Virus record (IMG/VR): IMGVR_UViG_3300035670_000018
Location: 103,364 to 167,363 of that record
Reading direction: 5' to 3' (one strand)
DNA from: a virus
Length of the DNA: 64,000 bases
Shown: positions 1 through 64,000 of the stretch, in pieces
Numbering within the stretch: the stretch's first letter is position 1
How the letters are laid out: every line of letters starts with the position of its first letter
Notes under the pieces: generated by a model
The model's input: only the letters and a program-made list of their open reading frames with translations
What the model was told of the DNA's origin: nothing
The model's database searches: none
Made by a program: the position numbers and the translations under genes

Positions 1-18
1 GCATACATCATTCTTCCT

Positions 19-489
19 ATGCTGAAACAGCTTAAGGCTACCAAGCACGGCAGCCCTTACATTGATAAGGAAGACCTGCCAGAGCATCTTCGTCTTTCTG
101 AAAGAGAAGAAGCTGTTTTCAATCACGGCTATTATGATAAGAGTCTAAATGCATCCGAAGAAGAACTTGAAGCAGCAAGCGAGAAGTTTCATTCACAGTG
201 GGTTTGGGTTCTTGATCATATGATCTGGAGCTTTGAACAGGAACTTGATGAGGACGAAGGTGATCATAACTTCTATGAACCCTATGCTCCTGATGAAGTT
301 ATCAAGCCACGCATGATCAGTGTCGTTAATAAAGATGGCACCACACTTGAAAAAGAATGGCCGAACTGGTCTGAAGATCGTGAGCGTGAGCGCGGCAAGT
401 TCAGCAAAGAAAAGTATGAGGCTTATCACAAGCGCAAGCAGCTTGGCTTTACTCTCTTCGGCAAATACTATCAGAGTTTGTGGGACTGA
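19..489 (+). CDS. Hypothetical phage protein, probably 5'-truncated by the window edge
   Basis: ORF track; frame is open from position 1. Confidence 0.6.
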   Translation: MLKQLKATKHGSPYIDKEDLPEHLRLSEREEAVFNHGYYDKSLNASEEELEAASEKFHSQWVWVLDHMIWSFEQELDEDEGDHNFYEPYAPDEVIKPRMISVVNKDGTTLEKEWPNWSEDRERERGKFSKEKYEAYHKRKQLGFTLFGKYYQSLWD

Positions 490-492
490 CAA

Positions 493-753
493 ATGAAATG
501 TGAAACATGTAAGACCGAATACAAACCGATGCAAGGTCTTGAAGATACAGATCAAGCATCTGGTTGTGCTGCAACTCTGTATCTACATGGTGGTGTGCAT
601 TATATTCTTGCTCATTATGGTTCGCGGTTTGACATGCAACGATATGCTCTTAAACGCGGATCATTCTATGATACAGGCAACATATGTGACAACTGCATAA
701 ATAACCTTATCAATGAAGGCAAAGCAGGTCTCATTGAAGATGGAGTTTGGTAA
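493..753 (+). CDS. Small Cys-rich hypothetical protein
   Basis: ORF with CxxC pairs, tightly packed in the operon. Confidence 0.55.
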   Translation: MKCETCKTEYKPMQGLEDTDQASGCAATLYLHGGVHYILAHYGSRFDMQRYALKRGSFYDTGNICDNCINNLINEGKAGLIEDGVW

Positions 754-772
754 ACAACAGAAGGAATAGAAC

Positions 773-973
773 ATGGCATATCAGACTATTTCCGAAGAAA
801 TCCTAAAGCAAGCAGCAGAGATTATGGGACCAGACAGCAACTTTCACACAGCATTAAAATGGGGAGAAGAGTATAGACAAGCAGGGATGAACCCTGTATA
901 CTATACAGACGATACCGAGAAAATGGTATTCGTAACAACAGAAGAAAAGATGAGCGGCGTTAAGTTTAACTAA
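773..973 (+). CDS. Hypothetical protein
   Basis: AAGGA SD upstream; operon packing. Confidence 0.55.
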   Translation: MAYQTISEEILKQAAEIMGPDSNFHTALKWGEEYRQAGMNPVYYTDDTEKMVFVTTEEKMSGVKFN

Positions 974-1165
974 TTTGGAGATTGTAATGAATATTCTTGA
1001 AACACAGTGGAAGCAGCGGGCCTTTGATAGTAAGTGGGAAAAGCTTGCTAAGGTTATGGACTACGATAACAAGTATGTCTATAAGTCCGAGTCGGGTGGC
1101 AATCTGACTTACATTCCCACAAAGTGGGTCACTGTTGGTGTGTTTGACTATGTGGGGGAACTTGA

Positions 1166-1465
1166 ATGAATATTAAGATTATCAAGCTAATCAATGGTGA
1201 AGACCTGATTGCAAAGGTTCTTCCTTCATCTAGTGAAGTGGTAAAGGTAGAAAATCCTGTTCGCATTGTTGTGATGCCAAACAAGATTGATCCAAAGACA
1301 CCAAATGTTGGTCTTGCTCCTTGGGCAGAGTTCAGTGATGAGAAGGTCTTTCATCTTGACAAATCACATGTATTGTGTATAATGACGCCTGTAAAAGAGT
1401 TTGTCAATCAATACAATACCATCTTTGGTGGACTCGTATTACCTAACTCTGGATTGGTTACTTAA
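1166..1465 (+). CDS. Conserved T4-like small protein (Sm-like fold suspected)
   Basis: IKIIKLINGEDLIA N-terminus resembles small proteins found next to gp43 in T4-like phages. Confidence 0.55.
   Translation: MNIKIIKLINGEDLIAKVLPSSSEVVKVENPVRIVVMPNKIDPKTPNVGLAPWAEFSDEKVFHLDKSHVLCIMTPVKEFVNQYNTIFGGLVLPNSGLVT
1356..1384 (+). promoter_or_regulatory. Sigma70-type promoter upstream of the DNA polymerase gene
   Basis: TTGACA-N17-TATAAT inside the upstream ORF. Confidence 0.7.
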
Positions 1466-1476
1466 CAAGGAATATA

Positions 1477-4029
1477 ATGACCGACTTTTACACTAACGTT
1501 CAAGTGTATGGTTCCAGAATTCTTTATAGAGGTGTAGAAAACGGCAGGAAAGTAAGACGCAAGATCGATTACTTTCCTACTTTTTTTGTGCCTGCTAAGA
1601 GTAAGACTGACTGGACTACCATTCACGGTGAGTATGTATCAGAACTGAAGCCAGGTAACATTCGTGATGCGCGAGACTTCATCAAGCAATACGAAGATGT
1701 TGATGGCTTCAAGATTTATGGCAACAACAAGTATGAGTATGCGTTCATCGGAGATACATTTGCCGATGACATTGAGTGGGATCTATCTCATATCAACATT
1801 ACCAATATTGACATTGAGGTAGGCTCAGAGAATGGTTTTCCTGAGCCTGCAACTGCATCTGAACCTATCACCGCAATCACGTTCAAGAATAAGAATAAGT
1901 TTGTGGTGTTAGGTTGTGGTGCATTTGATAATCGTCGTGAAGATGTTTGGTACATTCAGTGTCGTGATGAAGCCGATTTGCTAAATAAGTTTCTTGATGA
2001 GTGGACATTCGATTATCCAGATATCATCACTGGTTGGAATGTCAAGTTCTTTGATATTCCCTATCTTGTTAATCGGATCACCAAGATCCTTGGTGAAGTA
2101 GATGCAAAACGTCTTTCGCCGTGGCTTAATCTTGATGAGCGCCGTGTAGTCATCATGGGTCGTGAACAGATTGCATTCGTGCCTTCTGGTATCTCGGTGC
2201 TTGACTACATTGAACTCTATAAGAAGTTTGCTCCTGGTGGTCAGTCTCAAGAGTCATATAAGCTTGATGCTATCTGTAATGTAGAACTTGGTGAGCGTAA
2301 GCTTTCATATGAAGAGTATGGTTCGCTCCATACTCTTTACAAGGACAACTATCAGAAGTTCATTGAGTATAACATTCGTGACGTGGAACTGGTTGGTAAG
2401 CTTGAAGATAAGTTGCGATTGATTGAACTTGCGCTCACTCTGGCTTATGATTCCAAGTCTAACTACGATGATGTGTTCACACAGGTGCGTATGTGGGATA
2501 ACATCATATATAATTATCTGAAGAAGAAGAACATGGTCGTTCCTCCGATCATTAGGCATTCTAAGGATGCAGCGTATGTTGGTGCGTTTGTGAAAGATCC
2601 ATTGATTGGTATTCACAAGTGGATTGCAAGCTTTGACTTGAATTCACTGTATCCACATTTGATTATGCAGTACAATATCAGCCCTGATACACTGATTGAA
2701 CCTGCAAACTATGATGGTACTATGAGAGAGTTTATCTCACGAAACAATGTGACGATTGATTCACTCTTGAACCAAGAATGTAAGACTAGCGTCCTTAAGG
2801 TTGCTAATGTGACATTGACACCGAATGGCCAGTTCTTCACGAAAGAGAAGCACGGGTTCTTACCTGAAATCATGGAGACAATGTACAATGATAGGTCTGC
2901 GTACAAGAAGAAAGCTATCGCAGCTAAACAAGAAGCTGAACGCGAAACAGATCCAGGAAGAAAAGTTGAAATTGAAAAAAGAATCGCTAGGTTCAACAAT
3001 CTTCAATTGGCTAAAAAAGTTTCTCTGAACTCGGCCTATGGTGCTTTGGGTAATGAGTTCTTCCGCTTCTTTGATGTAAGACAGGCTTCTGCTATCACAA
3101 CAGCAGGTCAGTTGTCTATTCGCTGGATTGAGAATAAGCTAAATGATTATATGAACAAGCTACTCAAAACGGAGAATGAAGACTATGTTATTGCATCGGA
3201 TACGGATAGCATCTATCTCTCTCTTGATAAACTGGTCAGCAAGACTATTGTTGAGCAGAACCCAGATGCTAGTACAAAGCAAATCATCAAGTTCATGGAT
3301 AAGGTTTGTGAAGATCGCATTCAACCGTTTATTGACAAAGCTTATGCTGAACTTGCTGAGTATATTAATGCCTACGAACAAAAGATGCAAATGAAGCGTG
3401 AGGCTCTTGCTGACAAGGGTATCTGGACAGCAAAGAAGCGTTACATCATGAACGTTTACAATAACGAAGGCGTTGAGTATGCGAAGCCGAAAGTAAAGGT
3501 GATGGGCTTGGAAGTAAAGAAATCTTCCACACCAGCATTCTTTCGAGATAAGATGGAAGAGTGTATTCATATCATGCTCAACTCCACAGAAGACAAGCTG
3601 ATTAGCTATGTTGAATCTGTGCGAGACGAAATGAAGAAAGCCTTGATTTCGGACATTGCATTTCCTCGTGGTGTCAATGGACTTGAGAAGTTTAGTGATG
3701 CTAAGATGATATATGGCAAAGGTTGTCCGATACATGTTAGAGGCGCTCTTGTTTACAATCATATGCTTTCGGCCAAGAAACTGAACAAAGTGTATCCACA
3801 AATCAATGAGGGTGAAAAAATCAAGTTCATCTACATGAAAGAGCCGAATCCTATTCGCAGTAATGTCATTGCCTTTCCAATGTCTCTGCCTAAAGAGTTT
3901 GGTATCGATTCATATGTTGACTATGAAACACAGTTTCTAAAGGCTTTCGTTGAACCAATCAAGATCATAACTGAAAGCATAGGATGGAAAACTGAAAGTG
4001 TATCCAGTTTAGAAGATTTTTTCTTGTAA
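1477..4029 (+). CDS. gp43: Family B DNA polymerase (T4 gp43-like)
   Basis: Exo DIE and GWNxxxFD motifs; DLNSLYP, KxxLNSAYG and SDTDS polymerase motifs; C-terminal SLEDFF clamp-binding peptide. Confidence 0.98.
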   Translation: MTDFYTNVQVYGSRILYRGVENGRKVRRKIDYFPTFFVPAKSKTDWTTIHGEYVSELKPGNIRDARDFIKQYEDVDGFKIYGNNKYEYAFIGDTFADDIEWDLSHINITNIDIEVGSENGFPEPATASEPITAITFKNKNKFVVLGCGAFDNRREDVWYIQCRDEADLLNKFLDEWTFDYPDIITGWNVKFFDIPYLVNRITKILGEVDAKRLSPWLNLDERRVVIMGREQIAFVPSGISVLDYIELYKKFAPGGQSQESYKLDAICNVELGERKLSYEEYGSLHTLYKDNYQKFIEYNIRDVELVGKLEDKLRLIELALTLAYDSKSNYDDVFTQVRMWDNIIYNYLKKKNMVVPPIIRHSKDAAYVGAFVKDPLIGIHKWIASFDLNSLYPHLIMQYNISPDTLIEPANYDGTMREFISRNNVTIDSLLNQECKTSVLKVANVTLTPNGQFFTKEKHGFLPEIMETMYNDRSAYKKKAIAAKQEAERETDPGRKVEIEKRIARFNNLQLAKKVSLNSAYGALGNEFFRFFDVRQASAITTAGQLSIRWIENKLNDYMNKLLKTENEDYVIASDTDSIYLSLDKLVSKTIVEQNPDASTKQIIKFMDKVCEDRIQPFIDKAYAELAEYINAYEQKMQMKREALADKGIWTAKKRYIMNVYNNEGVEYAKPKVKVMGLEVKKSSTPAFFRDKMEECIHIMLNSTEDKLISYVESVRDEMKKALISDIAFPRGVNGLEKFSDAKMIYGKGCPIHVRGALVYNHMLSAKKLNKVYPQINEGEKIKFIYMKEPNPIRSNVIAFPMSLPKEFGIDSYVDYETQFLKAFVEPIKIITESIGWKTESVSSLEDFFL

Positions 4030-4035
4030 ACACTG

Positions 4036-4085
4036 ACTTGACTATCTCAAAATACTAAATAGAAGTGAAGAGGAGATAGTCAAGT
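4036..4085 (+). promoter_or_regulatory. Late promoter (TACTAAATA) inside a 13-bp hairpin that sequesters the endonuclease RBS and start codon
   Basis: ACTTGACTATCTC (4036-4048) pairs with GAGATAGTCAAGT (4073-4085); TACTAAATA at 4053-4061 lies in the loop. Confidence 0.75.
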
Positions 4086-4752
4086 GAAATACAACTTCTA
4101 CAAAATCATCAATAAGGCAAACGATAAGTCATACATAGGTATGACGAAGCGCGACATTGAGACACGATATCAGGAACACATTAGATGTGCCCTAAGCAAT
4201 CACGATCTAAACAACGATTACATCATGCCATTATATAACGCAATAAGAAAGTATGGAATCGACTCGTTTCATATCGTAGAACTCGATTCTACAGAACTTT
4301 CATCTCACAGAGATGCAGAGATATATGAAGGTAAACTGATAACAGAGAATGCATCACTATTACACATGAATGGTTATAATCTTAATCACATGAACGAAAA
4401 TGGCACAAGAACATATGAAGCACACATCAAAACAAAGATCGTAGAAAACAATACTGGTAAAAACAATCCTTTCTTCGGCAAGAAACACAGTGATGAGACG
4501 CGAAAGAAGATGTCAGATAAGGCAAAGAAAAGACTGTCTGATCCTAAAAACAATCCGCGATATGGTTATCAATACACAGAAGAAGATAGAGCAAAACACA
4601 GAGAGTCGAAAAGAAAGTTCGGTAAACCTTTCATGGCCGAAGGCATTCGATATCAGACATTATGTGAAGCATCAATGAGGTATAATGTGACGAAACAGGC
4701 AATACAGTTTAGATTGAAATCTAACACATATGAAGATTGGTATTGGTTATGA
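4084..4752 (+). CDS. Free-standing GIY-YIG homing endonuclease with NUMOD3-type repeats
   Basis: FYKI...SYIGMT motif; NPFFGKKHSDETRKKMS repeat. Confidence 0.9.
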   Translation: MKYNFYKIINKANDKSYIGMTKRDIETRYQEHIRCALSNHDLNNDYIMPLYNAIRKYGIDSFHIVELDSTELSSHRDAEIYEGKLITENASLLHMNGYNLNHMNENGTRTYEAHIKTKIVENNTGKNNPFFGKKHSDETRKKMSDKAKKRLSDPKNNPRYGYQYTEEDRAKHRESKRKFGKPFMAEGIRYQTLCEASMRYNVTKQAIQFRLKSNTYEDWYWL

Positions 4753-5288
4753 GTCTGGAACAGTTCACAAGACTGGCTGGCTCAGGGAATCCTAATCGTG
4801 AGAAGGATGACTTCTACGCGACTCCAGATTGGGCTATCGACGCTCTTCTGGATCGCGAGAAGTTTGAAGGTGAAATCTGGGAACCTGCATGTGGTGATGG
4901 TGCTATCTGTAAAAGGTTACAGCAATATGGATACAATCACATCTACGCAACCGATCTGATTGACAGAGGATATGGTGATGCTCATTTTGATTTCATGAAT
5001 AGCAATCGAAAGACAGACAACATCATTACCAATCCTCCATTTAAGATTGGAACCAAGTTTACACTTCATGCTCTTAATCTAGCCAATGATAAGGTAGTCA
5101 TGTTCAATAAGCTTTCTTTTCTTGAAGGGAAAGAAAGAAGAGATAGACTTTACTCTTTGAATATGCTAGAATGCTGTTATGTTTTTGGTGAACGAGTTGG
5201 ATTTAATGGTGGAGGTGGTATGTTGGCCTTCGCATGGTTCGTGTTCAACAAAAAGTATAATGGTAAATCAAGATTGGAATGGATATGA
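4749..5288 (+). CDS. DNA amino-methyltransferase (N6-adenine/N4-cytosine)
   Basis: DFYATP, EPACGDG SAM-binding motif, NPPF catalytic motif. Confidence 0.85.
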   Translation: MSLEQFTRLAGSGNPNREKDDFYATPDWAIDALLDREKFEGEIWEPACGDGAICKRLQQYGYNHIYATDLIDRGYGDAHFDFMNSNRKTDNIITNPPFKIGTKFTLHALNLANDKVVMFNKLSFLEGKERRDRLYSLNMLECCYVFGERVGFNGGGGMLAFAWFVFNKKYNGKSRLEWI

Positions 5289-5857
5289 GATGTAACTGTG
5301 ACGCATCATGTGGTGAGAATCGATATCACAACGTTGGTGATCGTGAATGTAGATTCCATACGGTAGAAGAATATGAAGCATATTGGGGCATTAAAAAGAC
5401 TATACTACCTGAACCAGAACGAAAGTTTTCAGACAAATATCGGGAAAAAATACAAGAGTTGAAAGACATGACAGATTATAGAGACTTTGATGAAATCATG
5501 GAACAGATTGCAGCGGAACGTAAGCAGCCTTATATTCAATCAATGAAGCGCCCTTGGGGTGAGTGGCATGTGCTTGATGTAGATCGCGGATACAAGGTCA
5601 AGCGTCTTGAGATTCTACCTGATCAGGCCATCTCGCTTCAGTATCACAATCATCGCAGTGAGCATTGGACGATTGTGCAGGGCAAAGGTAAGGTCATTGT
5701 TGATGGCAATATCTTTACCGTTGAAAAGGGAGAATCGTTTCATGTTCCTCGCATGGCTCTTCACAAGATCACGAATACTCACCTAACTGAAACTTTGATT
5801 GCTATTGAAGTGCAGATGGGTGAGATATGCAGCGAAGACGATATCGTTCGTTGCTAA
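5279..5857 (+). CDS. Cupin protein, mannose-6-phosphate isomerase type II C-terminal-like; true start may be internal
   Basis: RPWG...SLQYHNHRSEHW...EVQMG...EDDIVR. Confidence 0.85.
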   Translation: MDMRCNCDASCGENRYHNVGDRECRFHTVEEYEAYWGIKKTILPEPERKFSDKYREKIQELKDMTDYRDFDEIMEQIAAERKQPYIQSMKRPWGEWHVLDVDRGYKVKRLEILPDQAISLQYHNHRSEHWTIVQGKGKVIVDGNIFTVEKGESFHVPRMALHKITNTHLTETLIAIEVQMGEICSEDDIVRC

Positions 5858-5910
5858 ATAAAGCGTCACGGAGATACGTGACATTAACATAGACATAAAG
5901 GAGATACGAT

Positions 5911-6963
5911 ATGTCAAATCTATTCAACTCTCTACTAAAGGAGATCGACAATGAGTATGCGGGAATTGCTGATGAAGGAGTGGAAGCTGGCGATGTTACT
6001 GGCTTTATTGGCACTGGTAGCTACAGTCTCAATGCCCTCCTTTCTGGCAGCATTTACGGAGGTCTTCCTGCCAATAAAGTCACAGCACTCGCTGGAGAAC
6101 CTTCTACAGGAAAGACCTTCTATGCAATCAACATTGTCAGGCAGTTCCTCAGAGACAACGACAACGGATTCGTTTTCTACTTTGAATCCGAATCTGCTAT
6201 ATCTAAACAAATGCTGGCAGATCGTGGAGTTGACACCAAGAGAGTTGCAGTTGTGCCAGTCGCAACTATCCAAGAGTTTAGAACTCAAGCAGTAAAGATC
6301 CTCGACAAGTACATTGCAGACAAGGAAAGCAAAGAGCGTCCTCCAATGCTGTTCGTTCTCGACTCACTTGGCAATCTTTCTACTGACAAAGAAATGGCCG
6401 ACATTGCTGACGGCAAAGACACACGCGACATGACACGCGCACAGCTTGTTCGTGGTGCATTCCGTGTTCTTACATTGAAGCTTGGTAAGGCAAAGGTGCC
6501 TCTCATCGTGACCAATCACGTTTATGATGTAGTTGGATCATATGTGCCGACCAAGAAGATGGGTGGTGGTTCTGGTCTAGAGTATGCTGCATCTACTATT
6601 CTGTTTCTCTCTAAGAAGAAAGACAAGGACAAGGACGGTGGTGTGTCTGGTGCTATCATCACAGCAAATCTAAAGAAGGCACGACTGACGATTGAGAACA
6701 AGAAAGTAGAGACGTTACTTGATTATGCAACCGGTCTTGATCCTTATTATGGACTTCTTGACCTTGCTGAGAAGTTTGGAATCATTAAGAAAGTCTCAAC
6801 AAGATACGAACTACCGGATGGCACTAAAGCTTTTGAATCAGTCATTCTGATGAACCCAGAAAAGTATTTCACAAAGGACATTCTTGACCAGATTGATGAA
6901 GCATGTAAGAATGAGTTTTTGTATGGCAAGTCTAGTGTCACTGATGTGGAGGATGCATCATGA
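5911..6963 (+). CDS. uvsX: RecA-like recombinase UvsX
   Basis: GEPSTGKT Walker A, LDSLG, MGGGSG; T4 gene order. Confidence 0.95.
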
Positions 6964-7316
6964 TTCTAGGAACAGATTTCAGATTCAGCAATGTCTATAA
7001 TACTGACACTTCTGCAATTGAACTATTGACAGAAGCATACAAGGGTGTTATATTTCGCTTTACGAATGTTGGTGTTCGTGAGAATGATGATGGAACAGCA
7101 ACTCTTAGATTCTCATATGAGATCCTTTCTCCTGGCAAGTTCAAGGAAGAGAAGCTTAGAGATGATCAATACTTTGAACAACATCTTGGACTGATCCTTA
7201 ATACCTTAATTCTAGACATTGTGGAGTTAGAGAGTGCAGATAGAGAAAGTTATACTGAAGAATCTGTTGATGAAAGAATCGTACACTCGGAAGACTCTAC
7301 CGTTTCTGAAAAGTGA
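6960..7316 (+). CDS. Probable head vertex assembly chaperone (gp40-like)
   Basis: Lies between uvsX and gp41 as in T4; similar size. Confidence 0.55.
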
Positions 7317-8616
7317 ATACTTCACGAATGAGGTTGAACGTAACATATTCAACGAAATTCGTGACTTCACTATCAAGTATAACAATCTACCAACCGCAGA
7401 TGCATTGAAGATTGAGGTTGATTCGCTTCGTAATCTTACAGCGGATCAAGCAAGAGATGCTGCCAAGCTTATTGATGATTTACAAAACGACAATGTAGAT
7501 ACCAATATTGATTGGCTCATTGATAGCACTGAAAAGTTCTGTCAAGAAAAAGCAATCTACAATGCAATCATGCAGTCCATTGATATCATGAACAACAAGG
7601 GTGGCGCTCTCACAAAGGGCGCCATCCCTGATCTTCTGACACAAGCACTTGCTATCTCATTTGATCCTAATGTTGGTCACGACTATCTTGAAGACTTTGA
7701 AGAACGTTATGAGTATTACCATCGCGTAGAACACAAGATTCCTTTTGATCTTGATTTCTTCAACAAGATCACCAAGAATGGTTTCAGCAAGAAGACACTC
7801 AACATCTTTCTTGCTGGTACTGGTGTTGGTAAGTCTCTGACGATGTGTCATATCGCTGCTGCTGCACTCGCTCAAGGCAAGAATGTATTGTATATCACTC
7901 TTGAATTGGCCGAAGAAGAGGTTGCAAAACGTATTGACGCAAATCTGATGAACATCACCATTGATGATCTTCTACAGTTGCCGCAAGACTTGTATATGAA
8001 GAAAGCTGCTGTTCTCAAAAATAAGTCTCAAGGCAAGTTGATTGTGAAAGAGTATCCGACTGCATCTGCTTCTACACTGCATTTCAAAGCATTGTTGAAT
8101 GAGTTGCATTTGAAGAAATCGTTTCAGCCAGATATCATCTTTGTTGACTATCTCAACATCTGTGCTTCTGCAAGAATCAAACCTGGTGGTAATGTGAATA
8201 GTTATACATACATCAAGGCTATCGCAGAAGAGTTGCGTGGGCTTGCTGTTGAGTTTGAAGTTCCATTGGTATCTGCTACTCAGACAAACAGAACAGGCTT
8301 CACAAGCACCGATGTTGGTCTTGAAGATACATCTGAATCGTTTGGTCTACCTGCAACTGCTGACTTCATGGCTGCTCTAATCTCTACTGAACAGCTTCAA
8401 GAGTTGAACCAAATCATGGTAAAGCAGTTGAAGAATCGCTATGCTGATCCAGCAACAAACAAGAGATTTGTCATTGGAATCGACAGAGCAAAAATGAAGC
8501 TGTATGATGTAGAGCAATCTGCACAGGTAGATATTGTTGACAGTGGCCAAAAACAAGGAGCAGATGATAAGATGGTAAACCGTATGACAAACAAGTTCAA
8601 ATCTTTGAAGGTGTGA
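7234..8616 (+). CDS. gp41: Replicative DnaB-like helicase gp41
   Basis: AGTGVGKS Walker A, VDYLNI, SESFGLPATAD, KQLKNRY. Confidence 0.97.
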   Translation: MQIEKVILKNLLMKESYTRKTLPFLKSEYFTNEVERNIFNEIRDFTIKYNNLPTADALKIEVDSLRNLTADQARDAAKLIDDLQNDNVDTNIDWLIDSTEKFCQEKAIYNAIMQSIDIMNNKGGALTKGAIPDLLTQALAISFDPNVGHDYLEDFEERYEYYHRVEHKIPFDLDFFNKITKNGFSKKTLNIFLAGTGVGKSLTMCHIAAAALAQGKNVLYITLELAEEEVAKRIDANLMNITIDDLLQLPQDLYMKKAAVLKNKSQGKLIVKEYPTASASTLHFKALLNELHLKKSFQPDIIFVDYLNICASARIKPGGNVNSYTYIKAIAEELRGLAVEFEVPLVSATQTNRTGFTSTDVGLEDTSESFGLPATADFMAALISTEQLQELNQIMVKQLKNRYADPATNKRFVIGIDRAKMKLYDVEQSAQVDIVDSGQKQGADDKMVNRMTNKFKSLKV

Positions 8617-8617
8617 T

Positions 8618-8854
8618 ATGAATGATAAGATAGAACTCAGACAAAAGTTTGAAGATATAGACATATCAGATCCGTCAAAGCTAAAAGATGAAGACTTTGT
8701 TAAGATTTGGGTAAAAGACTGTTATCGCTGGCATGATAGACTACTGACCGGCAATTATCAGCACTACTGTCCAGACTGGGACTATCTACCGATTGATGAT
8801 ACATGTATGGAATTTGAAGCTTGCACTTGTAATAAGGAAACCAGCGATGAGTAA
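8618..8854 (+). CDS. Hypothetical protein
   Basis: ORF track; operon packing. Confidence 0.5.
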   Translation: MNDKIELRQKFEDIDISDPSKLKDEDFVKIWVKDCYRWHDRLLTGNYQHYCPDWDYLPIDDTCMEFEACTCNKETSDE

Positions 8855-9086
8855 GTATTACGTTCTGCCTCTTGAAACTGACGAACATGATTTCATTTGG
8901 TGCGTCATGGAAAATCAAACCGAACAATTGATTCAAGCCTTTGGATTTGAGGAAGACGCATTAGAGTATGCTAATTTTCTAGAAGATGGTGGTGCATTTG
9001 CCGGTTTTACTCCTTCATTTGTTCTACGTGAGGTTGTAATCCAGAAAGACATGAACAAGGAATTTACTTCTTTCATATCTGAATAA
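8847..9086 (+). CDS. Hypothetical T4-like protein
   Basis: AAGGA SD; GGAFAGFTP motif. Confidence 0.55.
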   Translation: MSKYYVLPLETDEHDFIWCVMENQTEQLIQAFGFEEDALEYANFLEDGGAFAGFTPSFVLREVVIQKDMNKEFTSFISE

Positions 9087-9094
9087 CAAGACAC

Positions 9095-9335
9095 AGGAAA
9101 GCGGCTGGAGAGCGTTCCGGAAGACGGTTGCTACGGATCTATCAACCCCAGAACCCTCGCTCCAGCCGCTTCCTACCTCATTCCAAACGATCCCAATAAA
9201 ATCAATGACTTAGCCACCATATAAATCAATGACTTAGCCTATGCGTCTGGTGCATATCTGCTATGCGGAGATAACCCTTGAAAATCGGGGTTGCCGACCC
9301 CATATCTAGTATGTAACAAGAGAAGAGGTATTCCA
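9095..9335 (+). repeat. Composite element copy 1: hairpin, tandem IHF sites, LysR-like box and promoter
   Basis: 9158-9335 aligns with 57692-57865; AATCAATGACTTA at 9200 and 9224. Confidence 0.85.
9241..9307 (+). promoter_or_regulatory. Repeated promoter copy 1: ATGC-N7-GCAT-N7-ATGC-N10-CTTGAA-N15-CCCCATATCT
   Basis: Seven aligned copies in the window. Confidence 0.8.
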
Positions 9336-9536
9336 TGTGAGTGTTCGCGATGTTCGGTTCTATTCATTATGAGGGCGATGACTTGCTCGGCGTATACTCT
9401 ACCCTTGAAGCGGCCCGCGCTGCTCGGGACACGTATCAGTTGCAAGAACGTCAGTATGAGTATGACGAGTTTCGTATTCGCGCTCTGGATGTAGACGCTG
9501 CGGCTTATGCCGTGCCGTTCTTCACCTCGCTCTGAT

Positions 9537-9601
9537 ATGCGTTCCGCGCATATCAGACATGCGTTTGCTGCTCTTGATAATCTGATCGACCGACACTATC
9601 T
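9537..9601 (+). promoter_or_regulatory. Repeated promoter copy 2
   Basis: ATGC-N7-GCAT-N7-ATGC-N10-CTTGAT-N15-CACTATCT. Confidence 0.75.
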
Positions 9602-10256
9602 TATGAGTATGACAAAGGAGAATAACATGACATATCGTTGGGGTGAATACATTCTTGTCATTACTGAGAATGAAAGTGGTAAGGTCGTCTATACTAAGCG
9701 GTATGAGAATATGTCTGGTACTGCTATGATGGATGAACAGAAGTTCTTTCGTCGGGACTACCCGATGCCCAAGTATCGTATTGAATGGTAAGGAAAATTG
9801 AAATGGAAAAAGTCTACGTCCTCCTTGAGAAGAATCTTGATACGAAAAATGTTCGTATTGAGGGTGTCTATGAATCTCTCAAGAAGCTTGAAGATCAAAT
9901 GTGGTTTCTCATGAACTTCAATGAGGAACAAAAGTATTACATGATTGAGGAGATGGATGTGCAATGATTAGGCACTATGCAAACGAATATCAGATTCAGC
10001 TTCAAGCTGAGGCTCTGATGGACGCTCTGGATCACAAGTATATCAACACCGCAATGACGGAAATGGAATACGACATGCGTGTGGATGCAATCAACAAGTG
10101 GGAAAAAGCGCGACTCAAGGAGTTGAAGCAGTATGCTTAGGTTCCTGCTCGGTATGGTTGTCGGCGCTTCGGCCACAACTGGTTTCGGTTTTCAGATTGT
10201 GATGGGCGCAATCGGTCTCGGCTTCATGGCTTGGGGCTTCTATGCAATGTATATGA

Positions 10257-10787
10257 ATGGTGAACTCAGTGAATATTGATATCTATGGCAAGTCTAAGCA
10301 TATGTGCAAAGCGGAAATCAAGTTCGCTACTGCATTCTTTGCTCAGTATCTAATGGGTACCAGACTCGCAAAGAATCTTGACATTGAGATTCGGATTGAG
10401 GGTCAGGGTCGCGCAGAGGGGCATTGTAATCCTCTTGATGGTGAACGGCGCCCTCGGTCCTTTGAGATTGGTATCAGACCTGGAATGCAGCGGTACAAGA
10501 TGCTCCAGTGCCTCGCGCATGAGATGGTGCATTTGAAGCAGTATGCTAAGGGTGAGTTGTCCAATGAGTTGATCACTGCAAAGTGGCAGGGAAAGACTTA
10601 CAAGCTTACCAACTCAATGGAAGACTATTTCAACTGGCCTTGGGAAATTGAAGCTTATGGTCGTGATCGGTCGCTTTATCTGTTCTATCAGGTGATGTTG
10701 AACTCGGAAAAGATCAAGTTCAAGAATGGTAAGATGTATATGAAGGGTAAGCTTTTCAAGCTTGACAAGGCTAAGAATACCAAGTAA
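10257..10787 (+). CDS. Zincin-like metallopeptidase
   Basis: AHEMVHLKQ plus PWEIEAY; start may be the GTG near 10269. Confidence 0.75.
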   Translation: MVNSVNIDIYGKSKHMCKAEIKFATAFFAQYLMGTRLAKNLDIEIRIEGQGRAEGHCNPLDGERRPRSFEIGIRPGMQRYKMLQCLAHEMVHLKQYAKGELSNELITAKWQGKTYKLTNSMEDYFNWPWEIEAYGRDRSLYLFYQVMLNSEKIKFKNGKMYMKGKLFKLDKAKNTK

Positions 10788-10796
10788 GATATACGC

Positions 10797-11024
10797 ATGA
10801 TCAAGACACAGTGGAAAATCAAGATTGGCGACATGATCCATGTTCGCACTCATTACAAGTATGGTGTGATGGATAATGTCCATATCAAGTCTGGAAAGGT
10901 AGTGCAAAGTGAGCGACATGATCCCGTTGGTACTTTTCGTTTGTATACAGGTAATCCTCAGTACCCCGTTTCTCTTATCGCAGATGAACGGGTCACTGGC
11001 ATTAAGCTTCGTGAGGTCGCGTAA
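10797..11024 (+). CDS. Hypothetical protein
   Basis: Downstream of TTGACA-N17-TAAGAT. Confidence 0.5.
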   Translation: MIKTQWKIKIGDMIHVRTHYKYGVMDNVHIKSGKVVQSERHDPVGTFRLYTGNPQYPVSLIADERVTGIKLREVA

Positions 11025-11380
11025 TGGCTAGTATTCATGTACCGTCAGGTAAACTGACATGGGAAGAAAAGTTGGAGATCCGCAAACACGCGCTAGAGTG
11101 TGCCGCTAGGACGTATCAAGGACAAGGCGCATTTAATGCAGAAAACGTTACCAATCGTGCTGCAATCTTTGAAGACTACTTGATGGGGAAGAATGATGGT
11201 TAAGTCTTATGATGTAAGTTTTCATCTTGACGAATCTCTTGCAGGATGGTATCTTTACTGCTTTGAGGACGATGATGTAGTCCATGAGCAGTTCTTCCGC
11301 GACCGCGATGATGCTCACGCTATGGGCCATCGCTTTCTTGATGGACTGTATGTCAAGGGTTTCCCGATTGAGGAACTGGC

Positions 11381-11611
11381 ATGAGAAAGCAGAGTCTTTG
11401 GAATCGATTTCTTAACTGGTACAGTCCAGTTTGGGGTATGCTCGTTCCGCTTGTCATCGCAGTAGGCTTTCTTTTTGTTCTAGAATATAAAGCAGATGAA
11501 CAAAAGCTTGCATTTTCTAATGCCTGTGCTACAATGGGTGGTGTCGCATTGATTGGACGTAACGGAACAAAAGTTTGCTTCAAGCAGGATGTTGTCCTGT
11601 CTGTACACTAA
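11381..11611 (+). CDS. Small membrane protein
   Basis: One hydrophobic segment. Confidence 0.5.
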   Translation: MRKQSLWNRFLNWYSPVWGMLVPLVIAVGFLFVLEYKADEQKLAFSNACATMGGVALIGRNGTKVCFKQDVVLSVH

Positions 11612-11628
11612 ATAAAATACAGTTTAAT

Positions 11629-11711
11629 GGCCACGTAACCGATGGCGGCTTCTACCCGCTTAACCGTAACTGGAGTTGAAAATGGGAGTTCGAATCTCTC
11701 CGTGGTCGCCA
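11629..11711 (+). tRNA. Atypical tRNA-Arg(TCT), no D-arm, expanded variable region
   Basis: GGCCACG/CGTGGTC acceptor, GGCGG-CTTCTAC-CCGCT, canonical T-arm, CCA. Confidence 0.75.
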
Positions 11712-11733
11712 TTTCAAATTATGGAGAAAGTGA

Positions 11734-12000
11734 ATGTCTGCACCGAAGACCAAGACCAAGTACACTTCTAAGGGTGAGCGTGAAGCGAACCGTAGCTTGT
11801 CAAAGGCTATCAAGCGTGATCGCACAGTCATTGAGAAGTCTCAGATCAAGCAGAAGGCATGGTTGAAGGGACAGAACCCTTGGATCGTCGTGCCGAATGA
11901 GAATACAGCCGATACTAAGGCACGGTTTGTTCGCGTTCGTGCTGAGACTGAGTGGGGTGATCCGCGCAAGGGCTTCATGTTCGGCGCGATGAAGGACTAA
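11734..12000 (+). CDS. Basic hypothetical protein conserved in T4-like phages
   Basis: GGAG SD; YTSKGER...AWLKG.NP. Confidence 0.6.
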   Translation: MSAPKTKTKYTSKGEREANRSLSKAIKRDRTVIEKSQIKQKAWLKGQNPWIVVPNENTADTKARFVRVRAETEWGDPRKGFMFGAMKD

Positions 12001-12007
12001 GATTAAC

Positions 12008-12084
12008 GCCCCCTTAGCCCAGCGGTAGGAGGCACCGGACTTAAAATCCGTACAGGGACAGTTCGAATCTGTCAGGGGGTACCA
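12008..12084 (+). tRNA. tRNA-Leu(TAA), short variable loop
   Basis: Cloverleaf, CCA. Confidence 0.9.
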
Positions 12085-12089
12085 AATTT

Positions 12090-12165
12090 GCATCTGTAGC
12101 ACAGCGGTTAGTGCTATCGGCTCATAACCGATTGGTCCTTGGTTCGAATCCAAGCGGATGCACCA
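12090..12165 (+). tRNA. tRNA with CAT anticodon (Ile2 or Met)
   Basis: Cloverleaf, ATCGG-CTCATAA-CCGAT. Confidence 0.9.
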
Positions 12166-12170
12166 AATAA

Positions 12171-12260
12171 CGGAGTGAGACTAAGAGTCAGAGAGGACTT
12201 ATAAACCTTTTGCAGCCGATTACTGCCTTTGAGGTGGAGCGTTACCACCCACTCCGACCA
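12171..12260 (+). tRNA. Atypical tRNA-Ile(TAT)
   Basis: CGGAGTG/CACTCCG acceptor, CT-TAT-AA loop, long variable arm, T-loop AGCGTTA, CCA. Confidence 0.65.
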
Positions 12261-12265
12261 ATATT

Positions 12266-12342
12266 GCCCTCGTAGCCCAACTGGCAGAGGCAGCAGATTC
12301 AAATCCTGCTCAGTGTAAGTTCGACTCTTACCGAGGGCACCA
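12266..12342 (+). tRNA. tRNA-Leu(CAA), short variable loop
   Basis: Cloverleaf, CCA. Confidence 0.88.
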
Positions 12343-12351
12343 AAAAAAAAG

Positions 12352-12392
12352 TTGACAAAAACATAAAATCCAGCTAGGATGTTGTATAAATA
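12352..12392 (+). promoter_or_regulatory. Tandem sigma70 promoter and T4-type late promoter upstream of the leader ORF
   Basis: TTGACA-N17-TAGGAT (12352-12380); TATAAATA (12385-12392). Confidence 0.8.
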
Positions 12393-12416
12393 GAATACAG
12401 TTTAAGAAAGACGGAA

Positions 12417-12503
12417 ATGAAACCCATTCTACCTCCATTTACAATTAATCAAGAAACATGCCAGCCATCATGGGCAGGTGTGATGAGGGGTTCTATGTAT
12501 TAA
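12417..12503 (+). CDS. Putative attenuator leader peptide MKPILPPFTINQETCQPSWAGVMRGSMY
   Basis: 28-codon ORF between promoters and terminator; its 3' end carries the antiterminator strand. Confidence 0.7.
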   Translation: MKPILPPFTINQETCQPSWAGVMRGSMY

Positions 12504-12527
12504 GTCTTAGTACAGACTTAGTTTCTT

Positions 12528-12566
12528 AGAACCCCGAAGCCAAAAGTTTCGGGGTTCTTCGTTTTT
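12528..12566 (+). terminator. Intrinsic terminator of the attenuator
   Basis: AGAACCCCGAAGC-CAAAA-GTTTCGGGGTTCT followed by TCGTTTTT. Confidence 0.85.
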
Positions 12567-12570
12567 ATAG

Positions 12571-12645
12571 TTGCGTCCAGTGCATAGCAGATATGCGAAA
12601 AAAGAATAAGAAAAGACTTGAAATTGGCTGCGACAAGCACTATAT
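12571..12645 (+). promoter_or_regulatory. Repeated promoter copy 3, upstream of the main tRNA array
   Basis: TTGC-N7-GCAT-N7-ATGC-N20-CTTGAA-N15-CACTATAT. Confidence 0.75.
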
Positions 12646-12697
12646 TAGATATGTAAGAGAGAAAAGAGTTTCCCAGCCGCGCGGGACAAGATGCGGT

Positions 12698-12709
12698 CGC
12701 TGTTTAACA
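12698..12709 (+). promoter_or_regulatory. boxA-like antitermination element
   Basis: CGCTGTTTAACA versus rrn boxA TGCTCTTTAACA; in the leader of a stable-RNA operon. Confidence 0.55.
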
Positions 12710-12801
12710 TTGTTAAGTTCCTATGAGTTACCCTTGCTCACTCAAGGGCGCACTGAGTAGCGAAATATCCAGTGAGGGACTGTGACTCAGCACAGCCTCA
12801 C

Positions 12802-12926
12802 ATTCTATCTCTTCAGATATGCACCGGGCATTGTAGCTACTGCCTAGTGTGGCACAGTCGCGCTGCTTCGGTGGCGTTCAAGATGAACTGTTCGATTCAG
12901 TTGGTGCATATCTGAAGTGATAGAAT
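12802..12926 (+). ncRNA. tRNA-like RNA on a long closing helix
   Basis: 23-bp terminal helix; AACTG-TTCGATT-CAGTT T-arm; UUCG hairpin. Confidence 0.65.
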
Positions 12927-12930
12927 ACAT

Positions 12931-13007
12931 TCCTCTCAAGCCAACTAGGTGGAGGCAACTGACTGTTAATCAGTGTACGACAGGTTCGAATCCTGTGGGG
13001 GGAGCCA
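12931..13007 (+). tRNA. tRNA-Asn(GTT)
   Basis: Cloverleaf, CCA. Confidence 0.92.
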
Positions 13008-13013
13008 ATTCAT

Positions 13014-13100
13014 GGACCAGTCGCCTAGTGGCTATGGCAGCAGACTCTTAATCTGTCGTGAGAAATCACATCGTGGGTTCGAGTCCCACTTGGTCCTCCA
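13014..13100 (+). tRNA. tRNA-Lys(CTT) with long variable arm
   Basis: Cloverleaf, GTGA-GAAA-TCAC arm, CCA. Confidence 0.88.
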
Positions 13101-13105
13101 ATCAT

Positions 13106-13179
13106 GGCCTATTAGTGAATGGATATCACACCGCTCTGTCTAAGCGGAGAAGCGAGTTTGAGCCTCGCATAGGTCGCCA
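13106..13179 (+). tRNA. tRNA-Asp(GTC)
   Basis: Cloverleaf, CCA. Confidence 0.9.
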
Positions 13180-13250
13180 TTTAGTACGCCTGTCCCGCTT
13201 TGGGAAGTTGGGTAGGGTTGACGGCACCCTCGCAGTACGAAAGCCGTTAT

Positions 13251-13328
13251 CTGAGTGTACGAGAGTCTGGTTACATCCCATAGATTTGGAATCTATGAAC
13301 GCAGGTTCGAATCCTGCCACTCAGACCA
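13251..13328 (+). tRNA. tRNA-Pro(TGG)
   Basis: Cloverleaf with weak D-stem, CCA. Confidence 0.88.
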
Positions 13329-13333
13329 ATTAT

Positions 13334-13407
13334 ATCAGTGTAGTGTAACGGTAGCACGGCAGCCTCCAAAACTGCTTGTCAGGGTTCGAATCCTTGCACT
13401 GGTGCCA
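13334..13407 (+). tRNA. tRNA-Trp(CCA)
   Basis: Cloverleaf, CCA. Confidence 0.92.
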
Positions 13408-13576
13408 GTCAGAAAGAGCGGTAGTCGGAGTGCGAATCCGATGAGAACATGCCTGTGATCGCACACAGGCATTAAGTATCCTCACCATAGACTTCGGTCA
13501 ACATAGAGGAACGCTCTTTCTACTTGACTTTACGTGATGCCTCGTCTATAATAAGACAACAATCAACGAGGTAACT

Positions 13577-13792
13577 ATGGCAAAGATGACGATTAAGAAA
13601 GTGATGGAATTACAAGATCATTTCATCAAAGCTGGTATTATGAAAGACCCTAAGTCTTATACCGCAGATGAATTGAAGTATCTTAATCCTGCTATTCCAT
13701 CTGACTTCATTGATGATTATGTTGATGTTCGTGATGGTAAGAAGAAAGAAAGCGACTGGCAGCGTATTCCGCTGAAGATCGAAGATTTGTAA
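13577..13792 (+). CDS. Hypothetical protein within the tRNA array
   Basis: Own TTGACT/TATA promoter and GAGG SD. Confidence 0.6.
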   Translation: MAKMTIKKVMELQDHFIKAGIMKDPKSYTADELKYLNPAIPSDFIDDYVDVRDGKKKESDWQRIPLKIEDL

Positions 13793-13798
13793 TACAAT

Positions 13799-13873
13799 GG
13801 GCTTGTAGTATAATGGGTATTATCTCCCGCTTGCACCGGGAAGAACAGGGTTCGATTCCCTGCTTGTCCACCA
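13799..13873 (+). tRNA. tRNA-Ala(TGC)
   Basis: G3-U70 pair; two U-U mismatches in the acceptor; CCA. Confidence 0.85.
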
Positions 13874-13881
13874 AGTTTAAC

Positions 13882-13955
13882 GCCTCTATAGTTCAATGGC
13901 AGAACGCCTGTTTTGTAATCAGGATATCAGGGTTCGATTCCTTGTCGAGGCACCA
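13882..13955 (+). tRNA. tRNA-Thr(TGT)
   Basis: Cloverleaf, CCA. Confidence 0.92.
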
Positions 13956-13957
13956 GT

Positions 13958-14076
13958 TTAGCGTTGTAGGAGCAGAAGTGACCTTGTTGGGATGGTCTGC
14001 TGTATGCGGCTCACAGGCGAGTTGAGGGGTTTGATCACCCCAAGTCTGGCGAGGGTTCAATTCCCTCCAACGCTAA
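13958..14076 (+). ncRNA. tRNA-like RNA with 9-bp closing stem and T-arm, no anticodon arm or CCA
   Basis: TTAGCGTTG/CAACGCTAA; GAGGG-TTCAATT-CCCTC. Confidence 0.55.
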
Positions 14077-14084
14077 TCTAATTT

Positions 14085-14153
14085 GATCTGGCTACGTAGC
14101 AGCAATGTGCGTCATGAATGTCAGACAGTCAACCAAATAACTGTGCGGTTGAC
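14085..14153 (+). ncRNA. Two-hairpin structured RNA, copy 1
   Basis: Shares GCTAC, GTCAYGAATG and ACTGTGC with 14252-14335. Confidence 0.55.
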
Positions 14154-14161
14154 ACCAGTTT

Positions 14162-14247
14162 GGGTGAGCGGCAACGACGGTGAGTTGCGGCGGACTGTAA
14201 ATCCCCTGTCTATGACTTAGAAGGTTCGAATCCTTTCTCACCCACCA
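14162..14247 (+). tRNA. tRNA-Tyr(GTA)
   Basis: Cloverleaf, variable arm, CCA. Confidence 0.9.
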
Positions 14248-14251
14248 AATT

Positions 14252-14335
14252 GATTTAGCTACTCACACAGTATGGTTACGCCATATCTTAGAGTCACGAA
14301 TGCTAAACAACCAGACTTAATACTGTGCTGTCTGG
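14252..14335 (+). ncRNA. Two-hairpin structured RNA, copy 2
   Basis: Different stem sequences with pairing kept; loop-loop CACAGTA/TACTGTG. Confidence 0.6.
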
Positions 14336-14345
14336 ATTATTTTAT

Positions 14346-14431
14346 ACTACCTTATCCAAGTGGTTGAAGGAAGGCGGCCGATAACCGTCTGGCGAAAGCC
14401 CGCGTTTGTTCGAATCAAACAGGTAGTACCA
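14346..14431 (+). tRNA. tRNA-Ile(GAT) with long variable arm and C33
   Basis: Cloverleaf, GGC-GAAA-GCC arm, CCA. Confidence 0.85.
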
Positions 14432-14509
14432 TTTCCTGTGCTTGCAATCTCTCAGTTAAAAGCTGTTGCAAGATTAAGTGTTATGTCTAATATGACATAG
14501 ACACAGGAT

Positions 14510-14794
14510 CTATTCTCTTGAAGGATAAAGACCTTCAACCACCATATGTGGTACAAGTTCGTCATCATGCCATTCGCGTCTGACTTTCTTGCCATAGTCT
14601 GGTCCAGAATCAACGAATGGTCTTAAGTCTGGTAGTGCGAAAGTGTGAATACCATCGCCACCCCAACGGGTGCCCAGTAGAGAGAACAAAGGTTCATGAT
14701 GTTGAATTTCTAATATCTGCCCGCGACATACCACAGTGTCTCTTGTGTTCCAAGTAAAAGGCAGATAAACAACTTGACTAATATAAGCTTCCAT
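14510..14794 (-). CDS. Stand-alone phage tail collar domain protein
   Basis: CRGQIL...LFSLLGTRWGGDG..TFALPDLR; minus-strand ACTAAATA at 14824-14831. Confidence 0.85.
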   Translation of the reverse strand: MEAYISQVVYLPFTWNTRDTVVCRGQILEIQHHEPLFSLLGTRWGGDGIHTFALPDLRPFVDSGPDYGKKVRREWHDDELVPHMVVEGLYPSRE

Positions 14795-14834
14795 GGTATA
14801 CTCCATTATATGAGTTGACATGGTATTTAGTTAT

Positions 14835-14908
14835 TGGGAGATCATCTAAAGGTAGGATAGCGGTCTTTGAAACCGCCGATCTTGGTTCGATTCCAAGTCT
14901 CCCAGCCA
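14835..14908 (+). tRNA. tRNA-Gln(TTG)
   Basis: Cloverleaf, CCA. Confidence 0.92.
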
Positions 14909-14960
14909 ATTCGTGCTTGCATAGCATATAGTCAATAGATGTAGCCGCACTACAATAGAC

Positions 14961-15044
14961 GGACTGGTTACCGTAGTGGCGAACGGCGCTGACTTTTAAT
15001 CAGCTATGCAAACACCGTGGGTTCGAGTCCCACCCAGTCCTCCA
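14961..15044 (+). tRNA. tRNA-Lys(TTT) with long variable loop
   Basis: Cloverleaf, CCA. Confidence 0.88.
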
Positions 15045-15049
15045 ATTAT

Positions 15050-15124
15050 GGCGCATTAGTTTAGTGGTCAGAATACTGGGCTTTCAATCCGGGGAGAAGG
15101 GTTCAATTCCCTTATGCGCTGCCA
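15050..15124 (+). tRNA. tRNA-Glu(TTC)
   Basis: Cloverleaf, CCA. Confidence 0.92.
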
Positions 15125-15129
15125 AATAT

Positions 15130-15207
15130 TGCGGGATAGAGCAGTCAGGTCAGCTTGCTAGGTTCATATCCTAGAGGTCGCAGGTTCGAATCCTGCTCCC
15201 GCTTCCA
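15130..15207 (+). tRNA. Initiator-type tRNA-Met(CAT)
   Basis: 1:72 mismatch; GCGGG acceptor; fMet-like D-arm. Confidence 0.85.
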
Positions 15208-15208
15208 T

Positions 15209-15283
15209 GCTGCATTAGTCTAGTGGTTAAGACGCAGGTCTGTGAAACCTGTTACGGCGGTTCGATTCCTCCATGCAGTACCA
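15209..15283 (+). tRNA. tRNA-His(GTG), no encoded G-1, A73
   Basis: Cloverleaf preceded by T and ending ACCA. Confidence 0.9.
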
Positions 15284-15288
15284 TTTAT

Positions 15289-15362
15289 TGCCCGGTCGTC
15301 TAACGGTAGGACGCCAGATTCTGACTCTGGCTATCGTGGTTCGAATCCATGCTGGGCAGCCA
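15289..15362 (+). tRNA. tRNA-Gln(CTG)
   Basis: Cloverleaf, CCA. Confidence 0.92.
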
Positions 15363-15366
15363 ATAT

Positions 15367-15441
15367 GGGGTAATGGTGAAATGGGAACACCGTGGTCTGC
15401 AAAACCATTATGAGTAGGTTCGATTCCTACTTACCCCTCCA
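15367..15441 (+). tRNA. tRNA-Cys(GCA)
   Basis: Cloverleaf, U73, CCA. Confidence 0.92.
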
Positions 15442-15447
15442 AACTAT

Positions 15448-15541
15448 GCATCCGTATCCCCCTTGGCTACGAACCAAGAGTAAGGTAACTGGAGATGGTC
15501 AGAGATGACTAATGCAGGTTCGAATCCTGTCGGATGCTCCA
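15448..15541 (+). tRNA. Atypical tRNA-Arg(ACG), no D-arm, expanded variable region
   Basis: GCATCCG/CGGATGC acceptor, CTTGG-CTACGAA-CCAAG, canonical T-arm, CCA. Confidence 0.75.
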
Positions 15542-15557
15542 CTAAAGGAAAACAACA

Positions 15558-15920
15558 ATGAAACTATTAATAGCAGCCTTTGCTGCCCTATTTTTAATGA
15601 CAGCACCCAGTAATGCTACAACAATGGTAGCATCATGGTATGATTGTGTTAAGCCTGGTGAATGTAGTAAACATAAGATTACTGCAAGCGGGCAAAAATT
15701 CAATCCAAATGCTTTAACAGCAGCACACAAGACATTGCCTTTCGGCACAAGACTGAGAGTTACACACAAAGGAAGATCGGTAATAGTAGTAATTAATGAT
15801 AGGGGCCCGTTCATTAGAGGCAGACATTTAGACCTATCAAGAGCAGCAGCAAGAAAGATTGGCTGCGGTGGAGTTTGCACAGTCAAGGTTGAAATCTTAG
15901 GAAAGAAGAAGAAAAGATAG
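15558..15920 (+). CDS. RlpA-like (double-psi beta-barrel) lytic transglycosylase, secreted
   Basis: Signal peptide; ASWY...TASGQKF...TAAHKTLPFGT...INDRGPF...LDLS. Confidence 0.9.
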   Translation: MKLLIAAFAALFLMTAPSNATTMVASWYDCVKPGECSKHKITASGQKFNPNALTAAHKTLPFGTRLRVTHKGRSVIVVINDRGPFIRGRHLDLSRAAARKIGCGGVCTVKVEILGKKKKR

Positions 15921-16081
15921 ACTTGACAACATGTGGGATTTAGTCTAATATATACATCGTGGCGGTAAGTAATGCGTTCCGTCATCCCGCAGCTAGAGGT
16001 TTGTGAGTGGACTGTTGACTGGAAACTCTCATTAACACAATAGTGGAGGCCGTAACCACTTTAAGAAATCGGAGCGAAATT

Positions 16082-16169
16082 GGATAGGTGGCAGAGTGGT
16101 CTATCGCATCGGTCTTGAAAACCGAAGTACCTTCGGGTACCGTAGGTTCGAATCCTACCCTATCCGCCA
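16082..16169 (+). tRNA. tRNA-Ser(TGA)
   Basis: Type II cloverleaf, CCA. Confidence 0.95.
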
Positions 16170-16186
16170 AACAAGAGGAAGATACA

Positions 16187-16333
16187 ATGAGTAAAGATTG
16201 TGGTTGTGGAAGAAGTCCGACTGGTAAGTGTATCGGTTGGCATGGGTTGACAAATGAACAATACTCTGCTAAACTACAAGAATACGAAAAGAAGAACTTG
16301 ACGGAATCAGCTCCTCAGTTGCTTCGTGATTGA
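16187..16333 (+). CDS. Small CDGSH-like Fe-S/Zn-binding protein
   Basis: CGCGRSPTGKCIGWH; GAGG SD. Confidence 0.6.
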   Translation: MSKDCGCGRSPTGKCIGWHGLTNEQYSAKLQEYEKKNLTESAPQLLRD

Positions 16334-16339
16334 ATAAAC

Positions 16340-16415
16340 GCTGCCTTGGTATAGCTGGTGCGTACATGCGCCTGAAGAGCGTGGGGACTCTGTTCGATTC
16401 AGAGAGGCAGCACCA
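16340..16415 (+). tRNA. tRNA-Phe(GAA)
   Basis: Cloverleaf, CCA. Confidence 0.9.
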
Positions 16416-16586
16416 TTTAGAGAGTTAATATGAAACTTAAAACTTGGTGGAAACATGCTGTGTTCCATTATGACATTCTAAAGGTGGATGATACTTGTGT
16501 TGATTACCTTAAGATGGTAACATTCTGGCATCCCGAATACAAAGAGTATCAGACAACAGTAAGTCATGTTTCAAACATAGAATAAT

Positions 16587-16620
16587 GCGTCTTGGGAGGT
16601 GATGGTCACCTCACCGCTCT
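16587..16620 (+). pseudogene. 5' half of a tRNA gene cut off at the anticodon loop
   Basis: GCGTCTT-GG-GAGG-TGATGGTCA-CCTC-A-CCGCT-CT, then the endonuclease promoter; no 3' half found. Confidence 0.65.
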
Positions 16621-16640
16621 CTGAAATACTAAATAGTAGT

Positions 16641-17213
16641 ATGAGATACACCATTTACAAAACGACTAATACAGTCAACGGCAAATACTACATTGGTAAA
16701 CATCAAACCATTGATCCAATGGATAACTATCTGGGTTCAGGTAAGGCTATTGCTAATGCCATAAAACTACACGGTAAAGATTCTTTTGTGAAAGAAGTTC
16801 TGTTTGATTTTGATACAGAAGAGGAAATGAACAGTAAAGAGCGTGAACTTATTACTGAAGATATCGTAAACGATCCGATGTCTTACAATTTAGGTGTCGG
16901 TGGAGAAGGCGGTCCTCACTTCAGTGGAAGAAAACATACAGACGAAACGCGAAAAAAACAGAAAAACGCAAATACAGGTCGTGTCTATGATTACGATAAG
17001 TATAGCGAAGAAAGAAAAAAGACCTTCTTTACTGAAGGCAATGAATACTGGAAGAAAAGAAAAAAGAACTTTCATACGGAAGAGAGCAAACAAAAGATTC
17101 GAGAAAAAAGGTTATTACAACCAACACCGAATTTAGGGCGCAAAATGTCTGAGGAACAAAAAGAAAAGATTCGTCAGACGCTTCTAAAGCGAAACAAGAA
17201 TATGCCTGTGTAG
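16641..17213 (+). CDS. GIY-YIG homing endonuclease (SegB-like position in the tRNA array)
   Basis: TIYKTTN...YYIGKH...YLGSG; NUMOD3 repeats; TACTAAATA at 16627. Confidence 0.9.
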   Translation: MRYTIYKTTNTVNGKYYIGKHQTIDPMDNYLGSGKAIANAIKLHGKDSFVKEVLFDFDTEEEMNSKERELITEDIVNDPMSYNLGVGGEGGPHFSGRKHTDETRKKQKNANTGRVYDYDKYSEERKKTFFTEGNEYWKKRKKNFHTEESKQKIREKRLLQPTPNLGRKMSEEQKEKIRQTLLKRNKNMPV

Positions 17214-17278
17214 TTCATTGATAGAACATGCGTCTCATAAGCGCAATGTAGGTGGTTTGATTCCACCCACAGGCACCA
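17204..17278 (+). tRNA. tRNA-Met(CAT), overlapping the endonuclease stop codon
   Basis: Cloverleaf, CCA. Confidence 0.88.
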
Positions 17279-17289
17279 AATAAATAGAA

Positions 17290-17495
17290 TGCTAACTCCG
17301 ACGGGAGTTGGCCGAGTGCAAGGAAATGACTGCTCACCAGGAGCGGTTAACTTGGCTAGATGGTGTGGTGCCCGTGCGCGACTGACGAGAGTCAGAGGCG
17401 TATCGTCTCCGACCAAGAGAATCTAGGCTGACACGTGGCAGATACAAGGTATCTTGGTCGTGTCTTGTGGGTGTACCCCAGTCCCACCTCACCTT
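17290..17495 (+). ncRNA. About 200-nt structured RNA, manA-motif-like
   Basis: Several hairpins; CGACCAAGA/TCTTGGTCG; GTGGG/CCCAC end; GTGCAAGG and GGTGTGGTGCCCG resemble the manA RNA from memory; adjacent to tRNAs. Confidence 0.55.
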
Positions 17496-17502
17496 ATTAA
17501 AT

Positions 17503-17576
17503 GCGGGTTTGTTGTAGTGGTAGCGAACTACCTTGCCATGGTAGAAGCGCGGGTTCGATTCCCGCATCCCGCTCCA
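17503..17576 (+). tRNA. tRNA-Gly(GCC)
   Basis: Cloverleaf, U73, CCA. Confidence 0.9.
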
Positions 17577-17772
17577 ATCATAAATACCAATATGCTAACT
17601 ATTCTATTTGTATTTTTGTTGTTGGGAACAGAAGTTCTTGCTTTCCTTATCATGATAGTGGTGTTAACATATGAAAAGATGTTTCCTAAAGAAGAACAGA
17701 AAAACAATATATTCTATGATGATAAGATGATAAATATTGATGACCAATCAAGGTCAAACACGAGGTAAGAAT

Positions 17773-17946
17773 ATGTTGAACACAGTTGTTGTTTTGGTTC
17801 TTGTTGCTGTTGTACTATGGGTCGGTTGGACTCTTTGGCAGAACGGCTGGGATGTAAAGAAGGCAGGTGCTGCTCTTGTAGCTGCGGCCGCTGCTGCTTG
17901 GCTCTGGATATCAGATTCGATTACATCTCTAACCGCAGGCATGTAA
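17773..17946 (+). CDS. Small two-TM membrane protein
   Basis: GAGG SD; two hydrophobic segments. Confidence 0.6.
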   Translation: MLNTVVVLVLVAVVLWVGWTLWQNGWDVKKAGAALVAAAAAAWLWISDSITSLTAGM

Positions 17947-18057
17947 TCTAGAAACCGCTCTTGGCCCGTAGCGGTATAGAAGTCTTCTGGGTAAGTCGTG
18001 CAAATGCTAATTCCAAATTATCAGGTTGCAGGACAAGCTAACGGGCTTCCAATTCAA

Positions 18058-18132
18058 GCTTCTTTCGCCAAATGGGAAGGCATCGGTTTTACACACCGAC
18101 ATGACAAGGTTCGATTCCTTGAAGAAGCACCA
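18058..18132 (+). tRNA. tRNA-Val(TAC)
   Basis: Cloverleaf, CCA. Confidence 0.92.
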
Positions 18133-18137
18133 TTAAT

Positions 18138-18219
18138 GCGAGTATGGTGAAATGGCAGACACACTTGCCTTAGAAGCAAGCGCGAAAGCATGGGGGTTCA
18201 AGTCCCTCTACTCGCACCA
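18138..18219 (+). tRNA. tRNA-Leu(TAG)
   Basis: Type II cloverleaf, CCA. Confidence 0.93.
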
Positions 18220-18225
18220 ATCACT

Positions 18226-18299
18226 GCCTCTATAGTTCAAAGGCAGAACACGGCTTTGGTAAAGCCGAAACACAGGATCGTTACCTGTTAGAGGCACCA
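18226..18299 (+). tRNA. tRNA-Thr(GGT)
   Basis: Cloverleaf, T-loop ATCGTTA, CCA. Confidence 0.88.
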
Positions 18300-18314
18300 T
18301 TTAGGAACTTAACA

Positions 18315-18812
18315 ATGATCAGAAAGAATATGGATTTAGACGAAGTTCGTGCATTCATCCAAGCACAATCTCCCGAAACAAAGATTTATCTAGGTGGCGA
18401 CTCTGAACGCTTTCAGTTGAATGGTGTATGGATGGCTGACTACATCAACGTTGTCGTTGTTCATAAGAACGGCAAGAACGGTTGTCGTGTGTTCGGTTCT
18501 GTTGTGCGTGAGCGTGACTATGACCAGCAGAAGGACAAGCCACGTATGCGTCTCATGAATGAAGTAATGAAGACTGCACAGCTTTACCTTGATCTGGAAG
18601 AAGCTATCGGTGAACGTGACTTTGAAATTCATCTGGACATCAATCCTGACTTGAAACACGGCTCATCTTGTGTTATAAATGAAGCTGTTGGTTACATTCG
18701 TGGTATGTGTAATGTGGTACCGCTAGTGAAGCCAAATGCTTGGGCAGCATCTTACTGTGCTGACAGGTACAAGGACGCTATTCAACATATTCCACAAGTG
18801 AAGGTAGGATAA
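18315..18812 (+). CDS. RNase H-like YkuK (DUF458) family protein
   Basis: IYLGGDS...RLMNEV...EIHLDIN...KPNAWAASYCAD. Confidence 0.8.
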   Translation: MIRKNMDLDEVRAFIQAQSPETKIYLGGDSERFQLNGVWMADYINVVVVHKNGKNGCRVFGSVVRERDYDQQKDKPRMRLMNEVMKTAQLYLDLEEAIGERDFEIHLDINPDLKHGSSCVINEAVGYIRGMCNVVPLVKPNAWAASYCADRYKDAIQHIPQVKVG

Positions 18813-18816
18813 AATT

Positions 18817-19266
18817 ATGACTAAGTTTTTTGTTATGTTGGCAGTGATGGCTGCTGCAATCTTTATGCTTGCTACTGGCACTAGAGCAGGAGTTGAACCT
18901 CTTGGTGAGCATGAAGTGATTATTAGGATTGACAAGTCCGATCAGAAGATGTACGTAGAAACGCCTACTGATTATTTTGAGTGGGATGTTTCTACTGGTC
19001 GTAAGGGTTATCGTACTCCTGTTGGCGTGTTTCAGCCCTATCTTTTGAGACCGATGCATTACTCAAGCAAGTATAATAACGCGCCGATGCCTCATTCAAT
19101 TTTCTTTCATGGTGGTTATGCAATTCATGCGACAACAGAAGTAAAGAAGCTTGGTCAACCCGCATCACATGGATGTATTCGTCTTAGCCCTCAGAATGCT
19201 CGTTGGTTGTATCGCATCGTAAACGAGTACGGCAAGTATAATACATATATAGAGATTACAGAATAA
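18817..19266 (+). CDS. L,D-transpeptidase (YkuD family), secreted
   Basis: Signal peptide; VSTG..TP.G; GYAIH...ASHGCIRL. Confidence 0.92.
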   Translation: MTKFFVMLAVMAAAIFMLATGTRAGVEPLGEHEVIIRIDKSDQKMYVETPTDYFEWDVSTGRKGYRTPVGVFQPYLLRPMHYSSKYNNAPMPHSIFFHGGYAIHATTEVKKLGQPASHGCIRLSPQNARWLYRIVNEYGKYNTYIEITE

Positions 19267-19270
19267 TATA

Positions 19271-19361
19271 GGAAGGATGGCCGAGAGGCCGAAGGCACCT
19301 CACTGCTAACGAGGCGTACCCTAATCAGGTACCGTGGGTTCGAATCCCACTCCTTCCGCCA
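19271..19361 (+). tRNA. tRNA-Ser(GCT)
   Basis: Type II cloverleaf, CCA. Confidence 0.95.
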
Positions 19362-19376
19362 AATTATGGATTAGTT

Positions 19377-20066
19377 ATGGAATACGATGGCATTTTCTTT
19401 ATCAATCATGCGCTGAAGGTAAATCAACTATCAGTGTATTCAAATCAGGAGCGTTTCGAGCAAACACTTGAAACGCTCTCTTCTATTAACAAGTATTGTC
19501 CCAATAACAAAGTGTTCATCTTTGATTCGTCTCCTGAAAGACCTGATGTAGAATATTTTGAGGAACTTAGCAACAGAGGCTCAATCGTTTTCTACTCTGG
19601 TGAAGAACCGGATGTAAAACGATTTTCTCAACACGGACAACGAAGTATTGCCGAATGCATCTCATTCATATACTTTCTAAGCTGGTTTCAAAAACAAGAC
19701 TTTAAGGCCAAGCGCATCTATAAGCTGTCTGGTAGATACAGACTGAATGACAATTTCATTGTTGATGATGATCGGTATAAGGATGCATTTGTCTTTGCTA
19801 ATGCTCTAGACTCATGGATGCCAAAGCACATGCAAGAGAGTATTGGAATTGATAAACTATTCAGACTTAGACTCTGGCATATGGACTACAATCTGTTAGG
19901 ACTATTCTATATACAGCTTTCAAAAATCCTTCAAGACTGTGCCAAATATCACATAGATGTTGAGCATAGCTATTATAAAAACTTGCATACATATAAGACA
20001 ATTGAACTTGACAAAATTGGTGTATGTGGTAATATAGCACCAAGTGGAGAATATATTGATGAGTAA
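19377..20066 (+). CDS. Hypothetical protein of a sugar-modification cluster (glycosyltransferase-like)
   Basis: KLSGRY motif; gene context. Confidence 0.5.
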   Translation: MEYDGIFFINHALKVNQLSVYSNQERFEQTLETLSSINKYCPNNKVFIFDSSPERPDVEYFEELSNRGSIVFYSGEEPDVKRFSQHGQRSIAECISFIYFLSWFQKQDFKAKRIYKLSGRYRLNDNFIVDDDRYKDAFVFANALDSWMPKHMQESIGIDKLFRLRLWHMDYNLLGLFYIQLSKILQDCAKYHIDVEHSYYKNLHTYKTIELDKIGVCGNIAPSGEYIDE

Positions 20067-21084
20067 AACGGTATTGATTACAGGCGGTGCAGGCTTTATT
20101 GCACATCATGTTGTAGATTGCTTCCTTAAAAACACCGACTGGCATATTGTCACATTGGATAGATTGGACTATTCAGGCAATCTCAATCGTCTACATGAAG
20201 TCCTAGAAACATATCCTCATGAAACAAGAAAGCGCGTTCGGACAGTCTTTCATGATCTGAAGGCTGAACTGAATCCTCTTGTACAGAATTTCATTGGTGA
20301 TCCAGATATCATTCTACATCTGGCCGCAGCATCACACGTTGATAGGTCTATCACACATCCTCTAGAATTCATTACCGACAACATCATGGGTACAGCCAAT
20401 CTTCTTGAGTATGCAAGACGACTGAACAATCTTGAAATGTTCCTATACTTCAGCACAGATGAAATCTTTGGTGTTGCACCTCCAGGCGTTGCGTATAAGG
20501 AACGTGATCGCTACAACTCAACTAATCCATACTCTGCATCAAAGGCTGGTGCAGAAGAACTATGCGTTGCATATGAGAATACATACAAGATGCCTATGAT
20601 GGTCACTCACACAATGAATGTGTTCGGTGAGCGTCAGACTCCAGAGAAGTTTATTCCGCTCTGTATCAAGAAGGTCATGCGCGATGAGACTGTGACCATT
20701 CATGCAGATGCAACAAAGACAAAGGCTGGTTCACGGTTCTATGTTCATGCTAAGGACGTGGCCGATGCGCTACTATTCTTGCTTCAGAACAATCCTCAGA
20801 TTGAACCAGATTATGGTCTTGCAAAGTGTCGTAAGTTTAATATCGTTGGCAAAGAAGAAGTGGACAATCTATCTCTAGCTAAGATGATTGCAGCCGCTCA
20901 AGGCAAGGAACTAAAATATGAAATGGTCGACTTCCATACGTCTAGGCCTGGGCATGATTTGCGTTATGCTCTTAGTGGTGATCTTATGCGAAGCCTTGGT
21001 TGGGAACCTCGCGTGGCTCTAAGTGATCGCATTAAGGAAGTATCTGATTGGTACGTTAACAATACAAAATGGTTAGGACTGTAA
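20059..21084 (+). CDS. dTDP-glucose 4,6-dehydratase-like NAD-dependent epimerase/dehydratase
   Basis: TGGAGFI, AAASHVDRS, STDE, YSASK, RPGHDLRY. Confidence 0.92.
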   Translation: MSKTVLITGGAGFIAHHVVDCFLKNTDWHIVTLDRLDYSGNLNRLHEVLETYPHETRKRVRTVFHDLKAELNPLVQNFIGDPDIILHLAAASHVDRSITHPLEFITDNIMGTANLLEYARRLNNLEMFLYFSTDEIFGVAPPGVAYKERDRYNSTNPYSASKAGAEELCVAYENTYKMPMMVTHTMNVFGERQTPEKFIPLCIKKVMRDETVTIHADATKTKAGSRFYVHAKDVADALLFLLQNNPQIEPDYGLAKCRKFNIVGKEEVDNLSLAKMIAAAQGKELKYEMVDFHTSRPGHDLRYALSGDLMRSLGWEPRVALSDRIKEVSDWYVNNTKWLGL

Positions 21085-21085
21085 T

Positions 21086-22306
21086 ATGAATCAATGTGAA
21101 GAAATCAAAGAGTGTATCGCTTGTGGTAACACAAACTTAGAGCCATTGCTTGATCTTGGTTCTCAGCCACTAGCTAACTCATTCTTGAAGCATGAGAACG
21201 AACCTGAGAATTTCTATCCACTTGCAACAAACTATTGCAAAGATTGCTTTCATGTTCAGTTGACACACAAAGTCAATCCTGATCTTCTATTCAAGAACTA
21301 TCTGTATGTGTCTGGCACTGCAAAGACACAGCTTGAATACTTTGAATGGTTTGCTAAGTTTGTGTATGAGAGATGTGGTAATTTCAGAAGTGTAAAGGTT
21401 CTTGACATTGGTTGCAATGATGGATCACAGCTAGATGAATTAAAGTCTTATGGCGCTCATACCTTTGGTATTGATCCAGCTGAAAATCTTCATAAGCTAA
21501 GTTCCAAGAATCACGTTGTTCACTGTGCATATTTTGATGGTACACAGTTTGCACCAAATGAATTTGCCGCTGTGATCTGTCAAAATGCATTTGCACACAA
21601 CTACAATCAGCTTGAGTTTCTCAGCAACATGAAGAAGGTTGTTGATCCTGAAGGATATATCTATATCACAACATCACAAGCTGACATGATCTTGAATTGT
21701 GAGTTTGATACAATCTATCATGAACACCTCTCGTTCTATAACATCAAGTCTATGAATGAACTGTGTAAGAGAGCCGGATTGTATATCCATGAAGTTGTGA
21801 AGCATCCAATTCATGGTACAAGCTTCATATTTGTTCTGACAAAGAACTCAGCTAAAAATCGTTCAGCATATGTTGAATTGCTTATTGAAGCTGAGAAGCG
21901 TATGGACTTACACAATCCAGAACTATATCAGAACTATGTTGAAGAGTGTAAATACATCATTGAAAGCTTTGCCGAAACAGTAGCGCAAATGAAGAGTCAG
22001 TATAAGATTATTGGTTATGGTGCACCAGCTAAGGGTAATACATTACTCAATGCTGCTAAGGTAAAGCTAGACTTTATCGTGGACGACAATCCATTGAAGC
22101 AAGGAACATTTACACCTGGTATACATATTCCTGTTTATGGTTCAGATAAGCTGAAGGAATATAAAAACGATGATGTTGTCTTTGTTCCTCTTGCATGGAA
22201 CTTCTTTGATGAAATCAAGAAGAAGATTACTGAAATGAGACCTAATCGTCTCGACATGTTTTTGAAAACTTATCCCCTAGTATATTTGGAATCAGCTAAT
22301 GAATAG
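21086..22306 (+). CDS. NDP-hexose C-methyltransferase-like SAM-dependent methyltransferase
   Basis: N-terminal CxxC...CxxC; DIGCNDG; FDTIYHEH; YGAPAKGNT. Confidence 0.9.
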   Translation: MNQCEEIKECIACGNTNLEPLLDLGSQPLANSFLKHENEPENFYPLATNYCKDCFHVQLTHKVNPDLLFKNYLYVSGTAKTQLEYFEWFAKFVYERCGNFRSVKVLDIGCNDGSQLDELKSYGAHTFGIDPAENLHKLSSKNHVVHCAYFDGTQFAPNEFAAVICQNAFAHNYNQLEFLSNMKKVVDPEGYIYITTSQADMILNCEFDTIYHEHLSFYNIKSMNELCKRAGLYIHEVVKHPIHGTSFIFVLTKNSAKNRSAYVELLIEAEKRMDLHNPELYQNYVEECKYIIESFAETVAQMKSQYKIIGYGAPAKGNTLLNAAKVKLDFIVDDNPLKQGTFTPGIHIPVYGSDKLKEYKNDDVVFVPLAWNFFDEIKKKITEMRPNRLDMFLKTYPLVYLESANE

Positions 22307-22967
22307 AATTGAAGAACTGTTTGAAACAACTGAAAAGCCCTCTACAAAGTGGTCTGGATACTTTGATGTATACGAGAGACACCTATCAAAGTTTGTAGGC
22401 AAAGCACCAAAGATCCTTGAGATTGGTGTGCTTGGCGGCGGCTCAATTGAACTGTGGCTAAAGTATTTTGGTGCAGACACTAAGGTTATAGGTATTGACA
22501 TTGATGAAAGATGCTTGAAATATACCTATGATGGTGATGCAACTGTCATAATGGGTGATCAGAATTCTACTGAGTTCTGGCAAAAGTTCCTGCAAGATAA
22601 TACAGACTTTGATATCATCATTGACGATGGTAGTCATATCATGGAACACCAGATAACTACTCTGCAACAAACATTTCCTCATCTACGTGAAGGCGGTGTT
22701 TATATTTGTGAAGATACACATACAAGCTACTGGCCAAGATGGAACGGCGAGTATGACAAGAAGGACACGTTCCTTTCATACTCAAAGTATGTCAGCGATA
22801 TCATGAACCAGCAGCACTACAAGAATAAGATAGATGAAAATACACTGAAGACGTTTCATAATCTGTATGGTGTATCATTCTATAACAGCATGGTCGTATT
22901 TGAAAAAGAGCATTTGAAGCCTTTTGAAATCAGAGACAACACCAAGCTTACAATTGGCATACGCTAA
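22299..22967 (+). CDS. Class I SAM-dependent sugar O-methyltransferase-like protein
   Basis: LEIGVLGGGS; DIIIDDGSH; GGVYICED. Confidence 0.85.
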   Translation: MNRIEELFETTEKPSTKWSGYFDVYERHLSKFVGKAPKILEIGVLGGGSIELWLKYFGADTKVIGIDIDERCLKYTYDGDATVIMGDQNSTEFWQKFLQDNTDFDIIIDDGSHIMEHQITTLQQTFPHLREGGVYICEDTHTSYWPRWNGEYDKKDTFLSYSKYVSDIMNQQHYKNKIDENTLKTFHNLYGVSFYNSMVVFEKEHLKPFEIRDNTKLTIGIR

Positions 22968-22993
22968 ATACTGTGATGCAACAGGAGAAAATT

Positions 22994-23437
22994 ATGGAAG
23001 AAGTTCATAGCACACTAAAGATTGTTTTGGCTGATACATTTACAATGTACATGAAGACACATTCATTTCACTGGAACGTAATTGGTCCAAACTTTTCAGA
23101 GTATCATGCATTCTTTGGCACGTTGTATGAGGAACTTCATGCTGCAATTGATTTGATAGCAGAACAGATTCGTGCAGCAAACTCTTTTGCTCCTAGTTCT
23201 CTTGACCGTATCAAAGAACTAACACGTATTGAGGAATCTGATACAATTCCAGCTGCTGATAGAATGTTTCAGATTCTCATCAACGATAACAACATTGTTC
23301 TAGATGCACTCAAGCAAGCATATGATGCTGCTGACAAGGCAGAGGAGTTAGGTCTTGCCAACTTTCTACAAGACCGTATGGACATTCATAAGAAGCACGG
23401 ATGGATGCTTCGCTCTACAGCAGGCATGAAGTCTTAA
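22994..23437 (+). CDS. dps: Dps family ferritin-like DNA protection protein
   Basis: FHWNVIGPNF...H..F...D.IAE; HKKHGWML. Confidence 0.92.
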   Translation: MEEVHSTLKIVLADTFTMYMKTHSFHWNVIGPNFSEYHAFFGTLYEELHAAIDLIAEQIRAANSFAPSSLDRIKELTRIEESDTIPAADRMFQILINDNNIVLDALKQAYDAADKAEELGLANFLQDRMDIHKKHGWMLRSTAGMKS

Positions 23438-24693
23438 ACTCTAGGAAGTGGTCCTGATACCATTTCACACCAACCAGTCTCTCTATCATAAGGCCACACG
23501 ATCCACTTGTGTGGCCTTATTGTTGTCTCAAACTCTCTCCATATGTTGTAGAAGTTTCCTTCTACTTTCTTCAAGTCTGCAATTTCTTCTGGTGATAGAT
23601 CGTATCTGTCTATGTCTTCACCCTGCTCATCCTGAAATATGACTGCCCAAAATTCATGGTCTTTATCTTCAATTGATTCTTTCCATACATCTATGCAATG
23701 CCTAAACACATTCTTGTATGATGCATCGTATGCTTCCTGTGTTCTGTAGATAGGATTAGGAGGATCAAACTTCATCAATGTGTATTTCTGTACGGCTCTA
23801 TCTTTAAATGAAATGCCCGCATATTCTTCATAGTCTTCAAGTGTTCGTACTGTGCCAAATCCATATTGTTCAAAATCATAATCAGCTTTATCATCATCTA
23901 CACCAAGAAGCTGCTTCACTCTCTTCAATGACTTGATGTTCAGTTCTTCCCACTTTTTGTTTTCATCCCAGTGCCTTACACGGTTCTTTCTAGTATACTC
24001 ATGCCAGCATACAATCTCATTGGGTATGAATAGATCATAACCTGCTGTATATGCTCTCACGGCCATGGATATCTCTTCGCCATGAAAATACAGATTTGGG
24101 TCGTATGGTACTTCTTCAATGAACTTACCAAACGTGAATGCAAAATGTGCAGAGAAGAATCTGGTAGGTATTGGCATCTTGCGTGTCTCAATATTCTGAA
24201 CAGATTCAGGCAACATGAATATTACACCCTCAGGAGTAAATCTATCAAATGTCAGTTTCCATACTTCTTTTGTTCTACCAGCTGGATCATTATCTGGATC
24301 ATAAGAAGGAACATATGCTGTCAGCAGAGGCTTTTCATATCCAGATTCAATGAGTTTGTCTATCATTGCTTTACACTTGGTATCCCAGCCTCTTACGAAC
24401 CTGTGATGACTATCAAGCTGAAGAGTATACTTTTCGCCAGAGTAATGCTGATTGAGAATGCTTCTGGCCCAGCAAGTGCCTAGACCATCTTTGTAGTCAA
24501 TGTCTATGATCTTGAATCTAGGGTCATCTTTATATGCATCAAGATTGTCCCACTCATCTTCTTTTGACCTCTGCCAAGCTATGGCAAATACCAAGTCTTC
24601 CGGATTGTCTGCTCGTTTGATGCAATTGCGTATTGTTGGAATCAGTTCAGGATCACGATAGGCTGCGATTTGAATGTAAATCTTGTCGGACAT
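23434..24693 (-). CDS. Skp1-type GlcNAc transferase-like glycosyltransferase
   Basis: IAAYRDPEL; LQLDSHHRF..GWD; VPYDP.LYF.GEE; GFGTVRTLEDY. Confidence 0.85.
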   Translation of the reverse strand: MSDKIYIQIAAYRDPELIPTIRNCIKRADNPEDLVFAIAWQRSKEDEWDNLDAYKDDPRFKIIDIDYKDGLGTCWARSILNQHYSGEKYTLQLDSHHRFVRGWDTKCKAMIDKLIESGYEKPLLTAYVPSYDPDNDPAGRTKEVWKLTFDRFTPEGVIFMLPESVQNIETRKMPIPTRFFSAHFAFTFGKFIEEVPYDPNLYFHGEEISMAVRAYTAGYDLFIPNEIVCWHEYTRKNRVRHWDENKKWEELNIKSLKRVKQLLGVDDDKADYDFEQYGFGTVRTLEDYEEYAGISFKDRAVQKYTLMKFDPPNPIYRTQEAYDASYKNVFRHCIDVWKESIEDKDHEFWAVIFQDEQGEDIDRYDLSPEEIADLKKVEGNFYNIWREFETTIRPHKWIVWPYDRETGWCEMVSGPLPRV

Positions 24694-24744
24694 AATATAC
24701 TCCATGATGACACATAAGTATATATGACGAAATAGGAGATTGCT

Positions 24745-24945
24745 ATGTTTAACTTTTTTAGGGACAGATTCAAGATATCAGAACAGAGGTTGCAAATCTG
24801 TAGGCAGTGTGATAAGTTCAATCATGTAAACTCTCAATGCGCTGAATGTGGTTGTTTCATGGACTACAAGACACTTCTTCCTTATGTCTCTTGTCCGTTA
24901 GATAAGTGGAAAGCCATTGAATCTGAGGAAGAGATAAATAAGTAA
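24745..24945 (+). CDS. Small Cys-rich Zn-binding protein
   Basis: RLQICRQC...CAECGC...CPLDKW. Confidence 0.65.
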   Translation: MFNFFRDRFKISEQRLQICRQCDKFNHVNSQCAECGCFMDYKTLLPYVSCPLDKWKAIESEEEINK

Positions 24946-24957
24946 AAGGAGTTTGAC

Positions 24958-25677
24958 ATGGCAGGTAAAGATAAAGAAAGACAAGAGAGAGGGTTTTTAC
25001 AAGCTGTTAAAAATGCAGTAAAAAAGAACAAAAATGGTCCTATAACTATTTTAGCAGGAAATACAAAATTAGCAAACATAATAGATGCTAAAAAGTTTAC
25101 CACATCTACGTATGATAAAGAACCATATACGGATGTTGCGCTGAAAACTAAAAATTCAAAAAGCATAAATTTATCTTTAAAAGGGGATTCAGCACCTTCT
25201 CTAGCCGGTGGTGGTATGAGAGGTCTTGAAGTCATTATTCCAGGTATTGCCGGCAAGTTCATGAAAGCAGCACATAAGAAATTGATCAGTATGGGTGTCA
25301 AAGCTGGTGATAAAGTACCTGACGTTTATGGCAAAATATCAAAAGTCAATAAGGAAAAGATTGTCATAGGAACAAAAGCGATGGGTGGACCAATTGACTA
25401 TATGTACATTGGGCCTATGGATGTAAAATCTTCCTATGATCCTAAGAATAATACACTAACTCTGAACGGTAATCTTACAGAGTCTAAAATATATGCCAAA
25501 ACACATGATTTGTATTTCAGATTGAGAGCCAGAAGAGAAGACCAGACATTTGATCCAGATGCACAACAAGGTGGTGTACCAAAGATATATGGTAGATCGC
25601 CATCTAGAGGCGATAGTGCAGGAAGAATTGTTATAACAGACAGTGTACCAAAAAATGCAGTAATAGTAGAAGTGTAA
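24958..25677 (+). CDS. Hypothetical protein, possible PD-(D/E)xK nuclease
   Basis: EPYTDV...INLSLK pattern; AT-rich. Confidence 0.45.
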   Translation: MAGKDKERQERGFLQAVKNAVKKNKNGPITILAGNTKLANIIDAKKFTTSTYDKEPYTDVALKTKNSKSINLSLKGDSAPSLAGGGMRGLEVIIPGIAGKFMKAAHKKLISMGVKAGDKVPDVYGKISKVNKEKIVIGTKAMGGPIDYMYIGPMDVKSSYDPKNNTLTLNGNLTESKIYAKTHDLYFRLRARREDQTFDPDAQQGGVPKIYGRSPSRGDSAGRIVITDSVPKNAVIVEV

Positions 25678-26909
25678 TGATAACATATCAAGACTACCTA
25701 ACAGAATCAAAAGAAGGTAAGAACCTTCACTTAGAACACCTAGAAGACGAGGTACTCAATGGCGGCGTTTCTGGCACAAGAGGCGCAATATCCTTTCTAC
25801 AGTCTCTTCGTGATATGCTTGCTGGTCATAGTAAGTCTAGAATTAATGTAACAACAAAATGGGATGGTGCACCAGCTATATTTGCTGGTGTCAATCCAGA
25901 GAACGGCAAGTTCTTTGTTGGTACTAAAGGTGTGTTTGCTCAGAACGCAAAGCTGAACTATACTAATGAAGACATTGACAAGAATCATCCTGGCGAAGGC
26001 CTAAACGTCAAACTCAAGATCGCGCTCAAGTATCTACAGGAACTTGGCATTGATGGTGTGCTACAGGGTGACATGATGTTTACGAAAGCTGATCTTAAGT
26101 CTGAGAATATTGATGGCAAACCTCACATTACATTTCAGCCAAACACAATTGTATATGCTGTACCAGAAGATTCTAATCTAGCCAAAACAATTAAAAGCGC
26201 AAAGATGGGCATTGTATGGCACACAACATACAGTGGTAAAACAATGGCAGATATGAAAGCATCTTTTGGTGCTGATATATCCAATCTTAAAGCATCACGT
26301 AATGTATGGTATAGAGATGCATCATATGTTGACGCATCAGGCACAGCAAACTTTACAGCCGAAGAAACAAAAGAACTTACCAATATTCTCAGTCAGGCTG
26401 GATCATTGTTCAGAACAATATCACCTAGAACATTGAATGAGATTGCAACGAACGACACATACAAGATTACCATCAAAGCATGGAACAATCTAAAAGTCCG
26501 TGAAGGAAAAGAGATAACAAATACATCCACACATGTCGCAGGACTCATTGCAAATGTGGAAGAAAAGCTGAACAAGTCCATTTTGGAAGCAAAGAAGGCT
26601 GATACAAAACAAAAGCGCCAGATGGAAAAAACAATCATCATGAACTTCTATAAGAACAACAGGAACGAGTTAAAGAAGATTTTTGACTTGCAAAATCTCC
26701 TGGTTCGTGCTAAAAATATGATTGTGAGAAAGCTGCAAACAGCCAGAGACACAGTGGAAACATATCTACGTACCGATGAAAAAGGTCTAAAGATTACCAA
26801 TGCGGAAGGTTTCGTGGCTATAGATCATATTGGCCGTGCAGTCAAACTGGTAGACAGATTGGAATTTTCACAAGCCAACTTCAATGCGACAAAGAACTGG
26901 TCCAAATGA
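25677..26909 (+). CDS. Conserved T4-like protein with capsid-targeting-like N-terminus
   Basis: MITYQDYLTE; KNLHLEHLED; TTKWDGAPA; EGFVA; KLVDRLEFS. Confidence 0.75.
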   Translation: MITYQDYLTESKEGKNLHLEHLEDEVLNGGVSGTRGAISFLQSLRDMLAGHSKSRINVTTKWDGAPAIFAGVNPENGKFFVGTKGVFAQNAKLNYTNEDIDKNHPGEGLNVKLKIALKYLQELGIDGVLQGDMMFTKADLKSENIDGKPHITFQPNTIVYAVPEDSNLAKTIKSAKMGIVWHTTYSGKTMADMKASFGADISNLKASRNVWYRDASYVDASGTANFTAEETKELTNILSQAGSLFRTISPRTLNEIATNDTYKITIKAWNNLKVREGKEITNTSTHVAGLIANVEEKLNKSILEAKKADTKQKRQMEKTIIMNFYKNNRNELKKIFDLQNLLVRAKNMIVRKLQTARDTVETYLRTDEKGLKITNAEGFVAIDHIGRAVKLVDRLEFSQANFNATKNWSK

Positions 26910-27592
26910 AATATAAGACATACCAAAAGAAACACAAGAATGAAGTTCGTACATTGAATGTATGGGACATTGATGATACTCTAGGTAAAACGTCAGCCAG
27001 AGTGAACGTGATGAAAGACGGTAAAATCATCAAAGTTTTAGAACCAGGTGAGTTCAATTCATACAAGCTAAAAGCTGGTGAAGAGTTTGAGTTCTCGCAG
27101 TTTCGTTCTGGCAAAGTGTTTCGTGATACATTCAAGCCTATCAGCACTGTTCTAGATCGCGCGCGTGATATTGTAATGAATCAGTCTGAGAACTCAGATT
27201 CTATTATTCTGACAGCCAGAGCAGACTTTGAAGATCACAAAGAGTTTCTACAGACATGGCGTGATCATGGATTTCCAATTGACCATGTATACGTTGAACG
27301 TTCTGGTAATCTGGCCAAACTCAAAGCAGACTCACCAGCACACATTAATAAAGGTGTTGTTCTCAAGAGATATCTAAAGACAGGCAAGTATGATCGTGTA
27401 CGCATGTGGGATGATCATGAGAAGAATCTTGATATCCTATACAAAGTTGCAGCTATGTTTCCTAACGTTGAAGCTATAGGCTATCTTGTTAAAGACGGTC
27501 GTGTCATCAAGTACACACCAAAGTCTATATCCAAAACAATTAACTCAGTCATAAAAGAGAGTGTCAGATATGCAAAATACGAAGAAGTCTGA
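26906..27592 (+). CDS. HAD-superfamily phosphatase
   Basis: WDIDDTL; ILTAR; K...WDD. Confidence 0.75.
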   Translation: MKYKTYQKKHKNEVRTLNVWDIDDTLGKTSARVNVMKDGKIIKVLEPGEFNSYKLKAGEEFEFSQFRSGKVFRDTFKPISTVLDRARDIVMNQSENSDSIILTARADFEDHKEFLQTWRDHGFPIDHVYVERSGNLAKLKADSPAHINKGVVLKRYLKTGKYDRVRMWDDHEKNLDILYKVAAMFPNVEAIGYLVKDGRVIKYTPKSISKTINSVIKESVRYAKYEEV

Positions 27593-27771
27593 GGAATGGG
27601 AACGAAAGACTGCTGACGATATATGGGTCAAACTCAAGGGTAAGCACGTACCCAACGACTATACCATAGAAGAGTGTCGTGATATTCTCAAGAGATACTG
27701 GCACAAGGCTATGGAGTCAGAACAATAAAAACACTAAATACTCTATAGGATAACATTCCTGTAGAGGGAAA

Positions 27772-30700
27772 ATGAAAATATTAGCAGTTTATCCTGGGCG
27801 ATTTCAACCATTTCATAAGGGTCACGCTCAGGTTTATCAGTGGTTAAAAAACAAGTTTGGCGATGCAGTCATTGCCACTTCAGATAAAGTAGAAGCACCA
27901 AAGAGTCCATTCAACTTCGCTGAGAAGAAACGAATGATGATGTTAGCTGGTGTGCCATCTAGTGATATTCAACAAGTCACAAATCCCTACATAGCCAGAG
28001 AAATACTCAGACAGTACGATCCCAAGACGACGGTTTTAGTCTTCGCTGTGTCGCAAAAAGACATGGAAGAAGACCCTAGATTTTCATTCAAGCCGACCAA
28101 AACTGGCAAGCCCGGCTATCTCCAACCATACAAAGGCAACGAAAAGAAGCTAAAGCCATTTGGCGATACAATGATGCCAAAAGGTTATGTCATTGTCACA
28201 CCTACCTTTACGTTTGATGTATTAGGCAAGCCTGCAACATCGGCCTCAGAACTACGTAAGCAGTTTGTTTCCTTGAATGATGAAAAACAAAAAGCTTTCA
28301 TTAAGGACTTGTTTGGCAAGTATAATGCATCTGTTCACAAGCTAATGAATGATAAGATTGGTGCAATGCTCAAGAAGCCTAAAACAGTAAAGCAGTTAAA
28401 AGAATCACTGAATATTGGTCTAACCTTTGCACGTAAGGAGATGCCTCAGATTGGTGCTGCATCTTCGTTCATGAAGTATCTCAGAGATAACGAGATTGGT
28501 TCTAAGCGTGAAAAAGTTGATCCAAGTGAATTACGTTCATCTCAAATGGAATTTGATAGAGATAAAGTTGATTCCATTCGTATGAATCCAAGCAAAAATC
28601 CAATCATCGTTTCAAACGACGGCCATGTAATGGATGGTCATCATCGCTGGCTAGCAGATAAAGAAGAAAACAGAGAATGTGATGCTATCGTATGTGACTT
28701 ACCTATTCTTGATTTACTCTATCATGCAAAGAACTATTCTCAGCAGCTAAAAGAAGAAGTGACTCGCAAAGAACTAGCACCTATGCTAGACACATTCGTA
28801 TCATTTGCATCTGACAAACTTGGTTTAAAGTCTATGCCTAGCATTAGATACAAGACAGATGATGATGACTATAATTCATTTGCTGCATACAATCCATCAT
28901 CAAACGAACTTTCCATCAGCACAATCAATCGTCATCCAATGGATATATTTCGTTCTGTTGCACATGAACTTGTGCATCACAAACAGAATGAAGATGGTCG
29001 TCTTGGTAAAGATATAGCCAAAGAAGGTGAGACTGGTTCTGATATAGAAAACGAAGCAAATGCAGAAGCAGGAAAAATCATGCGTTGGTTTGCAAAAGCT
29101 AATCCAGATATGTTTGGTAGAAGTTATGTTGTAGAATCAACAAACACTGCTGCTATGGCACCAGTTGGAGGCATTCGTGGTCTGGGCAATGTCACTGGTG
29201 AAGTATCACCTACTGTAACTTCACAATATGTAATCCACAATCAGACAGAAACCCAGAAGATGCAGGGTAATCAATTGGCTGGTTTATGGTACGATGATGG
29301 TATTGATAGTTTTTGGCTTGATGCAAAGGGTAAAAACGATTATCAGAAAAAAGCTATGAAAAGCTTCAAGAATCTTAGAGAAAATCTAAACGAAGGCATT
29401 AATGATCCTGGTAAACTTAAGGCCATCTTCTTAGCAGGTGGACCAGGTTCAGGCAAAGAATATGTAATGAATGCTACTCTTGCTGGTGAAGGATTGAAAG
29501 AAATTAACTCTGACGTTGCATTTGAATATCTTATGCAGAAGAACGGCCTTGATCTTGAAATGCCAGATGAAGAAAGAGTTGAGCGTGATATTGTTCGTGG
29601 TCGTGCAAAGAACATTACCAAAGAACAAGAACGTCTAGCACTGTCTGGTCGTCTTGGTCTGATCATCAATGGCACAGCAGATGACCTAGAAAAGATCAAG
29701 ACAATCAAGAGCCAGTTGGAAGCTGACGGTTACGAAACGATGATGGTATTCGTAAACACTTCTAATGAAGTATCGCGTGAACGCAATGTTGAACGTGGTA
29801 AGATGGGTAAGCGTAAAGTTCCAGATGGTACTGACAAGCAAGGTAATCCAGACAACTCACCTAACATTCGTCAAGAGAAGTGGGATCTAGCACAAAAGAA
29901 CATCGGTGAACTACAAAAGATATTTGGTAATGAACGTTTTGCTGTTCTAGACAATACTGCTGACATTCGTAAAGTTGGACCAGAAGAGAAAGAAAAGGTT
30001 CTGGTTAACTTCAATCGTGTCCGTCGTATGGCTCAACAGTTTGTTCGTGCTGACAACAAAAATCCAGCCGCTGCAAAGTGGATTGAGCGTGAAGCTGAGA
30101 AGCGTGGCATCACATATCAAGAGCCAAAGAGAAACAAGACGCTTACACAGATTCGTCAGGACGTTCCAAAAGTTGTTCATAAACCAGATAATGATCTAAT
30201 GCTACAGGCTAGAAGACTTGGTTTGTCTTACTATGGCTTTGGTCGTTTTGGTCGTAAAGTTGGTGGTGTAAACAAAGTATTATTCCATAGCAAAGGTGGT
30301 AAACTAATGAGAGTTCAGACAGTCAATGAAGATTTGCGCCAGTGGTTTAGTAAGACACATCCAAAAGGTAATTGGAAAAGAGTAGATACAAAAGGTAATA
30401 TTAAAGGTGATTGTGCGAGAGAACCAGGAGAGGGTAAACCAAAGTGTATGCCTGCATCTAAAGCATATTCAATGAGTAAAGAAGATCGTGCTAAGTCAGC
30501 AAAAAGAAAAAGAAGAGAGGATCCCGTGGCAGATAGGTCAGGAAAAGGCAATAAGCCTGTAATGGTAAAAACAGAGTCAGTTCAAAAAGCAATTGACAAG
30601 ATCAATCGTGATAGAATGTCAGAAGAAATTCTGTCAGAAAAGAATCAACCAACAAACCCATCTTTATGGTCAAAGGCTAAATCACTGGCCAGATCAAAGT

Positions 30701-31701
30701 TTGATGTATATCCTTCAGCATACGCGAACGGATGGGCAGCAAAGTGGTACAAGTCAAAAGGTGGTGGTTGGAAATCTGTTAATGAAGAAAAGGGTACATG
30801 CTGGGACGGTTATGTACAAAAAGGTATGAAGAAGAAAGGCAATCGCATGGTACCAAATTGCGTACCAGCAAATGAAGCATTTGAACAATTCTTAGAGACA
30901 AATGGTAACAAACCAGATAAAAAGAAAAAGAAACTAAGCCAAGAGGCAATGGATGCATCTGTACAGGGCGGATATGCTTTTGGTGCTGATGGCATTGGAC
31001 CAACATTTGCTGTCCCTCGCGCAGGCACACCATACGGATTTGGATATGGTTCTGCATACTCTGCTGGTTTATCCGAAAGTATTGTATCTTGGATGCAGTC
31101 TGAAAGAACACAACAAAAGTTTGCAACCAAGTACGGCGATCTTTGGGAAGATAAACTGGTTGAAGCTGCACTAAGACTTGAAGAAGCTGGTTGTGGTTGC
31201 AGTCATAGTGAAAAGAAGTCTATCAAGAAGCTACGTGAAGGTATGGAAGGTGGCGTCAACAATATGAGTATGATTCCAACTCAAAGAAAGAATGATGATG
31301 TAAATGAAAAGACATTAACTCCAGCTGAAATGAGTAAGCGTGAAGATATTGTAATGGCTCTGAAGCGTAAAGGCATGTCAAAAGATAAAGCTTTTCCAAT
31401 TGCTACAGCAAGAGCAAAGCAAGTTGCAGAAGAACAGCTTAATGAACGTGGTGCAGATTCAAAGGGTCTTTACAGACCAACTGAAAAGGGTGCAGGTTTA
31501 ACAAGAAAAGGTGCAAAGCACTATGGTGTAAAGACTGCTGTTACTACACCGCCTTCTAAGCTGGATCCAAAAGGTAAAGCTGCAAAGCGCCGTAAGTCAT
31601 TTTGTGCAAGAATGGGTGGCATGAAAGGCCCAATGAAAGATGAAAAGGGCAGACCAACACGTAAAGCTATGTCGCTTAGACGTTGGAATTGCGAAGAATA
31701 G
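27772..31701 (+). CDS. Multidomain protein: nucleotidyltransferase-like, ParB-like, zincin, P-loop kinase and small basic domains
   Basis: GRFQPFHKGH; DGHHRW; AHELVHH; AGGPGSGK; LxE linkers. Confidence 0.8.
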   Translation: MKILAVYPGRFQPFHKGHAQVYQWLKNKFGDAVIATSDKVEAPKSPFNFAEKKRMMMLAGVPSSDIQQVTNPYIAREILRQYDPKTTVLVFAVSQKDMEEDPRFSFKPTKTGKPGYLQPYKGNEKKLKPFGDTMMPKGYVIVTPTFTFDVLGKPATSASELRKQFVSLNDEKQKAFIKDLFGKYNASVHKLMNDKIGAMLKKPKTVKQLKESLNIGLTFARKEMPQIGAASSFMKYLRDNEIGSKREKVDPSELRSSQMEFDRDKVDSIRMNPSKNPIIVSNDGHVMDGHHRWLADKEENRECDAIVCDLPILDLLYHAKNYSQQLKEEVTRKELAPMLDTFVSFASDKLGLKSMPSIRYKTDDDDYNSFAAYNPSSNELSISTINRHPMDIFRSVAHELVHHKQNEDGRLGKDIAKEGETGSDIENEANAEAGKIMRWFAKANPDMFGRSYVVESTNTAAMAPVGGIRGLGNVTGEVSPTVTSQYVIHNQTETQKMQGNQLAGLWYDDGIDSFWLDAKGKNDYQKKAMKSFKNLRENLNEGINDPGKLKAIFLAGGPGSGKEYVMNATLAGEGLKEINSDVAFEYLMQKNGLDLEMPDEERVERDIVRGRAKNITKEQERLALSGRLGLIINGTADDLEKIKTIKSQLEADGYETMMVFVNTSNEVSRERNVERGKMGKRKVPDGTDKQGNPDNSPNIRQEKWDLAQKNIGELQKIFGNERFAVLDNTADIRKVGPEEKEKVLVNFNRVRRMAQQFVRADNKNPAAAKWIEREAEKRGITYQEPKRNKTLTQIRQDVPKVVHKPDNDLMLQARRLGLSYYGFGRFGRKVGGVNKVLFHSKGGKLMRVQTVNEDLRQWFSKTHPKGNWKRVDTKGNIKGDCAREPGEGKPKCMPASKAYSMSKEDRAKSAKRKRREDPVADRSGKGNKPVMVKTESVQKAIDKINRDRMSEEILSEKNQPTNPSLWSKAKSLARSKFDVYPSAYANGWAAKWYKSKGGGWKSVNEEKGTCWDGYVQKGMKKKGNRMVPNCVPANEAFEQFLETNGNKPDKKKKKLSQEAMDASVQGGYAFGADGIGPTFAVPRAGTPYGFGYGSAYSAGLSESIVSWMQSERTQQKFATKYGDLWEDKLVEAALRLEEAGCGCSHSEKKSIKKLREGMEGGVNNMSMIPTQRKNDDVNEKTLTPAEMSKREDIVMALKRKGMSKDKAFPIATARAKQVAEEQLNERGADSKGLYRPTEKGAGLTRKGAKHYGVKTAVTTPPSKLDPKGKAAKRRKSFCARMGGMKGPMKDEKGRPTRKAMSLRRWNCEE

Positions 31702-31743
31702 GAATTCAATAAATATAAGTAAAATCCATAGAGGACAAATAAA

Positions 31744-33150
31744 ATGCTTAACAAAAACGATCCATTAATCAGCGCAGTTCAGGAAGTAATGAAGAAAAAT
31801 CATACTGAACGTGAAGCTGTAAAATTAGTAAACGAGAAATTTGGTGTGCATGACCGTAAGGCTCTGCCACATGAGCGTCAACATGAATGGGATGCTGCAT
31901 ACAAGACTGTATTGACAGAAGGTGTAAAAGCACTTGATGAAAAACTTGTAGGCAATCAACATAAGATTGACGCAAATAAGAATGGCAGAGTTGACGGTGG
32001 TGATTTTCCGCTTCTTAAGAAGGGTGTTCGTCCCGTAGCAGAGGAAGAAGTATCTGAAGAGTCTGACAAGAAGTCTAAGTTTTTGGAAATGATTAAGAAG
32101 GCCAAAGAAAAGAAAAAGGTAAACGAGGGTTTTAATAGCCGCCACAGTTTGAGCGAGAAAGCTTCTGCTGAAAAGCAGGCTGTGGCGGCATTGAATGAAG
32201 ATGATATTGATTCATACGAAAACAGAATGACTGCTGGTCTTGGTCAGCAGTATACTCCATATGGTGGTGGTCGTTTTGGTGGTGGTGCTGCAAAGACAGG
32301 TTCAATACGTCCACGTCCAGTCCGTATTGATAATCCAAGACTAAAAAACACAAGAACCGGTGAAGTATCTACTGGAACAAGCGGACCAAAAACAAGAAAG
32401 CGTCTTGTTCGTAAGCAACAGCAACCATCAGCAGCACAACAAGGTACAATGCAAGGTCAAATCGCAAAGATGAGACAGCAGAGTGGAGATGTTGCGCCAG
32501 TTAGAATGGGTATGAATGCTGCTGATAAAGCAAAGCTGCGTATTGATCAGGCTAAGAGAAACTATCGTACAACAGTACAGAATAGACCTCCAAGTCAGAC
32601 ACCAAGTCAAAATATTCCTAAGCCAAATCCACAAGGCCAAGGAAGTGCTTTACCTCCACCAAAAACAACTTCTCCTGTTATCAGAAGAGGTGGTATGAGT
32701 ACATCACGTATTATTAAAAATGTAGCAGGAAGTGCTGCTGCGGGTGCTGCTGTAGGCGGTGCAGGTATTGCAGCGATGAGTTATTTAAATGATTTAGGCA
32801 ATAAGCCACCTCCAGCAGAAGCTAAACCTAAAGGAAAAATCTATACAGACAGAGTTCCTGAAGAGAAACCAAAAGCACAAGAAATTCCACAAAGAAAGTT
32901 GGATACACCTACACGTAAAGTTACAGATACAGAAATTATGAATGCACCACAATACAAACAAGCTGTAAAAGCTGTTGGTGGTGAAGCGAGTGCTAGAAAA
33001 ATACAACCAGGAACTAATGTGTCTGGTGTTGGCACAGTTGCTAAAGGTGAAACAATTTGGTCTAAAGTAAAGTCTCAACTTGAAAAACAACCTGCACCAG
33101 CACCTAAGGGTTTTGAAAGAGGCAACACAAAGGGTGGAGCAGGAAGATAA
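31744..33150 (+). CDS. Low-complexity probable internal head protein
   Basis: EF-hand-like DANKNGRVDGGD; repeated LxE motifs. Confidence 0.55.
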   Translation: MLNKNDPLISAVQEVMKKNHTEREAVKLVNEKFGVHDRKALPHERQHEWDAAYKTVLTEGVKALDEKLVGNQHKIDANKNGRVDGGDFPLLKKGVRPVAEEEVSEESDKKSKFLEMIKKAKEKKKVNEGFNSRHSLSEKASAEKQAVAALNEDDIDSYENRMTAGLGQQYTPYGGGRFGGGAAKTGSIRPRPVRIDNPRLKNTRTGEVSTGTSGPKTRKRLVRKQQQPSAAQQGTMQGQIAKMRQQSGDVAPVRMGMNAADKAKLRIDQAKRNYRTTVQNRPPSQTPSQNIPKPNPQGQGSALPPPKTTSPVIRRGGMSTSRIIKNVAGSAAAGAAVGGAGIAAMSYLNDLGNKPPPAEAKPKGKIYTDRVPEEKPKAQEIPQRKLDTPTRKVTDTEIMNAPQYKQAVKAVGGEASARKIQPGTNVSGVGTVAKGETIWSKVKSQLEKQPAPAPKGFERGNTKGGAGR

Positions 33151-33506
33151 TGAACAAGAAAAAACTTGCTGATATGGTCAAGACTATACGCAAAGAAAAA
33201 ATGGAAATGATGGACATGAATACATCTTCAAATGTAAAAAGTCCATCACGCGATGTTACGGAAGAGATACTGAAAGAGTATCAGGCTAGATCAGCCAAGA
33301 CTCACACTCTTGTTGGAACAAAAACACCTAGTGGAAGAAGAGGCTATCATAAGAAAGTTAGTATGCCTAAAGGCGGCTCAAAGACAAAAGACAGATATAA
33401 ACTGAGCATCCAGCTGGCCGAGAAAAAAGAAGCATCTTCTAATTCCAAGACAACAATAATAAATACTACACCAGAACAAGATTCAACTATGGTAGGCACT
33501 CAATAA
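33150..33506 (+). CDS. Hypothetical basic protein
   Basis: ORF track; coupled stop/start. Confidence 0.5.
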   Translation: MNKKKLADMVKTIRKEKMEMMDMNTSSNVKSPSRDVTEEILKEYQARSAKTHTLVGTKTPSGRRGYHKKVSMPKGGSKTKDRYKLSIQLAEKKEASSNSKTTIINTTPEQDSTMVGTQ

Positions 33507-33517
33507 GGAGAAAGTAA

Positions 33518-34111
33518 ATGTCACTTTGGACTAATCTAGATGGCGCAAAAGGCAATGGTAAGCCAGTTTTTGCCAACACAACATATAGAGTATCAAACTC
33601 TACAATTAACGCAGACAAAGCCAATACTGCAAAGTATTATGGCGCAGTTTATGGCGTATCTGCAACAGAAGCAGCAAACACACTTGCTGACGGTAAGAAA
33701 GTTGCACACGCTGGTTGGGTATCACAGAAGATTGGCACAGGTCCAATCAAGTCTGTAACAATCGTAAACGGCGGTCAAAACTATAACTCTGCTGGATACA
33801 TCGTTGTATCGGGTGGTGGTGACGGCACAGTGAACTTGGCTTATACAATTGCCAACTCACTCAATACGTTACAAACATACTCTTCTAACTCATACTTGAA
33901 CACAATTGCAACAGTCGCAATTGTTAATGGTGGTGCAGGATTTAACGTTGCTCCAACTCTTGTAGCAAACGGACCAAACAGCGCCAACTTTGCTACGTTC
34001 TCAGTAACACTAGGTGGTCGTGCTGGCCGTGTTCAGTATGAAACACTAGTTGCTATGGGATCTATTACAGGTGATGATCCAGCCGACGACAAGTATTTCC
34101 CAGGCGCTTAA
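33518..34111 (+). CDS. Probable virion structural protein
   Basis: MSLW...AHAGWV...GRAGRVQYETLVAM, a pattern I recognise from T4-like phages. Confidence 0.65.
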   Translation: MSLWTNLDGAKGNGKPVFANTTYRVSNSTINADKANTAKYYGAVYGVSATEAANTLADGKKVAHAGWVSQKIGTGPIKSVTIVNGGQNYNSAGYIVVSGGGDGTVNLAYTIANSLNTLQTYSSNSYLNTIATVAIVNGGAGFNVAPTLVANGPNSANFATFSVTLGGRAGRVQYETLVAMGSITGDDPADDKYFPGA

Positions 34112-34133
34112 TAAGAAAGAATGGCGGTAACCA

Positions 34134-35126
34134 ATGAAGAGATTTACTGAATATCTAAACGAAGATTTTGATCCTGCAATTTATAATAGTGATGGCGCTA
34201 TATCAATCAACGATCCTACCGTCGTTGATGCGATGAACGCTAATCTGGATGCTTCTACTAGTTCATCTTTTAGAACACCGTATAATGCGCTGGAAGAAGT
34301 TAGAAAGGTATTAGCCTACTACAAAATCTTTCTCCCTAAGAGTATCTTTCTAGATCAAAATCACGGCAACGATGTTTTTGAAATCTCTCAGTTTGGTGAA
34401 AAGATGGGAATGAATAATGATGGAGAAGTCGTAGCCGCCAGCGACTCTTCATTGTTCCTTTACTTTGAATGGTCAATGGACGAAAAAGGCATGTATGATG
34501 TATTTGCTTCCATTGTCAATAGTGAAGAATTAGAAGAAATCATGGCCGACTTTGATGCAGAAGTTGAAGATGATGATAGTGAACTAAATGAGTCTATTGC
34601 TGAAAAGACAAAGATGTTATACAAGCTTGTCAACAAGATGAATGCTGAAAAGCAGATGAACGAAATGCCTATGCCTGATCTAAAGAAAAAGATGGATGCA
34701 AAGAAAGCCTCTCTTCCTAACATGATGAAGGAAGATGATATGGACAAGTTTGATGATGATGACAAGCCTAAGAAGCCAAAGAAGGCTATGAAGTATCGTC
34801 ATGAAACTTCTGGTAAAGAAATCATGCACACAGGCACACCACCAAAAGGTTATAAGCTTGTAAAAGAATCAGAACAACTTGATGAACTTTCAAAAAAGAC
34901 ACTTGGTAATTATATCAAGAAAGCATCTCATGATGTAGCAACAAAGTCTGCTGCAACTGGCCGCTATGCTGATCGTGCAAATAAAGCAAGAGATGAAATG
35001 AAGAAAGGCGACTATAAGAACTGGCCACAAGGCAAGAAAGATGATGAGTTCGCAGACAAGATGTTCAAGAAATCTTGGAAGCGCAGAAAAGGCATTGCTA
35101 AGGCAGTAGATAAAATAACAAAATAA
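34134..35126 (+). CDS. Probable internal head protein
   Basis: MKRFTEYLNE; LDELSKKTLGNYIKKA. Confidence 0.6.
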   Translation: MKRFTEYLNEDFDPAIYNSDGAISINDPTVVDAMNANLDASTSSSFRTPYNALEEVRKVLAYYKIFLPKSIFLDQNHGNDVFEISQFGEKMGMNNDGEVVAASDSSLFLYFEWSMDEKGMYDVFASIVNSEELEEIMADFDAEVEDDDSELNESIAEKTKMLYKLVNKMNAEKQMNEMPMPDLKKKMDAKKASLPNMMKEDDMDKFDDDDKPKKPKKAMKYRHETSGKEIMHTGTPPKGYKLVKESEQLDELSKKTLGNYIKKASHDVATKSAATGRYADRANKARDEMKKGDYKNWPQGKKDDEFADKMFKKSWKRRKGIAKAVDKITK

Positions 35127-35512
35127 TGTTTGACAATTTGAATGATGATAACTTCCTACTTTATGCGATGAAATGCTACGATTCTCCAAATGCTATCATG
35201 AGTGAGTTTGAAGAGGATCTAAAACGAATAAAGTATGTGAAGAGATTGATAAAGAGATACAGGGCCACTGGAGAGTTAAAAGAAAGATTGATACTCAATC
35301 ATCTTATCATTCTGTCAAATGTATTTGGAACTAAGAACTCTGTGAGAATGTTGTTCTATAAAGTAGACAAGGAAGACTACGATATACTAAAGACATTCTT
35401 ACTTTTTTTACACTACATGCCAGACACAGTGTTAGGCATCAAAGGAAAGAACATCTACAGTTCGGATATCACTGTAGATGTATTTGTTGGTAAGAGACTT
35501 AGAGATATCTAA
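35126..35512 (+). CDS. Conserved T4-like hypothetical protein
   Basis: NFLLYAMKCY...EF.EDLKRIKY.KRL...LILNH. Confidence 0.7.
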   Translation: MFDNLNDDNFLLYAMKCYDSPNAIMSEFEEDLKRIKYVKRLIKRYRATGELKERLILNHLIILSNVFGTKNSVRMLFYKVDKEDYDILKTFLLFLHYMPDTVLGIKGKNIYSSDITVDVFVGKRLRDI

Positions 35513-35576
35513 AGGTATTCATATCATCGCTGGCATAGCCAATATAACACTCTGTCAATAGGTTGTCAATAGAAAA

Positions 35577-36044
35577 ATGAAGTATATTAAAGAGAATTTA
35601 GCAGGAGCAGGAACATCGGCTGATGGCGGCATGTCTGCTCCTTTTTCTGCGATGGGACAGGAAATAGACGCGAGAAGAAAAGAAAAGCCAAAAGCATTGT
35701 CTAAGGTTTCATTTGTTGACGAAGAGAATGTGGTAGGAAGTGGAGCAGTAGCAGGACTTGGTGTTGGTCCACAAGGAGAACCAGGTCGTCCTCCTCAACT
35801 CATGCCGATGGCTCGTCGTGGTAAAAAGTTTATGGGTGTAGAAACATTCATTGTTCCTTCTAAGACATTCAATACAATTAGAGATGCAAAGCGTAAAGGT
35901 AAACACTGGCGTAAGTATCTTGATGAAGATGAAGCATTTCATCACATTCGGATAGAAGCAAAGAAGAACAAGAAGAAAGCAATTATTATAGAAGATGAAA
36001 ATACAGGAGCATTATGCTTCGCAAGATATGGAAAAAATGTATGA
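35577..36044 (+). CDS. Hypothetical protein
   Basis: ORF track. Confidence 0.6.
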   Translation: MKYIKENLAGAGTSADGGMSAPFSAMGQEIDARRKEKPKALSKVSFVDEENVVGSGAVAGLGVGPQGEPGRPPQLMPMARRGKKFMGVETFIVPSKTFNTIRDAKRKGKHWRKYLDEDEAFHHIRIEAKKNKKKAIIIEDENTGALCFARYGKNV

Positions 36045-36817
36045 TTACCAGAGATATGTTAAAGCGTATAGCGCCAAATTCAAAAGAAGAGATAATTGCG
36101 CCTCTTGTTCAGTTTCTTAATCAACATATGCCTAGATATGAGGTAAATAATTATTTGCGTGTTTGTCATTTTCTTTCACAGGCCGCACATGAGTCTGCTT
36201 CTTTTAGAACATTAGAAGAATATGCATCGGGTGCAGCATATGAAGGTCGTAGAGATTTAGGTAATACACAAAGAGGTGATGGTGTACGATACAAAGGTCG
36301 TGGCATATTTCAATTGACAGGTCGCGCAAACTATCGCACTATTGGAGCTAAAATAGGTAAAGATTTAGAAAACAATCCTACTCTTGCTGCGACACATGAA
36401 GTATCTGTTTTGACAGCACTTGAATATTGGAATTCCAGAAATCTTAGCAGATGGGCAGATGCAGATAATGTTGAACGCATTACAAGGCTTATCAATGGCG
36501 GTCTGAATGGTTTTGATGATCGTAAGAAGTATCTTGCAAGATGTAAACAAATCATACCAAAAAACTTTTCTTTTGTACCACCGCCGCCTCCGCCAACTAA
36601 TCCTCTTGTGCCACCTATTGTTGTTGCAAAGCGCGGCGACAAATCTCCTTATATAAAAGACTTACAAGAGATGCTAATTCGCAAAGGTGCAAAAATATCA
36701 GCAGATGGAGATTTTGGACCAAGAACAGAACAAGCAGTTAAAGATTTCCAACAAGATAATAATCTTAAAGTAACAGGTCAGATTGATACTGACACATTAA
36801 ACAGGTTGATGGTATGA
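36041..36817 (+). CDS. Endolysin: GH19 domain plus C-terminal peptidoglycan-binding domain
   Basis: FLSQAAHES; YKGRGIFQLTGRANY; INGGLNG; DGDFGPRTEQAVKDFQ. Confidence 0.92.
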   Translation: MITRDMLKRIAPNSKEEIIAPLVQFLNQHMPRYEVNNYLRVCHFLSQAAHESASFRTLEEYASGAAYEGRRDLGNTQRGDGVRYKGRGIFQLTGRANYRTIGAKIGKDLENNPTLAATHEVSVLTALEYWNSRNLSRWADADNVERITRLINGGLNGFDDRKKYLARCKQIIPKNFSFVPPPPPPTNPLVPPIVVAKRGDKSPYIKDLQEMLIRKGAKISADGDFGPRTEQAVKDFQQDNNLKVTGQIDTDTLNRLMV

Positions 36818-37122
36818 AAGAATACAAAGAAGATTCTTGGCTAAAACAATACTGGAGACCAGCTGTTGCTTGGCAATACTTTATTGTATGTTTGTTTGAT
36901 TTCATTGTTTTTCCAGCAGCATCTATGGCGCTGCATAATCAACCATGGGATCCACTCACACTAAAAGAATCTGGATTTTATCATCTATCCATGTCTGCGA
37001 TTATAGGTGTTGCTGCTTGGACAAGAGGACAAGAAAAGATCAAAAGACTGTTTTTAGGTGATAGTACAGAAGAAGAAGTGGTTGTAGAAACAACTACACA
37101 AAAACCAACGAGAAACAAATGA
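36814..37122 (+). CDS. Holin-like membrane protein
   Basis: WRPA..W, two TM segments, next to the endolysin. Confidence 0.6.
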   Translation: MKEYKEDSWLKQYWRPAVAWQYFIVCLFDFIVFPAASMALHNQPWDPLTLKESGFYHLSMSAIIGVAAWTRGQEKIKRLFLGDSTEEEVVVETTTQKPTRNK

Positions 37123-37730
37123 AAACATTTAAACAATACCTCAATGAAATGAATCGTATTTTTCCCGATGTGGCTCCAAAAAAACAGTTTGGTGATGATA
37201 CAAAGATGAAATTGCTTTCTAAGGGTATGGTTCCACCTGAACAAAATCCAAACAAGCCTGTAGATACAACTGGAGCAAACTCTCCTTTTGCAGACAAAGC
37301 AGTCAAGTCATATAATGTAACTTCAGATAAACCGATGATAGGAAAAGATGATGCTGTAAAGAAAGCACTAGCAGCCAAAGGATATGGTCCTACAGGTGAG
37401 AAAATGAGAGCAACATCTTATCCTAATGTTCGTTCAGCAAGAGCAGGAATGGCAACAGATACCAAATTCAAGATTGCAGACGTAACAAAGAAGATCAATA
37501 CTCCTTCAGTAACACAAAAAGAACCTGTTATAAAACCAAAAGTTGGTTCTCTTGTAGCTTCACAATCTGGTTATCCAGCAGCAAAGAAGACACAAGCTCC
37601 TATTCCAAAAGCGAAGCCCGCAAATCTTACGCCTGAGAAAGAAACATTCAAACAGATTTTTGCAAGAACACCAGAGGGTCAAAAGTTTACTTGGAACGGT
37701 AAGACATATCTAAGAAAAACAAAGAAATAA
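37119..37730 (+). CDS. Probable internal head protein
   Basis: MKTFKQYLNE; C-terminal FTWNGKTY. Confidence 0.6.
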   Translation: MKTFKQYLNEMNRIFPDVAPKKQFGDDTKMKLLSKGMVPPEQNPNKPVDTTGANSPFADKAVKSYNVTSDKPMIGKDDAVKKALAAKGYGPTGEKMRATSYPNVRSARAGMATDTKFKIADVTKKINTPSVTQKEPVIKPKVGSLVASQSGYPAAKKTQAPIPKAKPANLTPEKETFKQIFARTPEGQKFTWNGKTYLRKTKK

Positions 37731-37740
37731 GAGGTAAACC

Positions 37741-38247
37741 ATGTTAGCACTACTATCACCGCTATTTGGTATTTTAGGAAGTCTATTGCCTTCCATTGTG
37801 AGAATTTTTGAGCGTAAGCAGGAGATTAAGTATGAGATTGAACTTACAAAGATCAAGTTGGATGCGGCCGAACGACAGGCCGATCTCACTTACAGTATTG
37901 AAATGGTTAAGAGTGACAGTCAGCTTCGACAATCTGCTCTTGATCATGATAAGTCTCTTGATGGTGGAAAGTTTATTAACGCACTACGCGCTTCTATCCG
38001 CCCTGTTATAACCTATACATTCTTCCTTCTATTCGTTGGTGTAAAGGTTGCAGCCGCATATGTTATGTTGTCAACTGGTCAATCTGTACCAGAGATGTTA
38101 AAAGCAGTATGGGATGTAGAAACAATGTCGCTGTTCTCTACCATTGTCGCATTCTGGTTTGGTAGCCGTGTAATGGAAAAGAGAGACGCTTTACCGCAAG
38201 TAAAGCCTCAAGTTACAGTAACAACAACAAAGAAGACCACTAAATAA
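37741..38247 (+). CDS. Three-TM holin-like protein
   Basis: SIRPVITY...FWFGSR. Confidence 0.65.
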   Translation: MLALLSPLFGILGSLLPSIVRIFERKQEIKYEIELTKIKLDAAERQADLTYSIEMVKSDSQLRQSALDHDKSLDGGKFINALRASIRPVITYTFFLLFVGVKVAAAYVMLSTGQSVPEMLKAVWDVETMSLFSTIVAFWFGSRVMEKRDALPQVKPQVTVTTTKKTTK

Positions 38248-38265
38248 ACAAAAGGGTTAATCGTC

Positions 38266-38742
38266 GTGGCTTTAGAACAAGACAATCGAATTGAAATAGA
38301 ACTACTCAAAAAAGACATAACAACAATGGCAGCATTGTTGGAAAAATTTGACACGACGATTGACAAAATGCAAGAGATTGCATCGAGTCTGTCACGAATG
38401 GTATCTTTGCAAGAGCAGAGACTTGAAACACAGGAAAAGATAACCAGGGAAGTGCAGGAATTGCTAGAAATGCGAAGACAAGAGCATAACAATAACATAA
38501 AAGATGTGTATAATCGCATTAACACTGTAAACAAAGAACTGACAGACAAGATTGAGAACACTGAAAGAACCATTCTTGGTGAAATAAAGAACCTAAGAGA
38601 TGAGTTGTCAAAGAACAAAGAAGGTATCGGTGATAGACTTGGCAAGATTGAAACTTGGAAGTATGGTGTTGGTATTGTCATTGTTGTTCTTGCTTGGCTT
38701 GCTGGGCAGACAAACGTTTTAGAAAATCTGATAGGAAAATAA
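38266..38742 (+). CDS. Coiled-coil protein with C-terminal TM segment
   Basis: Heptad-rich; hydrophobic tail; follows CTAAATA. Confidence 0.6.
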   Translation: MALEQDNRIEIELLKKDITTMAALLEKFDTTIDKMQEIASSLSRMVSLQEQRLETQEKITREVQELLEMRRQEHNNNIKDVYNRINTVNKELTDKIENTERTILGEIKNLRDELSKNKEGIGDRLGKIETWKYGVGIVIVVLAWLAGQTNVLENLIGK

Positions 38743-38743
38743 A

Positions 38744-38977
38744 ATGAACATCAAAGAAAAGTTTTATGCTAAGTTAGAACAGCTAAATGAACTTCGTGGT
38801 AAAGGTACAGTTGATAAGAAAGAAATGCAAAAGCATATTCGTCGCAAGCACGATGATGCATGGGAAAAGACACAGCGCATCCGTAAGGAAAAGAAGTCAG
38901 CTGGTCCTGCTGATACCAAAGATATGGACAAATACAGAAATCGTCTGGCAAGAATGCATAATAAACTAGACAAGTAA
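38744..38977 (+). CDS. Small basic hypothetical protein
   Basis: ORF track. Confidence 0.5.
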   Translation: MNIKEKFYAKLEQLNELRGKGTVDKKEMQKHIRRKHDDAWEKTQRIRKEKKSAGPADTKDMDKYRNRLARMHNKLDK

Positions 38978-39035
38978 CCGTTGACTTTCTAGCACCATCT
39001 GTTATAATGCCATCTAAGTACAACTAGGTGGCATT

Positions 39036-40040
39036 ATGTCTTTATACATTGACAAGAAGTTCGTTTCCTTAGTTTCTCCTAAACTGGAACGTTTCAAGCA
39101 AAAATCGGAATACTTGTGGAACTGTCGCTGCAAACTTTGCGGTGATTCCAGTAAGAACAAAGGTAAGGCTCGCGGCTATTTCTATCGTCGCAAGTCAGAC
39201 CTGTTCTATACTTGCCATAACTGTGGAACAAGTCTTTCTCTTGGCAACTTCCTCAAGGTTGTTGATCCATCACTGTATCGTGAGTATCAGATGGAACGTT
39301 TCAAGAATGAGTCATCTGGTAATGTAGCAAAACCTGACTTTGCAATCGCTAAAGCAAAGCCAGTGTTCAAGAAGCGCATTGACTTGCCGACTATTGCATT
39401 GTTGCCTTCTGGACACTATGCAAAAGAGTATCTGAAGGATCGCAAGATACCAAGCGAAAAACTCAATGATATATACTATGCTGAGAACTTCAAAGCGTTC
39501 GTCATGGAAATGCTTCCTGACTATGAGAAGACACTGTACGATGAACCACGCATTGTGTTTCCTTTCTATGATGAAGAAAAGAATCTGCTTGGTGTACAAG
39601 GTCGTGCTTTGAATAATTCCAAAATCAAGTACATCACAATCAAGCTTGATGATGATAACAGAAAGGTATTTGGCCTTGATCGCGTAGATTTCAACAAAAG
39701 AATCTATGTTGTAGAAGGTCCAATTGATTCTCTGTTCTTGCAGAATTCACTTGCAACTATGGATGCTTCGCTTTCAAACATCGTTACACTCTTAGGTAAT
39801 CACGATTATGTTTTCGTACATGATAACGAATGTCGCAATTCTGCTATTGTAAACCAGATGGAAAAGACTATAGCCAAAAATAAAAATATTTTTATTTGGC
39901 CCCAAGATGTAGTTGCAAAAGATATAAACGACTGGATCCTGACAGGAACGACATCTGCTGAAATTCAAAGTCTTATAGATAGAAATACGTTCAACTCGCT
40001 CCGAGCGAAACTTGAGTTTGAAAGATGGCGGAAAGTTTAG
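39036..40040 (+). CDS. gp61: DNA primase (T4 gp61-like)
   Basis: CKLCGDS...CHNCG zinc finger; VVEGPIDS; KDIND. Confidence 0.95.
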
Positions 40041-40657
40041 ACTTTTATGTGTATGCTTACGTTCGTGAAAATGGATCACCATACTACATTGGTAAAGGCC
40101 GAGCGCATCGCGCGTACAAGAAACATGGAAAAGTTCCTGTTCCTAAAGATCCGAATAGAATAGTTTTTCTTGAATCCAATCTTACTAACATTGGTGCATG
40201 TGCATTAGAACGTAGATACATTAGATGGTTTGGACGGAAAGACCAGAAAACAGGTATACTTCTGAATCGAACAGAAGGTGGTGAAGGTGTTCCTGGATAT
40301 ACTCATACATATGAGACGCGACAAAAACTAAGCACAACCACAAAACAATCAATGACTACTGAACGATTAGAACATATGCGTAGAGTGTATACAGGCAACT
40401 CATATAACAAAGGTAACAAATGGTCTGACATCCAGAAACAAAAAATGAGTGACTTGAAGAGAAGTCAAGGTAGTAACTGGACAGATGACCTTAGATTGAA
40501 AATGAGCATTTTGAGACGCGGTAAAAAGATAGAAAACTATCCTAAGAATAGAAAGTTGCATGATGTTGTTATTTGTCCTCATTGTGATAAGTCAGGCAAA
40601 TCAAACATAATGTATAGATGGCATTTTGATAGATGTAAGATGAAGGAAATAGCATGA
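40025..40657 (+). CDS. GIY-YIG-family homing endonuclease with C-terminal CxxC
   Basis: YVYAY...YYIGKG...R; L.NRTEGGEG; CPHC...RWHFDRC. Confidence 0.85.
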
Positions 40658-40914
40658 AAGGTGTAAGACAGTTTAGAAAACGTCCAGTCGTTATAGAAGC
40701 AATGCAGTTAACAGATGCAACGTCTGTACTGGACATTGAAGAGTGGATAAACAGCCCTACAACTGGTTATCAAACTAATCCACCGACAATCTGGATCGAT
40801 ACATTAGAAGGTCGCATGACAGCAAATGCAGGTGACTGGATTATCAAGGGTGTGAACGGTGAGTTCTACCCATGCAAAGACGAAATCTTTATCAAGACAT
40901 ATCAGGAAGTATAA
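40654..40914 (+). CDS. PGDYG-like phage protein
   Basis: RKRPVVIEA...TLEG...[16 protein letters not shown]. Confidence 0.75.
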
Positions 40915-40915
40915 T

Positions 40916-41611
40916 ATGAATAGTGTGAAGTTAGTTGGAATTACAAATCCGCAAATCCGTATACCTGTTGAAGATGCTGAACCTGGAACGTTCATGCTTC
41001 TTAGCCCAGAAAGCTTTATTGCATACTGTGCAAGAGTTAGTAATCCTTCAAATCAAAACAATACTGAAACGGCTGAAAAGCTGCTCAAGTATCTTGTGAA
41101 GCACAAGCATTGGAGCCCCCTAGAAATGGTCAATATAGTGTTAGAGATAACCACTACTAGGGACATTGCGAGACAAATTCTTCGTCATAGGTCATTCAGC
41201 TTTCAGGAGTTTTCACAAAGATACGCTGCCGTGACAGAAATGAGCGTGCCCCGCGAAGCCCGTTGGCAAGACACAAAGAATCGCCAGAACAGCATTGAGA
41301 TTTTTAATGATGAAACGGGCATAACTGATACATGGCACGATATGCAAAAAGCATTGATTGAACATGCACAAGAAAACTATGAATGGGCCATCAATAACGG
41401 CATCGCAAAGGAAGTTGCTCGTTCTGTTCTTCCTGAAGGTCTTACTATGAGTTGCATGTACGTCAATGGTAACCTTCGGAGCTGGGTGCATTATTGCCAG
41501 TTGCGTATGGACCCATCAACTCAAAAAGAACACCGTGAGATTGCTACACAATGTTGGAACATCATCACTGAGCAATTTCCCTCGCTCAAGAATGTACTAG
41601 ACAATCAATAA
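40916..41611 (+). CDS. thyX: Flavin-dependent thymidylate synthase
   Basis: RQILRHRSFSFQEFSQRY; HWSPLE; TQKEHR. Confidence 0.95.
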   Translation: MNSVKLVGITNPQIRIPVEDAEPGTFMLLSPESFIAYCARVSNPSNQNNTETAEKLLKYLVKHKHWSPLEMVNIVLEITTTRDIARQILRHRSFSFQEFSQRYAAVTEMSVPREARWQDTKNRQNSIEIFNDETGITDTWHDMQKALIEHAQENYEWAINNGIAKEVARSVLPEGLTMSCMYVNGNLRSWVHYCQLRMDPSTQKEHREIATQCWNIITEQFPSLKNVLDNQ

Positions 41612-41632
41612 AAACAATTTAGGAGTATTCGT

Positions 41633-43564
41633 ATGTCAGGCAGTAATATGTTACCGTCACTCTATCAGGAATTCATTCACAAATCAAGATACGCAAGATG
41701 GCTGTGGGATGAGAACCGTAGAGAGAACTGGGATGAAACAGTCGCTAGGTATTTCAACTTCTTTGATGAGCATATCAAGGAAGTTACTGGTTACACAGTT
41801 ACACCAGAAGAGCGTAAGCAGCTAGAAGAAGCTGTACTCAATCTTGAAATTATGCCGTCAATGCGTTGCTTGATGACTGCTGGTGAAGCACTCAAGCGTG
41901 AGAATGTTGCTGGCTATAACTGTTCGTATGTTGCTGTTGATAGCCCTCGTTCGTTTGATGAAATCCTTTACATTCTTATGAATGGTACTGGTGTTGGATT
42001 TTCTGTTGAGTCTAAGTATGTGGATCAACTGCCTGTGATCCCTGATGAACTATATCCAACTGACACAACTATTCAGGTTGCAGACTCAAAGCTTGGTTGG
42101 GCAAAGGCTCTCAAGGAACTGGTGCATCTTCTGTATGCTGGCCAGATTCCAAGTTGGGACGTTACTAAGGTTCGTCCTGCTGGTGCACCTCTCAAGACAT
42201 TTGGTGGTCGTGCATCTGGGCCGCAGCCGCTGACTGATCTATTCAAGTTCACTATTGCAACATTCAAGAAGGCTGCTGGTCGTCGTTTGACTACATTGGA
42301 GGCACATGATATCGTTTGTAAGATCGCTGAGATTGTGGTTGTCGGTGGCGTTCGTAGATCGGCGCTTATTTCTCTATCTGACCTTAGCGATGATAGAATG
42401 CGTGTTGCTAAGTCTGGCGACTGGTGGAAAGAGAATGTCCAACGCGCTCTTGCTAACAACTCTTTCGTTGCGAAGGAAAAGCCTGATGTTGGCCTCTTCA
42501 TGCGTGAGTGGCTTTCCCTCTATGAGTCGCGCTCTGGCGAACGCGGCATTTTTAGTAGAACTGCGTCTAAGAAGCAGGCTGAGAAGTTCGGACGCCGAGA
42601 CGCTGATCACGATTTCGGCACCAATCCATGTTCTGAAATCATTCTACGTTCCAGAGAGTTCTGTAATCTCACAGAGGTTGTCGTTCGTGGAGATGACACT
42701 CCCGAGTCCCTCAAGCGCAAGGTCAAACTCGCGACCATTCTTGGTACATTCCAATCCACACTTACCAACTTCAAATACCTAAGCAAGAAGTGGAAAGAGA
42801 ACTGTGAGGAAGAGCGTTTGCTTGGTGTGTCATTGACTGGTATCATGGACAATGAATTCACAAATGGTAAGGTCGCAGGTGTTGCTCATCTTGGACCAAT
42901 GTTGGAGGGACTACGAAATGAAGCTGTTGAGACTAATAAGATATGGGCTGCTAAACTTGGTATTCCTGTCTCCGCTGCTATTACTTGCGTTAAACCTAGT
43001 GGAACTGTTTCTGCCCTTGTAGACTCTGCAAGTGGTATTCACGCAAGACACGCTCCTTATTACATTCGTACCGTAAGAGCAGATAAGAAGGATCCTCTTG
43101 CAAAGATGATGAAAGATATGGGCTTCCCATGTGAAGATGATGTAATGAAGCCAGACCACACTTATGTTTTCTCATTCCCAATGAAGTCGCCAGATCATGC
43201 AGTATTTCGTAAGGATCTTTCTGCCATTGATCAACTTGAAATCTGGCTCACATATCAGCGCCATTGGGCAGAGCATAAGCCTTCTATTACTGTTTCCGTA
43301 AAAGAAGATGAATGGCCTGAAGTTGGTGCTTGGGTATATAAGAACTTTGATGAACTTTCCGGCGTTTCATTTTTGCCATTCAGTGATACAACGTATAAGC
43401 AAATGCCTTATCAAGATTGCTCTAAGGAAGAATATGAAGAACTACTCGCAAAGATGCCGAAGAGTATTGAATGGTCTGATTTGGCAAAATATGAAAAGTC
43501 AGATACCACCACAGGAAGTCAGGAACTTGCTTGCAATGCTGCCGGCGGAGGATGCGAGATATAG
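41633..43564 (+). CDS. nrdJ: Class II (adenosylcobalamin-dependent) ribonucleotide reductase
   Basis: TNPCSEI, FCNLTE, VKPSGT, C-terminal C..GGCEI; no small-subunit gene adjacent. Confidence 0.85.
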   Translation: MSGSNMLPSLYQEFIHKSRYARWLWDENRRENWDETVARYFNFFDEHIKEVTGYTVTPEERKQLEEAVLNLEIMPSMRCLMTAGEALKRENVAGYNCSYVAVDSPRSFDEILYILMNGTGVGFSVESKYVDQLPVIPDELYPTDTTIQVADSKLGWAKALKELVHLLYAGQIPSWDVTKVRPAGAPLKTFGGRASGPQPLTDLFKFTIATFKKAAGRRLTTLEAHDIVCKIAEIVVVGGVRRSALISLSDLSDDRMRVAKSGDWWKENVQRALANNSFVAKEKPDVGLFMREWLSLYESRSGERGIFSRTASKKQAEKFGRRDADHDFGTNPCSEIILRSREFCNLTEVVVRGDDTPESLKRKVKLATILGTFQSTLTNFKYLSKKWKENCEEERLLGVSLTGIMDNEFTNGKVAGVAHLGPMLEGLRNEAVETNKIWAAKLGIPVSAAITCVKPSGTVSALVDSASGIHARHAPYYIRTVRADKKDPLAKMMKDMGFPCEDDVMKPDHTYVFSFPMKSPDHAVFRKDLSAIDQLEIWLTYQRHWAEHKPSITVSVKEDEWPEVGAWVYKNFDELSGVSFLPFSDTTYKQMPYQDCSKEEYEELLAKMPKSIEWSDLAKYEKSDTTTGSQELACNAAGGGCEI

Positions 43565-44094
43565 CATTCAGTATGTCCTCCAAACTTGATTTGGGGCATA
43601 TACAAACAGGACTTGTATGTTTGTTTATACTCTTGTTCTTTAAGATAAGCAGCATACAAGTCCATCTTTTCTTCTAATATAACATCATACGAATATGGAA
43701 GTCTACCTCTGTGTCGTTCTCTTGCAGTTGATGTTGTAATGCCAAACTTGAAAAAAGACTCATTATCGTTATAAACATGAAGAACATAAAATGTTCCTGA
43801 AATGGTTTTGAGTTCAGGCTTCTTCTTGAACAGTTTTTCGCTATAATGTCCTTCTCTCTTTGTGGTAACAGTGTTTCTTAGGGCAAGTTCTATCTGTTGC
43901 TTCTTGGTTTTTTTGACGCCAAAAGTAACACACCACTTATCAACGGTGCCTTTAGAAACACCATAGTGAATAGCAAGTTTTTTGCGGGATTTGTTTTGAA
44001 CTTCGTAGAGATTGATAAACTCATCCTGATTGGGTAAAGGGATCTTACCGTCAGGTTGTCCAAAACGAAGAGGTTGAGTTCTATATATAGTCAT
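43519..44094 (-). CDS. Putative endonuclease: N-terminal HTH, C-terminal GIY-YIG-like domain
   Basis: LAIHYGVSKGTV HTH; FYVL...FKFGIT...R; GGHTECY. Confidence 0.7.
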   Translation of the reverse strand: MTIYRTQPLRFGQPDGKIPLPNQDEFINLYEVQNKSRKKLAIHYGVSKGTVDKWCVTFGVKKTKKQQIELALRNTVTTKREGHYSEKLFKKKPELKTISGTFYVLHVYNDNESFFKFGITTSTARERHRGRLPYSYDVILEEKMDLYAAYLKEQEYKQTYKSCLYMPQIKFGGHTECYISHPPPAALQASS

Positions 44095-44177
44095 AGCTGA
44101 TGCTCCTTGTAAGCGTTAGAGTAGATGGGTGCTTCCAACACCGCGATCTACATATATTTAGTAAACAGGAATTGCAT

Positions 44178-44342
44178 ATGAGCAAAGAAGTTGAGAAAAA
44201 AACATGTGGCTATTGTGAATCCACATACAAGATATTATATGACTACGAAGAAACCACAGGATCACCAAGATATTGCCCATATTGCGGTGAGGAATGCTAT
44301 AATGAAGATGAAGTGAACTTAGAGGAAAATGAAGATGAGTAA
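44178..44342 (+). CDS. Zinc-ribbon protein
   Basis: CGYC...CPYCG, acidic tail. Confidence 0.65.
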   Translation: MSKEVEKKTCGYCESTYKILYDYEETTGSPRYCPYCGEECYNEDEVNLEENEDE

Positions 44343-44473
44343 GATTTGGAACTGGTTTCTTACACCGTATGATGAAGATCAGTTTTCATCATATCTACAC
44401 AGTGGAGTTGGTTATGGTGGTATGATCTATGCACCATATGAGGTCGCAAGAAAGAAACATCATGGTGTAGGTC

Positions 44474-44812
44474 ATGGAGGTGTCTATGACTGACCGTGTA
44501 CCTGATTATGCAAAAGGTTTCAAAGACGGTTTTGCTGCTGGTCTTGAAGAAGGTAAGAAGCTTGCACCAAAAGAGCAAAAGTATAATCCATGGATTGACA
44601 CTGGTCCATATGTTGGTGAAGTGAAAGAAAGCTGCCCCAAGTGTGGTATCAAGATTAGCGGTGTAATGAACTATGTTTGCGCTTCACCAAACTGTCCAAC
44701 ATTTCCACAAATAACATGCGGCACACCAATGACAGGTCAAACAACATGGGAAAATGTTGGTACAGTAGGTTCTGCATACAAGTATGATGCCAGAGGATGG
44801 AGAATAGAGTAA
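44474..44812 (+). CDS. Hypothetical protein with Cys cluster
   Basis: CPKCG...C....C. Confidence 0.5.
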   Translation: MEVSMTDRVPDYAKGFKDGFAAGLEEGKKLAPKEQKYNPWIDTGPYVGEVKESCPKCGIKISGVMNYVCASPNCPTFPQITCGTPMTGQTTWENVGTVGSAYKYDARGWRIE

Positions 44813-44833
44813 CATACATACTCCATAGGGAGT

Positions 44834-45244
44834 ATGATCATGTGGCTATACAACGACAAAGAGATTGGTGATGATGATATTGAAGGTTATGCTTCATTCG
44901 TGTACATGATCACCAATCTTGAAACTGGTAAGAGGTATCTTGGTAAAAAAATCTTCAAGTCGATCCAAAGAAAGAAAGTCAAAGGAAAGACACGAAAGAA
45001 AAAAGTCACAAAAGATAGTGACTGGAAATCCTACTACGGATCTAACAAACTACTACAAGAAGATGTTAAGAGATTGGGATCAGATCGATTCAAAAGAGAA
45101 ATCCTAAAACTCTGTAAGACACGCGGCACAGCTTCTTATTGGGAAGCAAAGTATCAGATGCAGCATGAGGTGCTGGAAAATCCTGATCTTTGGTATAATG
45201 ATTGGATCATGTGTAAGGTTCACCGCTCACATATCAAAGACTGA
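44834..45244 (+). CDS. Endonuclease II (DenA)-like GIY-YIG nuclease
   Basis: FVYMITN...YLGKK...DW..YYGS...YN..I. Confidence 0.75.
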   Translation: MIMWLYNDKEIGDDDIEGYASFVYMITNLETGKRYLGKKIFKSIQRKKVKGKTRKKKVTKDSDWKSYYGSNKLLQEDVKRLGSDRFKREILKLCKTRGTASYWEAKYQMQHEVLENPDLWYNDWIMCKVHRSHIKD

Positions 45245-45327
45245 CTGCGACACTCTGTCATGTTGCAATGCACAACGAGAAATACTATATACTAGTGTAT
45301 CACAACATGACTGAAAGGAGTCCTACC

Positions 45328-45510
45328 ATGATTGCATGGGGAAGAGCATTTATCGCGGCCATGAACGGTTTTCGTTCAACAAGTGAAACGAGTCTAACAA
45401 GAATGTTTCGCGTGGAATACAATAGAGAGTACCAACATCTGAAAAAGTTTGGATGTGAAATAAATGATAGTTTCGTGAAACAATTCTTAGCAGACAGAAA
45501 ACAATCATAA
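45328..45510 (+). CDS. Small hypothetical protein
   Basis: AAGGAG SD. Confidence 0.55.
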   Translation: MIAWGRAFIAAMNGFRSTSETSLTRMFRVEYNREYQHLKKFGCEINDSFVKQFLADRKQS

Positions 45511-45545
45511 TCTACCTATAGTAGCATTTACTACCAAAACCAGCT

Positions 45546-45612
45546 ATGCATTCCATGTATGGCTGGTATTCTATTTCCAACGTTGAAATTCCTGGGTTCC
45601 GACCCCATATCT
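45546..45612 (+). promoter_or_regulatory. Repeated promoter copy 4 (degenerate box)
   Basis: ATGC-N7-GTAT-N7-ATTC-N10-GTTGAA-N15-CCCCATATCT. Confidence 0.7.
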
Positions 45613-45680
45613 AGTACATGATGATGAGAAAGATCCCCCTGTTCCGCACCCTCTACCGCTTCTTCATTGGCCCGCTTCCT

Positions 45681-45745
45681 ATGCGTCCCGCGCATAGCTG
45701 ATATGCGTTCGGAAGACTTGAAATTCTGACTTGCCGATCTTATAT
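45681..45745 (+). promoter_or_regulatory. Repeated promoter copy 5
   Basis: ATGC-N7-GCAT-N7-ATGC-N10-CTTGAA-N15-TCTTATAT. Confidence 0.78.
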
Positions 45746-45773
45746 ATTGTATATGACAGACAGAAAGGTTCCC

Positions 45774-46064
45774 ATGTCCTACGTTGTTTTTCAGACTGCC
45801 AACACCCGCTACGCTGGGAAAAAGGCTAAGTATGACGACCCGATCTTTGAGTCGCTTGCTGCGGCCAAGTCTCATATGTCGCGCTTGATCAAGTCTGGGA
45901 AGTTTACCGCTGATCAACTTGCTGTTGCTGAAGCTGACTACTATCACGACCACATTGAAGCGATTGTGCAGCGCACTAATCTCATGAGCGGAAAGCCGTT
46001 CTTTGAGCGTATCAATACGCCGCACTATTGTTCGTCGTCTTCTGAAACTTACTGGAGCATGTAA
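45774..46064 (+). CDS. Hypothetical protein, probably early
   Basis: NLMSG...TPHYCSSSSETYWSM C-terminus; follows repeated promoter. Confidence 0.65.
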   Translation: MSYVVFQTANTRYAGKKAKYDDPIFESLAAAKSHMSRLIKSGKFTADQLAVAEADYYHDHIEAIVQRTNLMSGKPFFERINTPHYCSSSSETYWSM

Positions 46065-46219
46065 TGTCTAGAATGTCCGCGTCTGAAATCCGTGAAATGT
46101 TTGACATGAACCCCAACATGACAGTGGCTCAGCTTGCGCGAATAGCAGGCATCACTGTCGATCAAGTCAAGCGTATTCTGATGCAATCTGTAACCTGCCC
46201 CTTCTAAGGAGAAAAACTA

Positions 46220-46492
46220 ATGAATCGTCGTGAATATAATGGTTGGACGAACTATGAAACTTGGCTCGTCAACATGTGGTACGGTGATGTTTTCAACGAT
46301 ATGGCCGAGAACGGCGAGACTGTTGATGCGGAATACATTCAGTCATTCGTTGAAGAGATGCTGGAATCTGACGGCGACCTGCCGCAGTATGGCTTTGCCG
46401 CTGATATCATGAACGCGGCCCTGCGCGAGGTTGACTGGGATGATCTGGCTGATCACTATCGCGTGGAAGAAGAGGAAGAGGTTGATGCGTAA
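46220..46492 (+). CDS. Hypothetical protein (YNGWTNYETW family)
   Basis: Motif; AAGGAG SD. Confidence 0.65.
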   Translation: MNRREYNGWTNYETWLVNMWYGDVFNDMAENGETVDAEYIQSFVEEMLESDGDLPQYGFAADIMNAALREVDWDDLADHYRVEEEEEVDA

Positions 46493-46930
46493 TCATGTAG
46501 CAAAGGCTCTGTGGGCGCCGCGATATAAACAACTTGTAATCAAGAACAAAAAGGTGTATACTCGTAAGGTAAAGCACAAGAGTAAGGAAGATGCGTAAGC
46601 ACTATCAGACATATGCCGAGATTCCGCCTTTGGTTTCAGATTACATCTTGACTGTTGCGAATCGTAAGCATATAATGAGCATTCCGTTGGACGATATCAA
46701 CTCGTTCCTTGACGGGCTCCATGAGTATCACAAGACTAAGCAGGAAGAGTATTCAGAAGGATGGGTGGAATGAAAGAGAAGATCACACTAAAGTATCGTG
46801 GCTCAGGTTATATCGTACAGGCTCTTGAGAACCGCATTCGTCCGGGTGTCGGTGTTACTCTATCGCCTGGTCAAGTTGAAGACCTGTTGCTTGAAGCAAA
46901 GCGCAACCATAACCTCACTGTGAAGATTAC

Positions 46931-47296
46931 TTGATGGCACTAGTCTATACTAAAACATCGTCTGGTCGCAAAAAGCCGTCCAAGAAGACGCTGCGGTTGC
47001 GTGAAGAACGTAAGGCATACTTCAAGTCTATTCTCAAGGACTCTACCAAAGAGCGGCCGATCAATATGCCTGAGCCATATCAAGCCAAGAATGCAATACC
47101 TCTGTCCAACTCTGTCGGTAATGGCTTCAAGCGGTCTGTTGATGACTACAAGTGGAAGCGCGACCGTGAAGAGTCCGCTGCTACCATCAAAGAGATTGAG
47201 AAGAAGAAGGCGCGGGTTGCTCCTGCTTACAATAAGGGTGCTGTCCAATACTTGACTGATGGCACTGATCCTGCTACAATAGGACGTAAGATATAG
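46931..47296 (+). CDS. Basic hypothetical protein
   Basis: APAYNKGAVQY motif. Confidence 0.6.
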   Translation: MMALVYTKTSSGRKKPSKKTLRLREERKAYFKSILKDSTKERPINMPEPYQAKNAIPLSNSVGNGFKRSVDDYKWKRDREESAATIKEIEKKKARVAPAYNKGAVQYLTDGTDPATIGRKI

Positions 47297-47487
47297 AAAG
47301 GACAGGAAATGAAGTATCGGATCTTTCTCGTTGAATCGGAACGTGGTTGGGGCCAAGATTACTGGCATGAAGATTACGATACTTACAGCGCCGCGAAAGA
47401 ACGTATTCGTTCTGTTAATGCAAAGAATACTGCTTCACGTGCCCCCGATTGGTATATGCAAGCTGAAGATAGGATTGAGTGTGTAGA

Positions 47488-47934
47488 ATGAACAAGGTAA
47501 TCGTTTTTGACATTGATGGCACTCTTGCGAACATTGAGCATCGGCGTGCCTTTGTCGCTACGAAGCCAAAGAACTGGAAGGCATTCAATGCCGGTATCGT
47601 CAATGATACTCCGCATGAGGACATTGTTGATTTGCTGAATATGTTCAGGAGTCATCCAGATTATCATCGAATCATTCTTTGTTCTGGACGCGGTGAGGAG
47701 CATCGTAAGGAAACTGAGGATCAGATGTGGAAGTTTGGTGTGAAGTATGCCCAACTCTACATGCGGCCTGCGAAGGATCATCGACCTGATTACATTGTGA
47801 AGGTCGAACTGCTTCAGCAGATCCGCAAGGAACATGGTGAACCCAAGTTCTGGTTCGATGATCGCAAGCAGGTTGTTGATGCAATCCGTGCTGAAGGTGT
47901 TCGTGTTCTTCAAGTGGCTCCGGGAGATTTCTGA
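47488..47934 (+). CDS. Polynucleotide 3'-phosphatase (PseT HAD domain)
   Basis: FDIDGTLA; SGR; LYMR...D.RPD..VK; FDDR.QVV...QVA.GDF. Confidence 0.88.
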   Translation: MNKVIVFDIDGTLANIEHRRAFVATKPKNWKAFNAGIVNDTPHEDIVDLLNMFRSHPDYHRIILCSGRGEEHRKETEDQMWKFGVKYAQLYMRPAKDHRPDYIVKVELLQQIRKEHGEPKFWFDDRKQVVDAIRAEGVRVLQVAPGDF

Positions 47935-48191
47935 TGACGTTCCTGTTAGTGATCGTCATCATTCTCCAGTGTGTCATTCTTGACAAGTTAGAAAGGCTGA
48001 TACGCAAATGAAGTACAAGGGCGGAGAGAAGGCTGCATACCCTGATGTACAGGTGATTGTCGAAAGCTTACATAAGATGAATCAAGTTCTTGGTTCAGTG
48101 CATATCGATGCAGCAATCCTCAAGTTGATTGAGGCATCATACATGATCAAGGATCTTCGCGCTCTCGTTGAGCGGCAAAAGGAATAGTGAA

Positions 48192-48773
48192 ATGAACTAC
48201 GAATTTCCAAACATATCACATATAGATGACGTTCTGTGGGCAATCAAGGACTCTCCTGAGTTTATTGTTGCTGAGAAGGAAGGATATACTGTTCTAAACT
48301 ATGTCGTGGCAACTCACGATACTTTTCCTGCTGGTGATATTCATCGGCGTGAGTGTCGTGGACTAATCTTCGATTCTGAAACTGGAAAGATCACTCGTAG
48401 ACCTCTTCACAAGTTTCATAACATTGGAGAAAAAGAAGAGACTGCTGTTGAGAACTTAGACTTTTCTAAGTCACACAAGATTTTTGAAAAGTTGGATGGC
48501 AGCATGATTGCTCCGTTTGAGATAGGCATAGGTTCTGGTGTTATTCGTTTCGGCACCAAGATGGGCGTCACTGATGTTTCCATGCAGGCCGAAGTGTTTG
48601 TTGCCGAGAATCCACGCTACATGGATTTTTCTAAGTGGTGTATCTCTAATGAGATTACTCCTATCTTTGAGTGGGTAAGTAATCAGCAGCGTATTGTTCT
48701 TGACTATCCTGAGGATAATCTCATATTGATTGCTGCCCGTCATATGATAACAGGTGAGTATATTCGCCTATAG
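48192..48773 (+). CDS. RNA ligase 1 (Rnl1/RnlA), N-terminal part
   Basis: RECRGLIF; KFHN; EKLDGS (motif I); TPIFE. Confidence 0.88.
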   Translation: MNYEFPNISHIDDVLWAIKDSPEFIVAEKEGYTVLNYVVATHDTFPAGDIHRRECRGLIFDSETGKITRRPLHKFHNIGEKEETAVENLDFSKSHKIFEKLDGSMIAPFEIGIGSGVIRFGTKMGVTDVSMQAEVFVAENPRYMDFSKWCISNEITPIFEWVSNQQRIVLDYPEDNLILIAARHMITGEYIRL

Positions 48774-48783
48774 GAATAAGAAT

Positions 48784-49377
48784 ATGGAAAACACTGATTT
48801 TTTTGATATGTTGAAGCACCACAACATTCCTGTTGTGAATGCTTACGACATTAATTCATCCAAGCATCCGTCTTACATAGTGGATATCGTTCGTCAAGCG
48901 GAAGACTTTGAGGGTGTTGTAATCTGCTGGGAAGATGGTTATCGCGTAAAATGTAAGTCGGATTGGTATGTGCGTATTCACAAGGTCAAGTCTCTGCTTG
49001 GGCAGGAGCGTGACGTTACCGCTTTGATCCTCAACAATGAACTGGACGACTTGCTTCCTGTTCTTCCTAAGGAAGACGTTGAGCGAGTGGAAAAGTTCCG
49101 TGATAAGTTAGAGGAAAAAATTGAAACGAATGCGAGAATGTGGAGTGTGACTATTCAGCATCTTCGCAACAAGATGGATAGGAAGACATTTGCTATCAAC
49201 AATGCTCATGCTTGGCATCCATTGATTCGTGGTATGATCTTTTCCTTCTGGGACAAGGAAGTCAACGAACACTTGACTTATCAGGCCATTGTTGCTATGA
49301 TACTCAAGCATTGTGGTAACAACGGTTCCTACGCAAAGGTCAAGGAAGCGTTTCTAAAGGATGTTGATTATGTCTAA
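48784..49377 (+). CDS. RNA ligase 1, C-terminal part
   Basis: EGVVI (motif IV); VKCKSDWYVRIH (motif V); LDDL. Confidence 0.85.
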   Translation: MENTDFFDMLKHHNIPVVNAYDINSSKHPSYIVDIVRQAEDFEGVVICWEDGYRVKCKSDWYVRIHKVKSLLGQERDVTALILNNELDDLLPVLPKEDVERVEKFRDKLEEKIETNARMWSVTIQHLRNKMDRKTFAINNAHAWHPLIRGMIFSFWDKEVNEHLTYQAIVAMILKHCGNNGSYAKVKEAFLKDVDYV

Positions 49378-49726
49378 CTATCATGAAAACTTCTCTAACT
49401 GGGAAGATGTTCAGCGTGAGTTCCAAATGAACGAACAGGAACCTGAGGAAGTATTGTTCGCAATGTATGATACTCCCGACTATGAGGGATATGCAGAGGT
49501 TGTTTATCGTAATGGTAACAAGTTCTACTGGGTATCTGGATCTCATTGTTCCTGCTACGGCTTGGAAGATCAATGGGAACCTGAACAGTATGATGCGAAC
49601 ACTTTCTTGAAGGTGTTTGATCGCAATCATCGTTGGACTGTTGGCAGATACTTTGATGAGGCAACTCAACTTCGTATCAGATCGCGTGTCCAAGACTTTG
49701 TGGAGAACCCTTACAATGGCGCATAA
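49370..49726 (+). CDS. Hypothetical protein
   Basis: GSHCSCYGLEDQWEP motif. Confidence 0.6.
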   Translation: MSNYHENFSNWEDVQREFQMNEQEPEEVLFAMYDTPDYEGYAEVVYRNGNKFYWVSGSHCSCYGLEDQWEPEQYDANTFLKVFDRNHRWTVGRYFDEATQLRIRSRVQDFVENPYNGA

Positions 49727-50192
49727 GCCTACACTCTACATGCTTGTCGGAGTCCCTGGCTCCGGCAAGTCTACTTGGATCGCCGAGAACTTTCCTGATC
49801 TGACTGGTTGTTATGTTGCGTCTACGGATCGCTTGATTGAAATCTATGCTATCATGCGTGGCGCAACTTATGATGATATGTTCAAGGACAACATCAAGTA
49901 TGCTGAGAAGGCAATGCTTACGCATGTCAAGGATGCTGTAATGTATGGATATAACATCATCTGGGATCAGACCAATCTCAATCGCAAGTCTCGCGCACGA
50001 AAGCTTGCTGCGGTACCTAACACTTATCGCAAGATTGGTATATTCTTTCCAACTCCTGAAACTGGAGAACTGTATCGTCGGCTTGGTTCTCGTCCTGGCA
50101 AGACCATTCCTCCATACATCATTGATGGAATGGTTGAGATGGTTGAACAGCCTAAGATTGTTGAAGGCTTTGATGAGGTTCGTGTTGTCTAG
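49716..50192 (+). CDS. Polynucleotide kinase-like P-loop kinase
   Basis: LVGVPGSGKSTW; STD; WDQTN...R. Confidence 0.85.
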   Translation: MAHKPTLYMLVGVPGSGKSTWIAENFPDLTGCYVASTDRLIEIYAIMRGATYDDMFKDNIKYAEKAMLTHVKDAVMYGYNIIWDQTNLNRKSRARKLAAVPNTYRKIGIFFPTPETGELYRRLGSRPGKTIPPYIIDGMVEMVEQPKIVEGFDEVRVV

Positions 50193-50487
50193 TTGGGGAA
50201 GTGAAGTTGAGGTTGAGCGGCGCAATCGCATCCGCTTGACCTTGGCTGCTTATGCTTATGAGTATGATGATAATCCCATCATGTCTGATGCCGAGTTTGA
50301 TGAACTATCACAAGCTATTCGTCCTGAGATTAAAACTGGACATAAGCAACATGACAAGTTCTTCCGTGAAAAGTTTGATCCAAACACAGGGATGTGGATT
50401 CGTCAGCATCCGTTTCTTCGCAAAGTAGAACGCACATATCGTTGGAATCTAAGTAAAGGATATTACAAAAATGAAAACGCTGAGTGA
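50185..50487 (+). CDS. Stand-alone NAD-dependent DNA ligase domain Ia-like protein
   Basis: AYAYEYDDNPIMSDAEFDEL. Confidence 0.65.
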   Translation: MSSWGSEVEVERRNRIRLTLAAYAYEYDDNPIMSDAEFDELSQAIRPEIKTGHKQHDKFFREKFDPNTGMWIRQHPFLRKVERTYRWNLSKGYYKNENAE

Positions 50488-50670
50488 ATATAACGCTGAG
50501 TGGTCTGAGAAGTATAAGAAACTCGGTCGTCATGAAAAGTGGATTGACATTGCATGTGATCATTGTGGTCATGAACTGGCAGGCGAGAATAGTTTGCTAA
50601 TGTCTTTTCCTCCACAACAGAACATTTATTGTCCGAGTTGTGGTTGGCAGGGTAGGAGATTTGTATACTA

Positions 50671-51354
50671 ATGAAGTTCGGCATCTTTTCTGATCTACAC
50701 ATGGAGTTTGAACCGTGGTTCTTTGAACCCGATCCTGATGTGTTCTATCTAAATGCGGGTGATACTCATCCGCACTGGATGACTCGTGATTATTTCCATT
50801 CTTTGTTCAAAGGTAAAGTCTTTGCAGTGAAGGGAAATCACGATTACTATGGTGATTCATTCTGTGATGCTGATTTGGATTTTCCTGAGTCTATCTGGGT
50901 AGAGAAATCCGACGGCAGTGTTCTTAAGATTGCTGGTGCTACTCTTTGGACTGAAATCTCACCTGTTCGTTGGTGGGACTTCAAAGAGTATATGATGGAC
51001 GCAAAACACATCAAGGGTATGAACTATGATCGGTATATGAAGGCTCATGATAATCACAAGCATTATCTGTTCAATGTAGCTAATGCTGATATCTGGGTGA
51101 TCCATCACTTGCCGTCTTATCTGTCGGTACATGAGGACTATCGTAGTTCTAATGGCAATGACTTTTTTGCTACCGAACTGTCGCACCAGATTCTTGATAT
51201 GAAGAATCCGCCGAAGCTTATCGTTCACGGACATACTCACAAGCAGTGTGACTACATGATCGGTGAGACTAGGGTTGTCTGTCATCCGCGCGGATATCCC
51301 GGCGAAAACGACTGGTATCGAAACTATGCACCGAAGATTGTGGAGATTGAATAA
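50671..51354 (+). CDS. Calcineurin-like metallophosphoesterase
   Basis: SDLH; AGD; GNHD; HH.P; HGHTH. Confidence 0.9.
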   Translation: MKFGIFSDLHMEFEPWFFEPDPDVFYLNAGDTHPHWMTRDYFHSLFKGKVFAVKGNHDYYGDSFCDADLDFPESIWVEKSDGSVLKIAGATLWTEISPVRWWDFKEYMMDAKHIKGMNYDRYMKAHDNHKHYLFNVANADIWVIHHLPSYLSVHEDYRSSNGNDFFATELSHQILDMKNPPKLIVHGHTHKQCDYMIGETRVVCHPRGYPGENDWYRNYAPKIVEIE

Positions 51355-52103
51355 TGCTTGAGGGATTGTTTCTTATACAGAAGCAGGTTATCATCGATGT
51401 TCCCAAACTTTTGTCGGAACTAGATAATTCTGCAAAGTATCCCTATGCTGAGTGGTTGATCAACAATCAAGATCGGTATGAAACGCTCAGTCTTGGTGCA
51501 TGGAGTAAACTGCAACAAGGCCTGAACGTTGAGATGGCCAAGAAGATATTGGAGACATGATGACTATACAAGATATCATTGCTTACTTCCTGCTTCTTCC
51601 GATTGGTGGCCTGCTATTGGCCGCCATGCTTCATAACATCTATGAGATGCGGAAGATCAGAGCTGAAAGTAAGATCGCTGCGGCGGAACACAAGAAGAAT
51701 ATGGATGAGCTTAACGAGAGGATCAGAAAGCGTAGAGAACGAGAAAAATTGTGGAGATTGACTAATGATTGATAAGATTCTAAATGTATTTCTATTCGTA
51801 TTTTTCATCATCTCATTGTTCTATTCCAATGTGTTCAAGTGGAATGGTGATGTTCAGAACGCCACATACTTTCTAATCAACGCTGTACTATTGGCAGTTG
51901 TTTATCAGGGAAACAAGAAATGATTACCATCTCATCCTATGAGGAAATGCAATGATGAAACTCGCCTGGATTTGCTATGACTATGTTGAAGATGGTGAAG
52001 ACTTGCCGGAGCCAGTGATCCTGTTCACTGAGCCGGATCTTTATAGATTTCGGATTATCATTCCTATTGTCTATGCTAAGATCGAAAGTGGAAAGATGGC
52101 GCC

Positions 52104-52358
52104 ATGATTACCATCTATACCAAGGACAACTGTTCCTGGTGTGTTCGTTCGAAGGAACTTATGAACCACTTAGGCATGAAGTATGAGGAAAAGAAACTCG
52201 GGTTAGACTTCACCCGTGAGGAACTCAAGGCATTGCTTCCAGAGCATTTACCCTTGACAGTCCCTCAGATTTTCGTGTATAATAAGCATATTGGTGGTTA
52301 CGATGACTTTGTTGAGTATTGTGATAGTCACGGAATAACAGGAGAACATAATGATTAA
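52104..52358 (+). CDS. Glutaredoxin
   Basis: CSWC; TVPQIF; IGGY. Confidence 0.92.
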   Translation: MITIYTKDNCSWCVRSKELMNHLGMKYEEKKLGLDFTREELKALLPEHLPLTVPQIFVYNKHIGGYDDFVEYCDSHGITGEHND

Positions 52359-52623
52359 GTTGAAGCGTACCAGAGAGATTGAGATTGATATTGAGGAAGC
52401 ACAGAATCTTGTAGCACAGGTTTTGAAGGAAGACTTTGATTTTCTCTCAAAGGAAATCAATGAAATGAAGTATAATTTGGGAACTATGAATGGCATCCAG
52501 GTTCAAGACTGGAACAACAGCATGGAAGTGCGTGATGCAATGAAGACACTCATGCGCTACTACATGACACGAAACGACTACAACGAGTTTATGGAACTTC
52601 AGAGGATATATGGCAATGTTTGA
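52351..52623 (+). CDS. Hypothetical protein
   Basis: ORF track; AGGAG SD. Confidence 0.55.
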   Translation: MIKLKRTREIEIDIEEAQNLVAQVLKEDFDFLSKEINEMKYNLGTMNGIQVQDWNNSMEVRDAMKTLMRYYMTRNDYNEFMELQRIYGNV

Positions 52624-52864
52624 TAAGGCTGAACTGAAAGAAAATCTGTCAAAGTGTGTAGCAGAGGTCAAGTTCACTAAAGCTGATGGTAGTGAACGCA
52701 AGATGCTTTGCACACTCATAGACAAGTATCTGCCTGAAGTCAGCCCTAGACCGCTTGAGGAAGCACGAAAGGAAAACAATTCTGTTCTGGCTGTCTGGGA
52801 TATTGAAAAGGAAGCTTGGCGTTCTTTTCGTCTCGATTCAATAACTAAGATTAACTATATATGA
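52610..52864 (+). CDS. WYL-like SH3 beta-barrel protein
   Basis: F.K.DGS.R...TL...VWD.EK.AWRSFR. Confidence 0.75.
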   Translation: MAMFDKAELKENLSKCVAEVKFTKADGSERKMLCTLIDKYLPEVSPRPLEEARKENNSVLAVWDIEKEAWRSFRLDSITKINYI

Positions 52865-52974
52865 GCAGAGAGTGTATAATGCCACATCCAGCTAAGAATA
52901 GACCGCGAACTGGTCGCCGTAAGATTGGATCTAAAAAGCGAAAGAAGGCTGCCAGAAACCGAAAGAGGTAAAAC

Positions 52975-53211
52975 ATGAGCAAGAGCAGGGCTGAACGTCG
53001 GCATCATCATGAGAGGATGCTAAACAAGGTCAAGAAATTCTTTTGGTATAAGAACTGGTTCTCAGGCGAAGAGCATAAGGATCAGCACTAAAGAAGAATG
53101 GCCGAGACGCGAAAGCCCTGCTCTTGCCATATGTGTGGTAATCCACGCAAACATCATAAAGATAAACTGACTATGCAAGAAAAGAGATTTGATGAGTATG
53201 AGATTGAGTAA
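52975..53211 (+). pseudogene. Small Cys-motif gene with an in-frame TAA at 53089
   Basis: Frame continues past the stop into CSCHMCGNPRK...TMQE. Confidence 0.55.
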
Positions 53212-53534
53212 TGTCCGCAGATAATGGAGTCTACATCCTACACACGGAAGGTCCTGAATACCGAGTTGCCTATCATCAGGCTATAGATAATATCTATGGG
53301 AACTTTTCCGATGCATCATTCCAGTGGCAAGGTGATCCGGAAATGATACTGGAATATTTCGGAAATGCACCCATATTTTCCAGTCTTGAAGAAGCACTTG
53401 ACAAAGCGGCTGATATAGCGTATGATTATGAATATCTTGAAAATGGAATTTGTGTCATCAACGATTTCCACGATTGGGACTTCAACTCGCTAAAGGAAAA
53501 CTATGGCAAAGAAGCAGAAAGCAATCCGCGGTAA
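53211..53534 (+). CDS. Hypothetical protein
   Basis: MSADNGVYIL motif. Confidence 0.6.
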   Translation: MSADNGVYILHTEGPEYRVAYHQAIDNIYGNFSDASFQWQGDPEMILEYFGNAPIFSSLEEALDKAADIAYDYEYLENGICVINDFHDWDFNSLKENYGKEAESNPR

Positions 53535-54663
53535 GTTCGCAGATGAAAAGTATCTCGGACAAGAACCTGACCTTCGCGGCAATGTGTCTAACGCCCAAAT
53601 TATTCAAGCATATAACTGGTATAACTATTTTTACGACTCAGCGCAAGCAAAGGCCTGGGTCATTGAGTATTTGAAGGAATTTCACAAACATGATAAGGAG
53701 TTAATCAAAAATGCCAACAGAATTGCTGATAGTAGCCTTAATAATTGCGGCTGGAACTGCCGTATACTTCTACTTGGAGGCACGCTCCCAGAAGACATTA
53801 AGAGAAGAAGCTTTGAAAGAATCACTAGACTTGCAGCTGGAAGTGGCGACACTGAAGCATCAGTTGGGCGTGACTCAGATGGAGTTGGAAGCGGAGAAGG
53901 CAGTGAAGAAGTCAAGCCGCAAGAAGACGCCAAGCGCGTAATCTCTATTCAAGAACGTGTAGCTAATCGCGCTAATGATCTGATTGCTGGTATTGAAGAA
54001 CAGATTGATTTGTTCTATCGTGAAGGCACTCAGTTCAAAGCGTCCGATTGGCTATCACAGCATGATGTAAAGCCTGCTATTGCACAGCGCATTGCAGACT
54101 ATTACAAGCCTCTGTACTCTGAACTCTTTGATGCTCTGTCTGGTAAGATGCCTGAGTTGCGTGAAGCATATTCTCATTACACCAAACCGAAACTGAAGGC
54201 TTATGTTGAGTTTATCAAGTCTATTGTTTCTGCGGCCGAGACCCGTGCTGTAGTTGTCAAGGCTGCTCGGAAGCCTCGCAAGAAGAAGGAAAAGCCGGTC
54301 TCTGTTATTGTCTCTAAACTCAAGTTCAAGGAAAAAGATGATACCTACAATGTCGTTTCAATTGATCCGAAGCAGATTGTCGGAGCTAATCAGCTATGGG
54401 TATTCAATACCAAATATCGAACTCTGGCTGTTTATAATGCTATGGGCCCTGCTGGGCTTAACGTCAAAGGTAGCACTCTGACTGGATGGGATGAAAAAAC
54501 ATCCATAGTGAAAACTTTGCGTAAGCCGACTGAACAACTGAACAAGTTGAAAGACGGTGGTAAGGTCGTCCTTCGGAAGTTCATGGATGAAATCAAGTGC
54601 AAGTCTAAGACTGCTACTGGTCGCATAAATAAAGATGTAGTGCTTGTAAGGATCATTAAATGA
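53503..54663 (+). CDS. Conserved T4-like hypothetical protein
   Basis: NWYNYF; LWVFNTKYR; KTLRKP; GRIN. Confidence 0.7.
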   Translation: MAKKQKAIRGKFADEKYLGQEPDLRGNVSNAQIIQAYNWYNYFYDSAQAKAWVIEYLKEFHKHDKELIKNANRIADSSLNNCGWNCRILLLGGTLPEDIKRRSFERITRLAAGSGDTEASVGRDSDGVGSGEGSEEVKPQEDAKRVISIQERVANRANDLIAGIEEQIDLFYREGTQFKASDWLSQHDVKPAIAQRIADYYKPLYSELFDALSGKMPELREAYSHYTKPKLKAYVEFIKSIVSAAETRAVVVKAARKPRKKKEKPVSVIVSKLKFKEKDDTYNVVSIDPKQIVGANQLWVFNTKYRTLAVYNAMGPAGLNVKGSTLTGWDEKTSIVKTLRKPTEQLNKLKDGGKVVLRKFMDEIKCKSKTATGRINKDVVLVRIIK

Positions 54664-55022
54664 CAAATGTATTCAAGTTTCCTGAGAACAAGATTGTAAG
54701 AGAAGTCCAGCCGTCTGTTGAAGAGATTGAGAAAGTCAAAGAAAAAGGCAAGATCAAATATGCTGATGCTATGATTGCAGAAATCTCTTTGAGTCTATGT
54801 GATGAACTTGAGAACTATGGAATAGACCTGAGTGATGATAGTGGTGAAATGTCCAAAGACTTTATATTTCTAACTGACGTTTTGAAAAGTATTGTATACA
54901 GAAATATGGGCATTGAACACTCTCTTCACAAGTTCATTGATGAAAACGTGGCTGTCTTTACCAATGAAAAAGAATACCGAGAGTATCTTGAAAAAGCTGA
55001 AACTGATAGCGGCGAAAACTAA
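54660..55022 (+). CDS. Hypothetical protein upstream of rnh
   Basis: Operon packing. Confidence 0.6.
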   Translation: MTNVFKFPENKIVREVQPSVEEIEKVKEKGKIKYADAMIAEISLSLCDELENYGIDLSDDSGEMSKDFIFLTDVLKSIVYRNMGIEHSLHKFIDENVAVFTNEKEYREYLEKAETDSGEN

Positions 55023-55034
55023 TAAAGGTGTAAT

Positions 55035-55889
55035 GTGGCTGTTTTGATTGACCTGAACCAGGTCCTGATTTCCAATCTGATGCAACAGATAAATTCTAAT
55101 CCCAAAGTCAAGCTTGATGAAAATCTAATTCGGCACATGGTGTTGAACAGTCTTCGGTCTTATGTCAAGCAATTCAAAGAAAAGTATGGCGACATTATCA
55201 TTTGCTGTGACAGTAAGAAATACTGGCGCAGGGATGTGTTTCCGTTCTACAAGTCTAATCGCAAGAAGGCTAGAGATGAGTCCGGCTTTGACTGGACGCT
55301 GATCTTTGAAACGCTGAACAAGATCCGCGACGAACTCAAAGAGAACTTTCCATATAAGGTGATTGATGTTGAAGGCGCAGAGGCCGATGACGTTATTGGT
55401 GTTCTCTCTGCACGACTTTCCTCGTCAGAGGACATTCTGATCCTATCTTCAGATAAGGATTTTGTCCAGCTTCAAAAGTATTCTAACGTCACTCAGTATT
55501 CACCTATTCTCAAGCGGTTTGTCAAGGTCGACAATCCACATCTTTATGTCAAGGAACATATCATCAAGGGCGACCGCGGTGACGGCATTCCAAACTTTCT
55601 GTCTGCTGACAATGTGTTTGCTCTTGGTGAACGCCAAAAAACGATAAATAGTAAGAAGCTTGAGGAGTGGCTGAAACTGAAGCCTGAAGAGTTTTGTGTA
55701 AACGAGAATATGCTTCGTGGATACAAGCGCAATCAGATGCTTGTGGATCTAGACTATATTCCTGATCACATCTCAGCACAAATTGTTGAAGCATACGAAA
55801 ATGTAAAGCCTGGAACCAGACAAAAGATGTTCAACTACTTCGTTGAGAAGCGTTTGAAGAATCTAATGGAAGTGATTCAGGAGTTTTGA
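55035..55889 (+). CDS. rnh: T4-type RNase H / 5'-3' exonuclease
   Basis: YWRR..FP.YK..R; EADD; SSDKDF.QL; GDRGDGIPN. Confidence 0.95.
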   Translation: MAVLIDLNQVLISNLMQQINSNPKVKLDENLIRHMVLNSLRSYVKQFKEKYGDIIICCDSKKYWRRDVFPFYKSNRKKARDESGFDWTLIFETLNKIRDELKENFPYKVIDVEGAEADDVIGVLSARLSSSEDILILSSDKDFVQLQKYSNVTQYSPILKRFVKVDNPHLYVKEHIIKGDRGDGIPNFLSADNVFALGERQKTINSKKLEEWLKLKPEEFCVNENMLRGYKRNQMLVDLDYIPDHISAQIVEAYENVKPGTRQKMFNYFVEKRLKNLMEVIQEF

Positions 55890-55896
55890 GGAAATA

Positions 55897-56325
55897 ATGA
55901 CAAAAAATATCCATGAAGTTTTTGAAGAGTTAGAAGCTGCACCACACAAAGAAGCAGCCAAAGCAATTCTATTCTATAATATGACACCAGGAATGCGCGC
56001 AGTCCTTCGTGCAAATTTTCATCCTGGTATCAAGTTTGTGATAGACGAAATTCCAGCATACAAAGAAAATGACGCACCCCTTGGTCTTGGTGATACATCC
56101 ATTCACAAAGAAATCAATCGCATTTATATCTTTGAACAGAACAATCCAAGAGTTGATTCTAATCTAACGTTGAAAAGAAAGAAGCAGATTCTTGTTCAAA
56201 TTCTAGAGGGACTGGAAGCGAAAGAGGCCAAGATTTTTGCTGATATGCTGATGAAGCGTATCAAGGTTAAGCATTTGACTAAGAAGATGGTTGAGGAAGT
56301 ATTTCCGGATATCTTTTCATACTGA
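55897..56325 (+). CDS. Conserved T4-like hypothetical protein
   Basis: QILEGL...EA motif; follows rnh. Confidence 0.65.
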   Translation: MTKNIHEVFEELEAAPHKEAAKAILFYNMTPGMRAVLRANFHPGIKFVIDEIPAYKENDAPLGLGDTSIHKEINRIYIFEQNNPRVDSNLTLKRKKQILVQILEGLEAKEAKIFADMLMKRIKVKHLTKKMVEEVFPDIFSY

Positions 56326-56367
56326 TTGAAGTGCCTTATATCATGATCAAACTAAAAAGGTACGGTC

Positions 56368-56757
56368 ATGTCAAGGAAATCAAAACTAGCAAAGCTGTTA
56401 GAGGCAAATGAACAATACGAATACAATACCACGGTTGAGGATTGCCAGAGATGGTTCAACATTCTCAACCGTGAACTTTTTGATAACTCCCTTCCACCTG
56501 TTGATGAGATCGATATACGCTGGCGCCGCGGCGCATACGCATACTATGACTACGACGAAAGAAAGCCAGCTGGTATCTGTAAGCTGCTCATGAACAAACG
56601 ATACAAATCCAAACAATTCTTTGTTGAAGTGCTTGCACATGAAATGGTGCACCACTATCAATACATGAATAACGAAGAGATGGGTCACGGCTCTTCGTTT
56701 ATGAAATGGCGTGACAAGTTCAATAAGAAAGGTTTGAACCTCGTTAGGGATTATTAG
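56368..56757 (+). CDS. SprT-like metalloprotease
   Basis: N..LF...L; AHEMVH; HG..F. Confidence 0.85.
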   Translation: MSRKSKLAKLLEANEQYEYNTTVEDCQRWFNILNRELFDNSLPPVDEIDIRWRRGAYAYYDYDERKPAGICKLLMNKRYKSKQFFVEVLAHEMVHHYQYMNNEEMGHGSSFMKWRDKFNKKGLNLVRDY

Positions 56758-56954
56758 CATGAAGTATAAAAAGAACTATTACGGCACTCATGAAGATTAT
56801 GATGATGACGAATATGCTGAACTAAGAGCAGGGCAAAAGAGACGCCCGATTCGCAATTGGAAGAAAGCATACTCAGAAAATGAAAATGAGGCTGACACAA
56901 TAGACGATTTTTATAGTAATCGAAAAAGTTACAGATAACGTAGCGTAAGCTGGT

Positions 56955-57019
56955 ATGCGGTGGATGCATACCAGCTATGCGTTTGATAGTCTTGAATATT
57001 CGACTTGCCGACACTATCT
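56955..57019 (+). promoter_or_regulatory. Repeated promoter copy 6
   Basis: ATGC-N7-GCAT-N7-ATGC-N10-CTTGAA-N15-CACTATCT. Confidence 0.78.
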
Positions 57020-57049
57020 TATGTGTATCGCAACAATGGAGACTACCAC

Positions 57050-57685
57050 ATGGCTATCGCTTGGAAAGAGAATCAGCACGGCTTTGAAGGCACCCAGACC
57101 GACTGGTCGGGCTATGTGCTTGAAAAGATTGTAGATCACAGCTATCGGATCATGTCCGATATTTGGGGTACTGCGGACTGGGCTCTTGTCTGGGACGAAA
57201 AGTCTAACGCTCCCAAGCGTTTGCTTGTCAATGTCTATGACATGAATCCCTCGGGCTGGTCGCCGTCTGAAATCGTAGTTGACGCTACGGAAGAGGTCAA
57301 GGCCAAGTATCGGGACTTTCAGGTCAAGCGGTTGTACGAACAGCTTCTTGGTAGCGCGGAGATTGCAGCCCGTCAGATTGAGAAGGGCTGTATCGCAAAG
57401 GTTGTCAAGGGCAAGAACGGCAAGGGTACTGTCGGGAAGGTTGTTGTCATGATGGATGCAACCTACGGTATGGGCTGGCGCTCTTCCGTAGAGAAGAAGC
57501 TGGCGATTGCCACCTCTGACGTTAAGGTCAAGAAGGCCTTACGCTCGGGTAAGGTTGCTGAGGTCTATCAGGATGTCGTGTGGGTTTGGGCTCGTAATGT
57601 CGAGCGGGTAGATATCGCTGAAATCAACCAGCATATGCTCTGGCTTGAAGCGGAGAAGCGGGTGGTACGTCCCATCGCGGCCTGA
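57050..57685 (+). CDS. Hypothetical protein with KOW-like motif, probably early
   Basis: GGAG SD; KVVKGKNGKGTVGKV. Confidence 0.65.
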   Translation: MAIAWKENQHGFEGTQTDWSGYVLEKIVDHSYRIMSDIWGTADWALVWDEKSNAPKRLLVNVYDMNPSGWSPSEIVVDATEEVKAKYRDFQVKRLYEQLLGSAEIAARQIEKGCIAKVVKGKNGKGTVGKVVVMMDATYGMGWRSSVEKKLAIATSDVKVKKALRSGKVAEVYQDVVWVWARNVERVDIAEINQHMLWLEAEKRVVRPIAA

Positions 57686-57865
57686 GCCTCCCGCTCCAGC
57701 CGCTTCCTACCGCGTCCAAAACGAAGTCAACAAAATCAATCACTTAGCCGAACGACAAATCAATGACTTAGCCCATGCTCTGGCCGCATAGCAGGTATGC
57801 AAGGTCCGACGTTGAAATTCCGACGGTCGGACCCCATATCTATAGAGTAACAAGAGAGGTTCCAA
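57647..57865 (+). repeat. Composite element copy 2, including repeated promoter copy 7 (57775-57841)
   Basis: Aligns with 9158-9335; IHF-like sites at 57734 and 57758. Confidence 0.85.
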
Positions 57866-58062
57866 TGTCCCGTAAGATCAAGCTTCCTGACACGGTTCTC
57901 CATCATGAAAATGTGAGTGTTCGTCTGGCTGTGCAGAACCTCATGCGGGCTGTACAAGCCGCTAAGTCTGGTGATGTAGACGACATGGCCACTTTCATCC
58001 GTCTGGCTCATATGTTTGAGCAGGACATTCCTTCTGAAATCCGTTTCGCAAAGGGTCGCTAA
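57865..58062 (+). CDS. Hypothetical protein, probably early
   Basis: GAGG SD after the repeated promoter. Confidence 0.6.
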   Translation: MSRKIKLPDTVLHHENVSVRLAVQNLMRAVQAAKSGDVDDMATFIRLAHMFEQDIPSEIRFAKGR

Positions 58063-58355
58063 TGGTTAAGGCTAAAGAAAAGAAGACAGTTCCGATTGAT
58101 GCTCTTATTGAGTATGCTAATGGCTATCTCGCAGCCGACTTTCCAAACGGCGACTCGCCGCAAGCTATCGCTCGGCGCACGGGCTTGATTGATATGCTGG
58201 AGCAGGCTCTGGCTACGGCCCAGCGATATCGCGGATACTCTTATCTTGACCAGCGCGGCTTTGTTCACTGCAAGCCTGGTATTAGGTGGGTTGAGGGTCA
58301 AGAGCCTAAACACTCTTTCTATGAAACTGATCCCACTCGTCGGAGGTATGCATAA
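58062..58355 (+). CDS. Hypothetical protein
   Basis: Coupled stop/start. Confidence 0.6.
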   Translation: MVKAKEKKTVPIDALIEYANGYLAADFPNGDSPQAIARRTGLIDMLEQALATAQRYRGYSYLDQRGFVHCKPGIRWVEGQEPKHSFYETDPTRRRYA

Positions 58356-58565
58356 TGGCTAAGATAAAGGACTTTCTCATCGGCGTGGAAGAGTTGGTCT
58401 GGTCGGCCCTTGAGAAGGGAATGACTGACGAGGAAAATATCTACTCCTACGTGTATATGCACGAACCGCGTGTAGATAGGGATACAGTCAAGAATATGCT
58501 TGACAGTATGCTCGGTTCCGAGTATTATATGCAGGTAAATCAGTAACAAACACAGGAAAACACAC

Positions 58566-59072
58566 ATGTCTAAGATGGCTGCTCAATTTGTCGCTCTTGA
58601 ATTCCTTAAGCAGAAGGGTTCTGCTACTCCCGCAGAAATCAATGCCCACGTCGGCAATGGTAACTATGCCGCAAAGTATATCTGCTATCTCAAGCTTTAC
58701 GGCTATGAGATTGAGACTGTAAAGGACGGTCGTACCGTTACCGAATACAAGTTCATCTCGGACGGCGATTCTGCCACTCGCAATTTCAAGTGGGTGCCGC
58801 CTGCTGAACGTGGCAAAGCCAAGACGCCGAAGGCTAAGGCTGTCAAGCAGCCGAAGGCTAAGGCTGTCAAGGTGCGTCAGTCCAAGCAGACTGCGGCGCC
58901 TGTCAAGAAGGCCGCGCGGAATGCGCTCAAGGATCGTGCTGACAAGGAAGCGGATGCTCTGCTCCGTGAAATCGGCATGAAGAATGCTGGTGAGTACGCT
59001 GGTGGTACCTACTCTGTTGATCCCGACTGGGACAGCATGGACGGTATTGACGTTGCAAACTTCCTCAAGTAA
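58566..59072 (+). CDS. Probable DNA-binding protein: wHTH-like domain plus Lys/Ala/Pro-rich repeat
   Basis: PKAKAVK x2; own TTGACA-N17-TATTAT promoter. Confidence 0.6.
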   Translation: MSKMAAQFVALEFLKQKGSATPAEINAHVGNGNYAAKYICYLKLYGYEIETVKDGRTVTEYKFISDGDSATRNFKWVPPAERGKAKTPKAKAVKQPKAKAVKVRQSKQTAAPVKKAARNALKDRADKEADALLREIGMKNAGEYAGGTYSVDPDWDSMDGIDVANFLK

Positions 59073-59082
59073 GGAGATATGA

Positions 59083-59298
59083 ATGAATAAGCGATGGCTT
59101 TTGGCAGGGTTAGCAGCCCTGCCTTTTATCGGTGTAGCTAATGCTGCACTCAACCGCAACTCTGCTACTTGGCGAGTGCCGCCTGGTATCAAAAAGATCC
59201 GTGTTCGGTCATGGAATCCAAATGGTAAGGCCAATCTTGATCGGACACTGAACGTCAAGCCTGGTGAGTTTTTTCGTATTGACGCAATTGAGAACTAG
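59083..59298 (+). CDS. Small exported protein
   Basis: Signal peptide ending ANA. Confidence 0.55.
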   Translation: MNKRWLLAGLAALPFIGVANAALNRNSATWRVPPGIKKIRVRSWNPNGKANLDRTLNVKPGEFFRIDAIEN

Positions 59299-59501
59299 CA
59301 TGATGAAATACTTCTATGGATTTCTACGGGCTCTCGGATTTGCCACTATAATCTGTTTGATTTTGATTATCGTAGCAGCGCCGTTCTTTCTGATCGGCAC
59401 GTACCTGTCTCATACAACAATCGGTCTGTATCTCATGTTGGGATGGCTTGTTGTTGTTTTTTCTGCTATCTTCTCTCCACTCTTTGTGAAGGACTAATGA
59501 A

Positions 59502-59888
59502 ATGATGAAGCGTATTCTTTCTGCTGTTGGTATTGTTGGTGTTGCTCTCGGTCTCGGTGCATGTACCGATGCTCAGATGGCATCACAGAACTTGTCCAAG
59601 GCCGCTGACTATTTTGAAATTCAGCGCCGTATCGTGTTCTATAACGGTATCACCGATTCGTATATGTTGACGATTGAGGGTCTTTGTTCTATTAAAAAAG
59701 ACAATCAGGACGTTCAGCTTGAAGTGACTTGTAAGACTGGACCGAGCGAGTACAAGAAGCATTTTCTTGGCATCTCGGACAACGTGACATATTTCGTTGA
59801 ACAGTTGCAGAATGCTAATGTGAGTGCGTACCACTATCGCGTGGTGTTCAAGCCTGCTGCTATTATTCCTGACATTGAGGTGAGGTAA
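59502..59888 (+). CDS. Conserved phage lipoprotein
   Basis: Lipobox LGAC; RRIVFYNGITD; LG.SDNVTYFVEQ. Confidence 0.8.
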   Translation: MMKRILSAVGIVGVALGLGACTDAQMASQNLSKAADYFEIQRRIVFYNGITDSYMLTIEGLCSIKKDNQDVQLEVTCKTGPSEYKKHFLGISDNVTYFVEQLQNANVSAYHYRVVFKPAAIIPDIEVR

Positions 59889-60318
59889 TGGGTAAATTTC
59901 CTGCTGCATTAGCTGCTCTTGTAATCGTTGGTGGTAGCATTATGATCGGTATAGTTGGTTTCGGATTGGGCAAAGAAGATTTGCGCGGCCGATATCATCT
60001 GTGTATTGAACTTGGTGCGCCTCAACAAAACTGCATTGACGAGTTTTTGGGGAAACGCAAATGAACGAACAGTTATACAAAGATACCGATGTGAGAGTCA
60101 TTGACCAGCGTATTGGTATGGGTATTGGTGGTCTTGATACAGTGCTTCGCCTGTATCATAAGCCCACTGGTATTCTTATTGAAATGCCTCGTATCAACAG
60201 AAATCAGTACCAAGATAAGGTACTGGCTTTTGAGATGTTAGAATACGCACTTGCAGGAGTGAAGTAAAGATGATATAATGATTCTACAAAACGCAATAAG
60301 GTATTTGGAAAACAATCA

Positions 60319-60849
60319 ATGAACATCTTCCAGATTGACAATGATCCTAAGCAAGCGGCTGAGTGGATGGTGGACAAGCATGTGGTAAAAATGGTACTTG
60401 AAACCGCACAGTTATTGTCTACCGCCCATCGGCTGCTTGATGGTGTTCAGTATGTTGATAAGACAAAGACTGGCCGCAATGTCAAGCGTTGGCGTCTGTC
60501 TGATGAACGTGAGCAAGTGCTGTATTCAGCCACACATATCAATCATCCTTCCGCTGTGTGGTGTCGTGAGAATCTTCATAACTATAACTGGCTGTATGAT
60601 CATTTCGTAGCGTTGCTTCACGAATATACATATCGTTATGGTAAGGTGCATAAGTGTGCACCGATGGCATTGACTTTACGTTTCACACCGCAGCGCATAC
60701 CGCTTGGTAATCTAACGCCAGTAACGCCTGCAATGCCTGATGAATACAAAGTGCCTGGTGATAGTGTAGAATCATATCGCAACTATTATCGTGTGGCCAA
60801 AGAAAGAATGCATTCATGGAAGAACAGAGAGGTACCACCGTGGATATGA
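60319..60849 (+). CDS. Pyrimidine dimer DNA glycosylase (DenV)-like protein
   Basis: MNIF...DKHVVKM.LE.AQLLST; H.NHP; YR.YY. Confidence 0.8.
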   Translation: MNIFQIDNDPKQAAEWMVDKHVVKMVLETAQLLSTAHRLLDGVQYVDKTKTGRNVKRWRLSDEREQVLYSATHINHPSAVWCRENLHNYNWLYDHFVALLHEYTYRYGKVHKCAPMALTLRFTPQRIPLGNLTPVTPAMPDEYKVPGDSVESYRNYYRVAKERMHSWKNREVPPWI

Positions 60850-60993
60850 CGCCCGACAAAGATGAAATCATTGCTGCTCTGAACGAAGTCATCCGCGAAC
60901 AGCAAGATACGATTGAGAGACTTAATCTGTCGATATTGTACCGTGAGATTGAGTATCAGAAACTATCAGAACGATACGCAAAGGAAACACATC

Positions 60994-61338
60994 ATGAATC
61001 ATGATGAACTACAGAATCTAATTGGTCGTCTTCGCTCGGCGTGTAATGATAAAGATAACTTTCCACGAATGGATTCGGAACTGTGCGTGAACGCCAAGAC
61101 TGCAAAGGAAGCGGCCGATGAACTAGAAGAGATTCTAAAGCTGCTTGAGAAGCAACAGAAGATCATTCGGCGTATCTATGTTGACCATTTCCCTGATACA
61201 TACTTTGTGTGTGGTGAAAGTGGCAGCAAAGATCAGAATGGACTGCCTGATCGCATTGAAGTCTGCCCTGCATATGGTGTAGACTGGTCGCAGATTTATG
61301 AGCGAACTGATAGACAGATTGGTGGAATGGGATCGTAA
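60994..61338 (+). CDS. Hypothetical protein
   Basis: ORF track; AAGGA SD. Confidence 0.55.
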   Translation: MNHDELQNLIGRLRSACNDKDNFPRMDSELCVNAKTAKEAADELEEILKLLEKQQKIIRRIYVDHFPDTYFVCGESGSKDQNGLPDRIEVCPAYGVDWSQIYERTDRQIGGMGS

Positions 61339-61742
61339 TGGCTAAATCACAATATCATTTTCATAATCATAACGTCAGGGCCGAAACGCATGTGACTGAG
61401 AGAAGGGCACCGACCGATGAGTCTGTGCGTCTTCTCAAGGAGATGGAGTTTGAAGCCAAGCAGAAGATCGTTGAGTCGATCACTGTCAACAACACCACGT
61501 TTGAGTGTAGCATTCAGATGAACATTGATCCAATCAATGATAAATCGGTGTATTGGATTGTATATAAGCTGAACGGCAAACAGGGAAAACTTGAAGTTGG
61601 TATTCCTAACTACAGAAATTTGACAGACATTGAAAAGGTTATTCATGTTCGTGATGAACTGGCCAAAGACATTGCTGCAAACATGATTGATGACCTACTC
61701 AGAACCGAACGCACACGAAATCTGTTTCTGCGCGGATACTGA
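61338..61742 (+). CDS. Hypothetical protein
   Basis: ORF track. Confidence 0.55.
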   Translation: MAKSQYHFHNHNVRAETHVTERRAPTDESVRLLKEMEFEAKQKIVESITVNNTTFECSIQMNIDPINDKSVYWIVYKLNGKQGKLEVGIPNYRNLTDIEKVIHVRDELAKDIAANMIDDLLRTERTRNLFLRGY

Positions 61743-61935
61743 GATGCACGAACACATTGACAAGGCGGCCGAAGCTGCAATAGATAAGCATGAGAGGCTT
61801 CTTCATCTGAAAACGATGGAGTTGCTTCTCGGCTCTATGGTTGCACGACAAGGCGTCAAAGAGACGCGCAAGCTTTTGTTGCAGTATGCAAGGCATCTGA
61901 GAGAGTTTCACACATAGGAGATACTAAATAGTAGC

Positions 61936-62190
61936 ATGATATATTCATTTATTGACACAGAAACCGAAGAAGAGTTTGAACTTGAGATGACATATGATCA
62001 ACTCAAGGCGTTCTTAGAAGCAAATCCACGCTTCAATCAAACATTCAAAATGAATCTTTGTGATCCCGTTCGCATGGGAGTGACAAGACCACCTACTGAT
62101 TTCTCAAAATATGTTTTAGGTAGAGTGAAAGAAACAAATCCATTAGGTGGTGCAGTAGAGAGAAGATACACAATACCCAAAGAAGTATGA
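61936..62190 (+). CDS. Conserved small protein upstream of phoH
   Basis: Late promoter TACTAAATA at 61923; Y.F.D.ET.E. Confidence 0.6.
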   Translation: MIYSFIDTETEEEFELEMTYDQLKAFLEANPRFNQTFKMNLCDPVRMGVTRPPTDFSKYVLGRVKETNPLGGAVERRYTIPKEV

Positions 62191-62273
62191 GTATCAAACA
62201 CAAAAGAAGACGAGTTTCAAAAGGAGATGGTCACGCAGGTGATTCGTCTCCTTTTGCTTTTAAAGGAGCCAAA

Positions 62274-62984
62274 ATGTCTAAGAAACCAAAGAACAAGACT
62301 AGACAACCAGAAGCACAAAAGCAGGCTGCTCATTTTGAGTTAAGACACATCAAGCCGCTTACACCAAATCAGGAGAAAGCATTCAATGCGTATCGACAAG
62401 GTTACCACCTCATGCTCCACGGTTTTGCTGGAACAGGCAAAACATTCTGTGCCCTCTATCTTGCTCTAAATGAAATCTTGACAGGCAACTCAATATACAA
62501 TAAAATAATCATTGTGCGTTCAGTTGTACCTTCCAGAGACATGGGATTTCTTCCTGGTTCTATGAAAGAAAAAGCTGCTGTGTATGAAGAACCATACCGC
62601 GAGATTTGTGATAGTCTCTTTGGGCGTGGCGATGGATATGATATACTGAAGATGAAAGGTATTGTTCAGTTTACGACAACATCATTCTTGCGTGGTATCA
62701 CATTCAATAACGCAATCGTGATACTGGATGAAAGTCAGAACTTGTCATTCCAAGAAGCAGACACAGTAATGACTCGTATGGGTGATGAGAGCCGCATCAT
62801 TGTATGTGGTGACTTCAGACAGACAGACTTGGTAAAGCCACATGAGCGTGAAGGCATCACTCAGCTTATGGCAATCACCAAGCGAATAAATACTTTTCAT
62901 CATGTAGATTTCCAGAAAGAGGACATTGTGCGTTCTGGTCTGGTCAAGTCATACATCATCCAAAAGGACGCAATGGGGCTATGA
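62274..62984 (+). CDS. phoH: PhoH-like ATPase
   Basis: GFAGTGKT; GFLPG; LRGITF; DESQN; DIVRSGLV. Confidence 0.95.
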   Translation: MSKKPKNKTRQPEAQKQAAHFELRHIKPLTPNQEKAFNAYRQGYHLMLHGFAGTGKTFCALYLALNEILTGNSIYNKIIIVRSVVPSRDMGFLPGSMKEKAAVYEEPYREICDSLFGRGDGYDILKMKGIVQFTTTSFLRGITFNNAIVILDESQNLSFQEADTVMTRMGDESRIIVCGDFRQTDLVKPHEREGITQLMAITKRINTFHHVDFQKEDIVRSGLVKSYIIQKDAMGL

Positions 62985-63814
62985 AGACATTCAAACAATA
63001 TCTAGAAGAGCAGTTATGGTCTGCTATCAAACTACCAGACGGTACAATCAAGAGAGGAAAGTTCCCTCATTCATCTCATGAAGAGATCCGCGATAAGCAT
63101 GGACTTGAGATTACAAAAGATCACAAGATGGGGTTTGTTATGGTCAAGGACGGCAAGAAGACATTCATGGATCGTTCTGAAGCTGCAAAGCATATCGGTC
63201 GACAAACTGACAGAGCAGACAGCACACACTTGAAACCACGCGACCAGATCAATCGTGATGATGATCCTTTTGCAGGAAGTTATGCATCGCCCGACCAGAT
63301 CAAATCAAATGTTTTAGCGATGAGAAAGTTTGGCACAATCCTCAAAGAAGGTAATCCTCTCTCGCGTATGAGAAGTCTTGAAAAAGAAGGTAGACACTTC
63401 ATTGCCATCTCAACTGAAAGACCAGGCTTGTCAAAGAAAGAAGTCTCGGCAAGAAATCAGAAACTTGTTTCTATGGCAAGAGAAGCTGGCTTTGGTGTTC
63501 GTAAGGCTGAAGGACGATACGAAGGTAGCAAAGAATCCTCACATATCATTCATGCTAAAGAACCTGGTCGTGAAGCTGGTGCAGAACTTGTAGCTTTTGG
63601 TCGTAAAGCAGGCAAACACTTTGATCAAGATTCTGTCTTGCATCATAATGGTAAAACTGCTAGACTAATAGGTACAAACACAACCGGTTTTCCGGGAATG
63701 GATAAGTCAGAAAAAGTTGGTGGTAAACTCAAATACAACAACCCTGAGTCGCCATTTCAAACTGAACTCAGACCTTCAAAGAAAAGATCACCAGCAAGAT
63801 TTACTACGGAGTGA
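62981..63814 (+). CDS. Two-domain probable internal head protein
   Basis: MKTFKQYLEE; internal LKEG; FDQDSVL. Confidence 0.6.
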   Translation: MKTFKQYLEEQLWSAIKLPDGTIKRGKFPHSSHEEIRDKHGLEITKDHKMGFVMVKDGKKTFMDRSEAAKHIGRQTDRADSTHLKPRDQINRDDDPFAGSYASPDQIKSNVLAMRKFGTILKEGNPLSRMRSLEKEGRHFIAISTERPGLSKKEVSARNQKLVSMAREAGFGVRKAEGRYEGSKESSHIIHAKEPGREAGAELVAFGRKAGKHFDQDSVLHHNGKTARLIGTNTTGFPGMDKSEKVGGKLKYNNPESPFQTELRPSKKRSPARFTTE

Positions 63815-63944
63815 GTATGAGTTACAGTAAAGAGTGTTTAGATTACATAAAAGAATGTTTAGTCAAAGAAGATCGTAAGCCTATTGGCATGTATGGAACG
63901 TGGGCATATTATGCTGCAAAGAAAAAAGAGCACGAGAAAAACAA

Positions 63945-64000
63945 ATGCCAAGATTAGTTCTCATTACAGGTGGATTTGATCCAGTACATTCAGGTCACAT
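63945..64000 (+). CDS. Start of a cytidylyltransferase-like protein, truncated by the window end
   Basis: MPRLVLITGGFDPVHSGH. Confidence 0.75.
   Translation, partial: MPRLVLITGGFDPVHSGH

Follow-up and report, generated by a model that had tools for sequence, protein, structure and literature searches.

What is encoded by a gene that has the acceptor, anticodon, and T arms of a tRNA-Arg and no D stem-loop at the place where one is expected? Such a gene, a putative tRNA-Arg of 94 bases as read from the sequence, lies at 15448-15541 (+) of a 64,000-nt stretch of viral DNA (the window, to which coordinates refer unless a contig is named), in a tRNA array whose tRNA-Cys gene ends 6 nt upstream on the same strand. 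We consider it likely that the gene encodes a functional, topologically permuted tRNA-Arg(ACG), in which the segment spanning positions 10-21 has been moved into the variable loop.

Layout of the gene at 15448-15541 and its detection

Re-reading the sequence bore out what a preliminary description of the locus had reported, namely perfect acceptor, anticodon, and T arms, an encoded CCA, and a short TATCCCC linker (Table 1). As in a canonical tRNA, the 7-bp acceptor stem is followed by a discriminator and a 3′ CCA, and the 7-nt anticodon loop has U33 and a purine at position 37. However, only 7 nt occupy the place where a canonical tRNA forms the D stem-loop hairpin between positions 9 and 26. 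This linker may be read as positions 8 and 9, the 3′ strand of the D-stem, and position 26, and its length equals 2 + 4 + 1 canonical positions. The 35-nt inter-arm region (15479-15513) contains GGUAACUGGAG as well as a 6-bp hairpin capped by a GAGA loop, in agreement with the motif and small hairpin reported earlier; RNAfold predicts this variable hairpin (15496-15511) together with the three long stems. The connector AGUA at the start of the inter-arm region would correspond to positions 44-46, and in nearly all members of the family presented below it measures 3-5 nt, mostly with A at its end. A10 lies unpaired opposite C25 (an A.C mismatch), both in this gene and in the ACG type of the family. 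Judged from the sequence only, U8, A14, R15-Y48, and G18 G19 are all present, in permuted order. A scan for the arm layout followed by CCA returned three matches in the window versus two in total over 20 shuffles.

Table 1. Coordinates of the parts of the ACG gene, as read here, and of the second permuted gene in the window
Feature	Position in window	Strand	Remarks
Acceptor stem, 5′ strand, positions 1-7	15448..15454	+	Perfect 7-bp complement of 15531-15537
7-nt linker UAUCCCC	15455..15461	+	Read as U8, A9, N22 C23 C24 C25 C26
Anticodon arm, 5-bp stem and loop CUACGAA	15462..15478	+	Loop 15467-15473, anticodon ACG 15469-15471
Connector AGUA	15479..15482	+	Putatively in place of variable-loop positions 44-46
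AGG, putative relocated D-stem 5′ strand	15483..15485	+	Read as positions 10-12; G12-C23 and G11-C24 pair
UAACUGGA, putative relocated Arg-type D-loop	15486..15493	+	Read as U13 A14 A15 C16 U17 G18 G19 A20
Variable region with hairpin 15496-15511	15494..15513	+	RNAfold; last base U 15513 read as U48
T arm, 5-bp stem and loop UUCGAAU	15514..15530	+	T-loop of UUCRA type, as in canonical tRNAs
Acceptor 3′ strand 15531-15537, discriminator U 15538, CCA 15539-15541	15531..15541	+	CCA encoded
Second permuted gene, tRNA-Arg(UCU)	11629..11711	+	8-nt linker, anticodon 11651-11653, 65 bits with the family model
CCG and UAACUGGA of the tRNA-Arg(UCU) gene	11664-11674	+	Putative relocated D-arm strand

Standard scanners miss the gene, as the preliminary description had anticipated. 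ARAGORN called 27 tRNAs in the window, with this gene not among them and none for arginine, and Rfam RF00005 (gathering threshold, 29 bits) gave no plus-strand match at 15448-15541, neither at the gathering score nor at E values up to 10. We take the gene to resemble E. coli tRNA-Arg(ACG); BLAST of the gene against E. coli genomes returned no match at E up to 1. The covariance model of the family described below scores it at 92.3 bits (E about 5e-19).

Several further features were noted in the surroundings of the gene. Unusual variable regions are not confined to this gene, as the ARAGORN lengths of further tRNAs in the array indicate: tRNA-Leu(UAA) and tRNA-Leu(CAA) are just 77 nt long and without a long variable arm, and tRNA-Lys(CUU) (87 nt), tRNA-Lys(UUU) (84 nt), and tRNA-Ile(GAU) (86 nt) are class-II-like; the stretches concerned are 12008-12342, 13014-13100, 14346-14431, and 14961-15044. 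An ORF within the array (16599-17213, +) has GIY-YIG and NUMOD3 motifs, the GIY-YIG match being below the Pfam cut-off, as in a Seg-like homing endonuclease, and could help to move tRNA genes between phages. A manA RNA motif (RF01745) was detected by Rfam at 17294-17495 (+) with 61.6 bits (gathering score, 55.2), and an ORF at 18817-19266 has a YkuD L,D-transpeptidase domain. Beginning 17 nt downstream of the ACG tRNA, an ORF of 120 aa (15558-15920, +) has a signal-peptide-like N terminus and a DPBB_1 (RlpA-like lytic transglycosylase) domain (E = 1.6e-25), and the order of tRNA followed by DPBB_1 ORF is repeated in related marine contigs. A conserved protein neighbor was considered and rejected because the DPBB_1 gene is confined to the marine T4-like lineage and the neighbors elsewhere are other tRNAs.

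Conservation, covariation, and wiring of the permuted family

Blastn of phage records found un-annotated matches in Xanthomonas phage X1, Stenotrophomonas phage DLP_6, and Microbacterium phage Zooman, and further searches identified Xanthomonas phages BUDD and XacN1 and Mesorhizobium phage Cp1R7A-A1 as carriers; the gene is un-annotated in 6/6 of these records. A motif pattern derived from the phage blastn matches was used to search IMG/VR, metagenomes, and species genomes. It matched 74 IMG/VR loci and 105 metagenome stretches, and a set of 185,579 bacterial and archaeal species, each represented by a single genome, yielded only three matches, all of which sit in dense phage-like tRNA arrays on MAG contigs. 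The permuted tRNA family is essentially viral. Pooling gave 109 distinct members of 76-96 nt, with 71 acceptor stems, 48 anticodon stems, and 24 T stems, a GC range from 36 to 68%, and carriers among the phages of both Gram-negative and Gram-positive hosts. A covariance model of the family gives its members 47-99 bits and separates them from roughly 1,300 canonical tRNAs in those loci, none of which exceeds 41 bits.

Covariation was computed on a 57-row model alignment of homologs, in which 95% of cells are standard pairs (as with all cell counts given here, inflated by the inclusion of related sequences) and both-sided changes occur in 20 of the 21 pairs. Compensatory changes were found in 7/7 pairs of the acceptor stem over the 57 homologs, with 100% of cells paired; the anticodon stem covaries in 5/5 pairs (98% of cells paired) and the T stem shows compensatory change in 4/5 pairs (100% of cells paired). 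None of 500 shuffles matched the observed pairing values, and slid registers were only 29-46% paired. The anticodon loop is invariant among ACG-type members, and 107/109 members encode CCA. At the discriminator, 58 members have U, 36 have G, 13 have A, and 2 have C. A variable-arm hairpin with differing stems is found at the same site in 18 distinct relatives and is absent from about 80% of members.

These results bear on the possibility that the gene is a decaying tRNA-Arg pseudogene, which lost its D-arm and gained an insertion. The silence of the standard tools would suit such a pseudogene, as would one relative, L063:2993-3122(+), apparently a broken copy or a chimera made by recombination: after an ACG-type permuted 5′ part it continues with roughly 50 nt of different, tRNA-like sequence, and its 3′ end is unpaired with the 5′ acceptor strand. 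However, decay would not leave 109 members spread over phages whose hosts are Gram-negative or Gram-positive, in which each stem shows compensatory changes, CCA is retained, and the core motifs are invariant. The covariation, shuffle, and slid-register results rule out both chance and a decaying pseudogene, and we give this explanation next to no weight.

The family also reveals how the segment 10-21 is wired. Immediately 5′ of the motif U-A-R-N(1-3)-G-G-A lie three bases whose partners are the linker's three bases ahead of its last one; in the gene at 15448-15541, nt 4 of the linker pairs with G12 and nt 5 with G11, the two bases directly 5′ of U13. Pairs 12-23 and 11-24 are present in 109/109 members and in 13 stem types, with CC/GG in this gene and GC/GC, CG/CG, CA/UG, CGG/CCG, CAC/GUG, and CAG/CUG in relatives, and the third pair, 10-25, is present in 16 of the 22 members with variant stems. 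Since the dominant ACG type shows no variation at the helix bases, all covariation of the D-like helix comes from the 22 other members. Neither RNAfold nor RNAalifold predicts this helix of 2-3 bp. The combination of base 15 with the base just before the T stem is A-U in 102 members, G-C in 5, and G-G in 2, the G15 set having been gathered with a pattern that left position 48 free, and the base before the T stem behaves as position 48. Moreover, A20 follows GG in 107/109 members.

The homologs support the original proposal of a rewired tRNA-Arg, in which a D-loop-like strand 3′ of the anticodon arm pairs with the 5′ linker, and they revise it in three respects. The D-arm, described at first as missing, appears instead to be split, with the linker representing positions 8, 9, and 22-26 and the downstream strand representing positions 10-21. 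The suggested pairing of TCC-CC in the linker with GG...GGA rests on a complementarity that does exist in this gene, but its register is not kept in relatives: among the 22 members with variant stems, the inner pairs (linker nt 6-7) are present in only 6 and 3, and the outer UCC/GGA pairs in 4, 21, and 7, the 21 reflecting a C that faces an invariant G. A better reading of the GG in CUGGA is as G18 G19, left free to contact the T-loop.

The minimal member, L034:3987-4062, has exactly 76 nt, with a linker of 7 nt (8, 9, 22-26) and an inter-arm stretch of 17 nt, which equals 12 (positions 10-21) plus 5 (variable loop). Judged by its sequence, this member equals a canonical tRNA whose segment 10-21 was taken out and reinserted within the variable loop. 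Circularly permuted tRNA genes that are processed afterwards are known from the red alga Cyanidioschyzon merolae, and the phage transcript could by analogy be a precursor that is rearranged or spliced post-transcriptionally to a canonical cloverleaf. We regard such a precursor as very improbable. The gene ends already form the acceptor stem with its CCA, so that circularization is unnecessary, and no single excision restores the canonical order because segment 10-21 lies 3′ of the anticodon arm. No conserved intron-like insert is present, and the 76-nt minimal member has nothing to remove. Furthermore, the pairing of the linker with the downstream strand and the 15-48 covariation have been selected in the permuted order.

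Probable arginine identity and the tRNA complement of the phage

Arg anticodons are found in 108/109 members of the family (ACG, 82; UCU, 15; UCG, 6; CCU, 4; GCG, 1), and the remaining one is GAU (Ile). The ACG anticodon of the gene at 15448-15541 conforms to the arginine combination of C35 with G36 or U36. In the canonical tRNAs of the same loci, the GG of the D-loop is followed by A in 37 of 43 Arg tRNAs versus 65 of 826 others, and the canonical Arg D-loops carry AACUGGA, like the relocated motif. The ACG gene likewise has the identity base A20, within GGA at 15491-15493. In E. coli tRNA-Arg, the discriminator at position 73 is A or G and is a minor identity element; the U at 15538 departs from this set.

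That the architecture is exclusive to arginine was considered and rejected, since a permuted tRNA with the Ile anticodon GAU is encoded at L092:4504-4584(+). This gene, on a contig of 36% GC, has the Ile-type loop CUGAUAA, U instead of A20, and discriminator A, and encodes no CCA. Other deviating Arg genes were also observed. A permuted gene of the UCU type at L085:5533-5617(+) has an anticodon stem around an 8-nt loop (UGUUCUAA) and may either read quadruplets or be defective. A second unusual class of Arg tRNAs from phages is represented by L022:749-817(-), L029:3168-3239(-), L038:1274-1345(-), L049:2384-2455(-), and L087:1568-1642(+). These genes are 69-75 nt long and without U8 A9, have a 3-bp CCG/CGG D-stem right after the acceptor and a GGAU-type loop; ARAGORN calls them and places the anticodon at position 28-33. 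The D-region seems to be readily remodeled in phage Arg tRNAs.

The source genome has 167,363 bp and is complete by CheckV, and its nearest blastn relatives are marine T4-like phages. In the whole genome, ARAGORN found 28 tRNAs for 19 amino acids, with Arg alone missing, and the family model found exactly two members, the ACG gene and the UCU gene, which are the sole predicted Arg decoders. CGU, CGC, and CGA together account for 50% of the Arg codons in 177 long ORFs and AGA for 41%, so that ICG and UCU would read 91-96% of the Arg codons. Phage tRNA inventories are therefore undercounted, as this phage appears to be without a tRNA-Arg and six GenBank records leave the gene blank, and the undercount biases studies of codon usage and of tRNAs in relation to host defense.

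Among other carriers, 60 IMG/VR loci are without a canonical Arg(acg) according to ARAGORN, and X1, BUDD, and XacN1 show none either. The notion that the permuted gene always replaces canonical Arg(ACG) was rejected because DLP_6, Zooman, and the metagenome contig L180 carry both, and the permuted form is thus not simply a replacement. On L180, a contig of 1,119,147 bp, a tandem Glu-Asp-Arg(acg) array at 10749-12644 holds three canonical Arg(acg) genes and one permuted ACG gene (11892-11970), along with tRNA-like elements uncalled by ARAGORN at 11364-11439 and 12277-12352.

The conservation, covariation, and genomic role of the permuted family are demonstrated by these observations. A member of the family might nevertheless be a tRNA mimic that does not decode and instead serves as a decoy or sponge for a host binder of tRNA-Arg (a tRNA-targeting nuclease, ArgRS, or TadA), or as a processing or regulatory element of the array. 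Its non-canonical architecture, to which tRNA models are blind, the canonical Arg(ACG) gene alongside in DLP_6, Zooman, and L180, and the unusual discriminator U in 58/109 members all fit a mimic, and phage tRNAs are known to neutralize tRNA-targeting defenses (PMC11464382, PMC11555353, PMC10264068). However, a decoy need not hold the sole Arg anticodons in a phage with tRNAs for the other 19 amino acids, nor fit the Arg codon usage of that phage, nor come as UCU, UCG, CCU, and GCG isoacceptors with intact 7-nt loops, U33, and A37. Likewise, the Ile version alters A20 and the discriminator along with the anticodon, as a charged adaptor would. On balance, we hold a mimic to be improbable. Against the functional permuted tRNA-Arg that we favor, we counted the U discriminator, the D-like helix of 2-3 bp that is not predicted thermodynamically, the A.C at pair 10-25 in this gene, and the presence of canonical Arg(ACG) in some phages as well.

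Proposed fold and comparison with known systems

In the mechanism that we propose for the permuted tRNA-Arg(ACG), the array would be transcribed polycistronically and the permuted tRNA cut out of the transcript like the neighboring tRNAs. The acceptor and T arms would stack in the usual way, while positions 22-25 of the linker would pair with the downstream positions 10-13 to form a D-like helix of 2-3 bp that extends the anticodon stem. As in a normal tRNA, one continuous 5′ strand, the 10 nt from position 22 to 31, would run through this helix and the anticodon stem. The open-ended D-loop would offer A14 to U8, R15 to Y48, and G18 G19 to the T-loop, in addition to A20 as the identity base for ArgRS, and by supplying these residues, the relocated D-loop would rebuild the usual L-shape. 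A34 is probably deaminated by TadA to give ICG, and the host ArgRS would charge the tRNA, which would read CGU, CGC, and CGA. The new chain junctions would run from 9 to 22, from 44-46 to 10, and from 20/21 to 47/48. In the canonical core, position 9 contacts the pair 12-23, 45 contacts 10-25, and 21 contacts 8-14; each new junction would thus join residues that are already neighbors there.

More tentatively, the permuted tRNAs may be translationally active with ordinary ArgRS, EF-Tu, and ribosomes and, at the same time, be kept (mostly as ACG/ICG) because their rebuilt D-region hides them from a factor that detects or inactivates canonical tRNA-Arg by way of the D-arm or the core, a combination that we think unlikely as a whole. 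In this joint reading, the evaded factor could be a host defense nuclease or a phage-made host shut-off enzyme. No nuclease specific for tRNA-Arg or the D-arm was found in the literature on phage tRNAs and tRNA-targeting defenses.

All known bacterial tRNAs are said to be cloverleaves (PMC11551756), and no description of the permuted layout was found in the freely accessible full texts searched. If the functional reading is true, bacterial cells would be using an exception, a natural and widespread family in which segment 10-21 is transposed. It would also mean that the L-shape can be built from another strand topology, and one could test directly how far ArgRS, RNase P, TadA, EF-Tu, and the ribosome tolerate it. 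In addition, the permuted scaffold could be a naturally evolved and possibly orthogonal chassis for genetic-code engineering.

Comparing the permuted gene with a canonical class I tRNA-Arg (RF00005; for example, the annotated Zooman tRNA-Arg(acg) at L003:450-522), the two share the 7-bp acceptor, the 5-bp anticodon stem, the CUACG core of the anticodon loop, a UUCGA-type T-loop, U8, A14, R15-Y48, G18 G19, and A20. Similarly, CCA is encoded in the phage arrays in both cases, and the minimal permuted member also has 76 nt. However, the permuted gene is without the D hairpin between 9 and 26 and scores below the Rfam threshold, and the four-way junction would become three-way because segment 10-21 is transposed 3′ of the anticodon arm.

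The order of segments also differs from that of the cloverleaf in the circularly permuted genes of C. merolae, in which the 3′ half precedes the 5′ half and a circular intermediate leads to a canonical tRNA. Whereas the acceptor ends are internal in the algal genes, the termini of 15448-15541 form the acceptor stem, and with normal acceptor ends and only an internal segment moved, the mature phage RNA must stay permuted.

D-armless animal mitochondrial tRNAs, such as human mt-tRNA-Ser(AGY) (PMC9427863) and the nematode armless tRNAs (PMC12221289), likewise have a short connector in place of the D hairpin. These molecules are truncated, have no contact between G18 G19 and the T-loop, and need adapted synthetases and EF-Tu. 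In the permuted tRNA, in contrast, the D-loop with G18 G19 A20 is relocated with none of it lost, the T-loop is canonical, and the molecule is not shortened, at 76-96 nt.

The aminoacylatable tRNA-like structures found in plant RNA viruses and the tRNA-like domain of tmRNA (PMC8127992, PMC10870377) also attain an L-shape with an elbow from a non-tRNA topology. Although recognized by synthetases, they are not anticodon-bearing adaptors, and they are parts of larger RNAs that are unrelated in sequence to the permuted tRNA. Allo-tRNAs with 8/4 or 9/3 acceptor/T branches, which occur in bacteria and phages, are likewise natural, non-standard, and found by sequence mining; they retain four arms in the usual order and have altered stem lengths alone, whereas the permuted tRNA changes the order of the arms (PMC5389517).
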